A DNA stretch of 64,000 nt from Abditibacterium sp. (GCA_965246885.1 OZ251992.1:736001-800000); one strand, 5' to 3'. Positions 1-64,000 are shown, counted from the stretch's first letter. Made by a program: numbers and translations. Notes: generated by a model not told the origin, from the sequence alone.

Positions 1-237
1 CGCGTCGAGCAAGCGCGCGTTGGCGATGCCTAAACTGTCCCGCGCGGCGAAATCGGGGTGTTGCGAGGGGTCGGCCCGCCACATCTCTTCGGAAATGCGG
101 CCATCGCTGGTAAAGGCGAACTGCCACTGGGCGCGGCTCGATTCGCTCATGAGGTGCGAAATCAGCAGCCGTTCGTAATGCCCCATGCCCATGCGGGGGC
201 CGGGGCGGTTTTGCGAGAGAAAATGAACGCGAGGCAT
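1..237 (-). CDS. Partial CDS running off the window start; possibly a glycosyltransferase (GT4-like) N-terminus
   Basis: Manual translation from ATG at 237 is open to base 1: MPRVHFLSQNRPGPRMGMGHYERLLISHL...; the G-x-G-x-Y-x-x-x-L pattern resembles GT4 N-termini. Confidence 0.4.
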   Translation of the reverse strand, partial: MPRVHFLSQNRPGPRMGMGHYERLLISHLMSESSRAQWQFAFTSDGRISEEMWRADPSQHPDFAARDSLGIANARLLDA

Positions 238-369
238 TAACTTCTTATAGGCTACTGGGTGCGCGTTCAAAGCGCGTCGCGCGGTGCGAGAAAGCCGACA
301 TTCTTTCCGTTCCTTGGCTCCGCTTCTGCGTCCATTCCGTGTTCCTTGAAACACCCTTGCCAACTCGCT

Positions 370-1842
370 ATGACAGACGAAATCCTTGCGCGCGCTTTGC
401 ACTCGACCGGCACCTTAACGCGCGAACAACTTCAAGCGGCGGCGCACGATCGCGGCCCTCAGGAGCGCTTGGGGCATACCCTGATTCGCATGGGTTTGCT
501 GACCCCGGCCCAATTGGGGCGCATCACGTCGGGCCATTTTGAAAGCAACGGGCACCTTCCCCAGTCGTCGGAGCAAGCTCCGACGACGCCCAAGCCCGCT
601 CCTGAAGTCGTCGAAGACTTGACCTCGCTGCCGCTTTTCGTGGTCGGCAGCGACGACTCCACCGACGCGGCTCAAGCGCCCGTTGTGCGCTACGCCAACG
701 AACTGTTGCGCTACGCCATCACCTTGGGCGCCTCCGACGTCCACTTTGAGCCGCAACCCGATGGACTTTTGCCGCGTTACCGCATAGACGGCGCCTTGCA
801 AGCGGGCCAACTGCTGCCGGTTGAACTCTCTTTGCCCATCTTGTCTCGCTTTAAGGTGCTGGCGAACCTCGACATCACCGAGCAACGCATGCCTCAAGAC
901 GGGCGCTTCCGCGTTACCATCGGGAGCAAAACCATTGACTTCCGCGTTTCCAGTCTTCCCTCGTTGCACGGCGAAAAGATCGTCCTGCGCTTGCTCAATC
1001 ACTCCTCCTTGGAAACCGATTTGGGCCGCTTGGGGTTCGCGCGCCGCCACAAAGCGCAGTTCGAGAAGATGCTGAGTCGCTCGCACGGCATGATTTTAGT
1101 CACCGGCCCGACCGGTTCGGGCAAAACCACCACTCTTTATGCCGCCCTTGGCGCCGCCCGCGACGACACCAAGAACGTCATGACCATTGAAGACCCGGTC
1201 GAATACGAACTGGCGGGCATCACCCAAACTTCCATTCAAGCCGACATCGGTCTTACCTTCGCCCGCGTCCTGCGCGCCGCGCTGCGCCAAGACCCCGACG
1301 TGGTGCTCGTCGGCGAGATACGCGACGAAGAAACCGCCGACATCGCCGTGCGCGCCGCGCTGACGGGGCACTTGTTGCTTTCGACCATCCACACCAATTC
1401 GGCGATTGGCACCATTGGGCGTCTGCGGGATATGGGCGTTCCGTCCTACTTGCTCGCCTCTTCAATGGCGGGCATTCTCGCGCAACGCTTGGCGCGGCTC
1501 ACTTGCCGCTCGTGCCGGGTCATTGCCGCGCCGGACGACCCGCGCCGGACGGAGTGGGCGCAGTTCTTCGACTTGCCCGCCGATGCCCCCTTTCAAATCG
1601 GCGCCGGTTGCGACAAGTGCCGGGGCAAGGGCACGCGGGGCCGCGTCGCCATCATCGAGATATTGGAAATTGACTCCGCCCTGCGCCGCGCCATCAGTTC
1701 GGACGAAGACGCCGAATCGCTGCGCGACCGCGCGCGCTCCGAGGGCTTTCTCTCTCTCATGGACGACGCCCGCGACAAAATCCTCGCCGGGTTCCTATCT
1801 CCCGAAGAAGCCATGAAGGTGCTGATGGGGCACGAAGAGTGA
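370..1842 (+). CDS. GspE/PulE/PilB family secretion or pilus assembly ATPase
   Basis: ASDVHFEP, PQDGRF, Walker A GPTGSGKTT, TIEDPVEY, LRQDPDVVLVGEIRD, two CxxC motifs and an N-terminal RLG..L motif; ATG at 370 chosen. Confidence 0.93.
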   Translation: MTDEILARALHSTGTLTREQLQAAAHDRGPQERLGHTLIRMGLLTPAQLGRITSGHFESNGHLPQSSEQAPTTPKPAPEVVEDLTSLPLFVVGSDDSTDAAQAPVVRYANELLRYAITLGASDVHFEPQPDGLLPRYRIDGALQAGQLLPVELSLPILSRFKVLANLDITEQRMPQDGRFRVTIGSKTIDFRVSSLPSLHGEKIVLRLLNHSSLETDLGRLGFARRHKAQFEKMLSRSHGMILVTGPTGSGKTTTLYAALGAARDDTKNVMTIEDPVEYELAGITQTSIQADIGLTFARVLRAALRQDPDVVLVGEIRDEETADIAVRAALTGHLLLSTIHTNSAIGTIGRLRDMGVPSYLLASSMAGILAQRLARLTCRSCRVIAAPDDPRRTEWAQFFDLPADAPFQIGAGCDKCRGKGTRGRVAIIEILEIDSALRRAISSDEDAESLRDRARSEGFLSLMDDARDKILAGFLSPEEAMKVLMGHEE

Positions 1843-1870
1843 CGTGGGGCCTCCTATAAACTCGCGCCCC

Positions 1871-2536
1871 ATGCCTTCCACTCCGCACGGCCTGCCGCGC
1901 GCTTATCGCTTGACGTTCCCGCTCTACTACGCCTTTATCCGCACGCTTACGCGCGCCATGTGCCCACGCTTTCGGGTGACGGGGCGCGCGAATGTGCCCT
2001 ATCGGGGGCCGGTCATCTTCGCGCCCAATCACTTGTCCGACTTCGACCCGCCCCTGATTGGCGCGGCGGCGCGCTACCCGCTTTGTTACATGGCCAAGCG
2101 AGCGCTGTGGGAGGTGGGTTGGCTCGGCAAACTGCTGACGTTCATGGGCTGTATTCCCGTTGACCCCGGCTCGCCCGACCGCGCCGCGCTTAAAGCGTGC
2201 CGCGCCATGCTCGACGCGGGCGAGTCGGTGGTGGTGTTTCCCGAAGGCAAAATCTCTGAGAACAGTGAGACCGGGCCACTGCTTCCGGGCACGGTCGCGC
2301 TCGCGCTGGGCGCGCGGGTGCCGATTATTCCCGTTGGCATTTGGGGCGTGCAATACGCCTTGCCCTATGGAGAGGTTCTCCCGCGCCCCACGTTCGAGCG
2401 CGTGCGCCTGCATTTCGGCGCGCCGCTTCGCTTTGACGACCTGCAAGAGTTGCAGGGCCGCGCAGCGCGCGAGGCGGCGCTCGACCGCTTGGAAACGGCG
2501 CTGCACGCGGCGATAGAAGTGGCCAAGCGAGGGTAA
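1871..2536 (+). CDS. plsC: 1-acyl-sn-glycerol-3-phosphate acyltransferase (PlsC family)
   Basis: NHLSDFD (HX4D), FPEG and VPIIPV motifs. Confidence 0.85.
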   Translation: MPSTPHGLPRAYRLTFPLYYAFIRTLTRAMCPRFRVTGRANVPYRGPVIFAPNHLSDFDPPLIGAAARYPLCYMAKRALWEVGWLGKLLTFMGCIPVDPGSPDRAALKACRAMLDAGESVVVFPEGKISENSETGPLLPGTVALALGARVPIIPVGIWGVQYALPYGEVLPRPTFERVRLHFGAPLRFDDLQELQGRAAREAALDRLETALHAAIEVAKRG

Positions 2537-2546
2537 GGTGACAAAC

Positions 2547-2578
2547 CAAAACCCGCGACGAGATTCGGCGCGGGCTTT
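2547..2578. terminator. Possible bidirectional hairpin terminator between convergent genes
   Basis: aaaaCCCGCG...CGCGGGcttt inverted repeat. Confidence 0.4.
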
Positions 2579-2597
2579 GGGGGTTGGGGCCTTCGGT

Positions 2598-3356
2598 TTA
2601 CTTGCCGAAGGTGTAGCCGACTTGGACGAAGATGCGGCCATCGTTACCCGCGAAGCCCGAACGCTGGATGCCGACGGTGGCCCCGAACGGTTGCTCGGCG
2701 GCGCGATAGCGCAGACCAAGCGAGTAGGGCGCGCTGCCGCCCTTGATGGTCTTGGTGCCAAATTCGCCGACGGCCTGCACTTCACCGGTGCGGGTTAGGG
2801 GCACTTCGGCGCCCGCGAAAACGGAGGCGCGGTTGGTGCTACCGCTGAACCCCTTGACTTGATAGTGGTCGTAGCGCACGCCCAAATGACCGATGATGCT
2901 GGGGTTGGTCTCGTTGGTGGCGTTGCCAAAGGACTTGGACGCGACGAGGTAGCCGCGCGTGTTTTGCAAGGTGGTGACTTCCGAATAGCCAACGCCAGCC
3001 GCCAAACGCACGCCGAGCTTGTCGGTTTCGCGGGTGAACAAATACTTGGCGCCCACGCTGAAGCGGGTTTTGGAGCCGGAGCTAACGCCATTGGCATCGA
3101 GGTAGTTGACGGCGCCGTTGATTTCAAACGGAGCTTTGGCCGACGGGCGCACCGCGACGCCGACGGAGTAGAAGTTGGTGGAGCTACCCAGATCGTAATA
3201 GTTGCCCTGCAAGCGGACGCCGCCTTGTTGGGGCACTTGGGCGGTGGGGTTGATGGGCAAGCCGACTTCGCCGTTGTAGTTGAGGTCGGCGTGTGCGAGG
3301 CCGGACGTTCCGGCGATGGTGAGCGTCGCCAAGGCGACTTTGAAGATGGTCTTCAT
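2598..3356 (-). CDS. Putative outer-membrane beta-barrel protein (YjbH-like)
   Basis: Signal peptide ending AHA, GEVGLPINPTA motif, amphipathic beta strands, C-terminal VQVGYTF. Confidence 0.65.
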   Translation of the reverse strand: MKTIFKVALATLTIAGTSGLAHADLNYNGEVGLPINPTAQVPQQGGVRLQGNYYDLGSSTNFYSVGVAVRPSAKAPFEINGAVNYLDANGVSSGSKTRFSVGAKYLFTRETDKLGVRLAAGVGYSEVTTLQNTRGYLVASKSFGNATNETNPSIIGHLGVRYDHYQVKGFSGSTNRASVFAGAEVPLTRTGEVQAVGEFGTKTIKGGSAPYSLGLRYRAAEQPFGATVGIQRSGFAGNDGRIFVQVGYTFGK

Positions 3357-3566
3357 GGTGAGAAATCCGCGCGCGTCGGCTTTTGCCCTACCGTTTTCCT
3401 TTGGTTTCATGCCTCGATAAAGCGGTGCAGTGTCCACGTTTCCTACACCAATATCGAAGCGCTCACCTCGCGGAACGTGCGGCTGGGCGTAAAGCGTTCG
3501 CAATGCGGATGAAACAATTTTGATTGTCTTGCGGTGATTCGTCAAGTTTGGCGCCTGAACGCCCTC

Positions 3567-4196
3567 TCAATCAATGGAAATGACGACGTGCTCGCTCGAC
3601 TTGCAGTTGGGACAGACCATCTTGATGTTGCCCCACAAATCCTCCTTCTCGAACTGCGCGCGCGGGGCTTGGTGGCCGCACAAATCGCACGCAGCCCAGC
3701 CCGGAGCGAGGGCGCCCGTGCTTTCCTCGTCCTCGACGGGCAGGCCAAAGGGGTTCTCGTAAACCTTGGGCGGGGCGTTGTAACGGTAGGCGCGCCGCAA
3801 ATGCGCCACGACGCGCGCCATCAGTGCGGCAGGGCGCAAGGGGAGCGCGAGATAGTCATCGGCCCCGGTTTTCAGCGCGGCGATTTCGCTGGATTCTTGG
3901 CCTGCGCCCATCATCACGACCGGAACGCCCGATGCTTCGCGCACCCATTTGCAAAAAGCGAGGCCGTCCATTCCCGCACTGTTTGCTTCGCATAGCAGTA
4001 AGTGCGGCTGCAAGTCAGCAAAGAGGTGTTGTCCTGCGACGAACTCGCTTGCGTGGTGGCAATCGAATCCGGTGCGCGCCAGATGCCCCAACAGTTGCGC
4101 GGCAAATTCGGCGTCGTCTTCTAACAAGAGGATGCGAAAGCGGTTATCGGGCGGCGCGGCGGGTAGAACGAGGGAGGTGGAAGAAGCGATGGCCAT
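3567..4196 (-). CDS. Response regulator receiver (atypical, Asp replaced by Glu) with C-terminal zinc ribbon
   Basis: ILLLEDD, LLLCEANSAGMDG, GADDYL; C-terminal CDLC...CPNC. Confidence 0.8.
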   Translation of the reverse strand: MAIASSTSLVLPAAPPDNRFRILLLEDDAEFAAQLLGHLARTGFDCHHASEFVAGQHLFADLQPHLLLCEANSAGMDGLAFCKWVREASGVPVVMMGAGQESSEIAALKTGADDYLALPLRPAALMARVVAHLRRAYRYNAPPKVYENPFGLPVEDEESTGALAPGWAACDLCGHQAPRAQFEKEDLWGNIKMVCPNCKSSEHVVISID

Positions 4197-4289
4197 TGCA
4201 GATGAGACAAGCAGGAGACGCGCCGCCCCGCCGGACTACGGTGGAATTGTGTCAAAGCCCGCCGCGCCGTCTGGGAAGCGCGCCGTCCG

Positions 4290-5448
4290 AGGGGCATGCC
4301 CTTGACGGCGCTTTCTCCAACGACGGAAAGAGTTCCTTCGCCACGCACGAACCGGGCGGCTTTGCCAGCATGGACTTCGGCCATGCACGACGCGTGGCGT
4401 TCCTCCATATCAAGGGTGGCGACGACTGGGACGGCGCGAAACTGCAAGGCGCGGGCGACGCGAACGGGCCTTGGACGGACTTGTTCTCCCCAAATACTCG
4501 CCCAAAGGCTGGCCCGACCAGAGGATCACCGTCAACGATTCGACGCCCTTCCGCTTCTTGCGCTACCTGAGCGGGCCGGGCAACAGCTTCAGCCTCAGCT
4601 ACTTCGACCCCCTACACCCTGAGCGCCTCCGCCAAGGGCTGCGTGCTCAAGTTCTCGCCCGACGGTTGCCAGTTAACCACCCTTGACATCGAGAACGCCT
4701 CCGCCGTCGCGTGGGACGCCCACAACAAGCGCCTCCGCACAACGCGGGCTATATGGGCCGGGGCGCTTCGACGAGATTCGCGGCATCGGCGTGCATATGG
4801 GCGGCAACGTCTATGTCGGCATGGTCGGCTCGTATGGCGTAGACCAAACGCGCTTGGAAGCCTACACCCCCAACGGCAAGCAGTTATTGAAGATGATGGG
4901 GCTTGGCTTCGAGAACCACTGCGCCGTATCCCCGTCGCCTTTTTCGCGGGCCTCAACACCGGCTCCACTTGGCCGCCCAACCCCTTGGCGTCGGGCGCTT
5001 TTGTGGAACGCCCTGAACTGCGACGGCAAGTTTCAAGGCGACGAGTACGAGAAGACTGACTCCTATCCCGCGCCTTTTGCTGCCACCAATACCACCCAAA
5101 GCATCGGCTACGACAACGCCAGCCGCGCCCTTTTCGTGGCCGGTTTTACGCCCGACCTCAAGAACAGCGTCGGCGGCAAGCAGGGCTTTGGCCGCGTCTT
5201 GGTGCGTTACGCCGTCGCGGGCAACAAGGTCGAGCGCATGGATCACTTCCTTTCTGGACTGGGGCGAGTGGAAGGAGATCGGCCTTCTTCGCACCCCCAA
5301 CGCTGCTTCTTACGCCGACGCAAACCTCAAGACTGGCCAGAAATACGCCTACCGCTTGCGCGCTTACAGCATGGGCCAAGGGCACGGCGGCAGCGACTAC
5401 ACGGCCAGCGTCTTTATCCAAGCGGGACAGGAAGATGCAAAGAAGTAG
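4290..5448 (+). pseudogene. Fragmented remnant of a multidomain secreted protein (discoidin-like, NHL/propeller-like and FN3-like pieces)
   Basis: Protein-like segments switch frames: ...DWDGAKLQGAGDANGPWTDL / ...TPFRFLRYLSGP / LKFSPDG..ENASAVAWD / GRFDEIRGIGV / ...YADANLKTGQKYAYRLRAY; no intact start. Confidence 0.6.
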
Positions 5449-5481
5449 ACCGCGTCGCGCACCCTAAGCTCTCTTGCTAAA

Positions 5482-6564
5482 ATGACGGATATGAATTCAT
5501 CTTCAGTGCGTGTTGGCTTCATAGGCACCGGGCGGGCGGACGTAGCCCGCAGTGGCAAGGGCTACGCGATGGCGCACGAGCATGCGCGCGGCTACGGAGC
5601 GTTGCCGCAGTGTCAGCTAACGGCCTGCGCCGACATCGTCGAGGACAACGCGCGCGCCTTCGCCGACAAGTTCGGCGTTCCCGGCGTATACACAAGCTAC
5701 GACGAGATGCTCCAGCACGAGCAATTGGACATCGTGAGCATTTGCACGTGGCCGTTCTTGCACGCGCCGATGACCATCGCCGCTTGCCGTGCTGGGGTGC
5801 GCGCCGTTCACTGCGAAAAGCCGATGGCGCTCACCCTTGGCGACGCGCATGCCATGAGCGACGCCGCGCAAGCAAGCGGCACGAAGCTAACATTCAACCA
5901 TCAGCGCCGCTTCGGGCGCCTCTTCGTTGCCGTCAAGGAACTTGTCGAAGGCGGCGCCATCGGCCAATTGAAGCGCATCGAAGCCTCGTGCGGGGACTTG
6001 TATGACTTTGGCACGCACTGGGTAGACATGATGTGCTTTTGGAACCGCGAAACCCCCGGCGAGTGGGTGATGGCGCAAATAGACCGCGCCAGCGACAAGC
6101 GCGTCTTCGGCGCGCCCGTCGAAACATCCGCTGTCTGCTTGTTCGGCTTCGCCAATGGCGTCGAGGGGTTGGTGCTAACCGGCGACGACGCCCAAACGCG
6201 CCCCGCCTTCACCTTGCACGGCGACAAGGGCCACATCGTCGTCAACTGGGGCGGCGAGCGCGGCCCCATCGTCGAACTGCACCCGCTTGGCGGCGCGGTG
6301 CAAGCCGTTGAGGTCGGCGACGACCACTTGCACGGCCCCGGCTACGTCGAGCGCGCCATCGCCGACGCCGTGCGCTGCTTGCAAAGCGGCGAGGAATCCC
6401 AAATGTCGGCGCGCCACGCCCTTCATGCGACGGAGATCGTCTTCGGCGCCTACGAGTCGTCGCGGCGCCGGGGCCGCGTCGCCCTGCCGTCGGGTGTTTC
6501 CGACTCGCCCCTGCTTTCGATGATCGAGGGTGGCCAACTGCCCGAAGTCCCACCCGCCGAATAA
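5482..6564 (+). CDS. Gfo/Idh/MocA family oxidoreductase
   Basis: VGFIGTG Rossmann motif, CEKPMA, DFGTHWVD. Confidence 0.9.
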   Translation: MTDMNSSSVRVGFIGTGRADVARSGKGYAMAHEHARGYGALPQCQLTACADIVEDNARAFADKFGVPGVYTSYDEMLQHEQLDIVSICTWPFLHAPMTIAACRAGVRAVHCEKPMALTLGDAHAMSDAAQASGTKLTFNHQRRFGRLFVAVKELVEGGAIGQLKRIEASCGDLYDFGTHWVDMMCFWNRETPGEWVMAQIDRASDKRVFGAPVETSAVCLFGFANGVEGLVLTGDDAQTRPAFTLHGDKGHIVVNWGGERGPIVELHPLGGAVQAVEVGDDHLHGPGYVERAIADAVRCLQSGEESQMSARHALHATEIVFGAYESSRRRGRVALPSGVSDSPLLSMIEGGQLPEVPPAE

Positions 6565-6582
6565 GGAAGAACAAGCACCACC

Positions 6583-7346
6583 ATGCCAAGCCTCAACATA
6601 GACCAACACGTGGATGAACTGTAAGATCAGGGCTTCACCGCCTTGCACGCCCTGTGGAGCGAGGCGGACTGCCAACGGATGCGCGACATCATGGACGACT
6701 TTTGGCGCTCGCAAGGCAGCCCGTCCTTGGCGAGTCACGCTTTCGGCTTCACCATCCATCCCATGATGGCGCGCGTGCCGCGTACGGCGCCCTTCTTCGA
6801 GCGCGACGAACCCAACGAAATCATGCGCCGCGCCTTGGGCAAAGAGCCGCGCTTGGTGCACATGGGCGCGCGGGTGTCCGGCCCCGCGTCCGTCCCGCGC
6901 ATCCCTTGGCACCACCACTACGGCAATAGCGGCCAATCCGAGTGGAATCCCGATGACCTTTCCACCCGCACCCGCTTGGAGCGCGTTTTGTCCGGCGTGT
7001 ATGTGGATGGCACCTTGCCCGCAAGCGGCCCCTTCATCGCCCTGCCGCGCCGCTGCGCTGACCCGCTCGGCGACCCCAAGGCGACTTGAATGAGGCGTGG
7101 GCGGGCGAGATCAAAGTCGAAATGCCGCCCGGCTCCATCGCCGTCTTCGACACCGCCCTCTGGCACGCCGCCGCCAAAGGCACGGGCACCGTCGCCCGCC
7201 GCTTGTGGGGCGGGCACTACCAAGGTTGGGACGAAACCGGCACCCACCCCGAAGATAACGAGGTGGATTCCCCCACAATCGCCGACCAACTGCCCGCGCT
7301 CCCGCAATTGCGCGCCCTACTGGGAGGCGACGCGGTGAGGGCCTAA
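6583..7346 (+). pseudogene. Phytanoyl-CoA dioxygenase (PhyH) family pseudogene
   Basis: ATG 6583, in-frame TAA at 6622 just before DQGF, frameshift near 7075-7089, then GSIAVFDTALWH. Confidence 0.75.
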
Positions 7347-7403
7347 CTCGCGGCGCGAGAGAAAGGAAGAACCGACCGCGCGCCGCGTTGTCTATTCCTG
7401 TCC

Positions 7404-10400
7404 ATGAAACTTTTGAAGTCCGCCGCCATTATCGGGCGTTTGGCTGCTTTGGGCGCGGCGTTGTCGGGAAGCTGTGCCCGCGCCGCCGATGTGCCCACCG
7501 ATAAGACCCCCGGCGCTTGGGATGGCGTGACCGCTTCGGCCAAGCTCGCCGAGCCGTATGAGAACTCGCTCCAAGCGCGCGCGCAAACGACGGGTTTGCT
7601 GTCTTACTACGAGCAGCCTTGGCGCGCTTACATGGACACCTGGGACGCGCGGCAGTGGAACGACTGCCTCGCAGTGAACTTCAACGTCCTGCCCAAAGAC
7701 GCCGAAGCGACGGCGCAGGTGTTGGCCGATGCGGGCTTCAAACACGCCCGCGTCGAGTTCGGCTGGGGCAACTTCGACTACGACAAGGAAACCCTGCTCT
7801 CCGATAAACGACAGGGGATGTTGGATTCCCTCCGCCTCCTGCAAAAGCACGGACTGCGGCCCTTGCTCTTGCTCAACTCCCACCACGCCGCGCCCTGCCC
7901 ATTTCGCAACGTCTTCGTGGAGCTTACCGCCGACGCCAAAAAGGGTGACAAAACACTCAAAGTCAAAGACGGCTCGGCGATTCGTGTGGGCTACACCGGC
8001 CCGATGTATGGCCCCGAATACTGCGCCGCCAAACCGCTCGTCACCAAGGTGGACGCCGACGGGACGTGTCACCTTTCCACCGCCTTGGCCGACGACCTTC
8101 CCGCCGGTCGTCAGCCCTTGTGGGAACTGAAATACCAGCCCTTTCACGGTTCCAAAGTCACCGGCGCGAGCGATGCCGAGAACGCGGTCTGGGCCGCCTC
8201 CTCGCAAGCCACCATGAAGGGCTGGGAACGCTATGTGAGCGAGACCTGCGCCTTGGCGCAAGAAGCGCTGGGCACCAAAGGCAAGCCCGACGCGGGCTTT
8301 GACCTCGAAGTGTGGAACGAATTCACCTTCGGCTCCAATTACCTGAATTACAACAACTACACCGACGACAAGCTCGCCTTTGCGCCCTTCACCTACTCCC
8401 ACACCCGCCCGATGCAAGCGGGTTACGCGCCCGATGCCAAGCGGACGTTCTCCTACTCCGGCGATGCTTCGGGCGAAATGTTCGGGCGCACCTGCGATTT
8501 CATCACCAGCCATAGCGCCGACTTCCCCGGCGTCAAGGTGGACAACGGCTTCTTGAACCAAGTGCCCTACGGTTCGGGCGCCGATTCATGGGATGGGCAG
8601 GCCGCCATCTCGCGGCACTTCTACACCGGCAACTGGGTCGAAATCAACTCCAAAACCGCGCGCCCCGACATGGGCACCATTGACGCCTTGGGCAATCTCG
8701 ACGGCACCAAAGGCCCGAAAGACTACTTCGACATCGTTCCCGGCACCAACTTTATCCCCACCTTTCGCGCCGGATTCCCGGAGTGGGGCTTTTCCGCTTT
8801 CCAGTTGGAAAAGACCATCTCCAATCTTCTGCCCGACGCGCGGCTGGGCGGCTCGCGCTACTCGCACAACGGCGACTTCCACCCCGTCGAACTGTGGCAG
8901 ACCGAGTTCAACTACGGGCGCGCCGCGATGTTCGAGGCCATCTTCAAAGACACCCACGCCGCCCACGACGACCCGCGCATGGTGGCCCTCGATGACTTCA
9001 TAGACGGCAAGTTCATGCTGCGCTCGTTCGTTTTCCAGAACCACAAGGGACTTAAGCGCCTGTATATGTTCGCGCCCGTAGACGCGCCCTTCCAAATCGG
9101 CATGTTTTCCCCCGCCTACTTCGCTGCTTTGGGCAAAAGCGGCGGCAAACTCACTCCCGACGTGCGGGCGCATATCCCCTCGGCCTACGCGGGCCTTTCT
9201 TGGATGAGCAAGCAACTGGGCGCCGCCGACAAGTTGGACGCGCCGCGTCCCTTGCGTGTGGATGGCTTGACCGAATACAAGCCGCGCCTCATCTTCGCGG
9301 GCGACGGGAGCGCCAAGCACCCCGACCGCTTCAACCGCGACTGGTTCGCCTTTTTGCCCTACCAACTGAGCGCGAACAAGTTCCTCGTGCCCTATTACGT
9401 CGTCGTCCCCGACGCCTCGAAAATCTGGTCGCCCGCCAAAGACCCCTTCGACAAGACGCGCTACGTCATGCCCGACCAAGAGTTCGACGTCCAAATCGGC
9501 AACTGCGCGGGAACCGGCGCCAAGGTTTCGGCTTACGACCCGCTCACTAATACCGCCGTTCCCGTCAAAGTCGTCAGCGCCACAGGGAATAGCCTGACCG
9601 TGCGCTTGCAAACCAGCGATTACCCGCGCGTTTTGACAGTCGAAGAAGCCAAAGTCGGCCCGCAGATTCTCGACCCCCGCGTTACCTCCGATGGCGCGGG
9701 CAAGCTGACCGTCAGTTGGAAAACCAACGTGCCCGTCAACGCCGCCAAGGTGACATACGGCAAAGGTTGGCAGAACCGGGGAGCGCAAGAAGTCGTGCTC
9801 AAAGGCGGCGTGAGCGCCTACTCCGTCAGCATCCCGACCGGACAAAAGGGCATCTTGGCCGCCCGCATCAAGGTCACGACGAACGGGCTTTCCGACGTGT
9901 GGCCACGCTGGGACGAGGATGTCCAAGGCCAAACTGTCGTTCCCGGTTCCACGCCTGATGATGTGAAAGCCGCGCCTTCGACGCTCCCGACGACCCCCGG
10001 AGGTGTCGCGCCCGCCGCTCCTACGCCGCTTGTCGCGCCTGCCAACGTGAAGTTGCCCGTCCTCGAAACCAACGCCACGCGCGGCTATCGCCTCGGCCTG
10101 CCTGCCGGAACCACCTTGAGCGGCCCCGACGACGAGCGCGAAGGCAACCTCGGAAGCGGCGCGAACGCGGTGCGCTTGCGCGTCCGTTTCTTGCCCGGAG
10201 CCGCCGCGTCCGCCGCGCAGTTCCTGCCCGCCACCTCCGCCATTGACGCTTCCTCGCTACGAGCCTTGACCCTGCCGGACAAAACCGCCGCGACTTTGGC
10301 GACCTTCGACCTCGCCGAGGCCGCCCACCCCGGCATGACGAATTTGGCGCAACGCTTTTTGCTCGTGCCTACCGGCAAGGGAAATGGTGACCTCCTGCTT

Positions 10401-10487
10401 CTGGCCATTACGGGCACTTCCGCCGCCATCAAGGAAAACGAGCCGCTCATCGCCGCCATTTTCGCGGGGGTGAAAGTCAATCAGTGA
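7404..10487 (+). CDS. Large secreted glycoside hydrolase-like protein (GH-A clan) with C-terminal beta-rich domains
   Basis: Signal peptide; EVWNEF (acid/base) and LWQTEFNY (nucleophile) motifs; Pro/Thr linker before the last domain. Confidence 0.65.
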   Translation: MKLLKSAAIIGRLAALGAALSGSCARAADVPTDKTPGAWDGVTASAKLAEPYENSLQARAQTTGLLSYYEQPWRAYMDTWDARQWNDCLAVNFNVLPKDAEATAQVLADAGFKHARVEFGWGNFDYDKETLLSDKRQGMLDSLRLLQKHGLRPLLLLNSHHAAPCPFRNVFVELTADAKKGDKTLKVKDGSAIRVGYTGPMYGPEYCAAKPLVTKVDADGTCHLSTALADDLPAGRQPLWELKYQPFHGSKVTGASDAENAVWAASSQATMKGWERYVSETCALAQEALGTKGKPDAGFDLEVWNEFTFGSNYLNYNNYTDDKLAFAPFTYSHTRPMQAGYAPDAKRTFSYSGDASGEMFGRTCDFITSHSADFPGVKVDNGFLNQVPYGSGADSWDGQAAISRHFYTGNWVEINSKTARPDMGTIDALGNLDGTKGPKDYFDIVPGTNFIPTFRAGFPEWGFSAFQLEKTISNLLPDARLGGSRYSHNGDFHPVELWQTEFNYGRAAMFEAIFKDTHAAHDDPRMVALDDFIDGKFMLRSFVFQNHKGLKRLYMFAPVDAPFQIGMFSPAYFAALGKSGGKLTPDVRAHIPSAYAGLSWMSKQLGAADKLDAPRPLRVDGLTEYKPRLIFAGDGSAKHPDRFNRDWFAFLPYQLSANKFLVPYYVVVPDASKIWSPAKDPFDKTRYVMPDQEFDVQIGNCAGTGAKVSAYDPLTNTAVPVKVVSATGNSLTVRLQTSDYPRVLTVEEAKVGPQILDPRVTSDGAGKLTVSWKTNVPVNAAKVTYGKGWQNRGAQEVVLKGGVSAYSVSIPTGQKGILAARIKVTTNGLSDVWPRWDEDVQGQTVVPGSTPDDVKAAPSTLPTTPGGVAPAAPTPLVAPANVKLPVLETNATRGYRLGLPAGTTLSGPDDEREGNLGSGANAVRLRVRFLPGAAASAAQFLPATSAIDASSLRALTLPDKTAATLATFDLAEAAHPGMTNLAQRFLLVPTGKGNGDLLLLAITGTSAAIKENEPLIAAIFAGVKVNQ

Positions 10488-10665
10488 TTCCCAGACGTCC
10501 GGCGACGGCTGACAGGCGTTTGTCAGCCGATGACAGAAGCGCGCCACTCGCCGACAGAGGCGCGCCACTCGCCGACAGAGGCGCGCCACTCACTGGCAGA
10601 AGCGCGCCACTCACTGGCAGAGGCGCGCCACTCACTGGCAGACGTCTGTCAACGGCTCACCGATG
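10488..10665. repeat. 21-bp tandem repeat element (family A)
   Basis: Five near-identical units of g[a/g]caga[a/g]gcgcgccactc[gcc/act] from 10532, with degenerate flanking units and hairpin cggctgaca...tgtcagccg. Confidence 0.9.
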
Positions 10666-13119
10666 CGTGGTGGCGCTATGCCGACCGGGGCCGACCTCGT
10701 AGGAGTGCAGTTGGCCGTCCGCATCCCATGTGTTCAAATGGGCGCGGATGCCGTCGGGGATGTGAATGTCGAGGTCATGGCCCGCCCCACCCCCGTTGGG
10801 CTGGGAACGGAACTCGATAATGCCGTGCGGAGTGTGGCAGGCCAGCGAGAGGGCGCCCAAGTCGCCCAACAGGGGCGCGATGCGGGTTTCGCTCCATCCC
10901 GGAACGAGCGGCTGGAACCCCGCGATGTGGAAGAGGAGCAAGCTGAGCGGCGCCATCGGGCAGTGGCTCCACTCGCTGTTCGAGTCGGGCGTCGCGTGCC
11001 AGTCCTCTTGGAGGGTATTGTTCCATTGGACGGACGGCAGAGTCGCCCAGACTTCGCGCAGTTCGCGCAGCACGACATCCATGCGCCCGAAGCGCGCCAA
11101 CGCTTGCAGGCGCCAGATGGCGTTGGCGGGGTAGGAGTAGCCCATCTCCGGCGGGCAATCGGCCAGACTCTGGATGCTCGCCGCCCTCTGTACCGACGGA
11201 TAGAAGCCGAACAGCAGGGCGGTTGCGAGGGAGCGGTCGCAGGTGCGCGGGCGCCCTTCCTTGCGCTCCCAAGGCAGATTGGCCACGAAGAGGCCGCGCT
11301 CGGCGCACCAAAAGCGCGCTTGTGCCGCCTCCACGATTTGCTTGCTGCGCACGCGAAGCGTTTGGGCGAGCGACTCTTCCCCGAACATCTCGCACAGGGG
11401 CGCAAGCGCCTCGCGCAGCATCGCGGCGAGGTAGAGATTGAACGCGCACTCCTTGTGGCGCTGCTGCTCATAAGCGTCGTGGTCTATCCACACGGATGGC
11501 ACGCCCAAGTTCTCGACGGGCACGAGTCCGTCCTTGCGCAAGGTTTCGAGGTAGTCGGCGAAGCGGAGCAAGCGCTCGAAAGGGGTAGCGACGGCATCGC
11601 GGTCGCCGGTGTCTTGGTAGTGATGCCAGCAGTCGAAGCCAAAGCCCACGCCGTGATCGAGAAGTGGCCCCCAGCGCGTCGCCCCGACTTGGCGCTGCAT
11701 GACGCGGCACAGGCGGTCATAGCCCGGCCAGCAGTCGAGAAAGAAGCCGTCGGGCGTTTGGCCTTGGCTCCACGTGCGCAAGAAGCGGCGCGGGATGCGG
11801 GTGTCGCCGAACGCGGCGCGCAGCACGGGCAACTGGTGCCCGCAGTCGCCGGAATACTGTTGCCGCTCGCGCGCCATGCCGTCCACGACGGTTTCCTGCG
11901 CGCTGTTGACGAGGGTATTTAGCGAGGCGTCGAACAAGCGCTGAAGCGGCGCTTCGGAGCACACGATGCGCGCGGCGGGCCAAGGCGCGGAGCGCCTGAG
12001 TATATCCACGCGCTTCACCACAACGGGGCGGCTGTTGCCTCGGATGTGCAGTTGCAGCCAGCGCAAGGACTCGTACTCGAACGCCAAAAAGCGCGTCGTG
12101 CCTTCTGCGCAGACGACCTGCGACCACGCCCAGAACGGCGCGACCAACTTGGGCGGGGCGTTGGCGTCGTGCGCTTCGAGGTTGAGCACCTCGATGACCG
12201 TGCCTTGCGGCGCTTCGACTTCCACGAGCGGATACCCGACGATTTGCTCCGGCCACTCGAACGACAACAGGTGCGCGGTTCCATCCTCGGCGGGTGGGAC
12301 GAGCCAACCGGCGTCGGTGCGCGCGACTTCGAGCGGCGCCCCGACGCTGAAGCAGTCGGGCAGGAAGAACTCGAAGTAATCGCGCGGGTCGCGGTGCCAC
12401 CGGATCTGCCACGCGGCGCGTAACCTAAGGGCGGGGAGAAACTCCTCGCGTAGCATCGGAACGTCCCTTTGGAGAAGAACGCCTGCCCCCGGCAAAAGAG
12501 CGGCGTCGTTGAGGTAGTTGGCGACCCCCGCGCTCCCAGAGGGCGCATTGGCGGGGCCGGGCAGTTCGGCGGCGCTCATCCAGCGAGAAGCGTTAGGGGC
12601 GAAGTCGGGGGAGTTCGTGCTCCATCCGGCGGGGTGCTCGCGGGCATCAAAGCGCTCTTGCAGGGCGCGCAAAAAGAAGCGCGGCGCCCCACCCGGCGGG
12701 CGCGAGCGATCCAAACAGCAGCGCCAAGCGGCGTCCGAGACGAGTTGCTGGCGCGCGCCGCCGCGCTCTTCGATGTCCAAGCGCAGCAGCAACCCCGGCC
12801 ACGACAGGGCCGAGGTGCCGTCGCCGTGCCCGTAATAAAGCACCTCGATCCCTATGACATTCGCGCCGCGCCGGAGGTAAGCCGACAGGTCGAGCGGATC
12901 GGCTTCCAAGGCGCGCGGGTCACACGGCGCGGGGCCGTTCTGGACGCGCTCGCCGTTGACCCACAGCCGGTAGCGCGAGTCGGCGGCAATCCACCCGCGC
13001 GCCGCGAGCGGCTCGGCGTTGAGGTGCAGTTCGCGCCGAAACAGCGCGAAAGTAACGGGCAAAGTACGCCCTGCGGGCAGCCAAATCCAGCGCGCGGGCG
13101 ACAGGTCGAGGGGAATCAT
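10657..13119 (-). CDS. Alpha-L-rhamnosidase (GH78-like)
   Basis: ARWIW, IAADSRYRLWVNG N-terminal domain; DGMARERQQYSGD catalytic motif; C-terminal SHCP..P and TPHGII motifs. Confidence 0.85.
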   Translation of the reverse strand: MIPLDLSPARWIWLPAGRTLPVTFALFRRELHLNAEPLAARGWIAADSRYRLWVNGERVQNGPAPCDPRALEADPLDLSAYLRRGANVIGIEVLYYGHGDGTSALSWPGLLLRLDIEERGGARQQLVSDAAWRCCLDRSRPPGGAPRFFLRALQERFDAREHPAGWSTNSPDFAPNASRWMSAAELPGPANAPSGSAGVANYLNDAALLPGAGVLLQRDVPMLREEFLPALRLRAAWQIRWHRDPRDYFEFFLPDCFSVGAPLEVARTDAGWLVPPAEDGTAHLLSFEWPEQIVGYPLVEVEAPQGTVIEVLNLEAHDANAPPKLVAPFWAWSQVVCAEGTTRFLAFEYESLRWLQLHIRGNSRPVVVKRVDILRRSAPWPAARIVCSEAPLQRLFDASLNTLVNSAQETVVDGMARERQQYSGDCGHQLPVLRAAFGDTRIPRRFLRTWSQGQTPDGFFLDCWPGYDRLCRVMQRQVGATRWGPLLDHGVGFGFDCWHHYQDTGDRDAVATPFERLLRFADYLETLRKDGLVPVENLGVPSVWIDHDAYEQQRHKECAFNLYLAAMLREALAPLCEMFGEESLAQTLRVRSKQIVEAAQARFWCAERGLFVANLPWERKEGRPRTCDRSLATALLFGFYPSVQRAASIQSLADCPPEMGYSYPANAIWRLQALARFGRMDVVLRELREVWATLPSVQWNNTLQEDWHATPDSNSEWSHCPMAPLSLLLFHIAGFQPLVPGWSETRIAPLLGDLGALSLACHTPHGIIEFRSQPNGGGAGHDLDIHIPDGIRAHLNTWDADGQLHSYEVGPGRHSATTHR

Positions 13120-13169
13120 ACGTGCCCCGTCAGTTTGCCCACTGCGGCGAAGTCGGGAAACGCGCCGCC

Positions 13170-13310
13170 GATGGAGGTGTTTCTGCCGTCGAAATCCCGA
13201 TTTCTTCGGAGGAAATCGGGATTTCCTCTGAAGAAACCCGGATGCCGCGCAGGGGAATCGGTATTTCCCTCGAAGAAATCGGGATTCGCCCCATCACTTT
13301 CCCGACCGGG
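13170..13310. repeat. Degenerate 21-bp periodic element with 14-bp inverted repeat (family B)
   Basis: Units such as ccgatttcttcggaggaaatc and ggtatttccctcgaagaaatc; gaaatcccgatttc (13191) is the reverse complement of gaaatcgggatttc (13212). Confidence 0.75.
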
Positions 13311-13391
13311 ATGACAAAGCGCTCGGCTTCGCTGGTTGGGTGCCGCCGCTCCGCCGGGGAGCCGCGCGCCGATGAAATTAACGCCGAAGAT

Positions 13392-13432
13392 TTAACAACA
13401 ACTTAACATAGGGGGGTGAAACGGTGGTATGC
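13392..13432 (+). promoter_or_regulatory. Candidate activator-dependent promoter: TTAACA direct repeat plus extended -10
   Basis: ttaaca at 13392 and 13403 (11-bp period); TGgTATGCT at 13424-13432. Confidence 0.4.
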
Positions 13433-13493
13433 TTCCCGTCAGCTTTTGCCGAGGAGCCGTTGGCGACGGATTCGAGGGCGAAGGCAGTTGCCC

Positions 13494-13691
13494 ATGAACC
13501 TCGAAGAACGCTTTGAATTCGTTGATTTGGTTGCCCAAGCCGTCGTGGACAAGATGGAAGAGCGCGACCGCATCAATGGCATGGTGAACATGGTCGTGGC
13601 GCGCGTTATCGAGATGCAGCGCGCCGAAGCCGAACTCCCACCCGCCAAAGCCGAGCCGACCGCCACCCCCACCCACCCGAACGCCGCTTAA
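13494..13691 (+). CDS. Small helical hypothetical protein (65 aa)
   Basis: ATG 13494, host-like codon usage, amphipathic helices and a Pro-rich tail. Confidence 0.7.
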   Translation: MNLEERFEFVDLVAQAVVDKMEERDRINGMVNMVVARVIEMQRAEAELPPAKAEPTATPTHPNAA

Positions 13692-13727
13692 TTTTCCTTT
13701 TCGCCCGCCGGGAAAGGATTCATCCCA

Positions 13728-14378
13728 ATGTTCAACCACAACAGCAAGACCAAAGCGCCGGAGAAAAGCGAAGCCATCCCAGCCTCGTCCGACGCCGTTT
13801 CGCCCCGCGCGAAGTTCGAGGAAGAGCGCCTCAGCCGTCGTCAGGCGCTCAAAAAGCTGGGCATCAGCGCGGGCATCATGCTCGTCGCCATGCCCTCCAT
13901 AGACGAACTGGCACGCTTAGCGTCCAAACAACTTGCTGCCAACGCAGGCGATTCGGATTTGGCGAAATCGCTGCGAAATGCGGGTGTGGCTATGGCCGAC
14001 CCAAACAATGAGATTAGTCAGTATGGCCCTTTCCAGTTGGCGGACTGCGAAGAGAGGTGTAAGCTTAAAGCTGCTCAATACGTGATGATAGACGGCGTCA
14101 ATGTCACTGGAACATTAACAAATGCTACAGCGAATAGCCTTGTAGATTATTGTAGGTCTCATCACCCGAACGTAGCGGGTGGCAACTGGGGGCCATACTT
14201 GGATTGTCTAGTTGATGGATTGAACCGCGCTACCAGTGGAAAATATCAATCTGGAACGGATCGTTATATTTTATGTTGCGAGCAGAATTGCATGGATAGT
14301 ATTGACTATCCAAACGGCGGAACTTGCACAAGATACCTTGTATATAATCCGTCTGGAATTTACCATCCCGGGAGATAA
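13728..14378 (+). CDS. Twin-arginine-leader protein with cysteine-rich C-terminal domain
   Basis: SD aaagga; SRRQALKK followed by a hydrophobic stretch; AMA-D at residues 88-91; 8 Cys downstream. Confidence 0.8.
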   Translation: MFNHNSKTKAPEKSEAIPASSDAVSPRAKFEEERLSRRQALKKLGISAGIMLVAMPSIDELARLASKQLAANAGDSDLAKSLRNAGVAMADPNNEISQYGPFQLADCEERCKLKAAQYVMIDGVNVTGTLTNATANSLVDYCRSHHPNVAGGNWGPYLDCLVDGLNRATSGKYQSGTDRYILCCEQNCMDSIDYPNGGTCTRYLVYNPSGIYHPGR

Positions 14379-14380
14379 GC

Positions 14381-15494
14381 ATATTTTCTAAATCCCGCCC
14401 AAAGACCATCAACATATTAAAGACTTTAATTGTATTGTCCGTCTTTTTTTGTCTTGGTGAGATATTTAAGACAACCTCATGTAGTCCTGTCCCCGTTCAA
14501 CAGCATCGTCATTTCTTTTGACGGCTCACAGTTGGCCTCCGTTGGTTACGACACGGCGAGTTCCCAAGGAGTCCTCTATATTCTGCGTCCCAACGGAAAA
14601 CAAATCTCCAAGATTTCAGAAAAGTATTTTATGGACTCTCCTGCGTGGGCGGCAGACTCCAAGACACTATTTTTCTGCATCGACGGAAGCGATAAGCAAG
14701 GTCAAATTGTCAACGCAATTTGCTCGATGGATACCGAGAACCCACCGCAGAGGACGACTGTGGTCGCCAACCCTAAGATGCGTTTGGATCAGCCCGCCGC
14801 TTCTTCGGATGGCGTTCATCTGGCCTACATTCAACAGAACTCAACATCTTTGTCTGGCACGGTTTGGACGACGCGCATACGTGACCTAAACACCAAACAA
14901 GAGTGGGGCATGGATCCGTATCGCAACTTCAAACTCACTCGTCCCACATGGTCAGCCGATGGAACCGTCGTTGCGTTTCAAGGCAGAACGACAATGTCTG
15001 CTGACTCTGAACCGCACTACCTTTCAGAAGACCTCATTCCCTCTCTCGCTGGAGCGGGCGGATTAGTGTGGACAACCGCCAAAGACGGCTTCACCCCCCA
15101 CCTCATCCCCGCCAGATTTGCTGCTTTCGAACCTAACAACGATGGAAGCCAGTTCGCCCTAATAGGTGGGCAAGACAAGAGAGGGCGCAAGCATTTAATG
15201 CAGGTCGTGGATGCCAAGGGCACTCAAATCGCCAGCGTCAAGCGCGAATCCATCAGCGTGGATGTCGCTTGGAACGCGGACAATACAGCCATTTTCTTCT
15301 TCGACCACTTCTACAGCAAAAAGGATTTGGAACTGTGCCGATGGGACATCAAGACGGGCAAGGTGGACGTTCTGCAGGAACTTCCCACATTGCGCGGTAG
15401 AATTTTGGGTTACCGCAACGGCACGTTGTTTTATACGACGGCCACTTGGAAAGAGGACGACACCTGCCAGATCAACCAACTCCGCACCGACTAA
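14381..15494 (+). CDS. TolB/PD40-like beta-propeller protein; 5' end apparently disrupted
   Basis: Repeats SFDGSQLA, PAWAADSKTL, PAASSDGVHLAY, PTWSADGTVVAF; ORF 14430-15494, but GGAG-N6-ATA at 14381 and a T7 run at 14444-14450 suggest a frameshifted N-terminal anchor. Confidence 0.75.
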
Positions 15495-15500
15495 CTCCTC

Positions 15501-15978
15501 ATGTCGCTCAAGTTTTCTTCTCCGTTGCCCCCGCTAGAGGGCGTGACCCGTTGGGTGGGCGCGGCGCCGATGGATGCCGACCTTGCGGGGCATCCCGTGT
15601 TCGTGCAGTTTTGGGCGGTGTCGTGCGGCTACTGTTTGATGAACGCGCCGCTTATCGCCGGATGGAAGGAGTATTATGGGCCGTTGGGGTTGCGCCTCGT
15701 GACGGTTCACGCTTCGCCGCCTTTAACCGATGCACAGCGCGAGGGGGTCGGCGCGACCATCGAGCGCGCACGGCATCCTGACGCCGTGCGCGCTCGATGA
15801 AGACGACGTGTTGGGCGGACGCTTTCAAACTGACGGCATCTGCCCGCACTACTTCTTCGACGCGAGCCACCGCTTGCGCTCGCGCGCGGCGGGGATGCAA
15901 GGGCTGCACTTGGTCGAAGCATCCATCCGCCGCAGTTTAGGGTTGCCTGAGTTGGTGGTGGAGAAAGCGGGGCGGTGA
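15501..15978 (+). pseudogene. YkuV/TlpA-like thiol-disulfide oxidoreductase, frameshifted
   Basis: FWAVSCGYC motif; frame change at gagcgcgcac (~15762-15771) continues as HGILTPCALDED...YFFDASHRLR. Confidence 0.8.
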
Positions 15979-16017
15979 AGCGCCAAGCGCGTCGAGAAGC
16001 AGTAGCAGGAGAAAACC

Positions 16018-16692
16018 ATGAGACGCTCCGCGTTCACCCTTGTAGAAATTTTGGTCGTGCTGGGCATCATCACGCTGCTCGCCGCCATTCTGTTCCCGGC
16101 GTTTGCCCGCGTGCGCGAAGGTGGGCGCTCGGCGTCGTGTCAGGAGAACTTGCACCAAATCGGGCTGGCGACGGCGATGTATGCCGGAGACTACGAGAGC
16201 CATTTCCCCCTTGGCGGCGACCCGATTGATTTGCATTCCAATGTGTGGAGCGCCCAAGACGGGGGGAAGTGGGGCGCTGTCGTGCCGACGCTCAAACCGT
16301 TGCCGGGTGTCATGGCGCCTTATCTCAAAGCTGACGCGACATGGCGCTGCCCTTCGGACTTCGGTTTCAGTCACGCCGAGGGGCACCCGATGAGCCTTCT
16401 CAACACCTACCCCTCGTGCGCCGACAAGTGGGGCATGAGCTACTTTTACAACACGCGCTTAGCGCTCAAGGGCAAGACGCTCGCGGGCGTGCAAGCCTAC
16501 GACGACTTCCTGCCCTACGACACCTACGGCCCCGACCAGATTAGCCTCTTCTACGACGCCGATGGCAGTTGGCACGGCGGCGAGAAGGACGAGCGCCGTT
16601 ACAACGTCCTCATGGCCGATGGACACGTTAAGTCGCAGACGCGCGACCAGTTCACCACGCAACTCTTGCTCGTTCTCGACCCGCCGACATGA
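16018..16692 (+). CDS. Prepilin-type N-terminal cleavage / DUF1559 protein with H-X9-DG-like motif
   Basis: AFTLVEILVVLGIITLLAAILFP, SCQENLHQIGLA, WRCPSD, NVLMADGHVK; SD aggag. Confidence 0.9.
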   Translation: MRRSAFTLVEILVVLGIITLLAAILFPAFARVREGGRSASCQENLHQIGLATAMYAGDYESHFPLGGDPIDLHSNVWSAQDGGKWGAVVPTLKPLPGVMAPYLKADATWRCPSDFGFSHAEGHPMSLLNTYPSCADKWGMSYFYNTRLALKGKTLAGVQAYDDFLPYDTYGPDQISLFYDADGSWHGGEKDERRYNVLMADGHVKSQTRDQFTTQLLLVLDPPT

Positions 16693-17612
16693 GCGCCCCG
16701 CTCCACTTACACCGCTTCGCCGTCCACTCGTCGCTGCCGCTTCCGGCAGACCCGACGTGCCGGAGCCTCGCGGTGGACGAAACGCGCGACCGCTTGGACA
16801 TCTCGCTGCACCCCTTCGCGGAGTTGCCTTGCCAGTCAGCCCTCGTGCAAACCAAGGAGGTGTACGATTTAGGCGATAGCGTGCTGATTTGGGCGAACGG
16901 TTATGGGATGCAGGTGGACTTCGCCGTCAGTCGCGTCCGCAACTACCTCAACAGCCCCGACTACGCGCCGCAGATCATGAGCCGTCTGCTCAATGTGGGC
17001 TTGTCGGCGGCAACATATCTTCGCGGCGAACTGCCATTGCACGCGGGCGCCGTGTCGCTCGATGGGCAGTTCGTCGGCGTGCTGGCCGCGTCGGGCACGG
17101 GCAAGTCCACGCTCGTCTGGTCGCTTGTGCAGGGCGGCGCGCTTTTTGGTAACGACGATCTTGTGAACGTTGGGATGGGCGGCGCGTCTCCCGTCGCCAT
17201 GCCGTTGGTGTCGCTGGTCCCAAAGCTACGCGCGCCCAGCCTCGAAGCGTGCGCCAATGGCACGTCTGCCGTTGAGACTTACTCCGATTCGGGCGAGTTT
17301 TGGATGCACATCCGCCCCGCGCAGCGCCTGACCGAGCCGCAACCGCTCCGGTGCTTGTTCGCCCTCGAACCGGAGGCGGACGCGACGGACATCACCGCCC
17401 GCCGTTGGAGCGAAGCGGAAGCGTCCCTCCTGTTGCCCACGCACTTGCACGGCGCCCATTTTGGGCGGGCCTTCGTGGGCGCCAAGGCTCTGGACGCGCG
17501 TTTGAAAAAGCTGGCCGAAGCAGTACCCGTTTACTCGCTGTGCTATCCCAAACGCTTCGACCTCCTTCCGGCGCTCATTGACACCATGCGCGGGGTGGCG
17601 GCTGGGGTTTAA
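16689..17612 (+). CDS. HPr-kinase-related P-loop kinase (lasso-peptide-kinase-like)
   Basis: PLHAGAV, ASGTGKST, NDD (His-Lys-Asp-Asp signature); ATGA overlap with the upstream gene. Confidence 0.8.
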   Translation: MSAPLHLHRFAVHSSLPLPADPTCRSLAVDETRDRLDISLHPFAELPCQSALVQTKEVYDLGDSVLIWANGYGMQVDFAVSRVRNYLNSPDYAPQIMSRLLNVGLSAATYLRGELPLHAGAVSLDGQFVGVLAASGTGKSTLVWSLVQGGALFGNDDLVNVGMGGASPVAMPLVSLVPKLRAPSLEACANGTSAVETYSDSGEFWMHIRPAQRLTEPQPLRCLFALEPEADATDITARRWSEAEASLLLPTHLHGAHFGRAFVGAKALDARLKKLAEAVPVYSLCYPKRFDLLPALIDTMRGVAAGV

Positions 17613-17626
17613 TGTGTTGTGGGCGC

Positions 17627-19483
17627 TCAAGGCGCCTTGGGCGGCTCGATGAATTGGACGACGGCGACGGCGTAGGGGGCGAGGCGGATGGTTTGGAAGG
17701 GGCTTTTCGGCAGGTTCTCGAAGCGCACGCTTTGGCGGGCGTCGTCGAAGATGCGCAGGCGCGCTTCGCGCAGGACGGGGAAGCCGCGTATTCCCAACTG
17801 CGCGGTCTGCGGGGCGTCGGTGGTGTTGATGAGCCAGACATTGTGGGCGGTGGAGGTATTGGCGGCAACGGCGAACACCGCCTCGCTCGAACTTTTGGTG
17901 CCAACGCGCACGCTGCCCGACGGGAAGAAGGTGTTCCACATCCACGCGGCGTAGTAGGCCGGATACGCTTTGGAGCCAGAGTCGAGCAGGCCCTGTTCGG
18001 GGCTACTGGCGTCGGCGGTGAAGATTTGGTCGGCCAAGCGCGAACCCGACGCGAGGAACTGGCCCCACCATGCCCCCGCGATCATCTGCGTGAGGCGCGG
18101 GTCGTCCGGTGTGCTTGCGGGGGTAGCGGCTCCGGCGAGGCCCGCTTCGGTCACGAACAGCGCGGCGCGGGGAAAGCGGCTTTTGTCGAGCAAACCCGCG
18201 ACGGTCTTCAAACTCCCGACGGTGCGCGCGGCACTGATGGCTGCGGCGTCGCTTGCACCCCCATCCGGCGAGCCGAAAAAGCGCACGGACAGGAAATCCA
18301 GCCCGCGCGCGCCGCGCAAAAGCGCCGAGACGCTCGCGCTTTGCCCCGAAAAGTTGCCCGTCCCGCCGACTAAATACGTCTTCGAGACGGCTTTGAGGGC
18401 GTCGCGGCCCGCGTTGTAAAAGGCCAACGAGGTGGTGTCGTTCTGGTCGGGGCTGGCGGTGGCCAGTTCCCACGCGCGCACTTTCTGGTCGCGCAGGGCG
18501 CGCGCGGCTTGGGTGCACAGCGCAGCATAGCCCCGTTCGTCCAAGCCCCATTCGGGGGCGTTGGGCAAAGACACCAAGACCTGCGCGCGCAGACTCCGGG
18601 CGCGCGCCGCCGCAACGACCAAGCGGGCGAAGCTAAAACTGGGTTGGCTGGAGTCGGCGATATCCACAAGCGCGCCCGCGTCGAGACGTATCCAGCGCGG
18701 CGCGAGCACGCCGATGGCGCCGCGAAAGGCGGGGTTGGCATCCAAGACGACCTGCGTGCGCGCGTCGGCGGGGGCGCCCAACGACACGTCGGCCGCCGCC
18801 CGAATCAGGCCGCTCGTTTTGAGAAAGTCGGCTTGCACGGACACATCCCCACTCGCAAGGGGCGCACGGGTGGGGATGGGCGCCGGAGTCGGGGTCGGCG
18901 CCACCAACGGGCGGCCCGTCCCCCGCACTTCGATGTCGTCCACCGAAAAGAAGCGCGAACTCCACGCCCCGCTTTGCTCGAACTGAAGCAAATACACGCT
19001 CCCCATGCGCGGCGCGAGGGCTTCGCCGCGCGGCCCCCGGAAGTCAGATAGAGGAATGACAACTTGGCGCCAGCGCGGAGTGTCGAGGCGGATGGGACGG
19101 GGTAAGGAAAACGTCGCGTCGCGCCCGCCGATTTTACCGCGCAGTTGCAGCGTCACGCCTTGCGCTTCGCCGCCGCCATCCAGCGCGAAACGCAAGGTCT
19201 GCGCGCCCGCGTCGCTCCACTTCTGCCCATCAACGGGCCGCGACAAACTGGCCCAAGCCGCGCGGCCCGCGCGGAAGGTGAGGAGCGCGGCGCCCTTGGA
19301 TTTGCCAAACGCGCCGGGCGAAGTCGCCACGATGTCAGCCAACCCCACACGATTTTTGTCGGCGCGCACCCAGTTGCCCACGCCCGCCTCGAAGTTGTCT
19401 ACGGCGATGGTCACGGGCGTTTGCGCCTGAGCGCGGGCGCAGAAAGAAAGCAACAGGACGGTGGCGAAAGAAGTGCGGTTCAT
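17627..19483 (-). CDS. Secreted CBM11/CIA30-like domain fused to a GH39-like domain
   Basis: Signal peptide ending AQA; WRQVVIPLSDF; PTPTP linker; LDFLSVR and LFVTEAG; C-terminal LAPYAV. Confidence 0.6.
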   Translation of the reverse strand: MNRTSFATVLLLSFCARAQAQTPVTIAVDNFEAGVGNWVRADKNRVGLADIVATSPGAFGKSKGAALLTFRAGRAAWASLSRPVDGQKWSDAGAQTLRFALDGGGEAQGVTLQLRGKIGGRDATFSLPRPIRLDTPRWRQVVIPLSDFRGPRGEALAPRMGSVYLLQFEQSGAWSSRFFSVDDIEVRGTGRPLVAPTPTPAPIPTRAPLASGDVSVQADFLKTSGLIRAAADVSLGAPADARTQVVLDANPAFRGAIGVLAPRWIRLDAGALVDIADSSQPSFSFARLVVAAARARSLRAQVLVSLPNAPEWGLDERGYAALCTQAARALRDQKVRAWELATASPDQNDTTSLAFYNAGRDALKAVSKTYLVGGTGNFSGQSASVSALLRGARGLDFLSVRFFGSPDGGASDAAAISAARTVGSLKTVAGLLDKSRFPRAALFVTEAGLAGAATPASTPDDPRLTQMIAGAWWGQFLASGSRLADQIFTADASSPEQGLLDSGSKAYPAYYAAWMWNTFFPSGSVRVGTKSSSEAVFAVAANTSTAHNVWLINTTDAPQTAQLGIRGFPVLREARLRIFDDARQSVRFENLPKSPFQTIRLAPYAVAVVQFIEPPKAP

Positions 19484-19765
19484 GGGTGCAAAGCAGCGAG
19501 AAGCAACGGCGCGCAGTTTAGCGGGAGACCTTGCGGCCTTCCGACTTCGCATTTGCTTGCGCGCGGCGTGCGCCGCACTTCTTGGGTTGTGGCACTCACG
19601 CGGTCAGCCGCCTTTCGCGGGCCGACGCACGCGCGAGTTATCCCCGCATGGGGAAAACCATAGGGATAAATCAGGGGAAAAGCGCGACCGTGAAATTTTT
19701 AGGCGAGGCCGCCAACGTGCGCGCGCCAAGGGAAAGGGAAAAAGCCTCTTGCGCGGGGCGCCCGA

Positions 19766-20383
19766 TTATGCTTGGGAGCCTTCTATTTCCCCAACTTGCG
19801 ACAGGGTATGTGTCACGACGAAGGCGCTCAACAGGGAAAGCGGGGCGCCCACGACCAGTGGCACGGCAGCGAGCGTGGGCAGGGCTGCCGACAAACCAAA
19901 CAGCGTCACTATCCCACAAATGAGGGCGGGTGTCGTGAACGAGGGAAAGATGAGCGCAAACGAGCGCGCCGTTGCGGGAGCCGCATCGGACGACGAATCA
20001 CTCGAATCATTCAAGCTCGCCCGCGACAGGATGTCGGCGTTGGGCGCGACAGTTTCCAAGTCGCGCAAAAGAGAGGGCAAGAACTCCTCGAACGCCATGC
20101 GCGGCGATTGCATTTCCACAGCTTGACGGTAGGCGTCGTAGCGGCGGCGGCGCTTGGCGTCGAGCAAAACGGTGCGCGCTTGGGGCAGCAGTTCAAGTTG
20201 CAACCCCGCTTCTTGGCGGCGCGCGGGGGTGCGGTGGTCGCGGTCGGTTTGCGCTTCTTTGTAGCGGGCGTTAATGTGCTCGCGCAGTTCATCGGCGCCA
20301 AGATCGGTGGAAGCGCCGATGAGAGCGTAGAAGTCCACGAAACCGTCGGCGTGTTGCGCTCCGAGGGTAGGTTGGGTAATCAT
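19766..20383 (-). CDS. J-domain-like membrane protein lacking HPD
   Basis: DFYALIG...A..VLLDAKRRRRYD J-domain frame; C-terminal hydrophobic helices. Confidence 0.7.
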   Translation of the reverse strand: MITQPTLGAQHADGFVDFYALIGASTDLGADELREHINARYKEAQTDRDHRTPARRQEAGLQLELLPQARTVLLDAKRRRRYDAYRQAVEMQSPRMAFEEFLPSLLRDLETVAPNADILSRASLNDSSDSSSDAAPATARSFALIFPSFTTPALICGIVTLFGLSAALPTLAAVPLVVGAPLSLLSAFVVTHTLSQVGEIEGSQA

Positions 20384-20416
20384 AATGGTGTTCGTATCCG
20401 GGTTGAGCAAGTCGTT

Positions 20417-21940
20417 TTACGCGACGACGGCGCGCGACAGCATCTCCTGTTCGAGCGCGACGAGCGCGCTGGAGCGTTCGCCAGACAGGCTCAGAAGCGC
20501 GCGCCCTTCGCGGCCCGTGATCTGATCGCGGGCGAAGACGGTGATGCGCCCGTTTTCGTCGCACCTGAACTCCACTTCGATTTGCGGCTCTCCGGCGGGA
20601 CGAAGCGGCGATGTGTCGAGGTCGAAGCGCCCCACTGGGGCGGAGTAAGAGTCCATGTCGCGCGCCTCGCCCTCGTAGATGAGGACGTTTACGACGGCTT
20701 GGTCGTCTTTTACCGTCGTATAGCCGCGCCGTATCTCGGTGTGCGGAAGCGGCGTCAGAGCGGGCACGACCGGGTCTACTCTCACGTTGCCCTTATGACT
20801 GGTCGCCACGCCGAGGGTATGTGACAGGACATGCCCCACCTTGATGTCGGGCAAAGACCCATCGCCCAACAGTAAGCCCGCTTGGATGGCGGCGCCCTTG
20901 GCCACGCACTCGTCGGGGTCGAAGAGTTGCGGACGCTTGCCCGTCGCGCGCAGCAGCATTTCCCGCACCATCGGCATACGCGAACTGCCGCCCACGCAAA
21001 GCACTTCCGCGATGTCGTCCCATTCCAAACCGGCCTGAGCCAAGACGTTCTCCAGCAGCATTTCGGTGCGCGCGAGCAGGTCGGCGCACAGCGAATCGAG
21101 GTCGGCGCGCGTCACTTCCACGCGCACCGGAAGCAGGGCATCGAGGGCGCTCGTCGGGTTGGCTTTGCGCGCCTTGAACGCGATGGGAGCCGACATCCGC
21201 GCCGAGAGTTGTATCTTGGCGGTTTCAGCCTTGAGGCGAAGCTCCGCTTCAAGGGCGCCGTCGTGGACGATCTCTTCGCCCAGTTCGGCGACCTTTTCCT
21301 CGACGAAGTTCATGATGCGGTCGTCGAAGTCTTTGCCGCCCAAAAACGGGTCGCCACCGACAGCTAATACGTGCAACTCGTCTTGGGAGATTTCGAGGAT
21401 GGTCACGTCGAAGGTGCCGCCGCCAAGGTCGTAGACGAGAATGTTGCGCGTTTCGTCGCGGTTGTTCAATCCGTAAGCGAGGGCTGCCGCCGTCGGCTCG
21501 GAAATGATGCGCAAGACGTTGAGGCCCGCCATTTTCCCGGCTTCAAGGGTCGCTTGACGCTGGTTTTCGTTGAAATAGGCGGGGACAGTGATGACCGCGT
21601 CCGACAAACTCTCGCCCAGTTCAGTCTCGGCGTCTTGAACGAGCTTGCGCAGGATAATGCTCGACAAGAACTCTGGCGAGTAGGAGCGTCCGTCCACGTG
21701 CAAGCGGTGATCGCTTTGGCCCATGAAGCGTTTAACGAACTGGACGACGCGCTCCGGGTCGTTGACGGTGGACTGCAGGGCGACTTCTCCCACGACGAAT
21801 TGCGGCTCGTCCACGAAAATGACGGAAGGCGTGGTGGTGCGGCCTTCGGAGTTCTTGATGATGGCGGGCTTGCCGTATTCGTCCAAGTAGGCAACGGCGG
21901 AATAGGTGGTGCCCAAATCAATGCCAATGGCGCGGTTCAT
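20417..21940 (-). CDS. Hsp70 family protein (non-canonical DnaK paralog, lid truncated)
   Basis: GIDLGTT, TVPAYF, EPTAAA, DLGGGTFD, VGGSSRMP; only 507 aa. Confidence 0.92.
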   Translation of the reverse strand: MNRAIGIDLGTTYSAVAYLDEYGKPAIIKNSEGRTTTPSVIFVDEPQFVVGEVALQSTVNDPERVVQFVKRFMGQSDHRLHVDGRSYSPEFLSSIILRKLVQDAETELGESLSDAVITVPAYFNENQRQATLEAGKMAGLNVLRIISEPTAAALAYGLNNRDETRNILVYDLGGGTFDVTILEISQDELHVLAVGGDPFLGGKDFDDRIMNFVEEKVAELGEEIVHDGALEAELRLKAETAKIQLSARMSAPIAFKARKANPTSALDALLPVRVEVTRADLDSLCADLLARTEMLLENVLAQAGLEWDDIAEVLCVGGSSRMPMVREMLLRATGKRPQLFDPDECVAKGAAIQAGLLLGDGSLPDIKVGHVLSHTLGVATSHKGNVRVDPVVPALTPLPHTEIRRGYTTVKDDQAVVNVLIYEGEARDMDSYSAPVGRFDLDTSPLRPAGEPQIEVEFRCDENGRITVFARDQITGREGRALLSLSGERSSALVALEQEMLSRAVVA

Positions 21941-22758
21941 GGTGTGTCTCCTTCTGTTTTAGGGGCTTTGCCCACGACGACTTCGGTTGGACGCAGGACA
22001 TGGCCTTTGAGCGTCCAACCGGGACGCGCCACGCTTTGCACGAGGCCGTCTTGTTCCGGCGCGACGGGAACTGTCGCCACCGCTTTTTGTCCGTGCGCGT
22101 CGAAGTGGCCTGCCGGTGTCGGCAACAGTTCGACTTCGCATGTGAGAAGCGCCTGCTCGAACTGGTCGCGCACGAACGCGATGTTGTCGCGGACTTTGTC
22201 GGCGCGTAGCGCGTTGGGCGCGAGGTTTTGGGCGGTCTGCGCCGTCTGATGAAGCGCCATTTCACGGTCGAACTCTTCGAGTGCGTCGAACACGAACAGC
22301 AGGGGGCGCAGAAGGGGCTTGACGTGTTCAAATACGAAGTCGCGCTTGTAATTCAACATTTCGGCGTGCAACGCGTCGAAGAGGCGCTCCGACTCGGAGT
22401 TCCTATGCCGCATGCCCGCGACATCGGTGCGCACCGCTTCAAGGCACCCCTGCATTTGCGTGATGGCCCCGGCCATCGCGCCAAGGGCATCGAGCAAATC
22501 TATCTCGTCGGGCGCGTGCTCTGGCTCGAGCGCCGCCATCGGCGCGTCAGTGGCAGACGTCTGGGAACCATTCCCGGACGTCTGGGAACCGGCGGCGGGC
22601 GTCGGCGGAACGGTTACGGGTGGCGCTCCGCGCCCCACGACCCTCCCGCGAACGCCCGCGAGCATCGCGGACACACTGGGTTTGGCTGTCGGCGCGTCTG
22701 GGGCGGCGGCGGGAGAAGCGCCGACAAACGCCAATTGGGAATTGAAGGAGTTGAACAT
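21937..22758 (-). CDS. GrpE-like nucleotide exchange factor with long low-complexity N-terminus
   Basis: LLFVFDALE, FDAHGQKAV, PGW..GHVLRPTEVVV; ATGA overlap with the Hsp70 gene. Confidence 0.8.
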   Translation of the reverse strand: MFNSFNSQLAFVGASPAAAPDAPTAKPSVSAMLAGVRGRVVGRGAPPVTVPPTPAAGSQTSGNGSQTSATDAPMAALEPEHAPDEIDLLDALGAMAGAITQMQGCLEAVRTDVAGMRHRNSESERLFDALHAEMLNYKRDFVFEHVKPLLRPLLFVFDALEEFDREMALHQTAQTAQNLAPNALRADKVRDNIAFVRDQFEQALLTCEVELLPTPAGHFDAHGQKAVATVPVAPEQDGLVQSVARPGWTLKGHVLRPTEVVVGKAPKTEGDTP

Positions 22759-22764
22759 GAGTGG

Positions 22765-24207
22765 TTAAGCGATCACCGCCTCCGCCTCGGATGTAGCGAT
22801 GGGCAGTTCGTCCGTCGAGTAGGCATCTTCGGCGTGCTGCGAGTTGTCCAACCCCATCTCTTCGTCTTCGGCGGGAACGCGCAAGCCCATCGTTAGCTCG
22901 ATGGCGCGCAACAGGAAGAACGTCATCACAAAGCAAAAGAGCGCGACGACAAACGCACAGCCGACTTGGTGCACGAAGGTGGCGGTGCCGCCTTCGAGCA
23001 ATCCGGGCAGGGCCGAGGAGTTCAGGCCGTTGCGCGCCAAGGCGCCTGTTGCGAACACGCCGGTCAGGATGGTGCCGGTCATGCCGCCGATGCCGTGCAC
23101 GGCGAAGACATCGAGCGAATCGTCAATGGTGCCCTGCGAGCGCCACCACACCATGAGGTAACACACGACGGTCGCAATGGCGCCTACGAAAATGGCGCCC
23201 AGAGGCGAGACGAACCCCGCCGCCGGGGTAATGGCGACCAAGCCGACGACCACGCCCGTAATGGCGCCAAGCGACGTGATGGCGCGGCGCACCAGCAAGT
23301 CCACCATCATCCACGCGAACATCGCCGCGCACGCCGCCAAAATCGTATTGGCCACCGCGAGGCCGCCCAAAGCGTCGGCGTGCAATGCCGACCCGCCGTT
23401 GAAGCCGCACCAACCGATCCACAACAAGCAGCCGCCCAACAAGCAAAGCGGCATGGAGTGGGGGTTCATCGCCACGCGCCCGTAACCCCGGCGCCGCCCC
23501 AAGAGGATGGCGGCGGCGAGCGCCGAGAACCCGGCACTTGTGTGGACGACCGTGCCGCCCGCGAAGTCCATCAGGCCCAGATTCGCTTCCCATCCGCCCG
23601 GAGACCACGCCCAGTGCGCGATAGGACAGTAGACCAATAACCCCCACAGGGAAATGAAGACCAGATACGAGGAGAACTTGATCCGCTCGATGAGCGCGCC
23701 GGAGATTAGCGCGGGGGTGATGAGAAAGAACATCGCCTGAAACAGCGAATGGACGCTTATCGGAATGGTGGGCGCGGCGACGTGCGCGGTTTTGGACACG
23801 AAGTCCCACAGGCCGAAGAACTCCGGCCCGCCAATCCAGCCGTTGGCCGCGCCGCCGTTGCCAAACGCGAGCGAGTAGCCGCCCACCGCCCACAAAAGTC
23901 CCAAGACCGCCATTGCCGCGAGCGACATCATCAGCGTGTTGATGGCGTTCTTGGTGCGCACGAGGCCGCCATAAAAGAAGGCGAGGCCGGGCGTCATCAT
24001 CAAAACGAGAACGGTGGCGACGATGACCCATGCGGTGTCGCCGGTGTCCAATTTGAGCGGAACGGCGTTGGTGGCCGGTTGCGCCCACGCACCCGGCGCG
24101 CTCAGCAGTAATGCCGCTACGCCGGGAACGCCCACCGCCAAGGCGCGCGCGAAGTGGCGGGCGCGCCCCCGTGCGGGCGTCGAAGAAGAGAAGTTGATAG
24201 GATTCAC
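22765..24207 (-). CDS. amt: Ammonium transporter
   Basis: MTPGLAFFYGG, DFAGGTVVH, GWCGFNGGS, DDSLDVFAVHG. Confidence 0.96.
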   Translation of the reverse strand: MNPINFSSSTPARGRARHFARALAVGVPGVAALLLSAPGAWAQPATNAVPLKLDTGDTAWVIVATVLVLMMTPGLAFFYGGLVRTKNAINTLMMSLAAMAVLGLLWAVGGYSLAFGNGGAANGWIGGPEFFGLWDFVSKTAHVAAPTIPISVHSLFQAMFFLITPALISGALIERIKFSSYLVFISLWGLLVYCPIAHWAWSPGGWEANLGLMDFAGGTVVHTSAGFSALAAAILLGRRRGYGRVAMNPHSMPLCLLGGCLLWIGWCGFNGGSALHADALGGLAVANTILAACAAMFAWMMVDLLVRRAITSLGAITGVVVGLVAITPAAGFVSPLGAIFVGAIATVVCYLMVWWRSQGTIDDSLDVFAVHGIGGMTGTILTGVFATGALARNGLNSSALPGLLEGGTATFVHQVGCAFVVALFCFVMTFFLLRAIELTMGLRVPAEDEEMGLDNSQHAEDAYSTDELPIATSEAEAVIA

Positions 24208-24313
24208 GAGAACTTTGGAGGTGTTGGTTTTAGAACAACATCTTGGCGCTTAAAGCTGCGCCACTGCTGGAAGAGGAGTTGACACCGTTATTGCCACTTG
24301 GACGGCGGCACTT

Positions 24314-24329
24314 TGGCTTTATAAAGCCA
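24314..24329. promoter_or_regulatory. Perfect 16-bp palindrome upstream of amt (candidate operator)
   Basis: tggctttataaagcca in the divergent amt/dnaE spacer. Confidence 0.45.
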
Positions 24330-24636
24330 CAGTTAACGCGGCGGAAACAAAGGACTCAGGGAGAACCCTTAAATTTCGCGCAGATGACGGCGTTTCCAGC
24401 AATCAGGATTAAACGGCGTGTCAAGCGGCGGCGCGGGGAAAAGCTACTGCTCCATAGGGAAAACTCGCGCCGCGCGCGCAAACAGTCGCGTCAGTGAAAA
24501 TCGGGTCTGGGACGGACACGCAAAACCTGCCGCTCCCCCGGCGCCGCGCGCGGTTTCGGGCGCCATTTTCGGGTGCTATCCTCAAATGCACCCTGCGCGC
24601 CGCAACACCCCGCGATGCGCCGGACGGTTTTCTTCC

Positions 24637-27600
24637 ATGAGCAAGTGTCCCTGCGGTTTCTGCCACCTTCACGTCCATTCCGAGTATTCGCTTCTCGACG
24701 GCGCCAATCGCTTGCAAGACTTGGCCAAGCGCGCCGCCGCGCTCGATATGCCCGCCCTCGCCCTCACCGATCACGGCGTGATGTATGGCGCCATAGACCA
24801 CTACGTCGCTTGCAAAAAGGAAGGCATCAAACCAATCTTGGGCGTCGAAGCCTATGTCGCGCCGCGCACCCATTTGGACAAGGATTCGCAACTTGACTCG
24901 CAGAAGAAGACCTGCCACCTGACTCTTTGGGCGAAGAACAAAAAGGGCTACGAAAATTTGGTCAAGCTGACCTCGACCGCGCACCTCAAGGGCTTCTATT
25001 ACAAGCCGCGCATTGACCACGACCTCCTCGCGCAGCACTCCGAAGGCATCATCTGCGGCAGCGCGTGCTTGGGCGGCGAAGTGCCGCAACTCATCATGGC
25101 CAAGAAGTTCGACGAAGCCGTCGAGCGCGCCCTGATGTACCGCGACCTCTTCGGCAAAGAGAACTACTTCTTGGAACTGATGGATCACGACCTGACGGGG
25201 CAGGGCGAGGTGAACGACCGACTCATAGATATTCACCACCAAACGGGCATCCCGCTCATCTGCTCGAACGATGCCCACTACTTGCGCCGCGAGGACGAGG
25301 AGATGCACAAGATTCTGGTCGCCATCGGAACCAACTCCCAGATACAGAACATGGCCTTGCACTACGGGCCGAACTTTTACCTTAAAGACCGCGAGGAGAT
25401 GTGGGAAAAGTTCAAGCACGTCCCGTCCGCCTTGGAAAACACCATGCGCATCGCGGACATGGTGGATTTGGAACTCGACCTTAAGACCACGCACTTCCCC
25501 AATTTCGACGTGCCCGCCGGACACGACAAGACCTCCTTCTTGCGCGAACTGTGCAAACAACGCTTCGATAAGCGTTACCCCGTCGGCCACCCGCGCCGCG
25601 CCGAGGCCATTCCGCGCATGGAATATGAACTCCAAGTCATCATAGACAAAGGCTATCCGGGCTACTTCTTGGTGGTGCAGGACTTCATCAACTGGTCGAA
25701 AGAGCGCGGGATTTTGGTCGGTTGCAGGGGTAGCGCGGCGGGGTGTCTGGTGTCTTATGTGTTGGGCATCACTAACCTCGATCCGCTCCCTTATGGTCTC
25801 TTGTTCGAGCGCTTTCTCAACCCGGAACGCGTCTCGATGCCCGACATAGACGTGGACTTTCCCGACAAGCGCCGCGACGAGGTGATGAAGTACGTGACCG
25901 ACAAATACGGCAAGGACAAAGTCGCCCAAATCATCACCTTCGGAACCCTGCAAGCCCGCGCCGCCGTGAAGGACACCGCGCGCGCGACCGGCCTGGAACT
26001 CAAACTCGCCGACCAAGTCGCCAAGCTCATCCCGGCCATCCCCTCGCATCCGATGACCATTGCCAAAGCGCTGGACGAGGTGAAGGAGTTGCGGGACATG
26101 TACGAGTCCGATTCGACCGTGCGCACCCTGCTTGACCGCGCGCAAAACATCGAGGGCATGACGCGCCACTCCTCGCGCCACGCGTGCGGCGTCGTGATTG
26201 GAGATGCGCCACTCGATACGATGGTGCCCCTCGAAGAGAAAGATGGGCTGGTCGTCACTCAATACCATTCCAAGGCCATTGAGAAGATCGGCCTCGTCAA
26301 GATGGACTTCCTTGGGCTAACCAACAACTCCGTTATAGACGAAAGTTTGGCGCTTATCAAAGAGCGCTACAACGAAGACATAGATTTAGAAACCCTCGAC
26401 CTAACCGATAAGAAGGTTTACGATATGATGTCGCGGGGAGATGGTATCGCGGTGTTTCAGATGGAAGGCAGTGGCATGAGGAACCTTCTGCGTGAGATGA
26501 AGCCGGAAAATATGGAGCACATCATCGCGCAGATTTCCTTGTATCGCCCCGGCCCGATGGACGACATCCCAACTTACATCAAGGGACGGCACGGCGGCGC
26601 AGTGACCTATCCCCACCCCAAGTTGGAACCCATCCTGAAAGACACCTACGGCATGCTTCTCTACCAAGAGCAAGTCATGCGCGCCGCGCAAGAGTTAGCG
26701 GGCTTTACCGGCGGCCAAGCGGACGAACTGCGCGGCGCAATGGCGAAAAAGAAAGCGGACTTGATGGCAAAGCTCAAGCCGCTTTTCGTGGATGGCTGTG
26801 TCCAGAACAAGATAAAGCGCGACGACGCAACCGACATCTTCGACAAGATGGAGTCCTTTGCCAAGTACGCGTTTAATAAATCCCACGCCGCTTACTACGG
26901 GTTGGTTTCTTACTGGACGGGCTACCTCAAGGTGCACTACACCTCGGAATTTCTGGCGTGCAACATGACTTCGCGGCTGGATGCCAAGCCCAAGCTGCTC
27001 GCGGTCATCGAAGATGCGCGGCGGCATGGCATCGAAGTGTTGCCGCCTGATGTCAACGAGTCGAACCAAGACTTTACTGTTGTGGGCGCCGCCAAAAACT
27101 CGCCGATTCGCTTCGGGCTGCTCGCCATCAAGGGCATCGGCGAAGGGCCGGTCGGCGCCGTCTTGGAAGCGCGGCGCGAGGGCGGCAAGTTCGTCTCGCT
27201 CCACGACTTTTGCGAGCGCGTGCCGCTTCGGGGGTGCAACAAATCGTGCATCGAAACCTTCATCAAGGCGGGGGCGTTCGACTCGATACAAACCAATCGC
27301 TGCGCCCTTTTGGAAGGTTTGGACGCAGCACTCACTGATGCCAAGAGCACGTTGGAGGGCAACCTCTCGATCTTCGGTGAAGCGCCCACTGAAGCGGGGC
27401 GTCCCAAAACGATGGGTGTTTTGCCGGAGTGCGAAGACTTCGGCAGCGCACAACGCTTGGCGTGGGAGAAGGAGTACATAGGACTGTATGTGTCGGATCA
27501 CCCCCTGTCTCCTCTGCGCGAGTATTTGGAATCGGCGGCCATCCCACTGTCGAAAATCACCGAGGAACGGGCGCTGTCGGACGGCGCGCGGGTGACGGTG

Positions 27601-28500
27601 GGCGGCCTTGTGACGACGGCGCAAAAGCGGGTGGACAAAAACGGGCGCGCGTGGGCGATTTTCACCCTCGAAGATTTGACGGGCCAAATTGAGGTTCTGA
27701 CCTTCGCCAAAGCCTACGAGAAGTGCGGCGAGCACATTAACGAGGACGCCAAGCTCTTAGTGACGGGGCGCCTGAGCGCCGATTCGCGCGGCGGCTTCGG
27801 CGGTAACAGTGGCGGCGAAGAGGGCGAATCGAACGAGGACGTGCGCTTTAAAATCATGGCCGACGACATCGAAATCATCCCCGAAGACGCCGAAAGCGCG
27901 GCGGGCAAGCGCGCCAAGCCGCTCGAAGAGCGCATCAGTGGCGCCAACGAAAAGGCCGACAAAGCCGCCGAGCGCACCGCCAACGGCACCGGTTGGAACG
28001 GCGGAAACGGCAACGGCGCAAATGGTGGCGCCGCCAAGGGGCACAAAATCCTTGACTCGCTCCCGAAAAACGGCGGGGCGAACGGCAACGGACACGGCGC
28101 AACCAATGGCAACGGGAGTAACGGTGGCGGCATCTCGATTAACCGCTCCTCGGCCCCAACTTTTGTGCTTCCCCCGCCCGATGCCGCGCCGCCCGCCCAG
28201 TTTCGGGCGACCGAGGAAGGGCCGCTCCCGATCCCCCACATTTTCGAGGTGCCCTCCGAAGCCGAGGCGGACGTGCACTTGCACATCCCGCCGGACATGG
28301 CTTCGCAAGCCGTGATTCACAAGTTGTATACCGTTGTGCGCCGTCATCCCGGCACGCAGCAGGTCTGGCTGCATCTCGACAACGGCCAAGAGATGGTGCA
28401 GATGAAAGTTTCGGCGAGCTATTGGGTGGCCGCGACCCCGCAATTCTGCGAGGACGTCGCCGCCCTGCTCGGCGACGAGAATATCGTCCCCCCGCTTTGA
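24637..28500 (+). CDS. dnaE: DNA polymerase III alpha subunit
   Basis: PHP motifs HLHVHSEYSLLDG and TDHG; FERFLNPER.SMPDIDVDF; KMDFLGL; FNKSH; OB fold. Confidence 0.97.
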   Translation: MSKCPCGFCHLHVHSEYSLLDGANRLQDLAKRAAALDMPALALTDHGVMYGAIDHYVACKKEGIKPILGVEAYVAPRTHLDKDSQLDSQKKTCHLTLWAKNKKGYENLVKLTSTAHLKGFYYKPRIDHDLLAQHSEGIICGSACLGGEVPQLIMAKKFDEAVERALMYRDLFGKENYFLELMDHDLTGQGEVNDRLIDIHHQTGIPLICSNDAHYLRREDEEMHKILVAIGTNSQIQNMALHYGPNFYLKDREEMWEKFKHVPSALENTMRIADMVDLELDLKTTHFPNFDVPAGHDKTSFLRELCKQRFDKRYPVGHPRRAEAIPRMEYELQVIIDKGYPGYFLVVQDFINWSKERGILVGCRGSAAGCLVSYVLGITNLDPLPYGLLFERFLNPERVSMPDIDVDFPDKRRDEVMKYVTDKYGKDKVAQIITFGTLQARAAVKDTARATGLELKLADQVAKLIPAIPSHPMTIAKALDEVKELRDMYESDSTVRTLLDRAQNIEGMTRHSSRHACGVVIGDAPLDTMVPLEEKDGLVVTQYHSKAIEKIGLVKMDFLGLTNNSVIDESLALIKERYNEDIDLETLDLTDKKVYDMMSRGDGIAVFQMEGSGMRNLLREMKPENMEHIIAQISLYRPGPMDDIPTYIKGRHGGAVTYPHPKLEPILKDTYGMLLYQEQVMRAAQELAGFTGGQADELRGAMAKKKADLMAKLKPLFVDGCVQNKIKRDDATDIFDKMESFAKYAFNKSHAAYYGLVSYWTGYLKVHYTSEFLACNMTSRLDAKPKLLAVIEDARRHGIEVLPPDVNESNQDFTVVGAAKNSPIRFGLLAIKGIGEGPVGAVLEARREGGKFVSLHDFCERVPLRGCNKSCIETFIKAGAFDSIQTNRCALLEGLDAALTDAKSTLEGNLSIFGEAPTEAGRPKTMGVLPECEDFGSAQRLAWEKEYIGLYVSDHPLSPLREYLESAAIPLSKITEERALSDGARVTVGGLVTTAQKRVDKNGRAWAIFTLEDLTGQIEVLTFAKAYEKCGEHINEDAKLLVTGRLSADSRGGFGGNSGGEEGESNEDVRFKIMADDIEIIPEDAESAAGKRAKPLEERISGANEKADKAAERTANGTGWNGGNGNGANGGAAKGHKILDSLPKNGGANGNGHGATNGNGSNGGGISINRSSAPTFVLPPPDAAPPAQFRATEEGPLPIPHIFEVPSEAEADVHLHIPPDMASQAVIHKLYTVVRRHPGTQQVWLHLDNGQEMVQMKVSASYWVAATPQFCEDVAALLGDENIVPPL

Positions 28501-28712
28501 ATCACCGGGTCGCGCCATCCGCTCACCGGGTCGCGCCCATCATTGGCCGGGCTACGCCAATCACTGGCGCGACCCGGTGAGCGGATGGCGCGACCCGGTG
28601 AGCGGATGGCGCGACCCGGTGAGCGGATGGCGCGACCCGGTGAGCGGATGGCGCGACCCGGTGAGCGGATGGCGCGACCCGGTGAGCGGATGGCGCGACC
28701 CGGTGAAGCAAT
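28501..28712. repeat. 21-bp tandem repeat with adjacent inverted copies (family A)
   Basis: atggcgcgacccggtgagcgg: 5 perfect plus 2 near-perfect copies at 28564-28710; 36-bp reverse-complement block at 28502-28537. Confidence 0.95.
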
Positions 28713-28807
28713 GAACGGTGAGAAAAATTGAGGAAAAGTGGCGCGCACCCGTTTCGCTCGCCGCCGAATCGCGCTAACCTTGGGCGGTTCTTTGGAGAAC
28801 GAACACT

Positions 28808-29803
28808 ATGTCTAAAGTCAAAATGGCCATCTTGGGTTGCGGCGGCATGAGCGGCGCGCACGCCGGACGCTACAAAGCCAACCCCGATGTCGAAATCGTC
28901 GCGCTGTGCGATGTCAGCGAGGAAATCGTCGAGGGCTACATCGCCCGCAACCTGCCCGATACTGCGCCCAAGCCGCGCGTTTTTACCGACTTCGCGGCGA
29001 TGCTCGCCGAGTCCGGCGCCGACGCCGTCACCATCGTCACGCCGCACACCATGCACTTCCAACACGGTTTGCAGGCCATTGAAGCGGGTGTGCACGTCTT
29101 CATGGAGAAGCCGATGGTAACGGATTCCGGCGACGCGGCGAAATTGAAGCAAGCGGTCGAGAAGTCCGGAAAAATCCTCGTGATTGGCTATAACACGCCG
29201 TGCACGCCCGCTTTTCGTTGGTTGCGCGACGCGATTCGGTCGAGCCGCTTTGGAAAGTTGGAAACCGTCACCGGCTGGCAAACGCAGAACTGGGCCAAAG
29301 CGACAGTCGGCACATGGCGCCAAAAGCCGGAGCTTTCCGGCGGCGGGCAGATGTACGATTCCGGCGCGCACATGTTCAACTCGCTCGTGTGGAGCGTCGA
29401 ATCCAACGTGGACAGCGTCTTCGCGTTCGCGGACAACCTCGACACGCCCGTTGACATCAACGGCGTCGTGACGGTGAAATTCACCAACGGCGTGTTGGCG
29501 ACCATGACCATTTCGGGCGACTGCAAGGTGGACGGGGCCGGGATGTACTACGCCTTTGAGAACGCCCGCGTGGACGTGGACGGCTGGGGCGGCGGCTGGA
29601 TCAAGCTGTTCACCGAGAACGGCAAGGAAGAGAAAATCGCGCTCGAAGGCGTCGCCCAATCGCCCAACGACAACTTCGTGGACGCCATCTTGGGCCGCGC
29701 GCCCGCGCAAACCTCGCCGCTCAACGGGCTGATTCAGTCGCAGCTCATGGACGCTATCTACCAAAGCGCCGCGAGCGGCCAAGTGGCGCGGCCCAAGAAT
29801 TAG
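28808..29803 (+). CDS. Gfo/Idh/MocA family oxidoreductase
   Basis: ILGCGG, MEKPM, WR....SGGG.MYDSGAH. Confidence 0.9.
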   Translation: MSKVKMAILGCGGMSGAHAGRYKANPDVEIVALCDVSEEIVEGYIARNLPDTAPKPRVFTDFAAMLAESGADAVTIVTPHTMHFQHGLQAIEAGVHVFMEKPMVTDSGDAAKLKQAVEKSGKILVIGYNTPCTPAFRWLRDAIRSSRFGKLETVTGWQTQNWAKATVGTWRQKPELSGGGQMYDSGAHMFNSLVWSVESNVDSVFAFADNLDTPVDINGVVTVKFTNGVLATMTISGDCKVDGAGMYYAFENARVDVDGWGGGWIKLFTENGKEEKIALEGVAQSPNDNFVDAILGRAPAQTSPLNGLIQSQLMDAIYQSAASGQVARPKN

Positions 29804-29913
29804 TAGGCCAGCGAATGAATTCGCAGCCAGCGAAAACGTGAACCTTTGTTGACGTGCTACCTTGTCGGCGAAGGCCGACGACTTTGCTGGCTGCGACTTC
29901 AGTCGCTGGCCAC
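29803..29913. repeat. REP/REPIN-like palindromic element between convergent genes
   Basis: gtaggccagcgaatgaattcgcagccagc is nearly the reverse complement of gctggctgcgacttcagtcgctggccac; inner stem cctttgttgac/gtcggcgaagg. Confidence 0.7.
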
Positions 29914-29915
29914 AC

Positions 29916-31481
29916 TCACTTCCCCGCCGCCAGCGCCGCCCTTAACGCGGTATGGGCGACGGGCTTGGTGAGGTGACTGTCAAATCCCGCGTCGTGGGCG
30001 CGCCTCGCGTCTTCGGGTTGGCCGTACCCTGTCACGGCGATGAGGCGGATGGAGTGGCCAAGCGCGGCGCGCGCGGCGGCGGCGACTTCATAACCGTCCA
30101 ACAAGGGAAGCCCGACATCCACGAAGGCGGCATCGGGACGGGTTTGCAGAATGAGTTCCAAACCGCTTTGTCCGTCGCCCGCCGCTTCGACGCTGTGCCC
30201 GTCGCGGCGCAAAAGCAGGCAGACGAGTTCGCGCGCGTCGTCGTTATCTTCGACAACGACGACGCGCCGGGGGGTGGCGGGTTCGGGGGGAATTGCGGCT
30301 TCGGCGTTGGGACGTTTCGCGACGCGAAGCGGCAAGCGCACCTCGAAGGTCGAGCCGCGCCCGACGCCTTCGGAATGGGCTGCGACCTGCCCGCCATGCA
30401 ACTTCACCAAGCCCTGCACAAGCGTCAGACCGATGCCAAGGCCGCCGCGCGCGCGGTCAATAGCTTGCTCGGACTGGGAGAACAAGTCGAAAACGCGCGG
30501 CAATAAATGCGCGTCCATGCCGATGCCGTTGTCCCGCACAGCGACGCGCGCGGCGTCATCCGCGACTTCGAGGCAAATCTCGATGCGTCCGCCGCGCGGG
30601 GTGTATTTGATGGCGTTGAAGAGCAGGTTGGACAACACTTGCTCCAAGCGCACGGGGTCTCCCTCGACTTCGAGGGGCGCCGAGTGCGGCGAAAAGGCGA
30701 TGTCGTGGTCGGCGCTTTTCTGGGCGACTTCAAGAGAGGACAGCGTGCGGCGCGCGACTTCGTTGAGGTCAACGGGTTGCATGTCGAGCGCGATTTTGCC
30801 GCGCGTGACGCGCGCGACATCGAGCAGATCGTCCACCAAGCGCGACAGAGTGCGGGTTTGGCGGGCGATGACTTCGCGCGGTGTTTTGGTCGGAGCGGCC
30901 TCGCCTTCGTCCAACAGGTCGAGCAATTCGACGGCGTAGCCGATGGCGGCGAGGGGGTTGCGCAGTTCGTGGCCGAGCATGGCGAGGAACTCGTCGCGGC
31001 GCGCGACTTCGCGCTCTTTTTCGGCGATGAGGTCGCGCTGAAGGTATTGGCGGGCGCGGGCTTTGAGGGCGAACTCGGTCGCGGCAACGAGGGTGGCGCG
31101 GCGCAGGGGGCGCTCCAAGATGGACAGGTTGCCGCCGGGGATGAGCTTGGAGATGCGCTCGAAGCCGTCGCCGTTTTCACTTTTGGCGGCGCGCGCGGGG
31201 CGCAGGAAGAGGATGGGCAAGTCGCTCCAGACGGGCTGAGAGGCCAAAAACACGTTCAGCCCTTGCAAGACGGCGGGCGTGCAGGCTTCTTCGGCGAGCA
31301 GAAGGGCGCCACTGCGCGGCAGGATGTCAGCCAGTTGCGTGGCGTCACCGACGACTTCGCCGTGCCACGCCGCGCGCTGGAGCGTGTCGCGCGCTAAGCC
31401 CGCGTCGCGCGCCGTCGCCGCGAGGATGGCGACAGTTTCGCCCGCGAGCGGTGGAAGAGAGTAGGGCGCGAACATGGGCAA
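29916..31481 (-). CDS. Hybrid sensor histidine kinase with degenerate N-terminal receiver
   Basis: GHELRNPL, NLLFNAIKY, DNGIG, GGLGIGL; C-terminal receiver FVDVGLP. Confidence 0.93.
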   Translation of the reverse strand: MPMFAPYSLPPLAGETVAILAATARDAGLARDTLQRAAWHGEVVGDATQLADILPRSGALLLAEEACTPAVLQGLNVFLASQPVWSDLPILFLRPARAAKSENGDGFERISKLIPGGNLSILERPLRRATLVAATEFALKARARQYLQRDLIAEKEREVARRDEFLAMLGHELRNPLAAIGYAVELLDLLDEGEAAPTKTPREVIARQTRTLSRLVDDLLDVARVTRGKIALDMQPVDLNEVARRTLSSLEVAQKSADHDIAFSPHSAPLEVEGDPVRLEQVLSNLLFNAIKYTPRGGRIEICLEVADDAARVAVRDNGIGMDAHLLPRVFDLFSQSEQAIDRARGGLGIGLTLVQGLVKLHGGQVAAHSEGVGRGSTFEVRLPLRVAKRPNAEAAIPPEPATPRRVVVVEDNDDARELVCLLLRRDGHSVEAAGDGQSGLELILQTRPDAAFVDVGLPLLDGYEVAAAARAALGHSIRLIAVTGYGQPEDARRAHDAGFDSHLTKPVAHTALRAALAAGK

Positions 31482-31607
31482 GAAGGCGAGCGAACTCCCT
31501 ATGAGCCGCCCCGCCTTGCCGATTTCTCAGGCAAGGCGGGTGCCATCGGTGGGTGGGCACGCCCTTGAATTGGTCTGTTAACCTTTCTCCCCGTTCAAGG
31601 AACCACT

Positions 31608-32732
31608 ATGGCAGCAAAACGCATCGGAATTTTAACAGGCGGCGGCGATTGCCCCGGCCTCAACCCCACCATCAAAGGCATTGTCACGCGCGCCGCCGAT
31701 CACGGCATCGAGTGCGTCGGCCTACTCAACGGCTGGAAGTCGCTCGTGGGCGACGCGCCCTTGTCGCGCCCGCTCACCGTAGACGACGTGCGCCCCATCA
31801 TCAAGCACGGCGGCACCATGCTGCACACCTCGCGCACCAACGCTTACAACGCCAAACAGCCCGAATTGTTGCCCAACCTCTTGCGCAACGTCGAGCGTTT
31901 GGGCCTCGATGCCCTCGTCGCCATCGGCGGCGACGACACCCTTTCCGTCGCCTCGCGCCTCACCAAAGGAGAGCGCCTCGCGCATCCCGTGCCGTGCGTG
32001 GGCGTGCCCAAAACGATGGACAACGACGTTCACGGCACCGACCAATGCTTCGGCTTCGACACTTCCGTCACGCTCGCCGTCGAAGCCATCGAGCGCTTGC
32101 GCGACACCGCCGACAGCCACAACCGCGTCATTGTCCTCGAAGTTTTCGGGCGCAAAGCGGGCTGGACGGCGCTTTATACCGCCGTCGCCGCCGATGCCGA
32201 CTACGTCCTCATCCCCGAACGCAACCCCGCCGACTTGGAGGGGATGTTCGCCAAACTGCGCGAAGTCAAAAAGCGCAGAGATTACGCCCTTGTCGTTGTC
32301 GCCGAGGGCGCCGACCATCCCGATTTGGACGAGTGGGCCGACGAAATCGCGCGCGGCTTGAACGGCACGCGCTTGGGCGAAGCGGCAGTCGAGATAGATT
32401 CCTTCGGCCACCCCATCCTCAAAGAGCGCCGCGTCGGGGACTGGTGCGCCTACAAGATCAAGCAAGAGTTGGGTTGGGACACCCGCGTATCCGTCATGGC
32501 GCACCTCATGCGCGGCGGCGCCCCGACTCTCGAAGACCGCATCTTGGGCGCCCGCTTAGGCATCGCCGCCGCCGATTACGTCGCCGAGGGCAGATTCGGC
32601 GTCATGGCCAGCCTCAAAGGGCAGGACATCGTGCCCTTCCCCTTGGAAGAGCTAACCGACGCGGACGGCAAGTCCATCACCCGCAACTGCACCCCCGACG
32701 CGCTGCGAATGGCGGATGTTTTGATGAAGTAG
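31608..32732 (+). CDS. pfkA: 6-phosphofructokinase, probably pyrophosphate-dependent
   Basis: TGGGDCPGLN, GGDDT and PKTMDND (Asp/Lys PPi signature). Confidence 0.9.
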   Translation: MAAKRIGILTGGGDCPGLNPTIKGIVTRAADHGIECVGLLNGWKSLVGDAPLSRPLTVDDVRPIIKHGGTMLHTSRTNAYNAKQPELLPNLLRNVERLGLDALVAIGGDDTLSVASRLTKGERLAHPVPCVGVPKTMDNDVHGTDQCFGFDTSVTLAVEAIERLRDTADSHNRVIVLEVFGRKAGWTALYTAVAADADYVLIPERNPADLEGMFAKLREVKKRRDYALVVVAEGADHPDLDEWADEIARGLNGTRLGEAAVEIDSFGHPILKERRVGDWCAYKIKQELGWDTRVSVMAHLMRGGAPTLEDRILGARLGIAAADYVAEGRFGVMASLKGQDIVPFPLEELTDADGKSITRNCTPDALRMADVLMK

Positions 32733-32774
32733 GACTGGGAAAAGCCGCGCTCATTTGGGCGCAGCTCTTGTATT

Positions 32775-33461
32775 TCAATGCGCTCTTCCTTCAATAGGCA
32801 AACCGCTTTGTGCGAACTGGCGCCCGTTCCACATAAAAATAGTGGTAGTGGTCATGCCGCCACTGCCGCCGGTTTCAACCAGTTCATATTCGCCGAATGT
32901 GCCTCGCGCAACCGAGTAGTAATTGTAGCCGCCTTCGCTTGCGTTAGATACTCTCGTGTCGCTTAGATAATCTCCGGCTAATCCATATGGGAACACGAAA
33001 AAAGTGTGGATCGTTGTGCTTGATTGATTATCATCCGCTTGAAACACTAATCCCTGCTTAGTCCGAGAGTTGAAGTAGCGCAATGAAATCTTGTCCGGCG
33101 CACGTTGGGCTGAGTAAGTGATGCTCGTCTGGTATATCGGTTTGACGGGATTCAAGAAGACGTCAAGGACAATAGGGGATTCGGTTAAGTGAGACCAAGA
33201 GCGCAGCTCTTGGGGTGTGATGGGGCCTTCATAGGAATTTCTGCCAACCGGGTAATCCTTGCCGTTTTTGGGAAAACGGCGCGGCGCTGTCCACACATGG
33301 ACGAGATACTTGGGCGCCCCCGGTGCAGGTGCGAGTTCGTAAGTGCCCAGTGAGACGATTCTCTGCGGCATCATCGCGCGAAGTTCGGGCGGCAAGGGTT
33401 TCGGCGCGGCCAACGCGGGCGCGGCGGAAACGGCCAAGGTGAGAAGGAGCAGTCGTTTCAT
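32775..33461 (-). CDS. Secreted hypothetical protein (paralog of 33590-34267)
   Basis: Signal peptide MKRLLLLTLAVSAAPALA; lower GC core; C-terminal WNG..F. Confidence 0.75.
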   Translation of the reverse strand: MKRLLLLTLAVSAAPALAAPKPLPPELRAMMPQRIVSLGTYELAPAPGAPKYLVHVWTAPRRFPKNGKDYPVGRNSYEGPITPQELRSWSHLTESPIVLDVFLNPVKPIYQTSITYSAQRAPDKISLRYFNSRTKQGLVFQADDNQSSTTIHTFFVFPYGLAGDYLSDTRVSNASEGGYNYYSVARGTFGEYELVETGGSGGMTTTTIFMWNGRQFAQSGLPIEGRAH

Positions 33462-33589
33462 CGGAAAAGGCGCCGCGTGTGCGGCGCCTTCTAAACTTTA
33501 AACGGATTTGGGGCGTGGCGCATAATTCCGAGGCACCTCGACGTCCTGCGCATGGTAGATGTTTCGATGAAGTAGGGGAAGAGCCGCGC

Positions 33590-34267
33590 TCATTTGGGCG
33601 CGGCTTTGCCTTGCCTCAAGCGGAAGGCCACGCCGTTCCAGTCGTAGGTTTCGGTGCGTATGTCGTTTGGGGCGAGCTTCGTCACATGTGTGATTGTCAG
33701 CTTGCCGTTTGATGTGCGCGTTGGAAAGTAGGACTCGCGGAAGCCTTGGTAGTTGGTAGAAGTGAAAATCACCGTCTTGTAGTCGGCTGGTCTGTTTCGT
33801 CTTCCTCCGATTGTGTTGGGGAAGACAAAGAAGCGGTGCCGGGTTTCAGTGACCCTTTCCATCTCTTGGCTTTCGTAAGTCGTCGAATCGTTTACCTGAA
33901 ACACGAATCCCCATCTCACTTCGGCGTCGAGGAAGCGAAGAGAAACGCTGCTTGGCGCGCTGTTCGCGCCATATACAATGCTCTTTACGATGGTGGGCCG
34001 TCCCCCGACTGGCGAGGAGAAGATGTCCATCACAACCGGTGCCTCGCTTCGTAGGTCGCCGAAGTATTCTTTATGGTGCGAAGCTGGGCGGGGCAATGTC
34101 CACACATGAACGATGCACGTGTCGGTTCCCGGCTGGAACCTCAAGTGGTAGACACCAAGAGATACCGCGTGGCGCGGCATTTCCGCTCGAATAAAGTGCG
34201 GTAACGGCCTTGGCGCGGCCAATGCGGGCGCGGCTAAAGCCAAGGTGAGAAGGAGCAGTCGTTTCAT
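33590..34267 (-). CDS. Secreted hypothetical protein (paralog of 32775-33461)
   Basis: Signal peptide MKRLLLLTLALAAPALA; shares VHVWT, P.V.D.F and WNG..F with the paralog. Confidence 0.75.
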   Translation of the reverse strand: MKRLLLLTLALAAPALAAPRPLPHFIRAEMPRHAVSLGVYHLRFQPGTDTCIVHVWTLPRPASHHKEYFGDLRSEAPVVMDIFSSPVGGRPTIVKSIVYGANSAPSSVSLRFLDAEVRWGFVFQVNDSTTYESQEMERVTETRHRFFVFPNTIGGRRNRPADYKTVIFTSTNYQGFRESYFPTRTSNGKLTITHVTKLAPNDIRTETYDWNGVAFRLRQGKAAPK

Positions 34268-34383
34268 CGAAAAAGGCGCGGCGTGCGTGGCGCCTTTTCC
34301 ATTTTAATCGGGCTTGGCTGCTTATCGGCTCACGCGGACGGAGGTTAGCTGGCCCCTGAGCGCCGAGCGACGCCAGAAAAGCT

Positions 34384-34413
34384 AAGGCGTCGTGTCTTCC
34401 GACACGACGCCTT
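34384..34413 (-). terminator. Intrinsic terminator downstream of the DUF1559 gene
   Basis: 13-bp perfect stem aaggcgtcgtgtc/gacacgacgcctt, GGAA loop on the minus strand, followed by agctttt. Confidence 0.75.
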
Positions 34414-34471
34414 GGGGTGGGCGCACGTTGCCCCTTTAGTAAGCGGCAGTAGCAGAAGCAACAGGCCCGCG

Positions 34472-35413
34472 TCAATTGGGGCTGAAAGTGGCGGCATAGC
34501 TGGAGTTGGAAGCACCGGCTGCGGTGACGTCTTTAAGTAGCGGACAATCGGTGTTGACACCGACGGCGGCGTTGGTGTCGGGGTTAACCAAGCCCGGAGC
34601 CACCGCAGCGCCTTTGAGCCATTTGATGTGACCGTCGCAAAAGGCGTAGTTGGCCCCGTCCAGATGGCGACCGGGGCCGTTGTAATTGCCCCCACTTCCC
34701 ACTGGCCCCGTCATGTTACCGGTTTCATACTTGATTCCTTCAGGGTTGACGACATTGTTAGTGATAGACCCAGACGTACTAATCAAATTCCCTTGGCTCC
34801 CATAAGTGGCAGGAGAACAAGCAACGGTGTTGGCTTGACAGCCGCTTTCGTAACCGCCGATGGAAGCGGAAGCGCCAGAGACTTCGACCAGCATGACGGT
34901 TTTGGAGGGAGAGTTAAGGGCCGCCAGTTTGCCGTTGACGCCCATATGCACACCCACCGTGCATCCGTCCCCAACCCCGAAGCCGGAATCGGAAGGCACT
35001 GCGGCGTTGTAAGCGTAAGAAACGGCGGTGGTGTTGGCAACTGGGGCAGTCGTATCGCTGGGGCAGGTGAAAATCTGCGTGCTCTTGATGTAGGGAGCCA
35101 GTTGGCCCGCCCACCCCGGCCCGTTGGCCCCAACTCCAGCATAAGGCGTTCCAGAAAGGCCGTTGGCCGGAGGCTCTGGCCAAGCAGTCATGGCCACTCC
35201 CTGCGGACAAGTCTCATCGTAGTCCTGTTGGTATTGCATAATACCTAACCCAATCTGTTTGAGGTTGGATTGGCAAGAAGAGCGGCGGGCGTTTTCGCGG
35301 GCGCGGGCGAAGGCCGGAAAGAGTATGGCTGCAAGTATAGCGATGATGGCGATAACTACCAATAATTCTATAAGGGTAAACGCGTTCCGCTTGCTTGGAT
35401 GAAGGTGTCTCAT
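34472..35413 (-). CDS. Prepilin-type N-terminal cleavage / DUF1559 protein with H-X9-DG motif
   Basis: [68 protein letters not shown]. Confidence 0.93.
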
Positions 35414-35575
35414 AGTAGAACCCAAAGTATTCCTTTGACAACCATCTGCGCCTGTGCGAGCGCGGCGTAAAGGCGCACCGGGGCGGTGAAATGGCATCAT
35501 TCCTTCTATTATACCCACCAGAACACCGCTTCTAACACTTTGGCAAAAGAATTTTTCACACGTGTGGAGGCGCAT

Positions 35576-36904
35576 CTACCGGCTCACGCGGATGCGCTCG
35601 ACGCCGATGCGTTCGCTCATGATCTTTTCGACGGAGGGGAGTTGGATGTGCGGGGTGACAACGGCGGGCGGCGGGGCGGCGGGTTTTTCTTGGAAGACGA
35701 TTTCGTTGGGGGTGACGACTAAGCGCGGGGTTTCGACGGCGTTGGAGCGCACGAACTGGTCGCCGGGGGTGGACAGGTAGCGGGCGTTGGAAATGTCTTT
35801 GGCGTAGGTGCGGGCTTGTTCGGGCACGCGGGTGAGGCGGTAGTCGCCGTCGCCGTTTTGCCAGTTGAACCACGAGATCGCCTTGACGCGCGGGTAGCGC
35901 GTTTCAAGGGCGGCGAAGAACTGCTCGACCCACGTCACCTCGCCGGGGAAAAGGGAGTTGTAGCGGTTCTTTTCGGGCGAGGTCGCCCATTCGGTGATGA
36001 AGAACGGCTTGCGCGGCGCCAGTTCGCGGTAGATTGTGTCCATCGCGCTCATGCTGTTGCCCGAATAGAACGAGATGCCGACCCAATCCACGTAACTGTC
36101 GCCGGGATAATACGACTTGTAGGAGATGCCGCCGACATCGGGCACGTTGGGCGACCACACGAACGCCGCATTATTGGCGCCTTGCGCGCGGAAAATCGAA
36201 ACGATGTGGCGCCACGCCGCGACGTAATCGCTCGCCGTCGTGTTCGCGCCGGGAAAGGCTTGGGAGTAGGGATACCAGTTGCCGTTCATTTCGTGGTCTA
36301 TCGAGATGAAGACGGGGGATTTGAAATCCTTAATCGTGCGCGCGGCTTCGATGAAGTAAGCGTCCCACTGCCCGCCCGCGATGGCTTTGAGGTCGGCCAT
36401 CTTGCCGGTAGAAGCAAAGGCGTAGTCTTGCGTCGAGAACTTGACGAGCGACAGGGCGCCCAGCCGCTTGACGCGCTCCAAGGAGTAGGAGTAGTTCTGG
36501 CGCCAACTGGTGAGGCGCCCGTTTTCATAAGCGGAAGCAAACCACGTCACGACCGAGATGCGCTTGCCCGCCGCGCCATTGTATTGCGCGATCTGGCGGC
36601 GCAGGCCGTCCTCACTCCACGTGTCGGGCAGGCTCGCGCCGTGATAAACGCCGTTTCCGGCGGGTTCAAACTTGGCGCGCGGCCCGGTGATTTGCAAGTG
36701 CCCGGTGTCTATTAGGGGCGGCGGAATAACGACCGGGGTCGCGGAAGCGGCAACGCGGGGCGGCGAGGCCGCGAACGTGTCCGCCGGGAAAAAGACTGGC
36801 GCCTTTGGGATGGGCGGGAGGATAATTTTGATTTGCGCGCGCGCCCCCGACGCACTCGCAACACCCAGCGCAACGGCGAGAAAAAGGGGAGAACGAGAGG
36901 ACAT
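35576..36904 (-). CDS. Secreted GH26-family glycoside hydrolase
   Basis: HEMNGNWY, FVWSPN, YYPGDSYVDWVG, FITEW; signal peptide. Confidence 0.85.
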   Translation of the reverse strand: MSSRSPLFLAVALGVASASGARAQIKIILPPIPKAPVFFPADTFAASPPRVAASATPVVIPPPLIDTGHLQITGPRAKFEPAGNGVYHGASLPDTWSEDGLRRQIAQYNGAAGKRISVVTWFASAYENGRLTSWRQNYSYSLERVKRLGALSLVKFSTQDYAFASTGKMADLKAIAGGQWDAYFIEAARTIKDFKSPVFISIDHEMNGNWYPYSQAFPGANTTASDYVAAWRHIVSIFRAQGANNAAFVWSPNVPDVGGISYKSYYPGDSYVDWVGISFYSGNSMSAMDTIYRELAPRKPFFITEWATSPEKNRYNSLFPGEVTWVEQFFAALETRYPRVKAISWFNWQNGDGDYRLTRVPEQARTYAKDISNARYLSTPGDQFVRSNAVETPRLVVTPNEIVFQEKPAAPPPAVVTPHIQLPSVEKIMSERIGVERIRVSR

Positions 36905-36956
36905 GGCCACGAAGAACTGCTTCGGGTTATGCCATGTTTTTGCCGTTATAGTTGAT

Positions 36957-36982
36957 GGGGGCCAGCCTCCGGGCTGGCCCCC
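36957..36982 (-). terminator. Hairpin downstream of the deacetylase-PA14 gene
   Basis: 11-bp stem gggggccagcc/ggctggccccc with a 4-nt loop. Confidence 0.6.
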
Positions 36983-36991
36983 TGTTGAGCC

Positions 36992-38560
36992 TTACGAAGC
37001 GCCCGCGCTGGGTGCGGTGGTTTTGGCGGCGGCAGTCGCGGTAGTTGGCGCAGTCTTAGCGGCAGCTATTGGGGCGGCGGCGGCAGAAGTCGCCGATTTC
37101 GAGAACAAGACGGCTTGCGGCACGATTTGCCAGTTCTGGGTGCCATACGTCCACGCCAGATTAATCGCGCCCGCATTGGGGTCGGGGGTGTAGTCAATGC
37201 GAATCGGCACGCGCACCCCGCCCGTGAGCCAAGGGTAAACCGCCGAATTGCCCGACCCCGCGACCGCCCTGTCCACGACGAGTTGGTTGTTCACCCACAT
37301 CCGCGTCGCGCCAACGGAAGACAGCGACATGGTGTATTGGCCGGTAACGGGCGCAAGGAGGTCGCCCGTCCAACTGACAAGGAACTGGGTGCCGCTTACG
37401 CCTGCAACGGGCGCGACGCCCTGCCACGTGAAGTCCACCGTTTTGTCCACGCGCGTAGCGACGGGCGTCGAAAGGTTCGTCGTGTTGAAATAGGCGCCCG
37501 AAAGTCCGTCGCCAGTGGCGGGAACCGGCGTGGCGGTCGGCGCGGGGGTGGCAGTGGGAGCCGGGGTCGCCGTCGGTTTGGGCGTAGCGGTCGCGGTTGG
37601 CGCGGGTGTGGCCGTTGGTTTGGGGGTGGCCGTCGCTGTGGGTTTGGGGGTGGCAGTCGCGGTAGGCGTGGCGGTCGCCGTCGGCGTGGGCGTCGCTGTG
37701 GGTTTGGGCGTTGCAGTGGCAGTGGGTGCGGGGGTGGCCGTTGGCTTGGGTGTTGCTGTCGGGGTGGGGGCGGGTTTGGGCGTGGCCGTCGGCACGGGTG
37801 TTGGAGTGGCAGTGGGAGCGGGCGTCGGCGTGGGAACGGCGCGCTGGCGCAGCAAGTCGGGAACGGTGGCGAAGGAGTAGCCCTGTGCGCGCAGGTTGGC
37901 GATGATGGTGGGAAGCGCCGCGATGGTTTGCGAGCGGTCGCCGCCGCCATCGTGCATGAGCACGACCGCGCCCGGCGCCGCGTTCTTGGTCACGCTGTCA
38001 ATGATGCTTTGCGTGCCGGGCATAGACCAATCCTGCGGGTCAACCGACCAGACGATCACCGCGTCGTTCTGGTTTAGCGCCGCCTGAACCACGCCGTTAT
38101 CGAAGTTGCCGTACGGCGGGCGAAAAAGCGGCGTCGAGATGCCCAATTTAGCGAAAGAGGCGTCGGTGGTGGTGACTTCCCCGACCGGATCGCTCGGCGC
38201 TTGCAAGTGGTGGTAGGTGTGATTGCCCAAGGCGTGACCGCCGTTCTTTACAAGGGTGGTAAGCGCGGGGTTGGCGTCTATGTTGGCGCCGATCTCGAAG
38301 AAGGTGGCCTTGACGTTGTTATCGGCGAGAATCTTGAGGATGGCCTGCGTGTTGCCGGGTTGCGGGCCGTCATCGAAGGTGAGGGCGATCACCTTGTTGG
38401 TGGGCGCGACGGGCACGTTGTTGAAAACGTATCCTCTGGTGTCGGCAGGAATGGTGTATGTAGTCGTGATGGTCTGCGCGCGCGCCACGAGCGGCGACGA
38501 CAGCGCAAGTGCACCCGCGACGAGCAGGGCACCAATCGAACGGAAGACTGGAAATTTCAT
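36992..38560 (-). CDS. Secreted polysaccharide deacetylase (CE4/NodB) + Pro/Thr linker + PA14 domain
   Basis: [33 protein letters not shown]; about 100-aa PT linker; GLSGAYF PA14 start. Confidence 0.9.
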
Positions 38561-38695
38561 AACGCGGGGCAAAGTGTCACCGCGACTCCCGCGCGTGTCT
38601 ACGCGCCCTTGAGCGTTAAAGTTTCGTTTCGCCGAAAAAAACCTTGGGGAAACCCCTCAACTTGTGGCAAACCCGGCGCGGGCGGGCGATTATGC

Positions 38696-39790
38696 TTACA
38701 CATTGAAGCGGAAGTGCATCACGTCGCCGTCCTTAACGATGTAGTCTTTGCCTTCCAAGCGCATCTTTCCGGCGGCCTTGGCGCCCTTTTCGCCTTGGAG
38801 GTCGATGTAGTCGGCGAAGGAGATGACCTCGGCGCGGATAAAGCCGCGCTCGAAATCGGTGTGAATGACGCCTGCCGCTTGCGGGGCGGTGGCGCCGACG
38901 GGCACTTCCCACGCTCGCACTTCCTTTTCACCCGCCGTGAAGTAGGTTTGCAAGCCCAATAGCTCGTAGCCCGCGCGGATGACGCGGTTCAGACCGGGTT
39001 CGCTGAGGCCGATTTCGCCCAAGAACTCCAACTTCTCCTCGTCGCTCATCTCGACGATCTCCGCTTCAAGCGACGCGCAGATGGGCACCACTAAGGCGCC
39101 TTCGCGCTCGGCGTGCGCGCGGACTGCGGGGAGAAACTCGTTGTCGTTCAAGTTCTGCGCGTCGGATACGTTGGCCACGAACATCACCGGCTTGAGCGTC
39201 AAAAAGGCGAAGGACTTCAAGAGAAGTTTCTCGTCGTCCGACCAGCCGAGCGAACGGAGCGACGCGCCGCCGTCTAAGGTTTCGCGCGCTTGCTCTAATA
39301 ACGGCGCGATTTGCCCCGCCGCTTTGTCGCCCATCTTCGCCAGCTTCTTAGTTTTCTCAAGGCTCTTTTCAACGGTGTTCAAGTCGGCCAGAGCCAGTTC
39401 CGTGTCTATCACGGCGATGTCGTCGAGCGGCGAAACGCGCCCCGCGACGTGCACGACGTCGTCGTTTTGAAAGCAGCGCACCACATGCGCGATCGCGTCG
39501 CACGAGCGGATGTTTGCCAGAAACTGGTTGCCCAACCCCTCGCCCTTGCTCGCACCGGCAACGAGGCCCGCGATGTCCACGAACTCGGTCGCCGCCGACA
39601 GAATGCGTTGCGGGTTAACAATAGCCGCGAGTTGCGCCAAGCGCGGGTCGGGCACCTCGACGATGCCGACGTTGGGTTCGATGGTGCAAAACGGATAATT
39701 CTCCGCCGCGATGCCCGCTTTGGTCAGCGCATTAAAAAGCGTGGACTTTCCCACATTGGGAAGCCCGACGATGCCACATTGAAGACTCAT
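38696..39790 (-). CDS. ychF: Redox-regulated ATPase YchF
   Basis: [32 protein letters not shown]-terminal TGS ending FRFNV. Confidence 0.97.
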
Positions 39791-39943
39791 GATGAATGGG
39801 CCAAAAGTATGACGGGTGGGGGAAGAGGTTCAAGCGAGGTCGCACTTAGGCCGATGAGCCAAGGGCTTGTAGCCCAAGCAGAAAAATAAGTCTCGCTGTG
39901 CATTGGTCGCCGGTTTTGCCCGCTCTGCCTTTCCCTAAATTAT

Positions 39944-40110
39944 GTGATTCCTCGGAAGAAGCACCTGCTTCTTCGCTCCAGACACCGAATTCCCTCGAAG
40001 AAGCGGGTAACTTTTTGGAAGGATTGCCTACTTCTTCGAGGGAATTCGCTAACTCAACCGATGACCCACGTACCTCTTTCGTGGGCGTGGCTAATTGGCC
40101 GGGAAATTAA
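39944..40110. repeat. Degenerate 21-bp periodic element with 18-bp inverted repeat (family B)
   Basis: cgaattccctcgaagaag (39986) is the reverse complement of cttcttcgagggaattcg (40031); heptad-periodic translation DSSEEAP/NSLEEAG/TSSREFA. Confidence 0.75.
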
Positions 40111-40152
40111 GCCGCTCCCCACTTGATTTACCTTGTTCGATACTAAAAATTG

Positions 40153-41094
40153 ATGAGCACTGTTCCGCTTTGGGCGTGGGTAGCCTTTCACGCCGCCGTT
40201 TTTGCGGTGTTGGCGCTGGATGTGGGGGTGCTCAATCGCGGCGCCAAGGTGCCGTCGGTGAGGAACTCATTGGGGTGGACGGGGTTTTGGGTGGCGTTGT
40301 CGCTTGGGTTTTGCGCGCTGCTGCACGGACAACTGGGCGCGGCCAAGGCGGGCGAGTGGCTGTTGGCGTATGTGCTCGAATACGCGCTGAGCGTGGACAA
40401 CATCTTCGTGTTCATCGTGGTGTTACGCTTTTTCGCCGTGCCGCCAGTGCGTCAACACAAAGTGTTGCTGTGGGGCATCGTGAGCGCGTTCTTTTTGCGG
40501 GCGGCGATGCTTCTCGCGGGCACGGCGGTGATCGCGCGCTTCGCGTGGGTGGAGGTGCCCTTCGGCGCGTTCCTTGTGTACACCGCGTGGAAGCTGGCGT
40601 TCGGGTCGGATGTGCAGGTCGAACCCGCGAAGAACCCGGCGTTGCGGGCATTGCGACGCGTGGTGCCGGTGGCGGATGCGTATGACGGCGGGCACTTTTG
40701 GACACTCGACAACGGGCGCCGCGCGGCGACACCGTTGCTGGCGGTGCTACTCGTTATTGAAACAACGGACGTCTTGTTCGCGCTCGATTCCATCCCCGCG
40801 ACGCTCTCCGTCGTCAAGTCGCGCGACCTGTTCGTGGCGTATACGGCGAACATCTGCGCGATTTTGGGGCTGCGCTCCTTGTTCTTCGCCGTCGCGGGGG
40901 TAATGGGGCTGTTCCGCTTCCTCAAATACGGGTTGTCGCTTGTCCTCGCGTTCGTGGGCGCGAAGATGCTGCTGCGCTTCGCCTTCCATGTGGATTTCCC
41001 GACGTGGGCATCGTTGCTGGTCATCGCCACGATTTTGGCGGGAAGTGTGTTGCTATCCGTTTTGCGCCCGGAGCCGCCGAGCGGCGTCTCTTAA
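40153..41094 (+). CDS. TerC/Alx family metal homeostasis membrane protein
   Basis: EYALSVDNIFVF, DVLFALDSIPA, AILGLRSLFF. Confidence 0.93.
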   Translation: MSTVPLWAWVAFHAAVFAVLALDVGVLNRGAKVPSVRNSLGWTGFWVALSLGFCALLHGQLGAAKAGEWLLAYVLEYALSVDNIFVFIVVLRFFAVPPVRQHKVLLWGIVSAFFLRAAMLLAGTAVIARFAWVEVPFGAFLVYTAWKLAFGSDVQVEPAKNPALRALRRVVPVADAYDGGHFWTLDNGRRAATPLLAVLLVIETTDVLFALDSIPATLSVVKSRDLFVAYTANICAILGLRSLFFAVAGVMGLFRFLKYGLSLVLAFVGAKMLLRFAFHVDFPTWASLLVIATILAGSVLLSVLRPEPPSGVS

Positions 41095-41097
41095 GCT

Positions 41098-41877
41098 ATG
41101 AAATGGGTCTTGGGGACGGTGCCGTATCTCAACGCCTTGCCGCTCATTTGGGCGTTGGAGCGGCGCCCAGACGTTCAGTTGGTGCGGCTGTTGCCGTCGC
41201 AGTTGGGCGCGCGACTGGGGGGTGGGGAGTTGCACGCATCTCTCTCGCCGGTCTTCGACGTGCTGTCGGGGGTGGGCGAAAGCGTGTTGGGCGATGGCAT
41301 CGTGGGCGCGACGCGGGAGGTGCGTTCGGTGCTGCTCTTTCACCGGACGCCCATCGAAGCGATGCAAAGCGTGGCGCTGGATGCCAGTTCGCACTCATCG
41401 GTCAACCTGACGCGGGTGCTCCTGCGCGACTTTTACCGCGCCGTACCGCGTTTTGCCGATGCCAAGCCGAACTTAGCGAATATGCTTGCGCACCACGACG
41501 GCGCCGTTCTGATTGGCGACCCCGCCCTCGAAGCGGCGCAGGTGGCGGGTGACTGGGAAGTGCTCGACTTGGCACGCGCGTGGCACGACTTCACCGGCCT
41601 GTCGTTCACTTTTGCGGCATGGACGGGGCGGCGCGGACTGGCGGACGGAGAAGCGCGGGAACTGGCGGCGTTGCTGAACGAGGCGCGCGATGTGGGCGTG
41701 CGAAGCGTAGCGGACATTGTCGCCGCGAACCCGACGCGCTCGCCGCTTCCGGCGCCGGTGCGGGCGTCGTATCTGACGGACGCCATCGAGTATCGGCTCA
41801 CTCCCGCACACGAGGCGGGGCTACGCGAATACGCGCGGCGCCTCGACTTGCCGTTTCCGCGTTTACTTGGGGGGTGA
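41098..41877 (+). CDS. mqnA: Chorismate dehydratase (futalosine menaquinone pathway)
   Basis: VPYLNALPL, VRSVLL, SHSSVNL, LIGDPAL, W...TGLSFTFAAW. Confidence 0.85.
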   Translation: MKWVLGTVPYLNALPLIWALERRPDVQLVRLLPSQLGARLGGGELHASLSPVFDVLSGVGESVLGDGIVGATREVRSVLLFHRTPIEAMQSVALDASSHSSVNLTRVLLRDFYRAVPRFADAKPNLANMLAHHDGAVLIGDPALEAAQVAGDWEVLDLARAWHDFTGLSFTFAAWTGRRGLADGEARELAALLNEARDVGVRSVADIVAANPTRSPLPAPVRASYLTDAIEYRLTPAHEAGLREYARRLDLPFPRLLGG

Positions 41878-42692
41878 AAACTGCTCCAAAGACCAACCTT
41901 CTCACCGTCAAACCCGGCCACAAGCTGCGCCTCAAAGATGTGGACGCTTCAGCCAAGGGCGCCTACAAAGCCAAAGATGACACCCGCGACCGGCTGGACG
42001 CCCTCCTTAAGCGGCGCGACGCCTTGCAAGAGCGGCTCTACGCCGAAGGCAAGCAAAGCCTGCTCGTCGTGTTCCAAGCGATGGACACCGGCGGCAAAGA
42101 CGGCGCCACCAAGCACCTCTTGGAAGGCCTGAACCCCGCCGGTTGCACCGTCTCCGCGTTCAAAGCGCCCACCAGAACCGAGATGGCCCACGACTTCCTG
42201 TGGCGCATCCACGCCGCCACGCCCGAAAAGGGCTTCATCGGCGTGTGGAACCGCTCGCACTACGAAGATGTGCTCATCGCCCGCGTGCATGAGCTTGTGC
42301 CCGAACAGGTCTGGCGCGCGCGTTACCGCCAAATCAACGACTTCGAGGAGATGCTGTCCGAAACCGGCACCACCATCCTCAAGTTCTACTTGCACATTTC
42401 CAAAGACGAGCAAAAGGCCCGCTTGGAAGCGCGCTTGGCCGACCCCGACAAGCATTGGAAGTTCAACGTCGCCGACCTCTCCGAGCGCAAGCTGTGGGAC
42501 AAATACCAAGCCGCCTATGAGGATGCCGTCAACGAGTGCTCGACAGAGTTCGCGCCTTGGCACGTCGTCCCCGCCAACCACAAGTGGGCGCGCGACATCG
42601 CCGTCGCCGAGCGCGTCAACGCCGCGTTGGAGGCGATGAACCCGCGCTTTCCCGACATCCACTTCGACCCGAAAGCGGTCGTTGTGGAGTAG
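41874..42692 (+). CDS. ppk2: Polyphosphate kinase 2 family (class III-like)
   Basis: QAMDTGGKDG, HDFLWR, NRSHYEDVL, KHWKFN; GTGA overlap with mqnA. Confidence 0.92.
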   Translation: MKTAPKTNLLTVKPGHKLRLKDVDASAKGAYKAKDDTRDRLDALLKRRDALQERLYAEGKQSLLVVFQAMDTGGKDGATKHLLEGLNPAGCTVSAFKAPTRTEMAHDFLWRIHAATPEKGFIGVWNRSHYEDVLIARVHELVPEQVWRARYRQINDFEEMLSETGTTILKFYLHISKDEQKARLEARLADPDKHWKFNVADLSERKLWDKYQAAYEDAVNECSTEFAPWHVVPANHKWARDIAVAERVNAALEAMNPRFPDIHFDPKAVVVE

Positions 42693-42704
42693 AGCGTCGG
42701 GGCT

Positions 42705-43550
42705 TCAATACTCCTTTTGCGCGACATCCAGTGGAATCCCATCGCCGGGGAAAGTCGGCGGGATGGGCTGCAAGATGCGGCGGCGCTCCGGGGTAAGCGA
42801 CGCGAGGAACTCCGTCGGATAAACGTAGCCAAAGCGCGAGGCGCCCCAAATGGGGCCGTAGCGGTAGATGGTGACGCGGCGCTCGCCGGGGTTGACGCGG
42901 CTCGAACCGCCGTGCATCAGGCCGTCGGCGAACAAGAGGGCGTCGCCTTTGTCCATGTGGAGCGGGATGGCGCCTTCGAGGGCGTCCATGCGAGCGCCGC
43001 CGTGATAATCGCCGTGACCGGGGTGCGGGAAATGGGATTTGTGCGAGCCGGGAATAACCATCGTCGGGCCGTCGCCTTCGTGTACGTCGGAGACGGCGAG
43101 GATGATATTGATTTGGCCGCAGCGAAACACGCCGTCCTCGTAGCGGTATTTGCCGCGCGAGGCGCCCCGATAGCCGCCAGAGTGCACCGGGTGGTGCCCG
43201 CCGCTTTCGCGGATGGAAGCGATGGACTCGTCAATGAACAGCCCCGCGACGTAGGAGTGCTCTTCGCCGCCGTAGTGCCGCACGAGTTCGATCCACGCGG
43301 GGTGGTCTATCAATTCCGCGAATGGTTCGCCAAGGGTGACGGCTTGGTGAAGTTCCATGCCGGTGTGGGGGTTGTAGTCGCGGCGCTGGGCGGCGCCCAG
43401 CCATGCGCCGATGGGCAAGTCGCGCGGAAACTCGTCGAAGCGCGCGTTGAGTCGGGCCAGCAAGTCGGCATCGGCGGCGCCCTTGAGAATTAAAAAGCCG
43501 TTGAGGTCGAAGAAGAAATCGTCGCGCGCGTTGGGTTGGCGGGTCTGCAT
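42705..43550 (-). CDS. Phytanoyl-CoA dioxygenase family protein
   Basis: FDLNGFL, GPTMVIPGSHK, GDALLF.DGLMHG. Confidence 0.85.
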   Translation of the reverse strand: MQTRQPNARDDFFFDLNGFLILKGAADADLLARLNARFDEFPRDLPIGAWLGAAQRRDYNPHTGMELHQAVTLGEPFAELIDHPAWIELVRHYGGEEHSYVAGLFIDESIASIRESGGHHPVHSGGYRGASRGKYRYEDGVFRCGQINIILAVSDVHEGDGPTMVIPGSHKSHFPHPGHGDYHGGARMDALEGAIPLHMDKGDALLFADGLMHGGSSRVNPGERRVTIYRYGPIWGASRFGYVYPTEFLASLTPERRRILQPIPPTFPGDGIPLDVAQKEY

Positions 43551-43632
43551 AGTGTTGAATTCCAATACAGCACACATTTTAGCGCGCCCAAACGCTTCTG
43601 TTTCGCACGCGTCCCTAAAGTTTCTCCCGTAT

Positions 43633-43681
43633 CCTCAGCGCAAAGCCGCGCTTCGAAGGGAAGTGCGGCTTTGCGCTGAGG
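43633..43681. terminator. Long (~22-bp) hairpin downstream of the Pro/Thr-rich gene
   Basis: cctcagcgcaaagccgcgcttc / gaagtgcggctttgcgctgagg. Confidence 0.7.
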
Positions 43682-43693
43682 AGTTGGCGACCT

Positions 43694-44254
43694 TTACGAA
43701 TACGGAATTGCCGTTACCGACGGCTTCGCTCCAGTCGTGATGGGGGCCGTCGTTGCCGTTGGTTCCGGTGTTGTGGTGGGCGCCGATGTGGGCGTGGCGG
43801 TCGGACGTGGCGTCCTTGTGGGTTCCGGCTGTCTCGTCGGGCGCGGGGTGTGCGTCGCGTGTGGTATGCAGGTCGGGCGCGGGGTGGGGGTCACGCTTGG
43901 ATCGGGAGTCGGGCGCGGCGTACGCGTTGGCTCTGGCTGTCTGGTTGGACGCGGCTTGTGCGTTGGCTCCGGTGCTTCCGTTGGATGGGGGGCGTGCGTC
44001 GGGCGCGGAGTGGGCGTCACGTTCGGGTTGGGCGTCGGACGCGGGGTGCGCGTCGGGCGCGGGGTGCGCGTCGGGCGCGGCGTGCGGGACGGTTCAGGCG
44101 AGTGTTGCGGACGCGGCGTCAACGTGTTGGCGCCCGCGCTGTTCCCGTCACCGTCTGGGTGCGCGAAAGAAGCGCCGACGGCGAAAACGGATAGTGACAA
44201 GGCCATCCCTGTCGCCAGCAGAACCGAAGATTGCGTTTGTGCGCGGTTTTTCAT
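43694..44254 (-). CDS. Secreted Pro/Thr/Arg/His-rich low-complexity repeat protein
   Basis: Signal peptide ending ASFA; TPRPTR hexapeptide repeats. Confidence 0.7.
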   Translation of the reverse strand: MKNRAQTQSSVLLATGMALSLSVFAVGASFAHPDGDGNSAGANTLTPRPQHSPEPSRTPRPTRTPRPTRTPRPTPNPNVTPTPRPTHAPHPTEAPEPTHKPRPTRQPEPTRTPRPTPDPSVTPTPRPTCIPHATHTPRPTRQPEPTRTPRPTATPTSAPTTTPEPTATTAPITTGAKPSVTAIPYS

Positions 44255-44284
44255 AATGGTTGGATACGTCTTCCTCTATTTACC

Positions 44285-44887
44285 TCAATTCGCTGCCCGA
44301 TGCGATAGTTTCTCCAAAACTAAACGATTCTCCCGATAACGACGCGCCAAGAACTGTTGCATCCCGCTTGGTAGCGTCTTCCAATCGGCGCGGCCCGTTG
44401 GCGCGTAGAAGGGGTTGTAATCGGCGGGCGGCGGGGTATGGGTATGCGGTCGGTGGCGTGGCGGCGGTCCATCCCCGTCGCGGGGCGGGCGCCCCCCCCA
44501 TTCGTCACCTCGCGGCGGCCCCTCGTGGCCTTCCTCGCGCGGCGGGCGGCGGTTGGGACTTACGCCCGTGACCGCTTCCACTTTCTGCGCCAGTTGCCCC
44601 GCTTGCATGTCGCTCATCGTCGGGCGCACGGCCCAAGGTTTCACCAGCGATACCAACTGCCGCGCTTGCGCTTTGGACAATTCGTTTGGGCCGCGCTCCA
44701 ACCGCTCGGCTTCGTGCCATGCATGATCGAGTCTCCCCTTGGGGCCGTGATGGTGCGGCCCGCGCGGGTGTCCTCCCTCGTGCGGCGGCGGGCCGTCATC
44801 GGGAAGCGGTTGCGCGCATGCAAACGGCGCACGAGTGCCTAACAACAAAGGAGCGGCGAGGGCGAAAATGAGCGAAAGTCGTTGCAT
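44285..44887 (-). CDS. Secreted Pro/Gly/His-rich protein divergent from the CpxRA-like pair
   Basis: Signal peptide; helical core LSKAQARQLV; PPP-rich segments. Confidence 0.65.
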   Translation of the reverse strand: MQRLSLIFALAAPLLLGTRAPFACAQPLPDDGPPPHEGGHPRGPHHHGPKGRLDHAWHEAERLERGPNELSKAQARQLVSLVKPWAVRPTMSDMQAGQLAQKVEAVTGVSPNRRPPREEGHEGPPRGDEWGGRPPRDGDGPPPRHRPHTHTPPPADYNPFYAPTGRADWKTLPSGMQQFLARRYRENRLVLEKLSHRAAN

Positions 44888-45037
44888 CGGAAGGCGCCCC
44901 AAAGCGGCGCCTTCTAATCTTCACCATTTTGCCACAACGGAAGGCGAAGCGGGGGTTAATCCCTCTTGGGCGGCGCGTAAGATTTCTTAAGCACCTCCTT
45001 ACGGAACGCCCGCGCCGCTCGGCCTACACTGGCAGAC

Positions 45038-45766
45038 ATGGAAGAACGAGAAAACGTGTCCGTCCTCATCGTGGACGACGACGTGAAACTGGGCGACTTG
45101 GTGCGCGAGTATTTGAAGCGCGACGGCATGGACGCGCACCTGATCCACGACGGCGAAAGCGGCCTCGCGCGCGCGCAAAGTGGCGACTACCAAATCGTCG
45201 TCCTCGACGTGATGCTCCCCGGCATCGGCGGTTTTGAAGTCTTGCGCCGTTTGCGCGCGTCGGGCACGTCCACCGCGAAGTTGCCCGTCTTGATGCTAAC
45301 CGCGCGCGGCGACGAACTCGACCGCGTTCTGGGCCTTGAAATGGGCGCCGACGACTACCTCGCCAAGCCCTTTTCGCCGCGCGAATTGGTCGCGCGCTTG
45401 CGGGCCATCTTGCGCCGCGCGAGCGGGCAGGGGTTTGCCTCCGACGACGCGTCCACCAAAGTGTTGCGCGTGGACGACCTCGAACTCGACGCTGGAGCAC
45501 GCGCCGTGCGGCGCGACGGCAAGCGAGTTGACCTGACCGGCGCCGAGTTCGACCTGCTTCGGTTACTCTTGCAAAGCGCCGGGAAAATCGTGGCGCGCGA
45601 GGAAATCTCCCGCGTGGCACTGGGCCGTGAACTGATGCCCTTCGACCGCGCCATAGACGTGCACGTGTCCAACCTGCGGCGCAAAATCGGCCCCGCCGCC
45701 GACGGGAGTGAGCGCCTCAAAGCCATTCGCGGCGTCGGCTACTTGTTCGCGCGCGCCGATAATTAG
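45038..45766 (+). CDS. OmpR-family response regulator (CpxR-like)
   Basis: VVLDVMLP, LMLTARG, GADDYLAKPF, RAIDVHVSNLRRK. Confidence 0.93.
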   Translation: MEERENVSVLIVDDDVKLGDLVREYLKRDGMDAHLIHDGESGLARAQSGDYQIVVLDVMLPGIGGFEVLRRLRASGTSTAKLPVLMLTARGDELDRVLGLEMGADDYLAKPFSPRELVARLRAILRRASGQGFASDDASTKVLRVDDLELDAGARAVRRDGKRVDLTGAEFDLLRLLLQSAGKIVAREEISRVALGRELMPFDRAIDVHVSNLRRKIGPAADGSERLKAIRGVGYLFARADN

Positions 45767-45866
45767 GGGAAGAGGTTGGATGCCAAAAGTTAGAGTGGCC
45801 CCTCTGTGTCCACACCGCCTCGCGCTACTTCCTTCTCTTAACCTCTCGTTTCTAACCTCTTCTGTC

Positions 45867-47375
45867 ATGCGGACGCTGTTTTGGAAAATCTTCGCGTGGT
45901 TCGGCGCGGCGCAACTGCTCATTGTCGTCGCGCTGTATCTGCTCGCGTCCGCCACTCAACGTGGCTTCGACCGGGGGCTGGTGCGCACCGTCGGGCAAAG
46001 CCTCGAAGCCCGCTCGCGCGCGGCAGCGGTGGCCTACGAGTTGGGCGGCAACGCGGCTTTACAAGAAGCGTGGCATGCGCGCCCGTCGCACCCCGACGGG
46101 CCACCTCCCGATGATAGCCCGCCGCCGCCGCGCTTTGACGGCGACTCTTCGCCGGGGCCAGCGCCCAAAACTCTTTTCGATGGAGGCGGGCGCCCCGATG
46201 GGCCGCACGGCGGCCCGGACGAGCGCCGCTTCGCGTCGTTGTTCGTGTGGCGTAAAAGCGCGTCCACTCTGCTGATTGGCCCCGGCGTTCCCCCGGATGC
46301 GGCAGGCGTCATTACAGACGCCTTCCAAGCGGGCGAAGCCGTCAGCGACGCGGGCGGACGCTCGTTGTTGGCGCGGCGCGTGCAAACCGATTCCGGCGCG
46401 CTCTACGTCGGCGTTCAGCGCATCAACACGCGCGGTCACGCGTTCGGGCCGCTCCTTCAGTGGCTGCGGCTTGACGCCATGATGCCGATCCGCTTCGGCA
46501 TGGTCGCGGCCTTGATGGGCGCGCTGTGCTTTGGCTTGGCGCGTTACCTGTCGGCGCCTGCCCGCACCCTCGCCGGAGCCACTCGTCAACTGGCCGACGG
46601 CGACCTCTCGACCCGCGTCGGCGCCAAGATGGGCAGGCGCCGCGATGAATTAGCCGACTTGGGCCGCGACTTTGACGCGATGGCCGCGCGCATCGAAGAA
46701 CTCGTCGGCGCCCAGCGCCGCTTGCTTTCCGACATCTCCCACGAACTGCGCTCTCCGCTTGCGCGCCTCAACGTCGCTCTGGAATTGGCGGGAGACTCGC
46801 CCCCCGACGAAGCCGCCCGCTACCACGAGCGCATCCGCGAAGAAAGCGCCGAACTGGACGCCATGATCGGCCAACTGCTGTCGCTCCAGCGCCTCGAAGC
46901 CCACGAAGCCCCCATCGAACGAACGCCGCTCGACCTCGCCGCTTTGGTCAAGGGCATCGCCGATAACGTCGCTTTTGAAGCGCGCGGGCAGGGCACCGAA
47001 GTCGAAGTGCGCCGCCTCGACGCTTGCCAAATGACCGGTGACGCCGCCCTGCTCAAAAGCGCCGTGCAAAACGTGGCGCGCAACGCGGTTCTTCATTCCG
47101 GCCAGAACTGCGTCCACATCGCCCTCGAACGCAACGGCAACGAGGCCCTGCTGTGGGTGCGCGATTTTGGCCCCGGCGTGCCCGACGACGCCCTTGGCAA
47201 AATCTTCGACCCCTTCTACCGCGTCGCGTCCGCCCGCGACCGGCAAAGCGGCGGGACGGGCTTGGGCTTGTCCATCACCAAGCGCGCCGTCCAAGCGCAC
47301 GGCGGAAGCGTGCGCGCCCTCAACGTCCCCGATGGCGGCGGCTTGCGGGTTGAAATCCGCCTGCCGTTACACTAA
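45867..47375 (+). CDS. HAMP sensor histidine kinase (CpxA-like)
   Basis: MRTLFWKIF, two TM segments, HAMP, DISHELRSPLARL, GGTGLGL. Confidence 0.93.
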   Translation: MRTLFWKIFAWFGAAQLLIVVALYLLASATQRGFDRGLVRTVGQSLEARSRAAAVAYELGGNAALQEAWHARPSHPDGPPPDDSPPPPRFDGDSSPGPAPKTLFDGGGRPDGPHGGPDERRFASLFVWRKSASTLLIGPGVPPDAAGVITDAFQAGEAVSDAGGRSLLARRVQTDSGALYVGVQRINTRGHAFGPLLQWLRLDAMMPIRFGMVAALMGALCFGLARYLSAPARTLAGATRQLADGDLSTRVGAKMGRRRDELADLGRDFDAMAARIEELVGAQRRLLSDISHELRSPLARLNVALELAGDSPPDEAARYHERIREESAELDAMIGQLLSLQRLEAHEAPIERTPLDLAALVKGIADNVAFEARGQGTEVEVRRLDACQMTGDAALLKSAVQNVARNAVLHSGQNCVHIALERNGNEALLWVRDFGPGVPDDALGKIFDPFYRVASARDRQSGGTGLGLSITKRAVQAHGGSVRALNVPDGGGLRVEIRLPLH

Positions 47376-50300
47376 TCCCGGCGCGTTCGCGCCGGTGCCG
47401 CGCCCTCGCCCCGCACCATCTCCCCCGCTTCGGCCAAGCGCACGCTCATCAGCGCCGACACCCCCGGCTCTTGTTGCGTCACGCCGTAAAGCACATCCGC
47501 CGCTTGCATCGTGCCGTTATTGTGCGTGATGACGATGAACTGCGTCGTGCCCGTGAACTCCCGCAGCAATTCCGTAAAGCGCCCGACATTGCTTTGGTCG
47601 AGCGGCGCATCCACCTCGTCCAGCACCACAAACGGCGACGGGCGCACCTTCAAGAGCGCCATCATAAACGCCAAGGCCGTCAGCGCCCGCTCGCCGCCAC
47701 TGAGCAAACCGATGTCTTGCGCCGCTTTGCCCGGCAGTTGCACGCGCAGTTCTATCCCGGTTTCAAGCAGGTTCTCCGGGCAGGTCAGCGCCAGCTTCGT
47801 CGCTCCGCCGCCCATCACGCGCACGAAGATGTCCTCAAAAGCGCCTTGCACCGCGCGGAACGTCCCAAGGAACTGCTCGCGCATGCGCCCATCTATCTCG
47901 GCAATGATGGCCTCCAACTCGCTCGCGGCGCCTTCCAAATCGTTCTTTTGCGCCGTCAGAAAGTCCAGCCGCTCTTTCACGGCGTCGTACTGCGCGACCG
48001 CGCCCATGTTGACCGGCCCCAGTTCGTCCAGTCGCGTGCGCAGTTGCTCGATTTCGCGCCTTTCTTTGCCGGGTTCCATTGGCAGGCCCTTCGCCGTGTT
48101 CGCGTCGTCTGGCTCCGTTCCAAATTCCTCGCGCAAGCGCCGCTCCATGTCGCCCACTTCGGCTTCAACTCCGGCCAAGCGCACCTCGACGCGGTGCAGT
48201 TCGTCCTCTTCCGTGTGCAACTGTTCCCGCGAAGTTTTGAGTTGCGCGCTGACCGCTTCCAATTGCCCCAACGCCGCACCGCGCCCCGTCCGCGCCGTAT
48301 TCAACTCCCCTTCGAGTTCATCCCGCCGCGCGCCGTGCGTTTCCAACCGCTCTTGCAAAGCGGCGACGCGGTTCGCCAAGCCGCCGTTTTCGCTTTGGGC
48401 GCGCTCGATTTGCGCGTCTTTGGCGCTGATTTGCCCTTCCAACGCGCGCGCCGCTTTTTCCAGTTCAGCCAATCCCCGCCGTAGCGCGTCCAACCGCTCG
48501 CCGCTTTGCGCCCACCCCTCGCGCACCCCCGCCACTTCATCGCGCACCGCTTCGCGCTCGCCGCTTTGCTCCGCGACCACTTCCGCCGCGCGCGCGACTT
48601 CCTTTTCCAACCGCGTCGCCGCTTCCTCCATGTCGCGCGCCGCTTGCTCGCCGTTCGCTTCGTGCGCGACACGCTCGGATAACTGCCCCTCCAACGCGCG
48701 CGCTTGTCCCACAACCGCTTCGGTTTGTCCCTTGATTCGCCGCACCTCGCGAGCCGCGCCCTCGACTTCCCGCTCGGCGCGCGCCACATGGTTGCCCGCC
48801 TCGCTTTCGGCACTTTGCGCCGCGCGCCACGCTTCCTGCGTTGCCGCAACCTGCGCGTTTGCGTCGGACAGCGCCGTTTCTTGGGCGGTTAACTGCTCCT
48901 CGAAGCCGTTCAAAGCCGCGCCCAATTCGTCCAGTTCCCGCTTGCGCGCGAGCAAGCCGCCCGCCCGGTGCTTGCCCGCGCCGCCGGTGATGGCGCCCGC
49001 CGGAAGCACGAGGTCGCCATCGAGCGATACCAAGCGCGCCCCCGCCTCGCAACGCGGCGCCAAGCGTAGCGCGTCTTCGAGCGTTTCCACGACCAGAAAG
49101 CGGTTCAACAAATACCCGACCGCGTCGTCGTGTTCGGGCTTGCACGATACCAGTTGCGCCGCCGACGCCACGCCCACTACACCCGGTTCACCCAGCAGGC
49201 GCAGCGTCCGCTCGCCCAAGAAAGAGGCCCGCAGCGATGCGAGCGGCAGAAAAGTCGCGCGACCGGCGCGGCGCTCCTTAAGGAAGGCGACCCCCTTGCG
49301 CGCCGCGCCGTCGTCGGGGCAAATCAGGTGGTGCACGCTCCCTCCCAGCGCGATTTCGATGGCCGTTTCAAAGCGCGGCTGAGCGCGGATGGCATCGGCA
49401 ACCGGCAGGTAGTCGGGCGGCAGTTCTCCCCGTCGCACCGCTTCCAATACGCCACGCGCCCCGCCTTGCATGCCTTCCAAGTTCTGCTCCAATTCGCGCA
49501 ACACCTTCGCGCGCGCTTGGAGGGAGGAGCGATTTTCCCGCGTCCGCGCCAATCCTTGCGCGCTGTCCCGCGCTTTGGCTTGTGCTTCTTGCCATGCGGC
49601 ACGCCGCTCTTCCGTTGCCGCGCGCGCGGCTTCCGCTCCGGCGCGTAGCGCGGCGAGAGATTCTTGCGCCGCCGTTTCTCCGCCGCGCGCCGCGAGCAGT
49701 TCCGCATGGAGATTAGCCGTCAACACGCCTAATTCCGCCAATCGCCCGCGTTCGTTTTCCATTCGCGCGCGCGCGGAAGCGGCGGCTTCTCGCATTGCTT
49801 GACCTGCGCGCAGCGTTTCCAACTGCCGCGCTTGCAACGCACCCAATGCGCGTGTCGCATCCGAAAGTTTGGCCGTCGCTTCGCCCAAGCGCGCTTCAGC
49901 CCGCGCCGCTTCGCCTGACAGAGCGCTCGCCTCGCGCGTCGCTTCCTCTAAAGCCTCGCGCGCCGCCGCAACTTCGCCTTGCACGCCTTCCAAGCGAACG
50001 CGCAATACCCCCGCTTCGCGCGCCGCGAACTCCCCGATTTCCCCCAGCGACTTCGCCCGCTCGCGCGCGACGGCCAGTTCTCCTTCGGCCCCCTTCTGCG
50101 CGCCGACCAACTCCGTCAGCCGCCCCGACAGCGCCTCGACTTCCCCTTCCAGCGCCCGCAATCGCTCGGTTCCCGACGCCTCGGCAAGTTCCAACTGCGC
50201 GATTTCCCCGCGCGCCTCGCTCACTTTACCCGCGCTTTCGTCCGCTTTGGCGCGCAGTTCCGCCACTTTCGCGGCCCGCAACGCATAATCGCGCGCCAAT

Positions 50301-50989
50301 ACCGCCAGTTGTAGCTCCCGCAACCGCGCGACGAGGCCATCATACTCCCGCGCGAGGGTCGCTTGCGCTTCGAGCGGCACCAGTTGCGCCTCCAACTCCG
50401 CCACGATGTCCCGCACGCGGGTGAGATCGGCTTCGACGCGCTCCAATTTCTTGCGCGTCTCGCTCCGGCGCGCGTGGTATTTCTGGATGCCCGCCGCGCC
50501 CTCGATTAAACCCCGCCGGTCTTCGGGCTTCGCCGACAAAATGGCGTCTATTTCGCCCTGCGAGATGATGCACAGCGTGTCCGGCCCCACGCCCGTGTCC
50601 AAAAACAAGTCCACCACGTCGCGCAAGCGGCACTTCGCTCCGCACAAGGTGTATTCGCCTTTCCCCCCGTCGCGCAGCAACACCCGCGAGACTTGCACTT
50701 CCTTATAAGGCAAGGGCAGCGCGCCGGACTCGTTGTCGAAGAACAGGTTCACTTCGGCCCGCCCCGTCGCGCGGCGGGTTTGGGTTCCGGCAAAGATAAC
50801 GTCGCTCGCGCTTTGGCCGCGTAGCGCCTTGTTCGAGCGCTCGCCCAAACACCACAAGAGCGCGTCCACGATGTTCGACTTGCCCGACCCGTTCGGCCCG
50901 ACGACGGCGGTGATGCCCGCGCCAAACTCAAGCGTCGTCTCGTCCGCAAACGATTTGAAGCCGGACAAATGAAGTCGGGAAAGTTGCAT
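47372..50989 (-). CDS. smc: Chromosome segregation protein SMC
   Basis: GFKSF, GPNGSGKSN, hinge GRATFLPL, LSGGE, LDEVDAPLD. Confidence 0.97.
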   Translation of the reverse strand: MQLSRLHLSGFKSFADETTLEFGAGITAVVGPNGSGKSNIVDALLWCLGERSNKALRGQSASDVIFAGTQTRRATGRAEVNLFFDNESGALPLPYKEVQVSRVLLRDGGKGEYTLCGAKCRLRDVVDLFLDTGVGPDTLCIISQGEIDAILSAKPEDRRGLIEGAAGIQKYHARRSETRKKLERVEADLTRVRDIVAELEAQLVPLEAQATLAREYDGLVARLRELQLAVLARDYALRAAKVAELRAKADESAGKVSEARGEIAQLELAEASGTERLRALEGEVEALSGRLTELVGAQKGAEGELAVARERAKSLGEIGEFAAREAGVLRVRLEGVQGEVAAAREALEEATREASALSGEAARAEARLGEATAKLSDATRALGALQARQLETLRAGQAMREAAASARARMENERGRLAELGVLTANLHAELLAARGGETAAQESLAALRAGAEAARAATEERRAAWQEAQAKARDSAQGLARTRENRSSLQARAKVLRELEQNLEGMQGGARGVLEAVRRGELPPDYLPVADAIRAQPRFETAIEIALGGSVHHLICPDDGAARKGVAFLKERRAGRATFLPLASLRASFLGERTLRLLGEPGVVGVASAAQLVSCKPEHDDAVGYLLNRFLVVETLEDALRLAPRCEAGARLVSLDGDLVLPAGAITGGAGKHRAGGLLARKRELDELGAALNGFEEQLTAQETALSDANAQVAATQEAWRAAQSAESEAGNHVARAEREVEGAAREVRRIKGQTEAVVGQARALEGQLSERVAHEANGEQAARDMEEAATRLEKEVARAAEVVAEQSGEREAVRDEVAGVREGWAQSGERLDALRRGLAELEKAARALEGQISAKDAQIERAQSENGGLANRVAALQERLETHGARRDELEGELNTARTGRGAALGQLEAVSAQLKTSREQLHTEEDELHRVEVRLAGVEAEVGDMERRLREEFGTEPDDANTAKGLPMEPGKERREIEQLRTRLDELGPVNMGAVAQYDAVKERLDFLTAQKNDLEGAASELEAIIAEIDGRMREQFLGTFRAVQGAFEDIFVRVMGGGATKLALTCPENLLETGIELRVQLPGKAAQDIGLLSGGERALTALAFMMALLKVRPSPFVVLDEVDAPLDQSNVGRFTELLREFTGTTQFIVITHNNGTMQAADVLYGVTQQEPGVSALMSVRLAEAGEMVRGEGAAPARTRRD

Positions 50990-51060
50990 TGCGCGCCGTG
51001 TCGGTTGCCCTCGTGCCGCCTTCTGGCATCGGGGGACAGAAGAAATTCTAACGATTTTCG

Positions 51061-51150
51061 CCGTTCGTTACCGGAAGAATACCTCCCCGCATCCCATGAT
51101 TTCCTCCCGCCATGCGACGGCGGACGTCTCTCGTCGCGCTACCGCCACTC
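51061..51150. repeat. Weak 21-bp periodic element (family B-like)
   Basis: cctccc recurs 21 bp apart; ttaccggaagaatac resembles ttcttcggaagaattac at 61683. Confidence 0.4.
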
Positions 51151-51152
51151 AT

Positions 51153-52301
51153 TTATCGCGCATCTCCCTCCCGCACGACCCAATAGAACAGCGCGCTCCC
51201 GCCACTGGGGGCGCCCTTTAAATCCGGCGGGCACGTCAGGCGCGTCCGGCCATGCGCCGTCTTCCAAAAGATGTCCGCGACGTGCGACGGCACGAACTCG
51301 ATTTGCCCATCGGAGCGCCGCGCCGCGAGTTGTGCGAAATCGCCAGTTGTCACCAACACCGCCCCCCATGCGCCCTTCGACTTCCAAAAATTCTGCACAT
51401 CGAAAGCGCTCCAGCCGCCCGTGATAGGTGGCGTTTGGGCGTTCGTCGAGCCGCGCACTCGTAACGACAACGCCACGCGCGAGGCGGCTTCTGCTTCGGG
51501 GTCGTGAACAGACAGCATCCATAATTTCGCCCCGTCGCGGCTCCAGCCGAGCGATACGCGCGAGGTCTTCGTCCAATCGGTCTTGCCGAAAGTGCCTGCT
51601 TCCATTGGGCCGGGCGCTAAATACACGGGCCACTTCCCGCCGGTGGGCGCCCCGCCCAAAGTTAAGGGAGCACCATCTTTGACGAGACATTGCACCTCGC
51701 CCGTCCCCCATGTGTATGTGCGCAGTTGCGTGGGAGAAGGCCGCAAAACTGCCTCGAAGCGCGGCGCCTTTCCATCGCGCACGCCCACCACCCACGCTTG
51801 ATCCCAGTCAATGGCTGCCGCATTGAAGTACACCGCGCCGTTGTAGATGAGGGGCGCGACGTGATGCGCCCGGTCTTTCAAGACGATGCGATTGAAGCCG
51901 AACGGCCCGCCGTTGCACGCGGCGATGATGCGCCCGCCCTTGGCTTCGTGCGTCAAAATGTAGGCGGCGTTGCGGCCCCAGTAGCGGGCGCGGTCGTCAA
52001 AGGGGTGGGGACTGTCCGAGTTTTGGTCGAATAGTTCCAAGCGCAAGCGCGGGTTGGTCTTAAAGTCGAACTCGATCAAGTCCACGTCCGTTCCATCGGC
52101 GTCGCGCGCGATGAAATGCGTCACGCCGCGCGGCCCATTCTGGGTCTTCGCGCCGACGAGGGGCCACTTCGCCAACGCTGACGGAGGAGCCAAAACAGCG
52201 ATGGTCGCAGGAGCCACAACGGGAGCGCGCGTTTTCCACACCCACACGCCTAAAACCGCGAGGGCGCCGCCCATCAGCCACAGGTAAGTTTTTTCGGACA
52301 T
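51153..52301 (-). CDS. Membrane-anchored phosphodiester glycosidase (NAGPA/DUF2233)-like protein
   Basis: N-terminal TM; IIAACNGGPF; TSRVSLG. Confidence 0.55.
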   Translation of the reverse strand: MSEKTYLWLMGGALAVLGVWVWKTRAPVVAPATIAVLAPPSALAKWPLVGAKTQNGPRGVTHFIARDADGTDVDLIEFDFKTNPRLRLELFDQNSDSPHPFDDRARYWGRNAAYILTHEAKGGRIIAACNGGPFGFNRIVLKDRAHHVAPLIYNGAVYFNAAAIDWDQAWVVGVRDGKAPRFEAVLRPSPTQLRTYTWGTGEVQCLVKDGAPLTLGGAPTGGKWPVYLAPGPMEAGTFGKTDWTKTSRVSLGWSRDGAKLWMLSVHDPEAEAASRVALSLRVRGSTNAQTPPITGGWSAFDVQNFWKSKGAWGAVLVTTGDFAQLAARRSDGQIEFVPSHVADIFWKTAHGRTRLTCPPDLKGAPSGGSALFYWVVREGDAR

Positions 52302-52369
52302 GGCGCCTCCCCCCATTGAGACGCCTTGGAGTTTCCCTGACCGCGCGCCGCCGCGCCACCCCCTTAGGG

Positions 52370-52575
52370 TGTTGCCGATGGGTTTCGCGGCGGTAAAAGT
52401 TGGGCGCGAGGGGCTATTTTTGGCATTTTACTTGAAACTTCTCGTCCGGTCTGATATTCAATAAAGGGTGGCTTTTGATTTTCCCCTGAACAAAAGCCAC
52501 TTTCTTGCGTTCTACGCTTTCTTCCTTGCCAGTCTTTTGAAGCCCGACGACCGTTTTCCGGGCCACTCGACATAG
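52370..52575. repeat. Degenerate 21-bp periodic element with internal inverted repeat
   Basis: ctttcttgc/cttccttgc 21 bp apart; ttgaa..cg.ccg motifs 105 bp apart; gtggcttttg/caaaagccac stem. Confidence 0.5.
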
Positions 52576-52730
52576 GCGTCGCACCTTGCTCGTTGTTCAA
52601 TTTGAACACCGTAACGCCGCGCGACGCTTTCCTAAGGGCGTTCGCACATCCCCGAATGAGACGCCGCCGTTGTTGGAGCGGCGCTTAAACGGACACTTGC
52701 TCCCCATCTTCCGTCTCACAAGGAGGCTGC

Positions 52731-54761
52731 ATGAGCGCCCTGTTAGAAGCCCTTTCTTCGTTTCAAAATACAAATCAATACCAAGCCTTAGCTTGGGAAG
52801 GCACGTTTTCCGACTATCTCGAACGTGTCCAAGGCGCTCCGCACCTGAGCGGAACGGCTTACCAGCGCGTGTATGACATGATCCTCTCTTACGGCACCAC
52901 CGAATACGAGGAGAACAAAGAACCCATCACGCGCTACACCTTTTTCTCCGACCCCTTCGACAATGGCCGCGACGCCGTGTTCGGTTTAGATCGCGCCTTG
53001 ATGCAATTGGTGCAGTTCTTTAAATCTGCCGCGCGCGGCTACGGAACTGAAAAGCGCGTGTTGCTACTTCATGGCCCCGTTGGAAGCGCTAAATCAACTC
53101 TTGTGCGCCTTTTGAAGAAAGGCTTGGAGGCTTACTCGCATACCGAGCACGGCGCGCTTTACACCTTCGGTTGGAAGCAACCGGACGGCACTCTTATGGC
53201 GTGTCCGATGAACGAGGAGCCGCTCCATTTGGTGCCTGCCGAACTGCGCGGACAACTTGAAGCGATGCTCAACGAGGGCATCGAAGACCCCGAAAAGCAG
53301 GTCGCCATTCGCGGCGATTTGTGCCCGATGTGCCGCTTCTTGTTCCGCGAGGAACTCAAGCGCGCCGAGGGGGATTGGGCCAAAGCGCTCGATTCCGTCG
53401 TCGTTAAGCGCCTGATTTTAAGCGAGCAAGACCGCGTCGGCATCGGCACGTTCCAGCCCAAGGACGAGAAGAATCAGGATTCTACCGAGCTAACCGGCGA
53501 CATCAACTATCGCAAGATCGCCGAATACGGTAGCGAGTCCGACCCGCGCGCTTTCAACTTCGACGGCGAATTTAACATCGCCAACCGGGGATTGATTGAG
53601 TTCGTCGAAGTGTTGAAATTGGATGTCGCCTTTCTTTACGACCTGTTAGGTGCTTCTCAAGAGCACAAGATCAAGCCCAAGCGCTTCCCGCAGACCGATA
53701 TAGACGAGGTGATTATCGGTCACACGAACTCGCCGGAGTATAAGAAGCTCCAAAACAACGAGTTTATGGAGGCGTTGCGAGATCGGACGGTAAAGATAGA
53801 CATTCCGTATAATACCCGCCTCAGCGATGAAATCCGCATCTACGAGCGGGACTACAACTCCAAGCGTATCAAAGGGAAACATATCGCTCCGCATACCCTC
53901 GAAATCGCTGCGATGTGGGCCGTCATGACTCGTTTAGAGGAACCGCATAAGGCCGACCTCAGCTTGCTCCAAAAGCTCAAGTTGTATGATGGCAAGACGT
54001 TGCCTGGATACACTGAAGACAACATCCGCGAACTTCGCACGCAGGCCAAGAACGAGGGGATGGAGGGCATTTCGCCTCGCTATGTTCAAGATAAAATCTC
54101 GAACGCGCTCGTCAGCGATATTCACGGCACTTCCATCAACCCGTTCATGGTGTTGAACGAGTTGGAAGAGGGGTTGCGCAGTCACTCGCTGATTAACTCT
54201 GAGGAAACAAAGAAGCGTTACCGCGAACTATTCGCCGTTGTCAAATCGGAATACGACGAGATCGTTAAGTCCGAGGTGCAACGTGCTATCGCTGCCGACG
54301 AAGAAGCTCTCAAACGACTCAGTGGTAACTACATAGACAACTTGAACGCTTACGTGTCCAAGCAGAAAGTCAAGAACAAATTCACTGGCGCTGACGAGAA
54401 TCCCGATGAACGTCTCATGCGCTCCGTCGAAGAGAAGATAGACATCCCCGAATCGCGTAAGGACGACTTCCGCCGCGAAATCATGAATTACATCGGTTCG
54501 ATGGCGCTACAAGGCAAGGTCTTCGCGCACGACTCTAATCCTCGCTTGCACCGCGCACTAGAACTGAAGCTGTTTGAAGATCAGAAGGATTCCATCAAAC
54601 TCACCTCCATCGTTTCCAACGTTGTGGACAAGGACACGCAAGAGAAGATAGACATCGTTAAAACCCGGCTCATCAAAGAGTTCGGTTACGATGACCAAAG
54701 CGCCAACGATGTCTTGCAATACGTCGCTTCCATCTTCGCACGCGGCGACGCGCGGAAGTAA
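52731..54761 (+). CDS. prkA: PrkA/YeaG family AAA serine protein kinase
   Basis: [41 protein letters not shown] aggagg. Confidence 0.95.
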
Positions 54762-54800
54762 GAACGAACTGCTTCGAGAATAGCCAAGGAGGGCTAAACA

Positions 54801-55898
54801 ATGGCTCAGAAGATAGATTCGGATGCAGCGCGGTTTCGGCAAATCGTGCGCGGCAAGATCAAGTCGCAACTCAAGGAATATATTTCCAACGGCGAAATGA
54901 TTGGCAAGAAAGGCCGCGACTTGGTTTCCATACCCGTCCCGCAGATTACCCTGCCCCAGTTCCGCTTCGGCCATAAACAAACCGGCGGTGCGGGGCAGGG
55001 CGAGGGCGATGTCGGGCAACCTCTCGGCGGCGATGGGAGTCAAAAGGGCAAAGCGGGGCAGGGCGGGGGCAAGCACATCCTCGAAGTAGACGTGTCGCTG
55101 GATGAACTCGCCCAAATGTTGGGCGAGGAACTCGAACTGCCGCGAATCGAGCCGCGCGGCAAAAAGAATATCACTCAAACCGTAGACAAATACACCGGTA
55201 TTTCCACTACTGGCCCGCAATCGCTGCGACACTTTAAACGCACCTACAAACAGGCCCTACGCCGCCAAGTGCTAACAGGCACTTACGACCCCGTTGATCC
55301 GAAAATCGTGCCGGTTAAGGAGGACACTCGCTACCGTTCTTGGAACACCGAAACCAAACCCGAAGCCAACGCTGCCATCATCTATGCGATGGATGTGTCG
55401 GGTTCGATGGGCGATGAACAAAAAGAGTTAGTCCGCATCACCGCGTTTTGGCTCGATACATGGCTGCGCTCGCAATACAAAGAACTATCGCGCGCCTATA
55501 TAGTCCATGACTCGACCGCGCGCGAGGTAGACGAGCACACCTTCTATCATACCCGCGAAGGCGGAGGGACGAAGATTAGTTCGGCATTCAAAGCGATGAA
55601 CGCGTTGATAGACGAACGCTTCCCGCCGAGCGAGTGGAATATCTACTGCTTTCACTTTTCCGACGGCGATAACTGGGAAGAGGACAACGACTTGTGCGCG
55701 ACGCTGTTGGAGGAACAAATGTTGCCCAAAGTCAATCAGTTCTCCTACGGACAAGTGACGAGTTATTGGGGGTCAGGACAGTTCTTGCAAGAGTTGACCG
55801 AAGACTTTGGAGAGGAGGAAAAGGTTGTAGCCTGTGAAATTAATGACCGCGACGAAGTTCTGGGCGCGCTCAAAACATTTTTAGGGAAAGGTAGGTGA
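54801..55898 (+). CDS. yeaH: YeaH/YhbH (DUF444) vWA-like protein
   Basis: MDVSGSM, GGTKISSA, FHFSDGDNW; position in the prkA operon. Confidence 0.92.
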   Translation: MAQKIDSDAARFRQIVRGKIKSQLKEYISNGEMIGKKGRDLVSIPVPQITLPQFRFGHKQTGGAGQGEGDVGQPLGGDGSQKGKAGQGGGKHILEVDVSLDELAQMLGEELELPRIEPRGKKNITQTVDKYTGISTTGPQSLRHFKRTYKQALRRQVLTGTYDPVDPKIVPVKEDTRYRSWNTETKPEANAAIIYAMDVSGSMGDEQKELVRITAFWLDTWLRSQYKELSRAYIVHDSTAREVDEHTFYHTREGGGTKISSAFKAMNALIDERFPPSEWNIYCFHFSDGDNWEEDNDLCATLLEEQMLPKVNQFSYGQVTSYWGSGQFLQELTEDFGEEEKVVACEINDRDEVLGALKTFLGKGR

Positions 55899-55904
55899 CG
55901 CACG

Positions 55905-57383
55905 ATGCTATCATCCAAACAAGTGCGCGATGCGCAAGAAGAAATCGAGGACTATGCCGTCGCAATGGGTTTTGACTTCTTCCCCATTGTGTATGAGATG
56001 TGCTCCCATGAGACTATTTCCGAGGTCGCGGCTTTTGGCGGCTTCCCGACGCGCTATCCGCACTGGTCGTTTGGGATGGAGTACGAGCGACTGTCCAAAG
56101 GATATGGTTACGGCTTGCAGAAGATATACGAGATGGTGATCAACACTGATCCAGTGTATGCTTATCTACTCGACACGAATCAACTCGTTGACCAGCAATT
56201 GGTGATTGCCCACGTCTGTGGGCACGCGCATTTCTTCAAGCATAACTACATGTTCGGCCCGACGAACCGGAAGATGCTAGATGAGATGGCGAATCACGCG
56301 GTGCGGGTGCGGCGCTACATGGCAAAGTATGGGGTGGATACCGTCGAGAACTTCATTGACTGCTGTCTGACAGTGGATGATTTAATAGATCAGCACGCGC
56401 CCTTTATTAAGCGACATGAAGAGGCGCCGCTTAACTCCAATGAGGATGGCGAAGAAGCGCAGATTTCGCAGCGTTTAAAGGGCGACCGCTCGTATATGCG
56501 CGACTTTATTAATCCACCCGCTTGGGTCGAAGAGCAGCGCCAAAAGGCGCGCGACGAAGCCCAAGAAGCGCGGCGCTTTCCGGGGGAGCCGCGCCGCGAT
56601 GTTTTGGAGTTTTTGTTGCATTATGCGCCGTTGGAATCTTGGCAACGGGATGTGCTGGACATAATCCGCGAGGAAGCCTATTACTTTGCTCCACAGGGGC
56701 AAACGAAGATAATGAACGAAGGGTGCGCGTGTTGGGCGCACACGCGGCTGATGACCAAGCACATTCTTAAGGCGGAAGATGTCGTGGACTACGCGGATCA
56801 TCATTCGGGAACAGTCGCCGCTCATCCGGGAAGAATCAATCCCTACCGCTTGGGATTGGCGCTTCTCAACAATATCGAGGAACGCTGGAACAAAGGGCAG
56901 TTCGGACGCGAATGGGAGGGGATAGAAGATTGGAAAACCAAGAAAGCCTTCGATAACGGCGCGATGTTTGGCAAAGAGAAGGTCTTCGAGGTTTGGAAGC
57001 ACTACAACGATGTATCGTTCCTCGACGAGTTCCTCACGCCGGAGTTCGTGGCGGAACATATGCTGTTCGGCTACGATTGGAACGACGAAACAGAAATGTA
57101 TGAGGTTGCTACACGCGACTTTCCGAAGGTGAAAGAAAAGCTGCTGTTCGGGTTATCCAATCACGGGCGCCCGTTTATCTACGTCGTGGACGGGAACTAC
57201 GAGAACCGGGGCGAACTATTGCTCCAGCATCGCTACGAGGGCATCGAACTAAATGCCGACGAAGCGACGGATGTGTTGCGCAACGTGCAAACCATTTGGG
57301 GGCGTCCCGTGCACTTGGAGACCGTGCAAAATGATCATCAAGTGATTCTGAGCTTCGATGGGCAGGTCACAATCAAAGTTTAA
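55905..57383 (+). CDS. spoVR: SpoVR/YcgB family protein
   Basis: PTRYPHWSFG, IYEMVIN, AHVCGHAHFFK, TKIMNEG. Confidence 0.94.
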   Translation: MLSSKQVRDAQEEIEDYAVAMGFDFFPIVYEMCSHETISEVAAFGGFPTRYPHWSFGMEYERLSKGYGYGLQKIYEMVINTDPVYAYLLDTNQLVDQQLVIAHVCGHAHFFKHNYMFGPTNRKMLDEMANHAVRVRRYMAKYGVDTVENFIDCCLTVDDLIDQHAPFIKRHEEAPLNSNEDGEEAQISQRLKGDRSYMRDFINPPAWVEEQRQKARDEAQEARRFPGEPRRDVLEFLLHYAPLESWQRDVLDIIREEAYYFAPQGQTKIMNEGCACWAHTRLMTKHILKAEDVVDYADHHSGTVAAHPGRINPYRLGLALLNNIEERWNKGQFGREWEGIEDWKTKKAFDNGAMFGKEKVFEVWKHYNDVSFLDEFLTPEFVAEHMLFGYDWNDETEMYEVATRDFPKVKEKLLFGLSNHGRPFIYVVDGNYENRGELLLQHRYEGIELNADEATDVLRNVQTIWGRPVHLETVQNDHQVILSFDGQVTIKV

Positions 57384-57395
57384 AGGAGGTCTGGA

Positions 57396-57908
57396 ATGTC
57401 TTTAGGAAAACGCTTAGTTCAATCGGCACAAAAAGAAGCGGCGTTGGGGAGGCCCCTGCCGCTCGAAGCGAGCGCGAGCGAAACGCTCAAGGGTGGCGCG
57501 ACCATCCACGCCCACGCGCGCTTGGTCGACGCCGATAAATACACCAAACTCACCGGCGAAGTCCGCGTTTCACTTGAAAGCACGGCCCCCAAGAGCGCTG
57601 GCTTGACGCCCCAAGAACGCGCCGAACGGTTCGCGGCGGGCGCGACGTATCTCAGCGAGGCCCTCGCGTTTGTCGAAACCGATGCGGGCGGCACGGCCAT
57701 CGTGCGCTCGACGCCCGAAACGATGACCGGGCGCCGAAGCGCTTACTACGAAGCGCAAGTCAAAGCCGACGAAGTGCGCTTGCAACGCTTTCGGGCTGCC
57801 GAGAGTGGGCCGGGGCGCGAAGCCGTTCCCTTCCCCTTGACGGACGACACCCTCGCGCGCCTTGTGGAAGACGCCGCGAGAGCGCTCAAGCCCCGCAGCG
57901 AACGATAG
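57396..57908 (+). CDS. Hypothetical protein, probable fourth gene of the prkA operon
   Basis: Strong SD aaggagg, starts 12 bp after spoVR, host-like codons. Confidence 0.7.
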   Translation: MSLGKRLVQSAQKEAALGRPLPLEASASETLKGGATIHAHARLVDADKYTKLTGEVRVSLESTAPKSAGLTPQERAERFAAGATYLSEALAFVETDAGGTAIVRSTPETMTGRRSAYYEAQVKADEVRLQRFRAAESGPGREAVPFPLTDDTLARLVEDAARALKPRSER

Positions 57909-57931
57909 TAGGGACGGCGCGAGAGAATCCG

Positions 57932-59203
57932 CTACTGCTGAAGAGGCGGCGCAGGCGGAGTCGTGGGTAAATCGGCAGGCGCGATGGCCGCCGGGTCAGT
58001 CGGCGCGGCTTGACCGTCGGTCAGTTTCTTGATTTGCTCGCGCGCGAAGTGCGCGACGTTGGTGTTTCCTTTTACGTCGGCGAGTTTGGCGGCGGCCTCG
58101 TACTGCTCGCGGGCGCCGAGGGTATCTCCCGTTGCGCGCAGGGCGTTCGCGTACATGAGTGTCAAGTCGAGGCGCTGATTGTCGTCGTGGACACTATTGA
58201 GGCGCGGCGCCGCCATATCGAGGTATTTCTTCGCCCCCGCCGCATCCGTTGCGCCTTGTAACGACGCGATTAACAACATTGAGCGCGTCGCGTCGTCAGA
58301 TTTACCGCTCGCTTCTTCCAATGGATACAAGCGCATGAGCGCAGCGATGGCATCCACCGGTTTGTTCGCGCGCAAATAAAGCGCGGTCAATCCGTCCATC
58401 ACCCCCACTTGAAGCGAGATTGGAGTTTGCTGCGCGAGTTTGAACGCGCGCTCGTAGAGAGTCGCCGCCTCGTCGGTTTTCCCAGCCGTGCCTAAAATAT
58501 CGGCCTGCCCTTCGAGGCCCAGCACCTGCGCGAGCGGGTTGCCGATGCGCTCGCCAAGGGTTTGCCCGCGCTTGAACGATTCGAGCGCTTTCTCCGGCTG
58601 CTTGAGTTCCAAATACAAAATCGCCACATCCTGACTGGCGAGTGCCTCGCCCGATGCGTCGTTCATGCCAGAGGCCGTTTCCGCCGCTTTGCGCGCCAAA
58701 TCGAGCGCTTTGGTCAATTGTCCGGCGGCGCGCGCCGCGCGGCTTTGGTCAATCAACTTGCTGGAATAGGGGTTCGACTCCAGCGTGCCGACGGTGGTGA
58801 GGTCGCCGTATCCTTGGAGCAGAATGACCTCGCGGACAATAACCGTGCCGTCCGGCCCGTTTTTGCCGATGACGGCGATGGTGGACTTGAGCTTGACATC
58901 CTTGAGCGCCACTTTTTGGGTTTTGCCGATGGGATGAATGACGGCGCCCAGCGCGAGTTGGACAGTCTTGTTTTTCACTTCGTCAAACTCGGTCGAAACG
59001 CCGCGCGGCGACGTCCACGAGATGGCGTCGAGTTGCCACGTTCCGGCGCCTAAAATGGCGGTGATTTTGCCGTCCAAACGCAGTTCGCCCGCGTTGATTT
59101 TTTCCAAAGAGGACGGCTTGGTGGACGCTTGGGGCTTGGCATCGGCGGCAAGCGCCAAAGGCGCGGCGCCGAGCAGCAAGAGAGGAAGCAGGATTTTTTG
59201 CAT
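57932..59203 (-). CDS. Secreted tetratricopeptide-repeat protein with N-terminal OB-like domain
   Basis: Signal peptide ending ALA; beta-rich N-domain; TPR-like helical repeats. Confidence 0.7.
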   Translation of the reverse strand: MQKILLPLLLLGAAPLALAADAKPQASTKPSSLEKINAGELRLDGKITAILGAGTWQLDAISWTSPRGVSTEFDEVKNKTVQLALGAVIHPIGKTQKVALKDVKLKSTIAVIGKNGPDGTVIVREVILLQGYGDLTTVGTLESNPYSSKLIDQSRAARAAGQLTKALDLARKAAETASGMNDASGEALASQDVAILYLELKQPEKALESFKRGQTLGERIGNPLAQVLGLEGQADILGTAGKTDEAATLYERAFKLAQQTPISLQVGVMDGLTALYLRANKPVDAIAALMRLYPLEEASGKSDDATRSMLLIASLQGATDAAGAKKYLDMAAPRLNSVHDDNQRLDLTLMYANALRATGDTLGAREQYEAAAKLADVKGNTNVAHFAREQIKKLTDGQAAPTDPAAIAPADLPTTPPAPPLQQ

Positions 59204-59237
59204 CGGGTTAAGGTTCCCACACCCAGTTTAAGAGGCT

Positions 59238-59933
59238 ATGAAAATTGCAAACTACTCCTTCATGACCCCGCTCCATTCGTGGGATTTATCGCCGTCCGAG
59301 GCCGTCGCGCTGCAACGGGAATTGGCGTTGCGCGTGGAGGTAGTGCCCCTTGCCGCGCCGCCGCGCTTCATCGCAGGCGCGGACTTGTCGTTCGATAAAG
59401 GCTCGGACATCGTGTGGGCGGGCATCGTGGTCTTATCATTTCCCGATTTGGAAGTGGTCGAGGAGCGCGGCTTGCAAACGAAGGCGCCGTTTCCCTATAT
59501 ACCGGGGCTACTGTCATTTCGGGAAGCGCCTGCTCTGTTACAAGTGTGGGAGTTGCTCGAACATAAGCCGGATGTGCTGGTGTTGGACGGGCAGGGGTTA
59601 GCGCATCCGCGCCGCTTTGGACTTGCGTGTCACCTCGGTTTGTGGCTTCAAACGCCGACGTATGGCAGTGCGAAGACGCTCTTTGTTGGGGAGTTCGAGG
59701 CGTTGGGCGAAGAGCGCGGCGCGGTCGCCGACTTGGTGCATCGCGGCGAAGTGGTCGGCGCGGCGGTGCGCACCAAGAGCAAAACCACCCCAGTTTACGT
59801 GTCGGTGGGACATAAACTCACGCTCTCTGATGCCGTCGGGCTGACGCTCGCCTGCGATGGCGGATACCGCGTGCCCGAACCGACGCGGCGCGCGCATTTG
59901 TTCGTGAATCGGTTGCGACGCGGGGAGAGTTAG
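59238..59933 (+). CDS. nfi: Endonuclease V
   Basis: IAGAD, FPYIPGLLSFRE, DGQGLAHPRRFGLACH, PEPTR.AH. Confidence 0.95.
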   Translation: MKIANYSFMTPLHSWDLSPSEAVALQRELALRVEVVPLAAPPRFIAGADLSFDKGSDIVWAGIVVLSFPDLEVVEERGLQTKAPFPYIPGLLSFREAPALLQVWELLEHKPDVLVLDGQGLAHPRRFGLACHLGLWLQTPTYGSAKTLFVGEFEALGEERGAVADLVHRGEVVGAAVRTKSKTTPVYVSVGHKLTLSDAVGLTLACDGGYRVPEPTRRAHLFVNRLRRGES

Positions 59934-60817
59934 CGCCGCAGTTTGCTTAGGCCGTACTTGGCGAGCGATCTGAGCGTGTAGACGGGCGCCATTTTGAAGG
60001 AAAGCAGCAAGAACTTACGCGCCTGCGCCGTTTGGCCGTCTTTAAAGTGGACGCGGCTGCGGTCGTAGGCCTTGGCTCCCCACGCGTTACGGGTGGGCTT
60101 GAAGTTACTGATGGCGGCGCGCTCCGCTTGTCGGTTTCCTTCGATGCGAGCTATGCGGATGTGGTTCTTCAAAATCATGAATTGCTCTTCAACCGAAGCG
60201 GCGACATTGCTGGAAATGTTGAAACTATGCACCCGGTATCCGGCCAACGGCTTGGGCACGAACCCGATGTCGTGATGCATGGCGATCTTGAGCCACATAT
60301 CGTAATCTTGGTTGAGGCGCGCCAGAGGATCCATTAAACCGGATTCGGCCAGACATGTCCGGCGAATCACCACTGTCGAAGCGCAGATGAGGTTCGAGGC
60401 CAAAAGTCCGACGTAGTTCTTAATGTCACCGCCAAACCCCGGCCCAGTGACAAGGCCATCTTCATCTATCACTTCGTGGGCGGTGTGGCACATGCCAAAC
60501 TCTGGGTGTTGTTCCATGAGTTCCAGTTGCAAGGCCAGTTTTTCGGGATACCACACATCATCGGCATCCAGAAGCGCAATGTACGGCCCGTCCGAAGCGA
60601 GCATGGCCACGTTGCGCGCGACCGACGCGCCCTTGTTGCTTTGCCGGATGAGCCGCACGCGCGAGTCCATCCGCTCAACGCGGCTTAGGTCTTCTTTGGA
60701 GCCGTCATCCACCACGATGCACTCCCAGTCGCGGTGCGTTTGGGCGAGGAGCGACTCGATGGCGAGGTCTATGTACGGCCCCGGATTGTAAGCGGGCATC
60801 ACGATGCTGAACTTCAT
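59930..60817 (-). CDS. Glycosyltransferase family 2
   Basis: SIVMPAYN, VVDDGS, LLDADD, QDYDMW. Confidence 0.92.
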   Translation of the reverse strand: MKFSIVMPAYNPGPYIDLAIESLLAQTHRDWECIVVDDGSKEDLSRVERMDSRVRLIRQSNKGASVARNVAMLASDGPYIALLDADDVWYPEKLALQLELMEQHPEFGMCHTAHEVIDEDGLVTGPGFGGDIKNYVGLLASNLICASTVVIRRTCLAESGLMDPLARLNQDYDMWLKIAMHHDIGFVPKPLAGYRVHSFNISSNVAASVEEQFMILKNHIRIARIEGNRQAERAAISNFKPTRNAWGAKAYDRSRVHFKDGQTAQARKFLLLSFKMAPVYTLRSLAKYGLSKLRR

Positions 60818-60909
60818 AGCGGCAAACGAACTGCCTTGCAGTTAACACTTTTCCTCCCATAAGGGGCGACACACGAAAGTCGGAAAGGGTAAAATCGCTT
60901 GGGATTTTT

Positions 60910-61551
60910 ATGCTCCAACCCAACGACGACATTGTGTTTTTCGGCGATTCCATCACCGATTGTGGCCGCGACCGCGACGCACCTGCGGGCGCCGAAGCGG
61001 GCTGGGGGAATGGCTACGCCGCCATGCTGTCCGCCCAACTGAGCGCGCGCTCTCCCGAACTTCTGCTGCGCTTTTCCAATAAAGGCGTGTCGGGCGACCG
61101 CGTGTCCGACCTCGAAGCGCGCTTGGAGCGCGACGTGCTCAGCCTGCGTCCCAACCTCGTTTCCATCCTGATTGGCATCAACGACGTGTGGCGCGAGTTC
61201 GATTCCGGCATCCCCTCGCCCATCGAAGAGTTCCGCGCCTCGTATCGGCGCATTTTGGAGCGCATCACGGCGGCAGGGAGCGAGCTAATCTTGATCGATC
61301 CCTTCGTCCTCCGCACGCGCGCCGAGTTCGATGCATGGCGCCCCGTGCTTGACCCGAAGATTGAGGTTGTCCGCGAAATGGCCCACGAGTTCGCCGCCAC
61401 CCATGTCCCGGTGGACGACATTTTCGCCGCCGCCAGTCAAAAGCGCGACGCCGCATTTTGGGCCGAAGACGCCGTGCATCCGACCCTCGCAGGCCATGCC
61501 CTCATCGCGCAAAGCTGGCTTCAAGCCATCGGTCGCGCCGACGACCGATAG
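60910..61551 (+). CDS. SGNH/GDSL hydrolase
   Basis: FFGDSITD, NKGVSG, IGIND, DAVHP. Confidence 0.92.
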   Translation: MLQPNDDIVFFGDSITDCGRDRDAPAGAEAGWGNGYAAMLSAQLSARSPELLLRFSNKGVSGDRVSDLEARLERDVLSLRPNLVSILIGINDVWREFDSGIPSPIEEFRASYRRILERITAAGSELILIDPFVLRTRAEFDAWRPVLDPKIEVVREMAHEFAATHVPVDDIFAAASQKRDAAFWAEDAVHPTLAGHALIAQSWLQAIGRADDR

Positions 61552-61559
61552 GGCCGCGC

Positions 61560-61745
61560 CAACGGTTAATTTATGCGCGCCGACCGTCCACGCGCCTAAT
61601 TCTTCCGCCCACGCGCCTATTCTTCCGCTCACTTGTGTGATTCCGCCGTTGACGCAGCTAACTCTTTCCTTGGCACGCCTAATTCTTCGGAAGAATTACG
61701 TGTATGGACGGAAGAATTAAGCCGTTCATGGAGGTAATCTGGCGG
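61560..61745. repeat. Degenerate 21-bp periodic element (family B)
   Basis: cacgcgcctaattcttccgcc / cacgcgcctattcttccgctc; palindrome taattcttc-g-gaagaatta at 61680-61698. Confidence 0.75.
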
Positions 61746-61769
61746 CGCGTTTACACTGCGCCTTCTCTC

Positions 61770-63359
61770 ATGCCGAAAATTTTAGTGGGCGACCAAATCG
61801 CCGAGAACGGCCTCGCCATCCTGCGCACGGTGGGCGAGGTCGAGGAACGCATTGGCTTATCCGAAGCGGAATTGGTGGCGATTGCGCCCGAATATGATGC
61901 CGTCATGGTGCGGTCGGGCACCAAAATCACGCGGGCCGTCTTGCAAGCGGCGACCAAGCTCCGTATCGTCGGGCGGGCGGGCGTGGGCGTGGACAACATA
62001 GACGTTCCCGCCGCAACCGAAGCCGGGGTCGTGGTGGTGAACAGCCCCGCCGGGAACACGGTCGCGGTCGCGGAACTTGCGCTGGGCATGATGATTTCCC
62101 TCGTGCGCAAGCTCAATCCCGCGCACAACTCGGTCGTGGCGGGGGAGTGGAAACGCGCGAAGTTTCTGGGTTCGGAACTGTATGGCAAGACGCTGGGAAT
62201 TGTGGGCGTCGGGCGCATCGGGGTGGAAGTCACCAAGCGTGCGCAGAGTTTTGGCATGACCGTGCTGGGCTTCGACCCCTTTTTAAGCTCGAACCGAGCG
62301 GCGCAGTTGGGCATAGAAGCCGTGTCGCTGGAGGAAATCTGGCGGCGCTGCGACTTCATCACCCTGCACACGCCGCTCACCAAGGAAACGACGCACATGG
62401 TGGACGCGCAGGTGCTGGCGCAGATGAAGCCGACGGCGATTTTGCTGAACTGCGCGCGCGGCGGCATCATAGACGAGGCGGCGCTTTATGAAGCCTTGAA
62501 AAGCGGCAAACTGGGTGGCGCGGGTTTGGATGTTTATGAGCAGGAGCCGCCCAAAACCTCGCCGCTTCTGGCGCTCGATAACGTAATCCTCACGCCCCAT
62601 CTGGGGGCCTCGACCGAAGAAGCGCAGGTTGAGGTGGCGCTGGATGTGGCGCGGCAGATAGTGGACGTGCTCGAAGGGCGCCCGCCCTCAAGCGCCGTCA
62701 ACTTGCCGCCGCTCCCGCCCGAAACGCGGGAACTCATCGCGCCGTTTTTGGGGCTGATGGAGAAACTGGGCCGCATCCAAGCGCAAATTGCACCGGGGCG
62801 CATCGAAAAAATAGAACTCGTCTACTCCGGTGAGTTGGCGCAAAACGACACGAGGGCGCTGACGCGTGTCTTTTTGAAGGGGTTGCTCCAAGGGCAGGTC
62901 GAGAACGTCTCCTATGTGAACGCGCCCACTTTGGCGGCGGCGCGCGGCGTGGAAGTGGTGGAAACCAAGCGCGGAGCGATTGGGGATTACGCGAACTTGG
63001 TGGCGACCTGCTCGACCCGTAACGATAACGGCCACATCCGTACGCGCGGGGTGGACGGCACGGTCTTCAACGGGCGCGAGCCGCACATCGTTTCCATCCA
63101 AGACCTGCGCGTGGACATCATCCCGGATGGCACCATCCTGCTGATTCCCAACCACGACCGCCCCGGTATGATCGGCCACGTCGGAACGATTCTGGGCAAG
63201 CATGGCGTTAACATCGCGGGCATGCAAGTGGGCCGCCGCGCCGTCGGCGAGCGCGCGGTGATGATCATCAACTTGGAAGAACCCGTCTCGGACGCAGTGA
63301 TTGCCGAGTTGGACGCCGTGCCCGACCTGTTCGGCGCGCGCCTCATTGACTTGCGGTAG
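61770..63359 (+). CDS. serA: D-3-phosphoglycerate dehydrogenase (with ASB and ACT domains)
   Basis: GRAGVGVDNID, GVGRIG, NCARGG, TPHLGAST.EAQ, HDRPGMIG. Confidence 0.96.
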   Translation: MPKILVGDQIAENGLAILRTVGEVEERIGLSEAELVAIAPEYDAVMVRSGTKITRAVLQAATKLRIVGRAGVGVDNIDVPAATEAGVVVVNSPAGNTVAVAELALGMMISLVRKLNPAHNSVVAGEWKRAKFLGSELYGKTLGIVGVGRIGVEVTKRAQSFGMTVLGFDPFLSSNRAAQLGIEAVSLEEIWRRCDFITLHTPLTKETTHMVDAQVLAQMKPTAILLNCARGGIIDEAALYEALKSGKLGGAGLDVYEQEPPKTSPLLALDNVILTPHLGASTEEAQVEVALDVARQIVDVLEGRPPSSAVNLPPLPPETRELIAPFLGLMEKLGRIQAQIAPGRIEKIELVYSGELAQNDTRALTRVFLKGLLQGQVENVSYVNAPTLAAARGVEVVETKRGAIGDYANLVATCSTRNDNGHIRTRGVDGTVFNGREPHIVSIQDLRVDIIPDGTILLIPNHDRPGMIGHVGTILGKHGVNIAGMQVGRRAVGERAVMIINLEEPVSDAVIAELDAVPDLFGARLIDLR

Positions 63360-63364
63360 CAAGT

Positions 63365-63898
63365 CTACTGTGGAAGCGGAGCGGTGGACACAGCAAAGTC
63401 AAAGCTCCCCGCCGCATCCCACGAGCCGCCGCGATAGCGCCACAAGTTCAAGCCGAGCGCGGTGCCGTTCATCGGTTGCCAAGCCGCGTCGAGTTCGTGG
63501 AACAGGGCGCGCGCGGCGTCGGGCGCCACTTTGTTTTGAACCGTGACGTGCGGACGGCGGTAGGGCGCGGCGTCTTGAGGGGTTAAAAACGGGCGCCATC
63601 GGTCAGCGAGAAACTCGCGTAGCCGAACGAGCGATGGCGAGGGCGCGTCAACTGCGACGCCTCCGCCAAGCAAGAAGACGCCCGGAAAGGCGACGGGAAA
63701 CCGAGCCGTCAAGCGCGCGACGCGTTCCAATTCGGCGCGGATTTCCGTCTCGCGCGCGGCGGGCAGGGCGTGAAAGAGAGTGATGTGCGCGCCGACTTTG
63801 AGGCGTTCGGGCGGAAAGTGGCGGGTGCGGAGCGCGTCCAAGGCGGCGAACGAGTCGGCGTCAAGGGCGAGCGAGACGATGAAGGGGGCGGAATCCAT
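63365..63898 (-). CDS. 2H phosphoesterase / 2'-5' RNA ligase family protein
   Basis: Two HxT motifs: AHITL and PHVTV. Confidence 0.85.
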   Translation of the reverse strand: MDSAPFIVSLALDADSFAALDALRTRHFPPERLKVGAHITLFHALPAARETEIRAELERVARLTARFPVAFPGVFLLGGGVAVDAPSPSLVRLREFLADRWRPFLTPQDAAPYRRPHVTVQNKVAPDAARALFHELDAAWQPMNGTALGLNLWRYRGGSWDAAGSFDFAVSTAPLPQ

Positions 63899-63959
63899 AC
63901 GGGCAGATTTGCCCAAATGCCGTGCCTCATCCGTGCGCAAAGGTGCCACACTTCCTCTT

Positions 63960-64000
63960 ATGTTCACCGGATTAGTCGAGCGATTGGGCCGCGTGGCGCG
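63960..64000 (+). CDS. ribE: Riboflavin synthase, N-terminal fragment (truncated by the window end)
   Basis: Begins MFTGLVERLG, the MFTG signature N-terminus. Confidence 0.75.
   Translation, partial: MFTGLVERLGRVA

Follow-up and report, generated by a model that had tools for sequence, protein, structure and literature searches.

Polymorphic toxin-immunity systems are characterised in general by a variable downstream partner and by cassette swapping. Several described systems come close to the locus analysed here. LXG toxins with the targeting factors Lap1/Lap2 (PMC9600955) have a conserved N-terminal export region, a variable C-terminus and adjacent small helical genes binding the conserved region, an arrangement that the present locus resembles. 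The mau cluster (MauA, the MauB propeller, MauD/MauE) and the mauD/mauE candidate RiPP clusters of Streptomyces (PMC7794033) are like it in a long Tat-type leader, a Cys-rich small protein, a thioredoxin-fold neighbour and, in the copy described below, a propeller. In Bacillus, YkuV is the reductase of the peroxiredoxin AhpA (AhpA/AhpT, ykuU/ykuV; PMC5300871), and a YkuV homologue with a 2-Cys peroxiredoxin, often adjacent, is found at our loci as well. The lasso kinases PadeK, ThcoK and PsmK, with a PsmN-type nucleotidyltransferase (PMC9266682), share the His-Lys-Asp-Asp motif with our kinases, 6 of 9 of which have a nucleotidyltransferase beside them. Finally, Tat signal-peptide chaperones (REMPs such as TorD and DmsD; PMC8428690) resemble our 65-aa protein in having a gene of their own next to that of a Tat substrate whose signal peptide is extended.

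The window, that is the whole 64,000-nucleotide stretch of Abditibacterium sp. DNA that was analysed, contains by ORF calling six same-strand (+) genes at 13494-17612, as an earlier note on this DNA had claimed in describing them as co-oriented and close-set; their neighbours are a divergent gene, ending at 13119, and a convergent one, ending at 17627. These six genes are a real, conserved and previously undescribed cassette of the Armatimonadota. The note had proposed a search for homologues of the 65-aa protein and the leader, and they do co-occur across the phylum: the 65-aa protein is present in 24 of 401 genomes (E ≤ 1e-7) and the leader likewise in 24 of 401, with 23 common to both, and the 65-aa gene is found at strong E in 23 of the 24 leader-positive genomes. 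All 29 named loci with the 65-aa protein are from Armatimonadota; six weak matches (E about 1e-4), four of which were fetched and had no leader, were set aside as noise. Since the co-occurrence recurs over the phylum, the gene association is beyond chance. Among 30 well-covered loci the 65-aa gene is present in 29, a YkuV-like redoxin in 28, a DUF1559 prepilin in 19, a peroxiredoxin in 16, a kinase in 9 and a nucleotidyltransferase in 6; judged by gene content, the conserved backbone is the 65-aa gene, leader, redoxin and prepilin. The membership proposed earlier stands for these backbone genes and fails for the propeller and kinase as constant members, and it missed the 2-Cys peroxiredoxin and the nucleotidyltransferase, further members that are absent from the window copy.

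The small disulfide-type proteins of the cassette make up a large, uncharted family in a phylum that has hardly been studied, with the leader heading 198 clusters at 50% identity. No published description of the cassette was found in the open-access main texts searched, and the main text of PMC12419801 has no passage on an Armatimonad polymorphic toxin cassette. No family, fold or paper matched the cassette, PADLOC anti-phage defence models matched 0 of its 6 proteins in the window, and no relatives were found in viral contigs. The window region has no Rfam match, no consensus promoter and no excess of terminators; imperfect repeats with 21-nt spacing lie upstream of the cassette (13176-13286, no strand assigned), and exact tandem repeats lie upstream of 10 of 32 cassettes.

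We read the cassette as encoding a polymorphic effector that is stabilised by disulfides and exported through Tat, together with a chaperone for its leader and a cognate partner for immunity or binding; this reading receives about half of our confidence. The cargo protein (216 aa, 13728-14378) begins with an extended twin-arginine leader (residues 1-90, 13728-13997) in which RR at 37-38 is followed by a hydrophobic h-region, a helical insert of about 30 aa and an AxA-type site at 86-90. The RR is unchanged in 28 of 28 aligned leaders, and its spacing to AxA is 59 aa in 119 of 144 and 55 aa in 17 of 144. Counting against the reading, the Tat motif usually has Phe at a position that is Ala here, and TIGR01409 gives the window leader 15.3 bits, below its cut-off of 16.7. 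A Tat-signal HMM matches 7 of 51 members at E ≤ 0.1 (best 0.0021), PF10518 matches none of the members searched, and Atlas matches of the leader to Tat-signal clusters at 0.90 are leads only. TatC is encoded in 5 of 5 genomes, which together with the invariant RR supports the earlier claim that this Cys-rich protein would be targeted to Tat.

The 65-aa gene (13494-13691) lies directly upstream of the leader gene, and its product is helical as claimed, with one predicted helix at residues 3-47. Its similarity follows that of the leader (rho 0.53) and not that of the cargo (rho 0.05); mean identity over 36 loci is 0.55 for the 65-aa protein, 0.47 for the leader and 0.16 for the mature cargo (non-Cys). 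It matched no family in family searches, an Atlas search with it had a top score of 0.78, and neither it nor the leader nor the kinase had a significant match when searched by sequence against PDB. We regard it as a putative leader-binding chaperone.

The mature cargo (126 aa, 13998-14378) is a low-GC, predicted four-helix domain whose 8 Cys are at residues 107, 111, 142, 160, 183, 184, 188 and 200 of the precursor. Among nine close homologues identity falls from 0.64-0.71 in the leader to 0.21-0.27 in the mature part. The Cys count is even in 120 of 129 cargos (p 6.5e-26) and in 37 of the 42 read at their loci; even counts with free spacing point to disulfides and not to metal sites, so that the cargo looks disulfide-bonded, and the earlier idea of a disulfide-rich effector is supported to that extent. 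Sequence-family searches of 51 members and fold searches of the cargo model found no known toxin family or fold for any cargo: there is no consistent Pfam or NCBIfam family among the 51, no match in a PDB fold search of the model at E ≤ 0.001, and its best fold match (Z 7.2, to a transporter) is in a range that the tool calls common. The locus-read cargos are mostly acidic (net negative in 31 of 42), unlike cationic antimicrobial peptides, which counts against the effector reading, as do the searches without a toxin match. Two relatives (L065 and L071) have Ser/Gly-rich cargos whose visible part is almost Cys-free, and the P0034 cargo has no Cys, which also speaks against it. Tandem cargo arrays are present at L037, L047 and L164; a prepilin comes directly after the third cargo of L037 and after that of L059, which counts against the partner reading.

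Compared across loci, the position behind the cargo has the character of a slot for a partner or immunity gene. The gene in it is usually low-GC, membrane-anchored and TPR/HEAT-like: a hydrophobic stretch lies at the N-terminus in 32 of 41 picked partner genes, TPR or HEAT matches are present in 11 of 20 slot genes picked by hand, and GC is 0.61 in the leader, 0.51 in the mature cargo and 0.46 in the partner, which is below the redoxin in 33 of 33 cases. In the window GC drops to 0.42-0.50 between about 14000 and 14900, the genome value being 0.625. Partner genes are stacked at L163, L167 and L170, and immunity arrays usually look like this, with low-GC partner genes in a stack. The window slot (14381-15494) holds a beta-propeller with an N-terminal membrane anchor and PD40 and TolB-type matches. 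Among the loci read a propeller is present only in this window, so the proposal that it is a partner or immunity protein gains from the behaviour of the slot and loses in that the propeller is only one of its many fillers. Identity among seven propeller homologues is 0.24-0.33 over residues 1-160 and 0.68-0.72 over residues 281-354, and the anchor is present in 6 of 6 homologues.

The mature cargos of L041 and L043 are 68% shared and their partner families near-identical, whereas their leaders are 46% alike and are each 78% alike to a leader bearing an unrelated cargo. Pairs sharing both cargo and partner number 5 against 0.5 by permutation (p 2e-4), and 38 of 45 close-leader pairs share neither. 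By these comparisons cargo and partner move as one unit between leader backbones, an exchange that is not visible from one window. Counting against a cognate relation, 15 of the 20 pairs with similar partners have no cargo in common, and in 6 of the 11 pairs with similar cargos the picked partner is not shared (for one of the 6 the wrong gene had been picked). The overall cargo-partner correlation is 0.003, and the correspondence is not one-to-one in every pair. Adjacent genes also travel together irrespective of binding, which counts against inference from the swap.

The window copy is probably decaying. The main ORF of the propeller is 14430-15494, its anchor is in another frame and the break is at a T7 run (14444-14450); the redoxin (15501-15978) is split near 15765-15770 into a 99-aa ORF (15501-15800, with CGYC) and a C-terminal piece in another frame that ends at 15978. 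The identities previously given to these two genes were right, and only their treatment as intact was not. The region-holding contigs of both sequencing runs span both breaks with 0 gaps, which does not support sequencing error as the cause of the frameshifts; both runs are from one study, and one may be the source of the assembly. A contig of run X2 matches only 15097-15277 and then continues unlike the upstream sequence. With the differences in contig depth this hints at a co-occurring strain with another upstream allele, which contig depth itself cannot show. A broken partner beside an intact cargo counts against an immunity role.

The fifth gene (16018-16692) encodes the DUF1559 prepilin-like protein that had been claimed, with PF07963 at 23.1 against 21.2 bits, PF07596 at 40.2 against 23.3 bits and an N-methylation motif; TIGR04294, at 15.5 against 19, is below its cut-off. 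It belongs to a cassette-specific DUF1559 subfamily, with a score of 265 where the best of the 64 other matches in the same genome reaches 133, and secretins are encoded in 5 of 5 genomes. The presence of this cassette-specific prepilin in 19 of 30 loci would suit a different reading, in which the cargo serves recognition or adhesion, as a kin signal or as a variable protein at the pilus tip, the partner acts as its receptor or as an assembly chaperone, and variation escapes phages or marks kin. The generic TPR/HEAT/propeller partners, the acidic cargos, the Ser/Gly-rich cargos on the same leader and the broken window partner with its intact cargo agree with it, and a prepilin-kinase-nucleotidyltransferase trio without cargo at L154 fits pilin modification. 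However, a prepilin is not nearby in 11 of 30 loci, the partners are without an evident cytoplasmic signalling domain, and the low-GC stacking of partners is as in immunity arrays; we hold this reading to be rather unlikely.

The last gene (16689-17612) encodes an HprK-related (lasso-type) kinase with weak TIGR04352/TIGR04355 matches, an optional member whose ORF overlaps that of the prepilin by ATGA, as noted earlier; residues H118, K139, D156 and D157 are kept in 12 of 12 aligned. In a RiPP-like pathway, the reading nearest to what the earlier note proposed, the leader would bring in both enzymes and the 65-aa protein, and phosphorylation or glycosylation of the cargo by the kinase and nucleotidyltransferase would be the core step. 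Such a pathway is improbable in our view, despite the intact His-Lys-Asp-Asp, a kinase in 6 of 6 nucleotidyltransferase loci, a tree branch (support 99) that sets the 9 cassette kinases apart on one side, a locus (L048) with kinase, nucleotidyltransferase and cargo and no prepilin, and the precedent of PsmK/PsmN-type pairs, which modify lasso precursors (PMC9266682). The kinase is missing from 21 of 30 loci, a C-terminal Ser is present in 1 of 9 cargos at kinase loci and in 2 of 33 at the other loci, and the 65-aa protein is one helix and not an RRE/PqqD fold. No cyclase, B2 protease or PqqD was matched in the window genes, as the earlier note had it, or among recurrent neighbours, and the same library finds them in the full lasso cluster L155, which with the L154 trio holds close relatives of the kinase. 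For the earlier suggestion that the kinase acts on the cargo, the motif speaks in favour and its occurrence in only 9 of 30 loci, with that 1 of 9, against; the kinase is an optional addition of the lasso type, and nothing indicates that it acts on the cargo.

An intact cassette redoxin matches YkuV (2b5x, E 3e-28), and the cassette copies have YkuV/AhpT homology over their full length, a CxxC and no signal peptide. C-P-x-C is found in 23 of 23 aligned cassette redoxins, with CGYC in the window copy; redoxin and leader similarity correlate (rho 0.44), and genomes with several cassettes carry several redoxin copies. In a tree the housekeeping redoxins form a clade of their own (14 rows, 10 of which have a peroxiredoxin as neighbour), and their motif, C[YH][IL]C, differs from that of the cassette copies. 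We infer that the cytoplasmic redoxin sets the cargo thiol state; of 5 genomes searched all 5 encode VKOR, 4 have MauE-like genes and 0 have DsbB, so cytoplasmic oxidation is not required. That the cassette is an oxidative-stress or metal operon, an AhpA/AhpT (YkuU/YkuV) peroxide pair with an exported Cys-rich thiol or metal buffer, is very improbable, since a YkuV homologue (YkuV reduces AhpA; PMC5300871), a 2-Cys peroxiredoxin in 16 of 30 loci and a redoxin family in 94 of 401 genomes would fit it, but the separation of C[YH][IL]C housekeeping from CPxC cassette copies and the even, freely spaced Cys pointing to disulfides do not, and the hypervariable cargo and swapped partners are left unexplained.

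Returning to the effector reading, the cassette likely exports an antagonistic effector via Tat, with the partner likely its cognate immunity. The 65-aa helix would bind the extra helical insert of the leader and hold the precursor until it is folded, while the CPxC redoxin, often with a 2-Cys peroxiredoxin, would set the cargo thiol state in the cytoplasm. Tat would then carry the precursor, signal peptidase would cut at AxA, and the DUF1559 pseudopilin may couple the cargo to a secretin/pilus machine for release or display. The anchored partner would bind its own cargo at the outer face of the inner membrane, recombination between conserved flanks would swap specificity, and kinase and nucleotidyltransferase would be an optional tailoring pair. 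A bolder version, which we consider unlikely, is that hundreds of unrelated disulfide-rich helical miniproteins form a new class of bacterial effectors, oxidatively folded in the cytoplasm by a dedicated peroxiredoxin-to-YkuV relay in which peroxide takes up the electrons, held on an extended Tat leader by a chaperone of one helix, exported folded and delivered by a DUF1559 pseudopilin. If true, DUF1559 proteins would have their first function linked to a substrate, and the cargos would be a natural library of disulfide scaffolds; should the cassette prove to be a toxin-immunity system, polymorphic effectors would gain a class that is Tat-based and rich in disulfides. The way in which such a Tat substrate gains its bonds beside only cytoplasmic redox enzymes is now testable, as is the role of the very numerous DUF1559 prepilin-like proteins, one subfamily of which is here tied to a defined cargo, and the 65-aa protein with the leader could act as a portable export tag for disulfide-rich proteins.

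Set against the systems with which we began, the cassette differs from LXG toxins in its twin-Arg leader, its 50-130-aa disulfide-type cargos and its redoxin, peroxiredoxin and DUF1559 pilin; there is no LXG domain among the members, and WXG100 was found in 0 of 5 genomes (the control gave a match in 3 of 14). Likeness to the mau leader is weak (TIGR02659 in 4 of 51 at E ≤ 0.1, one leader at E 0.007, one Atlas feature match), and as a MauA light chain the cargo fails, with a best TIGR02659 score of 16 bits against a cut-off of 197. Unlike MauA, which has a conserved mature domain with two Trp that make up TTQ, the mature part is hypervariable and has no Trp in 19 of 42 cargos (11 of 42 have one), and so no TTQ cofactor; no MauE or MauG is among the recurrent neighbours, the propeller is not constant and the redoxin is without a membrane anchor. 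In contrast to AhpA/AhpT, the cassette redoxins are extra CPxC paralogues tied to the cargo backbone, the redoxin being present in 28 and the peroxiredoxin in 16 of 30 loci. Lasso kinases differ in that our cassette has no lasso machinery, its cargo has no conserved C-terminal Ser and its kinase is optional. Finally, unlike the REMPs, the 65-aa protein is a 45-residue single helix with no family match, and the extension of the cargo leader comes after the h-region.

The six genes that the earlier note had placed at 13494–17612 of the window do lie there, between a divergent gene that ends at 13119 and a convergent gene that ends at 17627, and they represent a real, undescribed system: a cassette of a 65-aa gene, a twin-arginine leader with its cargo, a variable partner slot, a YkuV-like redoxin, a DUF1559 prepilin and an optional HprK-related kinase. 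Searching the 65-aa protein and the leader across 401 Armatimonadota genomes and tabulating the neighbourhoods bore out the proposed co-occurrence, since the 65-aa protein has matches in 30 genomes (24 at E ≤ 1e-7) and the leader profile in 24, with 23 common to both; the profile was trained mostly on leaders adjoining the 65-aa gene, so this overlap shows mainly that leader-only genomes are scarce. Neither was found in the other 26 genomes within the family to which the window belongs, and no cassette locus was found in the viral contigs searched. All 29 loci among named species genomes are from Armatimonadota, and at least 15 more are among the metagenome matches listed. The leader is present in 49 of 53 loci tallied, and the other four end at or shortly past the 65-aa gene. 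The 30 loci with at least 4.5 kb downstream, several of which come in some cases from single genomes, contain the 65-aa gene (29, a tally that is partly ascertainment because most loci were located via this gene), redoxin (28), prepilin (19), a 2-Cys peroxiredoxin (16), kinase (9) and a nucleotidyltransferase (6). Contigs all of 13209 nt carry close homologues of the window's cargo, propeller and kinase, which suggests that its layout recurs.

Individual loci show further genes. One array (L037/L140, G400:C18:68600-78000) has three tandem leader-cargo genes, duplicated partners and a redoxin fragment, and continues with prepilin, kinase, nucleotidyltransferase and peroxiredoxin. Genes that are glycosyltransferase-like by eye lie within or directly after cassettes L040, L163, L165, L166 and L173, downstream of the partner slot, and the redoxin of these loci is upstream. 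A recurrent gene in or adjoining 5 cassettes (L047, L054, L057, L060, L065) is presumably an AbiEii-type nucleotidyltransferase, and a gene type that adjoins 4 cassettes (L045, L046, L051, L057) in 3 genomes we take to be a GspE/PilB-type ATPase. A single record, the 336-aa protein P0132, fuses a LuxR-type HTH (PF00196), the 65-aa protein and the leader, and is possibly a read-through gene call.

The window's precursor matches 198 clusters at 50% identity, nearly all via the leader, and two of the best 150 are unrelated long proteins. A leader could be parsed in 144 of 153 proteins examined, and its span from the twin arginines to an AxA-type end measures 59 aa in 119 of them and 55 aa in another 17; usual Tat signals are far shorter, and the excess is due to a ~30-aa charged helical stretch after the h-region. 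Both arginines are invariant (28/28), Tat HMM matches are weak (7/51 leaders, with the window's under the cut-off), and TatC was found in 5/5 genomes checked. Among mature parts of at least 45 aa and at least 4 Cys, 120/129 carry cysteines in even number (p = 6.5e-26), and Cys is lacking from 140/144 leaders, together a signature of disulfide pairing; VKOR is encoded by 5/5 host genomes, so periplasmic oxidation is available. We consider Tat export and disulfide bonding of the cargo highly probable. Four helices are predicted for the window's mature cargo (pLDDT 79–96); solved structures gave no clear counterpart, and family searches no match. The same leader is also found on long Ser/Gly-rich or Cys-free cargos (L071/L138, G039:C564; L065/L139, G345:C2; P0034), and thus may serve surface proteins generally as an export tag.

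Loci differ in the gene that follows the cargo, and an N-terminal hydrophobic stretch is present in 32/41 of these slot genes (picked automatically; several of the remaining 9 are mis-picks). The TolB-like propeller, proposed earlier as the cargo's partner, does sit in this slot but is not a constant member, occurring among the loci read in the window only; TPR or HEAT matches were obtained for 11/20 hand-picked slot genes. Mean GC is 0.61 for leaders, 0.51 for mature parts and 0.46 for partners, and partner GC is below redoxin GC in 33/33 comparisons. Similarity of the 65-aa protein follows that of the leader (rho 0.53) and not that of the cargo (0.05; 36 loci), as does similarity of the redoxin (0.44 and 0.14; n = 29) and prepilin (0.46 and 0.09; n = 21). 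Cargo saturation alone depresses such values, so specific swap cases weigh more: L041 and L043 have cargos that are 68% alike and the most similar partner pair, yet their leaders are 46% alike, and each leader is 78% alike to some leader with an unrelated cargo. Modules are exchanged within a recurring architecture, and the hypervariable cargo keeps its Cys parity. Cargos arrayed in tandem were seen, as were partner genes in stacks.

Our best reading, to which we give middling confidence, is that the cassette is a Tat-exported, disulfide-stabilised polymorphic effector system with cognate anchored immunity. The cargo would be the polymorphic effector, putatively toxic, the anchored slot protein a candidate cognate immunity protein, the one-helix 65-aa protein a candidate leader chaperone, the redoxin a presumably dedicated component and the pseudopilin a putative adaptor. 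Cargo and partner are both shared in 5/435 pairs of 30 loci vs 0.5 by permutation, and the five include a tandem duplicate and a close relative (12 rows were excluded for lack of a pick, for weak hydrophobicity, as a mis-pick in one case and as a duplicate in another). However, 15/20 partner-similar pairs share no cargo and the overall cargo-partner correlation is nil, which is evidence against strict lock and key; a recognition or adhesion function is a possibility we rate well below the effector reading.

The window genome has 64 prepilin-type matches including the cassette prepilin, which scores 265 bits vs 133 for the next paralogue with a profile trained on other cassette copies, and a fast prepilin tree has 2 label changes vs 18 shuffled; the window prepilin belongs to a cassette-specific subfamily. 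Secretins were found in 5/5 genomes. The kinase indeed retains the His-Lys-Asp-Asp motif claimed for it (His118, Lys139, Asp156, Asp157), which PMC9266682 describes for lasso kinases. Its 10 strongest matches in the 401 genomes are in cassettes (8), a full lasso cluster (1) and behind a prepilin (1, with a nucleotidyltransferase and no leader). The 9 cassette kinases fall on one side of a branch with support 99 in a quick tree, and a C-terminal Ser is present in 1/9 cargos of kinase loci (two kinase loci unparsed). From these matches, the tree and the scarcity of C-terminal Ser, the kinase is a recruit, inherited yet optional, and the pilin may be its substrate. Kinase-centred RiPP maturation is an improbable account of the cassette. 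At L154 (G074:C3:77000-81500) prepilin, kinase and nucleotidyltransferase stand in a row, with neither leader nor lasso genes, and this trio is a candidate pilin phospho-modification module. Lasso-peptide clusters with a kinase are present at L155 (G015:C40, confirmed by NCBIfam) and, by eye, in the window's own genome (L159, G000:C2:13300-19800).

Bacillus YkuV is a match, at E 3e-28, for an intact copy of the cassette redoxin, and PMC5300871 describes YkuV (AhpT) as the reductase of the peroxiredoxin AhpA. The family is present in 94/401 genomes and is therefore a housekeeping family that was recruited. Among 20 more copies hand-picked from the 94-genome list, 14 carry C[YH][IL]C and group in one clade (97/88), with a peroxiredoxin adjoining 10 of these, and the other 6, mostly at contig ends, have CPxC and are placed among cassette copies, 4 of them accompanied by the cassette prepilin. 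Cassette redoxins have C-P-x-C in 23/23 cases (the window copy has CGYC) and are without signal peptides. Peroxide or metal handling is a very unlikely account of the cassette.

In the window copy, 36 nt separate the 65-aa gene from the cargo, 6 nt the propeller from the redoxin and 39 nt the end of the redoxin from the prepilin, whereas prepilin and kinase overlap by 4 nt; GC is 0.42–0.50 across the mature cargo and first part of the propeller, vs 0.625 for the genome. The presence and order of the six genes stand as first described, but redoxin and propeller are not intact: the redoxin has a frame shift near 15765–15770, and the propeller's membrane anchor, present N-terminally in 6/6 homologues, sits in another frame, with the break at a T7 run (14444–14450). 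Both sites are gap-free in the region-holding contigs of both runs, which are from one study and one of which is possibly the assembly source. Because redoxin and partner anchor are both broken, the window copy is probably decaying or phase-off; gene breaks were seen in further loci. The 250 nt that precede the 65-aa gene contain exact tandem repeats of 14–30-nt units in 10/32 cassettes (L038, L039, L041, L042, L043, L051, L057, L058, L062, L064), compared with 24/1201 and 2/581 control windows, most of them coding sequence; repeats in the window are imperfect, at 21-nt spacing (13176–13286), and such repeats possibly tune expression. Elsewhere in the window, a short tandem repeat that appears as repetitive translations lies at 10484–10702 between a 1027-aa secreted protein and a rhamnosidase-like gene, and at 19766–22758 (minus strand) a specialised chaperone trio stands in a row: a GrpE-like gene, a paralogue of Hsp70 and a gene for a small membrane protein whose start we take to be J-domain-like.

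No description of the cassette was found in the literature searched, supplements excluded. It belongs neither with the LXG toxins nor with the lasso clusters, and its cargo is not a MauA. Its parts resemble those of the methylamine dehydrogenase (mau) cluster (PMC7794033; bioRxiv 10.64898/2026.03.05.709764) and the REMPs, the Tat signal-peptide chaperones (PMC8428690), and it would work like polymorphic toxin cassettes such as those of LXG toxins with their small targeting proteins, the Lap factors (PMC9600955).
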